A DNA stretch of 17,549 bases from an uncultured archaeon (GTDB taxonomy: Archaea > Asgardarchaeota > Lokiarchaeia > Sigyniarchaeales > Promethearchaeaceae): contig CAYRPF010000007.1 in the NCBI GenBank assembly GCA_964426185.1, positions 1-17,549 of the forward strand. The letters run 5' to 3'. The notes under the pieces were generated by a model. It saw nothing but the letters and a program-made list of their open reading frames with translations, was not told where the DNA came from and searched no databases. A program made the position numbers and the translations under genes. Within the stretch, counting starts at the first letter, position 1; every line of letters begins with the position of its first letter. Shown here piece by piece: positions 1-17,549 of the stretch.

Positions 1-42
1 GAATCCAAAGCTTCAAATATCACGGGGGTGAAATCATCAATC

Positions 43-966
43 ATGTTATCTAAAACATTTACTTTTAAAGATTATGCTGGAATTGAAATATATGTTTATC
101 AATGGATCCCTGAAGAAGGTACTAAAATCAAAGGTGTGGTTCAAATTCTTCACGGAATGGCAGAACATGCCGCACGTTATGAATACATTGCTCAAGCTCT
201 CACAAAACATGGATTTGTGGTATATGCTGACGATCATCGCGGTCATGGAAAAACAGCTAAAAACCTCGAACATGCAGGTGAATTAGGTCCAGATGGATGG
301 GAAGGGACTCTTCGCGCCATTCGAGAAGTTACCGAGCGAATAAAAACGGATTATCCAAATTTACCCATATTTCTTTTAGGACATTCGTGGGGATCGTATT
401 TAGGCCAAGATTACATCCAAAATTGGGGAAAGGATTTGAAAGGTGTCATTCTAAGTGGCACTAACGGAGAGCAATCCATGTTGAATTTGCTTAAATTTAT
501 TGGAATCGTATCTGCAAAAATAAAGGGATATAATGCAAAAGCAAAATTATTGGATAAATTAGCCATGGCGCCACTAAACAAGCCTTTTGAGCCTGCTGAA
601 TCTCCTCATGAATGGCTCAGCCGAGATTCTGCGGTGGTTAAAGTTTATGATGAGGATCCATGGTGTGGTTTTGTTGTTCCCAATAGTTATTACATTGAAA
701 TGGCAAAAGGAATGAAAAAAATTTGGAACAGCAGTAATGAAGCGAAAATCCCCGTAGATCTACCGATTTATTTATTTAGTGGTGGTGAAGATCCAACAAA
801 TGCTCAAACTAAGGGATTAATGGCTTTGGTGAAGAGATATGAGAAATTGGGGATAAAAGATTTAACAACTAAGATTTATGAGGGCGCAAGGCATGAGACC
901 TTAAATGAGACAAATAAAGATGAGGTTATTGCCGATCTCATTAATTGGATTGAATCCCATCTTTAG
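43..966 (+). CDS. Alpha/beta hydrolase, lysophospholipase/monoacylglycerol lipase-like (Hydrolase_4 family)
   Basis: HGMAEH oxyanion motif, DHRGHG, nucleophile elbow GHSWG (GxSxG), and acid (GGEDP) and His (ARHETLNE) of the catalytic triad. ORF track starts at GTG 28, but ATG 43 follows an SD-like GGGGTGA (25-31) and is preferred. Confidence 0.92.
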   Translation: MLSKTFTFKDYAGIEIYVYQWIPEEGTKIKGVVQILHGMAEHAARYEYIAQALTKHGFVVYADDHRGHGKTAKNLEHAGELGPDGWEGTLRAIREVTERIKTDYPNLPIFLLGHSWGSYLGQDYIQNWGKDLKGVILSGTNGEQSMLNLLKFIGIVSAKIKGYNAKAKLLDKLAMAPLNKPFEPAESPHEWLSRDSAVVKVYDEDPWCGFVVPNSYYIEMAKGMKKIWNSSNEAKIPVDLPIYLFSGGEDPTNAQTKGLMALVKRYEKLGIKDLTTKIYEGARHETLNETNKDEVIADLINWIESHL

Positions 967-984
967 TATGTTATAGGATATCGT

Positions 985-992
985 TTTTTTTT
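985..992 (+). terminator. Oligo-T tract between convergent genes, possible archaeal intrinsic terminator
   Basis: Run of T's about 20 nt after the hydrolase stop, abutting the stop of the opposite-strand gene. Confidence 0.35.
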
Positions 993-1983
993 ACTTCTGC
1001 TCTTTTAGCTCTAAAATAATGGTTTTGATCTTACGATCAAGAGATTTTAAGTCAAAAACTAGTTTACCAGCAAGAATGAGCATGTTAGAGAGTTCCATAG
1101 TTTTTTCAATCAGAACATCTTCTTCTAATTTGTCCATCAAATCTAAAGCTTTATCTAATTTATACACTTGTCTTTGATATGAAGGGAGTGTAATGTTTTT
1201 TGTTAATTCTTTGGATATAGACGAAATTAAAACCCTGACATCCTTTTCATATTGAGGTATTTGAGTATAAACATCAATTTTTTTTGCCAAATAGCACTGA
1301 ATTCCTTCATCCTTAATTTTTTGAGCTAAACCAATGCAATCATTTAAAAGTTTGCGTGTTTGGCGATAATTATGCTCCTTTGCAGCTTGTTTGCTTTTTA
1401 AATATGTCGAAACCATTTTTTCAGGAATAACTTTAGCGAGTTTTATTAAATCTTGTGCTTTATCAAATTTACCACTATCAATTAATTTATTGGCCGATTT
1501 CCCAATATCTTCTTGTAATAATTGCTCACTCTCTAATTTTTGAGTGATATTATTTCTATAGAAAAAAATTTCTTCTAAAATTACCTTTAAATCAGAATTA
1601 CCTTTGATTTGCATTTGTAGATTTTCTACTGTTTCTTCCGCAAAAATTTGAGCGATTACAAGTGATTCTTTATTGTCTAAAACAAAAATTAGTATTTTTG
1701 TTAGATCATCTTGCACGGGTAAAATATAATATTTATAGGGATATAATCGAATGTTTAATGTGGGATTTTCATTTGAGGAAAAATACCTTATGAGAATTTC
1801 ATTTAAAGTTTCCTCTTTTGGTTCATCTTCTTTTTCTGGAAAATAATTTGCCATAGTTGACCATTTTGGTAATGCTCGTGATGATCTTGCACTTAAATCT
1901 TTCTCATTTGAGACATTTTCTTCTTCTTCGGAATGGAAAACAGGAGGTTCTTTCACTGAAATTAAAATTAAACCCTTTATCAT
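991..1983 (-). CDS. Hypothetical protein with putative N-terminal longin/uDENN-like domain and C-terminal alpha-helical (TPR-like/coiled) region
   Basis: Long ORF. The N-terminal pattern MIKGLILIS...NYFP...EETLNEILIRYF...TLNIRL..YKYYILPV..KILIFVLD..helix..helix fits a beta-beta-alpha-beta-beta-beta-alpha-alpha topology. C-terminus has TPR-like helices (ANKLIDSGKFDKAQDLI). ATG 1983 preferred over GTG 1992 (AAGTGA upstream). The fold call is inference. Confidence 0.6.
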   Translation of the reverse strand: MIKGLILISVKEPPVFHSEEEENVSNEKDLSARSSRALPKWSTMANYFPEKEDEPKEETLNEILIRYFSSNENPTLNIRLYPYKYYILPVQDDLTKILIFVLDNKESLVIAQIFAEETVENLQMQIKGNSDLKVILEEIFFYRNNITQKLESEQLLQEDIGKSANKLIDSGKFDKAQDLIKLAKVIPEKMVSTYLKSKQAAKEHNYRQTRKLLNDCIGLAQKIKDEGIQCYLAKKIDVYTQIPQYEKDVRVLISSISKELTKNITLPSYQRQVYKLDKALDLMDKLEEDVLIEKTMELSNMLILAGKLVFDLKSLDRKIKTIILELKEQK

Positions 1984-2029
1984 ATATATCACTTCTCTTA
2001 TTTCATATTTAAAGAATCAAGCTTCATTA

Positions 2030-2080
2030 ATTAAATATTGGCTAAAAGCAAAACATTAAATATTTGCTAAAAAGCAAAAC
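2030..2080. repeat. Imperfect tandem direct repeat (25+26 bp), each unit with internal dyad symmetry, in a divergent promoter
   Basis: ATTAAATATTGGCTAAAAGCAAAAC (2030-2054) followed by ATTAAATATTTGCTAAAAAGCAAAAC (2055-2080). Unit 2 contains perfect TTTGCT-N4-AGCAAA (2063-2078). Confidence 0.85.
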
Positions 2081-2091
2081 ACTTATTCGAC

Positions 2092-3918
2092 ATGGTGATT
2101 GAAATCGGAAAAAAATCTATTTTTAACAGTGCTTTCATAAAAGCCCAAAAGAGCATGGATATCAGTAAAATCAAAGAAACTATTAAATCTAATTTACATT
2201 CTATCCAAAATGATAAAGAAAACTATGATGAGAATAATATTCAGCAAGTAGAACACTTGATGGACTTGTTCACTCAAATTTGGAAACTTCGAGAAAATGA
2301 GGTTGCGTTGCTAGTATCTGAATGTGAAAATTTTTATATGATAAAAAAATTTGAATTGGCTAAAATCATTCTGGGTTTTGCTGAAACTATTATTACCACT
2401 TCAGGGCTTCATAATTGGAAAGAACGCATCACGGTTTTAAATCAAAAAATATCTCGTTCTTTAGATATTGTTGAGAAATTCAATCAATATTTATCGCTGG
2501 ATTTAAAAATTGTACCTGTTATCCAAATTCAACAGATTTATCATCAATTACAGTTAGTTTTCCAAGAAATTGAAGAAGAAAAAAATAGACAAGACTCCAT
2601 TCATCCTGAAATTAAACAAGATTTTACCCGATTGATTGAAAAAATAAAAAAATTTATGGATACTAATGGAATCCACCCTTTTTCATTAGAAGACAAAAAA
2701 TTACTAAAATTATGGGGAAACACTAAACAAACATTAGATATTCGAAATAAAGAGGCTAAACTACATCGATATATTAGTAACGCGAAAAAAGAACTTCAAA
2801 TTAAGCCCTCCCCAAATGTTTACCATGCAAAAGAAGAATTGATGAAGGCATATAAATTAATTCAAGAAAATTCTTGGGCTTTTTCTCTCAATCAAAAACA
2901 ACAGGTTATTGAGCAGTTAAATTTTGTTGAAAAGCAAACCAACCTGGAATCCAAGAAAATACCTCAAATTATTGATCAAATTGAAAAAAAGTGTCAGAAT
3001 TTTAAATTTGAACAAGCATTAAAAATATTGGAACAGCATGAAATTAGGTTAAATTCGATGGGAATGAAGATAGACGATGCCGATTTTGCAGGTATTCGTA
3101 AAAGAATTAATGATAACATCATTATATTTAACGAATTTCAAAAAATTGAGGATTTATTGGAAAAGAATGATCTTCTTGGATTGAAAACTCAAATTATTCC
3201 ATTTAGCAATAAATATTCCCGAATAAAAAATACAATCCAAATTTATCCAAACTTGCAAAAAAGAATTGAATTTTTAATTAATACACTTCAAAATAACCAA
3301 AATCTATCGGATAGATCCCAACAAGAGCCCTTCAATCCTTTGTTTGATGAAAAAAGAATAATTTCTTCTCAAAACTTCTCTAAACCTTCAATTTCTACTT
3401 CTAAAAAAAGTGCTAAACGTGCTAAACGTGCTGAATCTATTAACTCATCTACTTTACAAAAGTCATCTAAGTTTAAACCAGCAAAAACAGCAAAAACATC
3501 AACTGAATCAAAAATGCGAGAACCAAAAAACAATCAAAATTCTATTGAATCTTCTTATGATGATAATTTTATGTCCCGCAAAAATAAATTTGAACAATTA
3601 ATAAGGAAATACGGCCAAATTAGCAAATCAGAACTCTCATCCAAGTTGAACTTGCCTCAAGATGAATTACTACCATTCTTAATGGAATGCAGGAAAATGT
3701 TAGATTTTTCTGTGAGAAATTCATTAATTATTGCCAAATCATTTCTTAATCATGATGGCAGTATCCAAAAAGAACCAGAAAATGGTAAAAAAACAATTTC
3801 CAATCCATTTGAAGAAATTCATGTAGGGGAAAGTAAAAAATTAAGAAATGAAAAATCAGAAAAATCAGAAGATGATTTGCTAGATACTTTAGATAACCTA
3901 CTTAACGAAGATCTATGA
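2092..3918 (+). CDS. Large hypothetical protein: alpha-helical repeats, Ser/Lys-rich disordered linker, C-terminal winged-helix (PCI-like) domain and acidic tail
   Basis: 608-aa ORF with recurring helical motifs (KKFELAKIIL, FKFEQALKIL, HAKEELMKA), a low-complexity S/K region around aa 425-490, and wHTH-like KFEQLIRKYGQISKSELSSKLNLPQDELLPFLME. Confidence 0.7.
   Translation: MVIEIGKKSIFNSAFIKAQKSMDISKIKETIKSNLHSIQNDKENYDENNIQQVEHLMDLFTQIWKLRENEVALLVSECENFYMIKKFELAKIILGFAETIITTSGLHNWKERITVLNQKISRSLDIVEKFNQYLSLDLKIVPVIQIQQIYHQLQLVFQEIEEEKNRQDSIHPEIKQDFTRLIEKIKKFMDTNGIHPFSLEDKKLLKLWGNTKQTLDIRNKEAKLHRYISNAKKELQIKPSPNVYHAKEELMKAYKLIQENSWAFSLNQKQQVIEQLNFVEKQTNLESKKIPQIIDQIEKKCQNFKFEQALKILEQHEIRLNSMGMKIDDADFAGIRKRINDNIIIFNEFQKIEDLLEKNDLLGLKTQIIPFSNKYSRIKNTIQIYPNLQKRIEFLINTLQNNQNLSDRSQQEPFNPLFDEKRIISSQNFSKPSISTSKKSAKRAKRAESINSSTLQKSSKFKPAKTAKTSTESKMREPKNNQNSIESSYDDNFMSRKNKFEQLIRKYGQISKSELSSKLNLPQDELLPFLMECRKMLDFSVRNSLIIAKSFLNHDGSIQKEPENGKKTISNPFEEIHVGESKKLRNEKSEKSEDDLLDTLDNLLNEDL
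3410..3436 (+). repeat. In-frame 9-bp tandem microrepeat (GTGCTAAAC x2 plus one degenerate copy) encoding AKRAKRAE
   Basis: gtgctaaac gtgctaaac gtgctgaat. Similar 9-bp duplications occur at about 3480-3497 (agcaaaaac x2) and 3851-3868 (aaaaatcag x2) in the same gene. Confidence 0.75.
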
Positions 3919-3927
3919 CATATCTTA

Positions 3928-4173
3928 TCATATCACGCCGTTTTTCTTCAAAAAACTCTTAATGGTGTCCTCATCCTTGTTGAAAATTTCAGAAATTACA
4001 GTAATGGTTGTATTTTGATTCATTCCCATCCCTGTATAGTCTTTATATAATTGAATCCAAGTCTGCTTATCGGTAGCATATTCTTTAGGATGCATTTTTT
4101 CAACATGTCTCCAATAAGGGCGTTCGGTAAGGATTTTTCCACAATATGGGCACTTTCTAGTTGTTTCGGGCAT
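3928..4173 (-). CDS. Small C2H2-type zinc-finger protein
   Basis: CPYC-x11-H-x4-H (CPYCGKILTERPYWRHVEKMH) followed by a short helical domain. SD-like GGTGGA upstream of the ATG. Confidence 0.85.
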   Translation of the reverse strand: MPETTRKCPYCGKILTERPYWRHVEKMHPKEYATDKQTWIQLYKDYTGMGMNQNTTITVISEIFNKDEDTIKSFLKKNGVI

Positions 4174-4360
4174 TCGATTGATCCACCATAACTTCTTTTT
4201 ATATATTAATGAAACCGATTTTCTCTTAAATGTTTTCGGATAACATTTTTCTGCTATGATAGGTTGTATAAATTAATTTCTGATTTATTGGGAAATTTTT
4301 ATGTTAAATTATCAAATTCGCAGTTGGAAAAATTGCAATAATTAAAATAATAGAAATGTT

Positions 4361-4786
4361 TTGGAGGCTTACACAACGCTTTTAGAAACATATGATTTTG
4401 CCCTAAAAACTAATAGAAGAGAAGAATTTATTCACATCACTAAAAAAATAAAAAATTTGCTGAAAAAGACGGAATTAAACAAAGGATTTGTAAAAATTTT
4501 CTGTCCTCATACTACGGCTTCTGTTTCTATCATACAAAATGCCAATCCCGATGTTTTACGAGACATTAATGAAATTTTGAAACCTTTAATTCCACATAAA
4601 CAACAATTAAACGTTGAAGGTAATTCAGATGCACATTTTAAATCTGCATTATTTGGTGCATCCTTAGATATTCCAGTGGAAAACAGTGAGTTGTTGCTTG
4701 GACCTTGGCAGGGTATTTTCTTTTGTGAATTTGATGGCCCACGCACCCGGAAAGTTATTGTACAATTTTTCGGAACTATAAAATAG
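4361..4786 (+). CDS. yjbQ: YjbQ/UPF0047 family protein (secondary thiamine-phosphate synthase-like)
   Basis: Family motifs FCPHTTAS, EGNSDAHFKS and LLLGPWQGIFFCEFDGPR. Start codon uncertain (TTG 4361 or ACG 4376). Confidence 0.93.
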   Translation: MEAYTTLLETYDFALKTNRREEFIHITKKIKNLLKKTELNKGFVKIFCPHTTASVSIIQNANPDVLRDINEILKPLIPHKQQLNVEGNSDAHFKSALFGASLDIPVENSELLLGPWQGIFFCEFDGPRTRKVIVQFFGTIK

Positions 4787-4849
4787 GAAATTTCACTACA
4801 TTATTTTTTAATTTCGTTTTTTCCATTATTCTCGAAACAGGCGAATTTC

Positions 4850-5443
4850 ATGTTATTTCAGATGAAAAAATATTCAGAAAAACTTTTAATGCCGCTGGCT
4901 AAAAAAGTTCAAAAAATTCCAGCCAATTTTATTACTGTTCTTAGTTTTATTAGCTCGATTTTAGCTGGAATTGGCTTTGCTGTCCATATTTTCTGGTTTA
5001 CTCTTTTGTCATTGTTTTTCATCGAATTTTTTGATCAACTTGATGGAATTGTTGCTCGTCAGCAAGGACCCACTAGGTTTGGAGCCTTTTTAGATTCAAC
5101 TCTCGATCGTTACGGAGATATTGTAATTTTAATCGGATTATGGCATGGCAACTATATCTCATCATGGATAATTTTGGTCATTTTTATCGGAATGTTTATG
5201 ACTTCGTATATGAGAGCCCGTGCAGAGGCATTAACTGATGTTTCTTTTGGAGGTGTAGGTATTTTAGAACGAACGGATCGTATACCCTTATTATTATTAG
5301 GAGTTATCGGGCAATTCTTCTATATTCATTCTATTTTTATTTCTCTAATTTTACTGGCAATTGGCAGCAATATAACTACAATTCAAAGATTTTTACGCGC
5401 CTATCGCATCTTGGTACAAAATAAAAATGGAGCAACGAAATGA
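4850..5443 (+). CDS. CDP-alcohol phosphatidyltransferase (archaetidylinositol-phosphate synthase/PgsA-like)
   Basis: Signature DQLDGIVAR...FGAFLDSTLDRYGD, plus ANFIT, SYMRARAE and GILERTDR motifs and multiple TM segments. Head-group specificity cannot be read from the sequence. Confidence 0.92.
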   Translation: MLFQMKKYSEKLLMPLAKKVQKIPANFITVLSFISSILAGIGFAVHIFWFTLLSLFFIEFFDQLDGIVARQQGPTRFGAFLDSTLDRYGDIVILIGLWHGNYISSWIILVIFIGMFMTSYMRARAEALTDVSFGGVGILERTDRIPLLLLGVIGQFFYIHSIFISLILLAIGSNITTIQRFLRAYRILVQNKNGATK

Positions 5444-5470
5444 ATTGCGATTATTTGCTTGTTCTACCAC

Positions 5471-6379
5471 TTAATTTTGCTTTTTTGTGTTTAAACAGCT
5501 TAATAACTTCGCAATTTCTTGTTTGATCCATGAATGAGATGGAGTTGTATTCGTGCGCTTGATGTAATATATGATTTTTGAAAAAAGCGGGTAATAAAAA
5601 TCTTGTAGTTCTTGAATAACTTGAGGAATTTGAAAGGGAATGTTTCCTGTTTCATCTAGGTAATTATTGGAGAATATACACTGAAAAGGATCTGAAGTTT
5701 CCCAAAAATCTCCTAATAATTGGAAAATTTCTTCATCTTTCTGATAATCAAATAAAGGTTGAATCAAAGAAACATGATGATTTTGTAAAAATGTTGGAAA
5801 TAGGGAAAGAATTTCAGGTAATTGGTTTAATTTCAAATGATTTTCATGAGCGGATCGTTCTCCTGATATCAAAGTAGAACTTCCGATATGATTAACCAAA
5901 GGCACGCGCATCATGTGAAAAAATAAATGACAAGCAGGACAAGGTGAATAAGCCCTAAAATACTTTTGAATTATCGCCATCGGTTGAATGATTGCCCATT
6001 CAAATAATTCGGCAACATTTACATAAAAAAAGCGCATGGGAATTTCTCCGAATCTTTTTTGAATTAGTAATTGGATTTTTTTAAAATGTTCGATTGGTTC
6101 GTTGAAATTTCCATACAATCCATGATGATACATTGCAAATCCGATAATTTCTGAAATATTGTGCTGTTTGTTAACTGTAGAACCAACTAATCCCAATATT
6201 TTTTCCATTATAGGGATTAATGCCGCTACGCTATCTTTTCCAGCCACTTCAAAGCAAATTCGAGTAAGATCATGCGGTGCAGCGGGTATCATTTGTAAAA
6301 AGGAATCAATGGTGAAAAGATCAGCAGTTTTATCGCGTTTATTCCAATTCTTCATAAAGTTGGCAATTATTTTCTCCAT
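5471..6379 (-). CDS. Uncharacterised PP-loop-like (adenine nucleotide alpha-hydrolase/HUP) protein with CxxCH and a distal Cys
   Basis: Variant PP-loop CFEVAGKDSVAA, YSPCPACH, LISGER, LIQPL, FQCIF. SD-like GAGGGG upstream of the ATG. Confidence 0.65.
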   Translation of the reverse strand: MEKIIANFMKNWNKRDKTADLFTIDSFLQMIPAAPHDLTRICFEVAGKDSVAALIPIMEKILGLVGSTVNKQHNISEIIGFAMYHHGLYGNFNEPIEHFKKIQLLIQKRFGEIPMRFFYVNVAELFEWAIIQPMAIIQKYFRAYSPCPACHLFFHMMRVPLVNHIGSSTLISGERSAHENHLKLNQLPEILSLFPTFLQNHHVSLIQPLFDYQKDEEIFQLLGDFWETSDPFQCIFSNNYLDETGNIPFQIPQVIQELQDFYYPLFSKIIYYIKRTNTTPSHSWIKQEIAKLLSCLNTKKQN

Positions 6380-6441
6380 TGTGTCCCCTCTATTATAACT
6401 ATTCCATGTATATAGAAATTTTCACAGTAGAAAAGAGTTGC

Positions 6442-7422
6442 TCACATCAGTGTTAAAAAAAACATTTCAAATAGTGTGACCGGTCGATTAAAATTTTTGA
6501 TATAATATTGATCTAAATTCACTGCATGATTAAATTCATGTTTGTACTTCTCTGCAAAAATATCATAGATTTCTGATTGACGGGATATAAAAAGACCTAT
6601 TAAAGAATTATCCGGTGAAGTGGAATATTGAATCAGTTCCCGATTATCTCTCAACAAAAAATTAGTAATAACCTTCGAGGAAACCCGAATGTTAATTGAA
6701 GGTAAATTAATATCAGCTTTTGTTTCATCTTCTAATTTTCGAAAATTTATGTCTTTCATCATATCATTAATGGAATGAACATAGTCTTCTGTTAGGAGCA
6801 CTTCTATATTAATGTTGGGTATGGCTGATTGCCATTTTTTACAATAATCTTTAAGCATTACAACCGTTCCCTCTTTATCTTCAGATATTTTTTTCAGAAT
6901 GTTTTTCAATTTTTCATTAAATGGGGTTTTTATGATATCTCCTTTAACAAATTTAATAACTTCTGATTCTCCTACAATATCTGAATTAAAAAATTTTGGA
7001 GTATAATGAGTTGCACTAATGGAAATAAATTCTACTGGAGGAACTGAAATATTATCTGGATTTAAGTTATAGGTTCTCAGAAAATTCTGAAAGCTAATCT
7101 CGCAATTTTCAATTCGATGGTCTGCTTCTAACCGAATTTCCTTGATTTTTTCCGAGATCAAGATCTCCCAAGATGTAATTGGATTTTTAATATTTACGAT
7201 CATCGGACGATTATAAACTTGAATTAAACCCAGTTTCTCAAGTAATTGAATGACTTTATAGGTCCGCTTCAATGAAATTCCGCTGATTTCAACAAATTCT
7301 TTGATATCGGCCACACTTTGCTTTTGAAGAAGTATGTCATACACATATTCAATACCCTTTTCACGGATGTCGATAGCATGGAAAAGATCTACTAAGAATG
7401 TAATTCTTTCTTCTTGATTCAT
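6442..7422 (-). CDS. TrmB-family-like transcriptional regulator (N-terminal winged HTH, coiled linker, putative C-terminal effector domain)
   Basis: YVYDILL...KEFVEISGISLKRTYKVIQLLEKLGLI...RPMIVNIKNP matches the TrmB N-terminal wHTH pattern. C-terminal FLLRDNRELI...FAEKYKHEFNHAVNL resembles TrmB effector domains. Start is GTG 7431, ATG 7428 or ATG 7422 (the last follows a GGTGA SD). Confidence 0.78.
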   Translation of the reverse strand: MNQEERITFLVDLFHAIDIREKGIEYVYDILLQKQSVADIKEFVEISGISLKRTYKVIQLLEKLGLIQVYNRPMIVNIKNPITSWEILISEKIKEIRLEADHRIENCEISFQNFLRTYNLNPDNISVPPVEFISISATHYTPKFFNSDIVGESEVIKFVKGDIIKTPFNEKLKNILKKISEDKEGTVVMLKDYCKKWQSAIPNINIEVLLTEDYVHSINDMMKDINFRKLEDETKADINLPSINIRVSSKVITNFLLRDNRELIQYSTSPDNSLIGLFISRQSEIYDIFAEKYKHEFNHAVNLDQYYIKNFNRPVTLFEMFFLTLM

Positions 7423-7432
7423 TTTCATCACC

Positions 7433-7972
7433 CTAATGCAGTTTCAATCCTTCAATCCGCTTTAACATGTGTTTGGTCAATTTTTCAAACAACTTCTCCA
7501 CATTTTCACCCGATTTCGCCGAAGTTTCAATATATTCTGCCAGGTTATTTTGAATCGCTGTTTGTATCCCATGATCTTCAGGAATTTTACGCAATTCGGT
7601 AAGATCTTTCTTATTTCCAACTAAAAATATCGGTACATCTGGGTTTTTCTCCCTAACTATTCCAGTCCATGATTCCAAAGCAAGTAGCGTTTCGGGCCGG
7701 GTTAAATCAAACAAGAAAATTGCACCAGAAGATCCTAAACAATAAGTCGGTAGAAGAAAACGAAATCGCGATTCCCCCCCGAGGTCCCAAATTTGTAATT
7801 TGATTAATTTATCTTTATATTGAATAGTTTTGACAAAGAACTCCACGCCTACAGTGAGTTTAATATCTTCAGAGAAGATTCCATGAACGTATCTATCTGA
7901 TAGGGAGGATTTACCAGTAGAGGCGGAGCCGAGCATTAAAATTTTGAACGTGTAATCGATATCCCGTGACAT
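7433..7972 (-). CDS. Rab-like (Ras superfamily) small GTPase, Asgard type, no C-terminal prenylation motif
   Basis: G1 GSASTGKS, G2 LTVGVEF, G3 IWDLGG, G4 VGNKKD, G5 ETSAKSG. Rab-like YTFKILMLG, KLQIWD and RFRFLLPTY. Ends EGLKLH with no Cys. Confidence 0.95.
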   Translation of the reverse strand: MSRDIDYTFKILMLGSASTGKSSLSDRYVHGIFSEDIKLTVGVEFFVKTIQYKDKLIKLQIWDLGGESRFRFLLPTYCLGSSGAIFLFDLTRPETLLALESWTGIVREKNPDVPIFLVGNKKDLTELRKIPEDHGIQTAIQNNLAEYIETSAKSGENVEKLFEKLTKHMLKRIEGLKLH

Positions 7973-8000
7973 ATTTTTTCACTAAATTCAAGATGTAGAA

Positions 8001-8017
8001 TTGCATTCGGAATGTAA
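8001..8017. promoter_or_regulatory. 17-bp imperfect palindrome, candidate operator of the GTPase-TrmB unit
   Basis: TTGCATTC-G-GAATGTAA (7/8 arm match), 28 nt upstream of the GTPase ATG. Confidence 0.5.
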
Positions 8018-8030
8018 AATTCAGTATTTT

Positions 8031-8037
8031 TTTTATA
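8031..8037 (-). promoter_or_regulatory. Candidate TATA box for the GTPase-TrmB unit
   Basis: Minus-strand TATAAAA about 60 nt upstream of ATG 7972. The AT-rich background lowers specificity. Confidence 0.4.
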
Positions 8038-8128
8038 GATTCGAACAATCAGAAGTTTGTTCTCTTCCTTAATTAAGTTAGCTGTAGAAGAACAAAAACT
8101 TTATCAATTTTTGTGTAAATCGTATGAT

Positions 8129-8785
8129 ATGGTTGAAATCATATTCGACCCAAGCGCTCCTTACTCCGTTTCTATTATAAGAAATTGGAAAGATCATCGA
8201 GATTATCTGTATGCACTGGGAATTTTTCTTCTTGCCTTCACTGTTTTTGGGATTTTAGCTTGGATTAATAATTATCCTTCTAAAAAAGGCTTGCTAATAT
8301 GGATTGGAATTTTGATTATTCTATTCTTTTGGTTTTTTCTGCCTTCAAAATATTTGATTATGGATCTCGACAAAGATAGATGGAAGATTCAAATTGGTAT
8401 TTGGCGTGCAAAGATTTCCCTTGAATCAGGAAAATTGACGGATATTGAATATATTCAGATTGAGGAGGTTATTAGAGATAATAGGGATTCTTCGAAAAAA
8501 TTGACGTTAAACATTCAAGAATATACAATTAAGTTTCAGTTAATTGGATTTAAATCGATGCAGCATAAAACGGGGAAAATTTTAAAGGTGAATGAATCTG
8601 AAAAGAAAGTTGAATTCATAAGAAATACCACCTTTAATTTCCGCGCTCATCTCGTTAAGTTAAAAGATTATACAGATATTGCAAAAACATTGACAGAATT
8701 CTTTCAAGGGTTGGAAATCCCTATAGATCTTATATATGAAAGAAATGTATATCAAAATGGAGAATTAATTAGTGCAAATAACTAA
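8129..8785 (+). CDS. Membrane protein with two TM helices and a beta-rich (possibly PH-like) soluble domain
   Basis: Hydrophobic segments YLYALGIFLLAFTVFGILAWI and GLLIWIGILIILFFWFFLP, then a series of beta strands ending in helix YTDIAKTLTEFF. ATG 8129 preferred over TTG 8057. Confidence 0.7.
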   Translation: MVEIIFDPSAPYSVSIIRNWKDHRDYLYALGIFLLAFTVFGILAWINNYPSKKGLLIWIGILIILFFWFFLPSKYLIMDLDKDRWKIQIGIWRAKISLESGKLTDIEYIQIEEVIRDNRDSSKKLTLNIQEYTIKFQLIGFKSMQHKTGKILKVNESEKKVEFIRNTTFNFRAHLVKLKDYTDIAKTLTEFFQGLEIPIDLIYERNVYQNGELISANN

Positions 8786-8821
8786 AATTTCCAAGGATTA
8801 TTTACTAACTTTTTGGGATTT

Positions 8822-9613
8822 TTACCATTTCTCCAGCTGTTCCTGAATAATCAACTTCAATGGTGGGTAATTTTCTCGAATTAGAGATTGATTCAAGATT
8901 TTTTTCGCTTTCTTTCCCCCTAAATCAGAAATTGCTTCAATAACCGCTTTTCTTACTCCCAAATCACTATCATTTAAAAAGGGGAGAAGTTTAGAAAGCC
9001 ATTTGCGGTCTCTTGATTTTCCTAAAACTTGAATTGCTCTGATACGTATAAGAAAATCAGGATTATTTAATTCTTCTACAGCTAGCCGTAGATTTTGTGG
9101 ATTTATCCGATGTAAAACCTTTAAGACAATTTCTCTTTTTCGTCTACTTCTGGTTTTTAACGAATTTTCTAATATCGGTTCTGCGATGAGAGGATATAGA
9201 AGAAGTGTTTTAATGGCTTCTTTTTGGAGTGGGGGGTGTGAATGAAAAATTAATGGAAAAACCAGAGGAATTAACGATTCATCTTGAAGTTTTTGGATGA
9301 TTTTAATGCCTTTAATTTGATAAATTGGGCGTGTGGCATGAATTAAGAAACTCAGACAATTTTGCCGATACCATTCAGGATCTTCAAGGTTTACTAAGTT
9401 TTCCAAAAAAAAAGGTAGAATTTTTCCCGGTAGGAAATTTAGAATTTGCGATAAATATTCTTTGAAGTGGGAATATTTCTGATTTTTCATGTCTTCGATA
9501 AACAAGTGTTTTAAGTGAATTATTTGATTGTCTGAAATTACAGAAAGTGATGAATAATTCCATTGATCAATGTATTGAAATGCTTTTGAAGGATGTGCAG
9601 ATTTTTCGGCCAT
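8822..9613 (-). CDS. HEAT-repeat (PBS-lyase-like) protein
   Basis: Repeats LNNPDFLIRIRAIQVLG, LLPFLNDSDLGVRKAVIEAISDLG and LIFHSHPPLQKEAIKTL. Confidence 0.85.
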   Translation of the reverse strand: MAEKSAHPSKAFQYIDQWNYSSLSVISDNQIIHLKHLFIEDMKNQKYSHFKEYLSQILNFLPGKILPFFLENLVNLEDPEWYRQNCLSFLIHATRPIYQIKGIKIIQKLQDESLIPLVFPLIFHSHPPLQKEAIKTLLLYPLIAEPILENSLKTRSRRKREIVLKVLHRINPQNLRLAVEELNNPDFLIRIRAIQVLGKSRDRKWLSKLLPFLNDSDLGVRKAVIEAISDLGGKKAKKILNQSLIRENYPPLKLIIQEQLEKW

Positions 9614-9887
9614 AAAAATTTACCTTGCAGAGAATTATTCCTTATCCAAATTCGATTTTCCAAAAAATATTAAACTTGTTATTATTCCCTTGTTCTTGGG
9701 ATTAATAGACATATGTTACTGATAATATCGTAAAAATTAAAGTATAAAATTTTATGGGTATTAATTTAAAATCGTAAAAAGAAGAAAATAGAAAATTTCA
9801 CATTAATGTAATATAAGAATAAAAAAGATAAATGTAATAAAATTGATAGAGGTAATAAAATAAAAATTGAAATGAGGATCTAAACTG

Positions 9888-12800
9888 ATGGAAAAGACAG
9901 ACTGGATACTTAATTCGGTAAATTTAGAAATATTAGAGTATTTAGATAAACCAGCTGTCATTTTTACCCCATTGGGTGATATCAAGTTTGTAAATAGTGA
10001 AGCGGAGACTTTTTTTAACATTACCGCAGAAAATTTAGAGCAAAGATCATTATTTGAATTTTTAAGCAAACGCAGTATTCAAAAAATTGAAGGAATAATA
10101 GAGCAAGATCCATTTTTAGAAGCGGAAAGAATTTACCTTCAATTTCATTTTCAATCGCAAGCACAAAAATTTAAGATATATGCTCATATCAGTTTAGTCC
10201 ATCGGAATGAATCAAGTAAATTATTTTTACTGATCCTAGAAAAAAATAATAAGGAAAATGGAAATGAATCAAGTGATTCATATTCCAAATTTTCTTCACG
10301 AATGACTCGATTTCTTGAGGATAGACGTCTTTTTTATAATATAATTGAATTAAATCCTTTACCAATAGCGATATTTAATTCAAACGGTAATTTTCTTCAT
10401 GCAAATCAAGTTTTTTACCAAATATTTAAAAATGAGCCTTCTTCAGAATATTCTTTATACGAAGATCTCCAACTCCTGGAACAAGAAGGATTTTATGAGG
10501 GTATGCTGAATTTAAAATCAGGAACATCATTTTGTTTAACCAAAACTCGCTTGAATTTTGGATTTTCCACTAAGGAAACTCAAAATCAAGATGGAAATAA
10601 TCAATGGTTCAATATTACATTTTTTGGGTTATGGGATCAAGAAGAGCAAGTTTATTATCCCGTACTGATATTTGAAGATATTTCAAAACAAGTCGAATCT
10701 ACCCACCAACTAGAAAAATATCAACAACGACTTAAAGATCGCATTGAATTGGAGACGAATACCTTTCGAGAATTTCTCCGTCAAAATCCCCATGGCGTCG
10801 CAATATTTGATTCAGAAGGGAGGTTTATTGAATCCAATAAGGCATTTGACAAAATTTTAGGCTTCAAACTTACTTCTGAATTTATTTTATTTCATTCCAC
10901 CTTGATTAAAAAATACTCGCTGGAAAAAGAATATCAAAGGCTTATAACTGGAAATGTTGTTTCAATTCCTTCGTTACAAATCCCAAAACATTTATTTAAA
11001 GAATTTCCTCCTCATGATTTAGCATTACGTATAATAGGAATACCAATTTTCGATAATAACAATAATGTGCATCGGTTAATTCTCATGTTTGAAGATAAAA
11101 CGCAGCAGTCAATAACGGAGAAAAATCTGGAATTCGAACGAAAACAGATGATGTCTATTTTTGACAGTTTTCCTGAAATTACTTATGTTTTTAACCCATT
11201 GAATGATGAAATTCTCTTTACTAACCAGAAATTGAAGGAAATTTGCATTCAAGAAGCTAATGTCGAGCCGATCATCTTCGAATTAAACAATAAAATTTCT
11301 GATTTATTAGATCTTTATCATCATAATTCATATTTTTTGGATTTACCTATTAGGTTTGAGCATTATCATACAAAATTAAAGAAATTTTATCTAATTTCTT
11401 TTAGGAGCATCAAATGGGAAGAAAATATTCCTGCAATTTTAATATTTGCCATTGATATCACAGATCGGAGGAATATTGAACAAGAACTTGAATTTCGTTT
11501 GAAATTTCAAGAAAAACTAGCCGAAATTTCCTCGCAATTCATAGAAACTTATAATTATCGCTTAGTAATTGAAAAATCTCTTGAAAAGATTGCTAGATTT
11601 TTGAAATGTTCTGATATCATGTTGTTTGAGTTCAAGACCCAAATGCAAGATTCAGTGGATTTGAAACAAAAGAACTTCCAATTTACCCCACCCTACCCAT
11701 CAAATATGATTGATGTAGAATTGCTCAGTCGTTGGAGCAAAGAAGGTTTCGACATTTCTAAAACTGCCATTTCAACTTTTAAATTAAATCGTAATTCCCC
11801 GTTTTTTAAAGTTATTCAACGTGAATCATGGATTACCTTTAAATATACTAAAAATAATCCTCTTTATCCATTAATTTTTGAAAAAATTTTCCCGAAAATG
11901 AATGAAAACTTATCAGTTTTCCTCCCCATTCATCATCATGACACCATAATTGGAATTTTATATGTTCGCTATTCATCGCCTCATATTACTCACGATTATT
12001 TTACTTTGCTAAAGTTTTATTGTGATTTACTGGGAAATGCCATTGATCGATATCAATTTGAATCACAAATCTTCAAAGAACGACAAATATTCGAACAAAT
12101 TATGCTATCAAATCCGTTTGGAATTTCTGTATTTGATAAAGAAGGAAATTTCATTTCTGCTAATCCAATCATAGAATCTTTTTTTGGCAATTTACTAAAA
12201 GATCCTTCAAAAAAGCTAAATCTCTTTCGTGATAGAATTTTCGCTTATCATGGGATTTTAGAAAAAATTAAGAATGTTTTAAAGGGTGAAGTTGTCAAAA
12301 TACCTTCTTTACAGATTAACTCTGACACTTTTCCCGAATCTCATTTAAAGCATCCATATGTGTTTAAGATAACTTGCTTTCCACTAAAAAAGAGAAAGGA
12401 TTCCTCTGTACATTCAGTAAATTCATTAAATTTCACGATTAAAAACCAATTAGAATATGAAGAAGTTGAATATATAGTTATAATTATGGAAAATATTACC
12501 GATATAATTCAAATGCAGAATAATTTAATAGAGACTGAGAAGAAATATACCGAATTGTTTTCAAATTCCTCCTTAGGAATTACTATTGCAGATTTTGAGG
12601 GAAATATTTTAGAAGCGAATAATACATACTTTAAAATTGTTAATTGTCCTCGTGAGAAAATAAATGAACTCGATCCAAGAGAATTATTTGCAAATTCTGA
12701 AGATCGAGCAAAAATCTTGAAAAAATTAGAAAAGAGTAATCGTGTTGATAATATTCGCCTACAACTAAAGAAATATACAGGTGAATTATATTGGGGATTA

Positions 12801-14204
12801 GTTTCGATTTATAAATTTAAAATTCTTGAAAAATCTTATGCTTTTGTGACTCAAATTGATATCACCAAAGAAGTGCAAATGCAGCAAAATTTGGCTGAAA
12901 GTGAGCGAAAATTTCATGCTTTGGTAGAAAGTAGTAATGATATGATTTGGGAAATCGACAAACACGGTAATTTTAATTATATGAGTCCAGCATGCTTACC
13001 AATTCTTGGTTATCCTCCTGAATTTTATATTGGAAAGAATATTGATTATTTAAATCCAACAGAGGAATATAAGAATAAAATTTGGCCCCAATTTATGGAT
13101 TTTTTTAAAAAACCAGAAGAATCAAATGGCAACTTTCTTCATCCAAATTATATTTTCGAATGCTATCATAAAAATGGTAAAAAAGTTTATCTCGAAGCAA
13201 ATGGAGTGCCAATTAGAGATAAGAATGGAAAAATTATGGGAATTCGCGGGATAATAAGAGATATTACTGAAAGAAAAGTTGCTGAAGAAAAAATTAGGGC
13301 ATCAGAATCTCTTTATCGGAATATGGTTGAAACTTCGGATAATTTAATTTTTATTTTAGATAAAAAAGGAAAAATTCAATTTGCAAATCCCACCGCTTCA
13401 CAATTGTTAGGTTATTCGCTGGAGTATCTCCAAAAAATCAAATTAAGCCTTTTATTAATTGGTGAAGAAAAAGATTTTTGGCTCACATTGATAGAGAAAA
13501 CTCTTACTGGTGAAAAACAAAAAAATGTGGAATTTCATTTTGTTACAAATTCTGGAAATTTATTGCTGGTTCAAACAAATTCCACCCCATTATATAATTC
13601 TAAAGGTATGGTACAAAAAATTCTTTGCATATCTTCGGATATTACTGAAATTCGGAAAAAAGAACTAGAATTACATGATAGAGAATTGAATTTACAGTAT
13701 GCAAATGTAATTTCAATGGTTTCTTCTATGCTTATTCATAATTCTTCTCAAAAAGAAATTAATATTAGTCCAATTATTCGCACTTTAGGAAATAGTATTA
13801 AAGCGGATTATATCTTTGCATTTATGCGTGATTTTTCTTTTAAACAAATAACTATGAAAGTTCATGATATCTGGCAGAAATCTTCTGATTACATTCCCGA
13901 TTTACATTTAGTGGAAATGCCCCTATTAAATTATTTAGAAATTACTGCACATGAAAAAAGACCGATTGAAGTAATTCGAACAATCAATATTAAAGAATTT
14001 TTGCCAGACATGCAGTCCATTATAAATCATCTTGATTTTAAAAAGATGATTGAAGTTCCAATCTATCTAAACAAAGAAATCGCAGGGCATTTACTTCTAA
14101 TCTCCACTCGACCTGATTTTGAATTTTCTGACCATGCCAAGAAGTTGGTACTAAATGTGGCCATGTTAATTGGTTTTGCTTTAAAGCAGAGAATGGAAAA
14201 ATAA
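9888..14204 (+). CDS. Giant cytoplasmic multi-PAS/GAF sensor protein (about 8 PAS + 2 GAF-like), no recognisable output domain
   Basis: Repeated PAS openings (PAVIFTPLGDIKFVN, PIAIFNSNGNFLHAN, GVAIFDSEGRFIESN, GISVFDKEGNFISAN, GITIADFEGNILEAN, MIWEIDKHGNFNYMS, LIFILDKKGKIQFAN) and PAC ends (DITDRR, DITKE, RDITERK, SDITE). GAF-like FLPIHHHDTIIGILYV and EVPIYLNKEIAGHLLL. No H-box, HATPase G-boxes or GGDEF. Confidence 0.9.
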   Translation: MEKTDWILNSVNLEILEYLDKPAVIFTPLGDIKFVNSEAETFFNITAENLEQRSLFEFLSKRSIQKIEGIIEQDPFLEAERIYLQFHFQSQAQKFKIYAHISLVHRNESSKLFLLILEKNNKENGNESSDSYSKFSSRMTRFLEDRRLFYNIIELNPLPIAIFNSNGNFLHANQVFYQIFKNEPSSEYSLYEDLQLLEQEGFYEGMLNLKSGTSFCLTKTRLNFGFSTKETQNQDGNNQWFNITFFGLWDQEEQVYYPVLIFEDISKQVESTHQLEKYQQRLKDRIELETNTFREFLRQNPHGVAIFDSEGRFIESNKAFDKILGFKLTSEFILFHSTLIKKYSLEKEYQRLITGNVVSIPSLQIPKHLFKEFPPHDLALRIIGIPIFDNNNNVHRLILMFEDKTQQSITEKNLEFERKQMMSIFDSFPEITYVFNPLNDEILFTNQKLKEICIQEANVEPIIFELNNKISDLLDLYHHNSYFLDLPIRFEHYHTKLKKFYLISFRSIKWEENIPAILIFAIDITDRRNIEQELEFRLKFQEKLAEISSQFIETYNYRLVIEKSLEKIARFLKCSDIMLFEFKTQMQDSVDLKQKNFQFTPPYPSNMIDVELLSRWSKEGFDISKTAISTFKLNRNSPFFKVIQRESWITFKYTKNNPLYPLIFEKIFPKMNENLSVFLPIHHHDTIIGILYVRYSSPHITHDYFTLLKFYCDLLGNAIDRYQFESQIFKERQIFEQIMLSNPFGISVFDKEGNFISANPIIESFFGNLLKDPSKKLNLFRDRIFAYHGILEKIKNVLKGEVVKIPSLQINSDTFPESHLKHPYVFKITCFPLKKRKDSSVHSVNSLNFTIKNQLEYEEVEYIVIIMENITDIIQMQNNLIETEKKYTELFSNSSLGITIADFEGNILEANNTYFKIVNCPREKINELDPRELFANSEDRAKILKKLEKSNRVDNIRLQLKKYTGELYWGLVSIYKFKILEKSYAFVTQIDITKEVQMQQNLAESERKFHALVESSNDMIWEIDKHGNFNYMSPACLPILGYPPEFYIGKNIDYLNPTEEYKNKIWPQFMDFFKKPEESNGNFLHPNYIFECYHKNGKKVYLEANGVPIRDKNGKIMGIRGIIRDITERKVAEEKIRASESLYRNMVETSDNLIFILDKKGKIQFANPTASQLLGYSLEYLQKIKLSLLLIGEEKDFWLTLIEKTLTGEKQKNVEFHFVTNSGNLLLVQTNSTPLYNSKGMVQKILCISSDITEIRKKELELHDRELNLQYANVISMVSSMLIHNSSQKEINISPIIRTLGNSIKADYIFAFMRDFSFKQITMKVHDIWQKSSDYIPDLHLVEMPLLNYLEITAHEKRPIEVIRTINIKEFLPDMQSIINHLDFKKMIEVPIYLNKEIAGHLLLISTRPDFEFSDHAKKLVLNVAMLIGFALKQRMEK

Positions 14205-14266
14205 TTTTTTGTAATCAAAATACAATTTGAATTTTCATTCTTTTCCGCTAAATTGAAAGCTAGACA

Positions 14267-14275
14267 CTTATAAAT
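14267..14275 (+). promoter_or_regulatory. Candidate TATA box upstream of the flavoprotein/Fe-S pair
   Basis: CTTATAAA about 140 nt upstream of ATG 14410; motif match only. Confidence 0.3.
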
Positions 14276-14409
14276 TACTTCAGCAAATTTCATAGTACCT
14301 ATCCCTTTGATGTGTTTTTCTAAGGCATGTCTAATTTATGCTTGCTTAATTAGAAAATATTCATATCAGAGAAACCTTGTGAAAAAAATAACGTTTAGGT
14401 TGAAAAATT

Positions 14410-15900
14410 ATGGAATATAATAAAGTAGAAGCTAAGGACATAGAATATTTCCAGTCTGTAGTTGGAAAACAGTATGTTAGTGCAAATCCAGCGGTTACAG
14501 CGGCTTATATGTCAAAATCTGTTATGGGGTTGGAAGCATCGATTCCAGATTGTGTTGTTCGCCCACGATATACAGAAGAAGTGCGAAAAATCCTAATCTG
14601 GTGTTCAGATCGAAAAATTCCTGTATCTCCTATCTCTGCTGGACTTTCAGGCGGTTTTGCGTGTCCCGTGACTCGTCCTGGTGGAATTATATTAGATATG
14701 AGTCGAATGAATCGAATTATAGAAATCGATGAAGATAATCGTTATGTTATTATTGAACCTGGAGTTACTAACGGTCAATTATGGTCATACATGAAAAAAC
14801 ATCATCCCAAATATATACCTCCGATCGCCGATGGTGCCCCCCCCGCTGCTACCGTATTGGGAGATGGCATTGATCGTGGATTCAGCTTAGTAACTTCAAG
14901 TATGGGTCCACAGGGAGAAATCTTCATGGGGGCGGAAGTGGTTGTTCCCGCAGGTGATATTTTAAATTACGGTTCCATGGCATTAAATGGCGCTAAACCC
15001 TTTTACAGATGGGGTCTAGGACCAGAACTCTTTTCTACCCTAATGGGTTCCCAAGGCACTATGGGTGTAGTAACTAAAGGTGTTGTAAAGATCTTTCCGC
15101 ATCCGCATTATAAAACGATTAAAGCCTATGCTATGGGAAATCCCACCGATATGCAGAACTTGACTTTGGAATTAGGAAAACTCGAATTTGGTATTGCCCA
15201 CAATACTGTAATGGTTCAAGGCGGTAATTGGCCATTAGTAATGACACGTTGGCCGAAAGATAAAGTACCACATGATTATAGTTTCTATAAAAAAATTGGA
15301 GTGCCGGAATGGTGGATGAATTGGGAAGTTTGGGCTCAAACTCAAGAAGAAATGGATCATGTATTGAAAACGATTGATGAATATGCTGAAAAATTCAAGA
15401 AATCCGATAAATGTCTTGAACCAGATAAAATCAAAGAATGGAAACTTCATCCCAAGCAAATTGAGTCCCGATTGAGAAAACCGAATAAAATTGCTATTCC
15501 TTACAGTTATTGGGAAGCAGGATTTCTTTTCATCACATGGTATATTCCATGGAATGAATCTGCGAAATTTGCAGAATATTACAATTCTGTATTGAAAAAA
15601 TATGGATTTCCCGAAGTTATGTGGATTGCTTCAATAGAACGATGTCGTCAAGCCATCTGTATGCCGATTGTGTGCTTTGATTCCAGTAAACCCGAAGATT
15701 TTCAACGTGTGCAAGACATGAACCGGGAAACTACTGAATATTGTCTGCAAAAAGGTTGGATTAATTATCGCCCAGATCCATATGTGCATGCACCTTCTAC
15801 CTATTCTAAGGCAGGCATATATCTAAAATATTTACGAAAGGTCAAAGAAATGTTTGATCCCAATTATATTTTACATCCAGGGAGGTTAATGCTACCTTAA
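14410..15900 (+). CDS. FAD-binding oxidoreductase, VAO/PCMH flavoprotein superfamily (FAD_binding_4 plus cap domain)
   Basis: PDCVVRP, GGIILDMSRMNRIIEID, IEPGVT, GSQGTMGVVTK and C-terminal FDPNYILHPG. TVLGDGIDRG, RWGLGP and GWINYR resemble vanillyl-alcohol oxidase/p-cresol methylhydroxylase. Confidence 0.9.
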   Translation: MEYNKVEAKDIEYFQSVVGKQYVSANPAVTAAYMSKSVMGLEASIPDCVVRPRYTEEVRKILIWCSDRKIPVSPISAGLSGGFACPVTRPGGIILDMSRMNRIIEIDEDNRYVIIEPGVTNGQLWSYMKKHHPKYIPPIADGAPPAATVLGDGIDRGFSLVTSSMGPQGEIFMGAEVVVPAGDILNYGSMALNGAKPFYRWGLGPELFSTLMGSQGTMGVVTKGVVKIFPHPHYKTIKAYAMGNPTDMQNLTLELGKLEFGIAHNTVMVQGGNWPLVMTRWPKDKVPHDYSFYKKIGVPEWWMNWEVWAQTQEEMDHVLKTIDEYAEKFKKSDKCLEPDKIKEWKLHPKQIESRLRKPNKIAIPYSYWEAGFLFITWYIPWNESAKFAEYYNSVLKKYGFPEVMWIASIERCRQAICMPIVCFDSSKPEDFQRVQDMNRETTEYCLQKGWINYRPDPYVHAPSTYSKAGIYLKYLRKVKEMFDPNYILHPGRLMLP

Positions 15901-15951
15901 ACAAGATTTTTCTTAATCGAGTTTAAGTAAATAACATTGAAGGTGAATATT

Positions 15952-17367
15952 ATGGAACGATTAAAAGAATTAAAAAATGATATTTATAAATGCATTCATT
16001 GTAAAGCTTGCTATTTCGCTTACTCGGGAGATCCTAATCGAGATGGAATTGGAGAATATACCGGAAACACGGGAAATAGCGTTTTGTATGAAGGAATGGT
16101 CTATGCATGTCCAGCAGGTATTGAATTCGGTTGGGAAGCATATTGGAATGCTGGAAAAATGTGGATTGCACGCGCCGTGCTTGAAGGTGATTTAGATTTA
16201 AAAACACAAGGTCAAGAAATTGCAGACGTTCTTTATCCATGTATAACATGTGGAATGTGCGCTGCACAATGTGAAAACCAAATTCGCACAGTTGATATTA
16301 TTGAAGCTTTACGTGCAGCACTCATCAAATCCGGGTTGAAACCACTTCCTAAACATGCATGGATGCAAAACGCATCTAAAACTAAAAATAATCCTTATGG
16401 TGGGGCGAAAAATGAACGTACAAAATGGGCAACCGATTCGGGATTTGGTAATATTCTGAATAAAAATGCAAAAATCGCTTATTTTGTTGGATGCACAGCA
16501 TCTTATCGGCAGAAAAACATTGCAGTCGCTACGGCCGATTTAATGAACAAAATCGGATACGACATTACAGTTCTTGACGATGAGATATGTTGTGGTTCAC
16601 CATTTTTCCGAACTGGGTTAATGGAAGAAGCAAAGCGGAATATGAATCACAATTTAGAAATATTTGATAAATACGATATAATTATATTCAGCTGTGCGGG
16701 ATGTTACCGAACCTTCACCATTGATTACCCTAAGTGGACCAAAAAGCCAAATAATTTCAAAACTCTTCATGCCATGGAACTTATTTCTGAAATGATTGCT
16801 GAAAATAAAATTAAGCTGAAGAAAAGTCCTGAACTTGATGGAAAAGTAGTCACATACCATGATCCTTGTCATACTGGTAGACATTATGGTGAATGGTTCA
16901 AAGAGCGGATCATCGAGAAATCAAGCAACCTAATGCTGGATTTGCGCAAGTTGAACCAAGTTTTGGATGAATGGTTTGAAATTCCACGCCGAATTATCAA
17001 AGCGATACCTGGTATTACTTTCAACGAAATGTATCGTATTAAAATGGATTCTTTCTGCTGTGGTGCGGGTGGCGGTGTTCGTGCCCAATATCCAGAGTTT
17101 AGCATTAAAACTGCACATCTAAGAATGGATGAAGGCGATGCTGTTGGTGCAGATATAATGTTGACAGAATGTCCTTTCTGTTGGCGAAATTTATATGATG
17201 CTAACAAGGATTATAATCATGGTAAGCAAGTTTTGACAATTTTGGAAATGATCAGCAAGTATGACTTGATTGAAAATGTGGAGAAGATTCCGATTGAGAA
17301 CGCTTTGCGGGAGAACCACGTTGGAAAGATTATTGAAAGCATTGGCAAAAAGAAACCAAAGAAGTAG
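15952..17367 (+). CDS. HdrD/GlpC/GlcF-like Fe-S oxidoreductase (2x[4Fe-4S] ferredoxin-like domain plus two CCG domains)
   Basis: CIHCKAC...CP and CITCGMCAAQC; CCG domain 1 YFVGC/EICCGSP/SCAGC; CCG domain 2 TYHDPCH/FCCGAGGG/TECPFC. ATG 15952 follows SD AGGTGA (15941-15946), preferred over TTG 15937. Confidence 0.93.
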   Translation: MERLKELKNDIYKCIHCKACYFAYSGDPNRDGIGEYTGNTGNSVLYEGMVYACPAGIEFGWEAYWNAGKMWIARAVLEGDLDLKTQGQEIADVLYPCITCGMCAAQCENQIRTVDIIEALRAALIKSGLKPLPKHAWMQNASKTKNNPYGGAKNERTKWATDSGFGNILNKNAKIAYFVGCTASYRQKNIAVATADLMNKIGYDITVLDDEICCGSPFFRTGLMEEAKRNMNHNLEIFDKYDIIIFSCAGCYRTFTIDYPKWTKKPNNFKTLHAMELISEMIAENKIKLKKSPELDGKVVTYHDPCHTGRHYGEWFKERIIEKSSNLMLDLRKLNQVLDEWFEIPRRIIKAIPGITFNEMYRIKMDSFCCGAGGGVRAQYPEFSIKTAHLRMDEGDAVGADIMLTECPFCWRNLYDANKDYNHGKQVLTILEMISKYDLIENVEKIPIENALRENHVGKIIESIGKKKPKK

Positions 17368-17391
17368 GATTACTATTATTCAAGAAATAGA

Positions 17392-17409
17392 TTTTTTTTA
17401 CTATTTTTT
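17392..17409 (+). terminator. Tandem oligo-T tracts, probable archaeal terminator of the flavoprotein/Fe-S operon
   Basis: Two T runs 25-42 nt downstream of stop 17367. Confidence 0.45.
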
Positions 17410-17549
17410 AAAATGCAGCAAAACTCCATTTTCTTAACCAGTAAAAATGGTAGTACCCGAATAATTCATCTTATTTTACCATTACATTGTAATATTGTGC
17501 CATATGTCAACCATTTGATGATTACTAAGATTGTAAATCATACAACAAC

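Follow-up and report, generated by a model that had tools for sequence, protein, structure and literature searches.

Organization of the locus

The window, the whole stretch of 17,549 nucleotides that was analysed, carries on its minus strand an array of three co-oriented genes. The first (7433-7972; stop codon TAG 7435-7433) encodes a Ras/Rab-like small GTPase of 179 aa (P0001), the second (6442-7422; stop codon TGA 6444-6442) a divergent protein of 326 aa with the TrmB/TrmBL2 fold, here called TrmB-like, and the third (5471-6379) a PP-loop ATPase-fold protein of 302 aa (P0003). The array had been described in a first-pass annotation and all of its coordinates were reproduced, including the 62 nt that separate the stop codon of the TrmB-like gene from the ATG codon of the PP-loop gene at 6379.

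The GTPase stop codon is immediately followed by GGTGATGAAAATG, which offers three start codons for the TrmB-like gene: GTG 7431, ATG 7428 and ATG 7422. As the first-pass annotation had reported, a Shine-Dalgarno-like motif and a start codon lie directly behind the GTPase TAG; read from the sequence, the motif is GGTGA at 7432-7428, 5 nt ahead of ATG 7422. Because orthologues of the TrmB-like protein start with MNQEE or MNTDG, and the database gene call (P0004) is of 326 aa, ATG 7422 is the likely start codon, leaving a gap of 10 nt to the GTPase gene. This spacer (7423-7432, minus strand), which contains the Shine-Dalgarno-like motif, is by its length too short for a separate promoter. A 333-aa ORF elsewhere in the window (991-1992) was found by paralogy comparison to be unrelated to the TrmB-like protein.

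Conservation of the gene pair and of its neighbours

Within the window's own order of Lokiarchaeal (Asgard) archaea, the GTPase gene was found directly upstream of the TrmB-like gene in 48 of 49 assemblies examined; these 48 are 44 species genomes (families f1, f2 and f3) and 4 other assemblies. At every locus with the pair the two genes share a strand, the GTPase gene comes first, and the gaps between them are mostly of 0-21 nt, with a maximum of 42 nt, start-calling artefacts aside. Both cultured species carry the pair: Promethearchaeum syntrophicum MK-D1 (DSAG12_02406 and QEE16577.1) and Lokiarchaeum ossiferum (NEF87_004816/17). The TrmB-like gene is present as a single copy in 125 of 400 genomes of the phylum, and all strong matches fall within the window's own order.

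The adjacency could be an accident of local gene order between functionally unlinked genes, as in family f1 the entire neighbourhood is colinear as well (PAS protein, HEAT-repeat protein, 242-aa gene, YjbQ and AIP synthase). We consider this very improbable: in f2, f3 and two genera of f1 (g2 and g4) the flanks differ, the other window genes being absent within 6 kb, yet the pair and its spacing persist, and the single-copy pair is found in about 125 genomes. Chance adjacency was dismissed because the pair recurs in all examined assemblies but one, and the GTPase and TrmB-like genes are a real, conserved two-gene module. The synteny expected from the window alone was borne out across the order, and this conservation at near-zero spacing, while the flanks change, supports co-expression of the two genes and a functional link between them. 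No paper describing a GTPase/TrmB-like pair, or an operon of the order TrmB-GTPase, was found.

In genus g19, five near-complete genomes have neither the TrmB-like gene nor the GTPase orthologue. This co-absence was not taken as independent evidence of linkage, since one deletion or assembly gap removes both neighbours.

The PP-loop gene, which had been included in the proposed module, does not belong to it. Of 61 genomes from the order, 12 have it, and it is linked to the pair in three genera only; in genus g9 it is unlinked, and it was found at none of the f3 loci. The gene is a lineage-specific downstream neighbour outside the module. Its label is right as to fold and has no counterpart in sequence families: the AF2 model (pLDDT 85) matched YcfA (9kq7; E 8.9e-8, TM 0.81 on the target) and then TtuA, NcsA, GMP synthase, TilS and QueC in Foldseek, Pfam and NCBIfam gave no match, and a PDB sequence search with the PP-loop profile returned one spurious match only. 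The protein contains the motifs E-[VI]-A-G-K-D-S, SPCPxCH and GER, and C234; the first of these, invariant in 9 sequences, is a degenerate variant of SGGxDS. Compared with YcfA of Erwinia amylovora and with TtuA/NcsA, P0003 has a similar fold and likewise a PP-loop-like AGKDS followed by CxxC and a later Cys, but differs in the degenerate SGGxDS (Ala for Ser-Gly), in an identity of about 13% and in the lack of a Pfam match. The comparison concerns the third gene alone, which is not conserved with the GTPase pair.

Upstream of the pair, the window contains a gene for a HEAT-repeat protein of 263 aa (8822-9613, minus strand; Pfam HEAT_2 1.4e-17). In 28 loci (f1 and f3) an orthologue of this protein is encoded on the GTPase strand, at a distance of 95-4775 nt upstream. 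The match is specific, with 167 bits in the window's genome versus 56 for the next HEAT protein. The HEAT-repeat gene is a loosely linked conserved upstream neighbour, and its product is a candidate third component.

Sequence and fold of the two proteins

The GTPase matched Pfam Ras (2.2e-41) and TIGR00231 (7.5e-22), and its orthologues are monophyletic in the GTPase tree. Its P-loop (G1), GSASTGKS at residues 15-22, fits GxxxxGK[ST]. Alignment of 25 orthologues (A3) showed that G15, G20 and K21 of this motif are invariant, as are T40 of switch I (G2), D63 and G66 of G3 (D63-L-G-G66) and the switch II sequence GGExRFRFLLPTY. G4 is NKKD (120-123), with invariant K121 and D123 and an Asn that varies in f3 ([NSAT]KxD), and G5 is SAK (S151-A-K153). 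The catalytic switch-II residue had to be corrected from Gln to Glu: in 25 of 25 orthologues E67 (WDxGGE) stands where Ras has Gln61 and Rab has WDTAGQE. Among the motif-readable GTPases of the same genome (n=25), 7 have Glu and 16 have Gln at this position.

The GTPase, called unprenylated in the first-pass annotation, ends in GLKLH, and no C-terminal Cys was found in it or in any orthologue. The genome holds 41 Pfam Ras matches; none of its GTPases has a prenylation-type C-terminus (CC, CxC or CaaX), and one ends in a lone Cys. Group-specific residues of the GTPase were set aside as uninformative, a single position (R92) differing consistently from the sister paralog (C73 type).

The name TrmB-like, given in the first-pass annotation, is upheld by fold, while the sequence falls below the Pfam cut-off. 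PF01978 was matched with 20.5 bits (cut-off 25.6), and weakly by 6 of 7 family members; PF11495 was not matched, and the PDB sequence search with the TrmB-like profile gave 0 matches. The AF2 model, of moderate confidence (pLDDT 65; residue numbers are those of the 328-aa form P0002), comprises a winged helix (residues ~20-85), a long helix (87-119) and an alpha/beta PLD-like C-terminal domain (~133-328). The top Foldseek matches were TrmBL2 (5bpd, 1.7e-9) and TrmB (3qph, 3.2e-5), followed by PLD-fold proteins; the PLD-like domains of MITD1 and FAM83 were also among the fold matches. Residues 20-95 resembled MarR/ArsR-type winged helices (VIA Z ~10), and residues 133-328 matched the C-terminal domains of TrmBL2/TrmB and PLD-fold proteins.

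In the family, K54, R55, Y57 and K58 of the recognition helix are invariant (alignments A1, A2 and A4), as are R74, P75 and M76 of the wing. Y57, invariant in 25 sequences, occupies the alignment column of the RVYDSL Tyr found in bona fide TrmB proteins (alignment A6). Pfu TrmB uses Tyr50 (and Asp51) for DNA recognition (PMC4158304); the residue after the Tyr is Lys58 here versus Asp51 in TrmB, and only the Tyr half of the feature is present. The C-terminal domain has a conserved loop, ELIQxSxxPxNxLxG (264-278); the most conserved C-terminal loop lies partly within 269-282, a segment modelled at pLDDT <50. Helix 87-119 sits where the TrmB coiled coil would be, but with pLDDT of 50-57 in the monomer model.

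The closest characterized proteins, TrmBL2 and TrmB of the Thermococcales (5BPD/5BOX/5BQT and 3QPH; PMC4158304), are the top full-length matches and share with the modelled window protein the winged helix with its Tyr, the long helix and the PLD-like alpha/beta C-terminal domain. The window protein differs from them in having no significant PF11495 match, a sub-threshold PF01978 match and Lys for Asp51; TrmB-type sugar-binding residues could not be aligned or recognised. The position of its gene directly behind a small GTPase gene is not described for TrmB/TrmBL2.

These features also bear on a different role, in which the TrmB-fold protein would not be a transcription factor but a regulator, effector or scaffold of the GTPase (GAP, GEF or adaptor), possibly acting with the HEAT protein, and its winged helix and PLD-like domain would serve protein or membrane contacts. 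Such a role appears unlikely. Over its full length the protein is matched best, by fold, by TrmBL2 and TrmB, which bind DNA; the invariant recognition-helix Tyr, the flanking Lys/Arg and the wing Arg fit DNA contact; and the fold comparisons revealed no known GAP or GEF. It would nevertheless agree with the divergence of the family from Pfam TrmB, with the replacement of Asp51, with the MITD1 and FAM83 matches and with the same-strand HEAT orthologue upstream.

A putative GTPase-to-transcription unit and related systems

The pairing of a TrmB-fold protein with a small GTPase proved not to be unique to the window locus. The same genome contains a second operon in the reversed order TrmB-GTPase (contig C12:45288-46785), which is more widespread; the pairing is kept at every informative locus of the order (27 of 27) and at all 13 best matches from seven other Asgard families. 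Because this operon is independent, includes a different GTPase lineage and is conserved, the coupling of TrmB-fold proteins and small GTPases is, as far as gene order tells, something that recurs and is more than an accident of one locus. Like the window pair, the C12 operon is bicistronic: it joins the gene of a TrmB-fold protein to that of a Ras-family GTPase with a single domain, the two genes overlap or nearly touch, and the unit is kept well beyond local synteny. It differs in that its TrmB is a clear PF01978 member (6e-17; PDB TrmBL2 8e-14), its GTPase has the canonical Gln and is placed elsewhere in the GTPase tree, and it spans many Asgard families, whereas the window pair is confined to one order. 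A further TrmB/GTPase adjacency, a convergent pair on contig C93, is kept in genera g1 and g5 only.

We tentatively propose, as a possibility that falls somewhat short of probable, that the GTPase and TrmB-like genes are a two-gene operon acting as one signalling unit, in which the GTP/GDP state sets DNA binding and transcription. The two genes would be co-transcribed and their products would work together. The TrmB-like protein would most likely still bind DNA with its winged helix, two copies pairing through the coiled coil, and its PLD-like C-terminal domain, the sugar receiver in classical TrmB, would take up the soluble GTPase, free of a lipid anchor. Depending on whether it carries GTP or GDP, the GTPase would control DNA binding by the TrmB-like protein, and this in turn transcription of the operon and perhaps of further targets. 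Here we infer co-transcription, contact of the two proteins, DNA binding and the direction of control. What the analysis showed is the gene order, the tight spacing, the flank-independent conservation and the two folds, and that the GTPase keeps its nucleotide-binding motifs and the TrmB-like protein the Tyr of the recognition helix; GTPase control of transcription is a plausible hypothesis. A stronger version, in which the lipid-free Ras/Rab-like GTPase would serve a TrmB-fold DNA-binding protein as its dedicated effector subunit and its GTP/GDP state would be read directly as transcription or chromatin binding, is rather improbable.

A complex prediction for the GTPase (A3) with GTP and Mg and the TrmB-like protein (A4) gave scores of 0.30 and 0.17 (mark 0.32), which speak neither for nor against binding. 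No GTPase-TrmB fusion was found in 42 representatives of the TrmB-like family, nor any fusion to a GTPase among 64 relatives of the C12-type TrmB, and the C-terminal extensions of 32 long GTPase relatives (347-633 aa) had no match to TrmB-like, TrmB or HEAT profiles. The lack of fusion proteins in these sets, the Lys in place of Asp after the Tyr, the pLDDT of 65 and the low confidence around the most conserved C-terminal loop weaken the signalling-unit model. The contact model is weakened because a co-transcribed regulator and target gene need no protein-protein contact.

The latter could apply in a plain autoregulated operon, in which the TrmB-like transcription factor would control its own operon and the GTPase would act elsewhere, for example at membranes or on the cytoskeleton, with no contact between them. 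Regulators are commonly encoded beside their targets, and TrmB-family members are often autoregulated (PMC4158304); the winged helix with its invariant Tyr and basic residues is kept, and no fusions were found in the sets named above. Even so, this arrangement seems rather improbable: two unrelated TrmB-GTPase operons have, despite very long divergence, both kept a spacing that is close to zero or overlapping, as is more usual for proteins produced in a fixed ratio, and the C-terminal domain, large, conserved and with an invariant loop, would be left with no effector.

No conserved operator was found upstream of the GTPase/TrmB-like operon by palindrome, alignment and dyad checks, a result that counts against autoregulation and also against the model of GTPase-set DNA binding. 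The palindrome CATTCCGAATG (8004-8014) was rejected as it is not conserved even within the genus, and a GTAT-N13-17-ATAC dyad, derived from an f3 genus-level alignment, as just 2 of 45 loci have it in exact form. For the second operon, enumerating dyads in the upstream region yielded A/T noise only. Alignment of five genus-level upstream regions (A7) revealed a genus-conserved block, CAGCTAACTTAATTAAGGAAGAG (8062-8084, minus strand), in the divergent intergenic region; it includes the palindromic TATA-like TTAATTAA and may be a promoter element of the operon, of the divergent 242-aa gene or of both.

To our knowledge, Asgard genomes encode dozens of Ras-superfamily GTPases, almost none of them with a known partner. 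One GTPase lineage now has a fixed neighbour, which is of DNA-binding type and belongs to none of the longin, Roadblock and TRAPP proteins. For one "eukaryote-like" GTPase a concrete candidate partner is thereby available, and the presence of the pair in P. syntrophicum MK-D1 and L. ossiferum makes it directly testable with existing cultures and transcriptomes and with recombinant proteins. If the proposed signalling unit exists, the prokaryotes most closely related to eukaryotes would possess a switch that leads from a small GTPase to transcription, and the Asgard GTPase expansion would have to be read differently; together with the second, phylum-wide operon, the unit would mean that a sizeable share of the "eukaryote-like" Asgard small GTPases serve gene regulation and not membrane traffic.

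According to a published survey of the GTPases of MK-D1, the layout of the genome is seldom of use in assigning regulators to GTPases (PMC10933270). Small-GTPase modules of bacteria include group 3 MglA, paired with a protein of receiver-like/winged-helix type, and the conservon CvnA-D of actinobacteria (Wuichet and Sogaard-Andersen 2015, PMC4316618). As in the window pair, a Ras-superfamily GTPase is conserved there beside a predicted DNA-binding or signalling partner with a proposed input into transcription, and these transcription links are likewise predicted only (PMC4316618). These modules differ from the window pair in that they are bacterial, contain another GTPase family (MglA, with an MglB/Roadblock partner) and have another DNA-binding architecture.

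Layout and conservation of the gene pair

The window, contig C7, belongs to an Asgard genome of 3.26 Mb, 92% complete. Three co-oriented ORFs are located on the minus strand of the window: the GTPase gene (7433-7972; 179 aa), the TrmB-like gene (6442-7431 in its longest form; 326 aa in the database gene call) and a third, PP-loop gene (5471-6379; 302 aa). Re-reading of the sequence confirmed this arrangement, including the GTPase/TrmB-like junction, and found all coordinates of the first-pass annotation to be correct. The GTPase stop codon, TAG at 7435-7433, is followed by GGTGATGAAAATG. The true TrmB-like start is most likely the ATG at 7422, since the orthologues begin with MNQEE or MNTDG and the database call is 326 aa long; the two genes would therefore be separated by 10 nt, with GGTGA located 5 nt upstream from the start codon. 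The third gene starts 62 nt past the TGA of the TrmB-like gene.

The first-pass annotation proposed that these genes form a module and named synteny as a check. For the GTPase and TrmB-like genes the proposal held: the pair is real and is kept across the order in 48 assemblies, with differing flanks. An orthologous GTPase gene was located directly upstream from the TrmB-like gene, on the same strand, in 30 loci from the search of the phylum for the TrmB-like family, in 14 fetched genomes and in four other assemblies found by exact look-up. The pairing persists at identities of 27-31% for the TrmB-like protein and 49-57% for the GTPase. Measured between longest ORFs, most gaps are 0-21 nt long and none exceeds 42 nt, apart from two or three start-calling artefacts. 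The single exception, locus L054 (G278:C298:858-4384), carries two tandem TrmB-like copies without a GTPase; it lies on a 5.5-kb contig of a MAG with about 6% contamination and 700 contigs.

In families f2 and f3 of the order, and in genera g2 and g4 of family f1, none of the window's other genes occurs within 6 kb of the pair. The two genes thus move together, rather than merely belonging to a colinear block. Set beside this distribution, chance adjacency of the two genes is highly improbable.

The pair was also found, by exact look-up, in both cultured Asgard archaea: Promethearchaeum syntrophicum (DSAG12_02406/QEE16576.1, TrmB-like, and the Rab family GTPase QEE16577.1) and Lokiarchaeum ossiferum (NEF87_004816 and NEF87_004817). 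In the published list of MK-D1 GTPases (PMC10933270 supplement), the MK-D1 member of the pair (WP_147663450.1) is entered simply as a G-domain protein; the MK-D1 TrmB-like protein QEE16576, its neighbour, was not found in that supplement.

Features of the two proteins

The GTPase clearly belongs to the Ras family (Pfam, 2.2e-41; TIGR00231, 7.5e-22). In an alignment of 25 orthologues the P-loop and T40 are invariant, and DxxG, the K and D of G4 and S-A/S-K are kept, the G4 Asn being variable in family f3. An invariant Glu (E67, in WDxGGE) occupies the position of the Ras/Rab catalytic Gln, and a C-terminal Cys is absent from all 25 sequences. Among the 25 GTPases of the window's genome with a readable motif, seven have Glu and 16 have Gln at this position, and Glu marks a subclade of them. 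A GTPase-domain tree (FastTree) showed the window GTPase group to be monophyletic, with an unlinked paralog (C73) as its sister.

Metagenomic proteins of Promethearchaeota/Thorarchaeota (P0053-P0081) contain GTPase domains that match this lineage no less closely than its true orthologues do (profile E to 5e-92); each is joined to a C-terminal extension, about 250-280 aa long and unidentified. The one extension read, that of P0053, terminates in a Cys-rich, zinc-ribbon-like motif. Protein P0052 carries a tandem of two such domains.

The TrmB-like protein scores below the Pfam TrmB threshold (20.5 bits against 25.6), and no sequence match was found in the PDB. Its AF2 model, of moderate confidence (pLDDT 65), shows a winged helix (residues about 20-85), a long helix (87-119) and an alpha/beta domain (133-328). 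The best full-length Foldseek matches were TrmBL2 (5bpd, 1.7e-9) and TrmB (3qph, 3.2e-5), the next matches of the C-terminal domain being PLD-fold proteins. VIA-align of residues 20-95 gave Z about 10 to MarR/ArsR-type winged helices. In a profile-profile comparison with a bona fide TrmB family of the same genomes, the invariant Y57 aligned with the Tyr of RVYDSL, which is the DNA-recognition Tyr50 of Pfu TrmB (PMC4158304); the residue that follows Y57 is Lys, not Asp. Taken with the Foldseek and VIA-align results, this indicates that the label "TrmB-like" is right for the predicted fold and architecture, although the sequence falls short of the Pfam cut-off and the family is very divergent.

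The family is small: among 1.8 billion proteins it has 42 cluster representatives, and none of these is fused to any other domain. Of 400 genomes of the phylum, 125 carry the gene, as a single copy. Strong matches all fall within the window's own order (f1, 12/13; f2, 1/1; f3, 110/135), and the sole match outside it among the 400 genomes is weak and covers the winged helix only.

Neighbouring genes and upstream DNA

No family match was obtained for the third protein in Pfam and NCBIfam searches. Its AF2 model (pLDDT 85, high confidence) has a PP-loop ATPase fold, in support of the first-pass identification. The nearest structure in Foldseek was YcfA (E 8.9e-8; TM 0.81 on target), the enzyme of the 6-thioguanine pathway, which binds ATP and GTP, followed by TtuA, NcsA, GMP synthase, TilS and QueC. 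E[VI]AGKDS, SPCPxCH, GER and a later Cys are invariant. Its proposed membership in the module was not borne out by synteny: the gene is located downstream from the pair in genera g1 (in part, one copy being a remnant), g5 and g6 alone, lies on another contig or far off in g9, and was found in 12 of the 61 genomes of the order and not in the other 49. It does not belong to the conserved unit.

A HEAT-repeat gene (8822-9613, minus strand) has orthologues upstream from the GTPase, on the same strand and 95-4775 nt away, in 28 loci of families f1 and f3. Other genes are sometimes inserted between the two, among them an AP_endonuc_2 TIM-barrel gene in several f3/f2 loci. The HEAT-repeat protein is a possible third component or GTPase effector. 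It might also take part if the TrmB-fold protein were a regulator or adaptor of the GTPase that does not act on DNA, a reading that we regard as unlikely.

Neither the palindrome CATTCCGAATG (8004-8014) nor the TATAAAA element (8031-8037) of the first-pass annotation, both upstream from the GTPase, is kept in the closest relatives. A block conserved in the genus, CAGCTAACTTAATTAAGGAAGAG, was found at 8062-8084; no conserved operator emerged from upstream-region searches.

Divergent from the GTPase is a 242-aa ORF (8057-8785, plus strand) without family match, conserved only in f1 (g5 and g6 at 27-28% identity); from the length of the relatives (201-234 aa), the true start probably lies near 8125. 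A PAS-repeat protein of about 1440 aa (9888-14204, plus strand) occupies the same place in all close f1 relatives (1433-1561 aa), whose Pfam lists contain no output domain.

A second TrmB-GTPase operon and possible function

The genome of the window yields 41 matches to Pfam Ras (Ras superfamily) and about 22 to the TrmB winged helix. Two more of its TrmB proteins, each about 300 aa long, are encoded next to GTPases. On contig C12 (45288-46785; locus L056:2289-3783) the order is reversed, TrmB then GTPase, the genes overlapping on the same strand. This TrmB belongs clearly to the TrmB family (PF01978, 6e-17; PDB TrmBL2, 8e-14), and its Ras-family GTPase has the canonical Gln. The arrangement is kept in 27/27 loci of the order with enough downstream sequence and, by profile search, in 13/13 best matches across seven other Asgard families, where the GTPase gene overlaps the TrmB gene or starts within about 240 nt after it. 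In profile comparison, what this TrmB and the window's family have in common is limited to the winged helix and the helix after it; in the tree, whose deep nodes are weak, the C12-type GTPases are placed in the half that does not contain the window's GTPase.

On contig C93 (4163-7456; locus L057) a 295-aa TrmB gene is convergent with, and overlaps, a Ras-family GTPase gene, an adjacency kept only in g1 and g5. Upstream from that GTPase are genes for a DRG/Obg-like GTPase (MMR_HSR1 + TGS) and for an unknown protein of 159 aa.

The pair is established as a conserved, tightly spaced unit. Its GTPase is nucleotide-binding-competent and anchor-less; its other member has TrmB architecture and, on sequence and model, retains the hallmarks of a DNA-binding winged helix. 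Joint action of the two products is the best-supported reading. No GTPase-TrmB fusion proteins were present in the sequence sets searched. Control of transcription by the GTPase, as first proposed, is a hypothesis: the GTPase may stand in for the sugar effector at the C-terminal domain and so would set DNA binding. We favour this model tentatively, because two independent TrmB-GTPase operons both keep near-zero spacing, as is usual for proteins required in a fixed ratio, and because the C-terminal domain is conserved without other obvious ligand. Somewhat less likely, in our view, is an ordinary autoregulated operon whose two products make no contact. That both cultured Asgard archaea carry the pair, and that a parallel, phylum-wide TrmB-GTPase operon exists, raises its interest.

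A literature search on TrmB with small GTPases in Asgard found nothing relevant. Against published knowledge, the pair is a variant of TrmB-family proteins and prokaryotic small-GTPase modules; the nearest published idea is the predicted link between bacterial group 3 MglA and a winged-helix protein, together with the conservon (PMC4316618).
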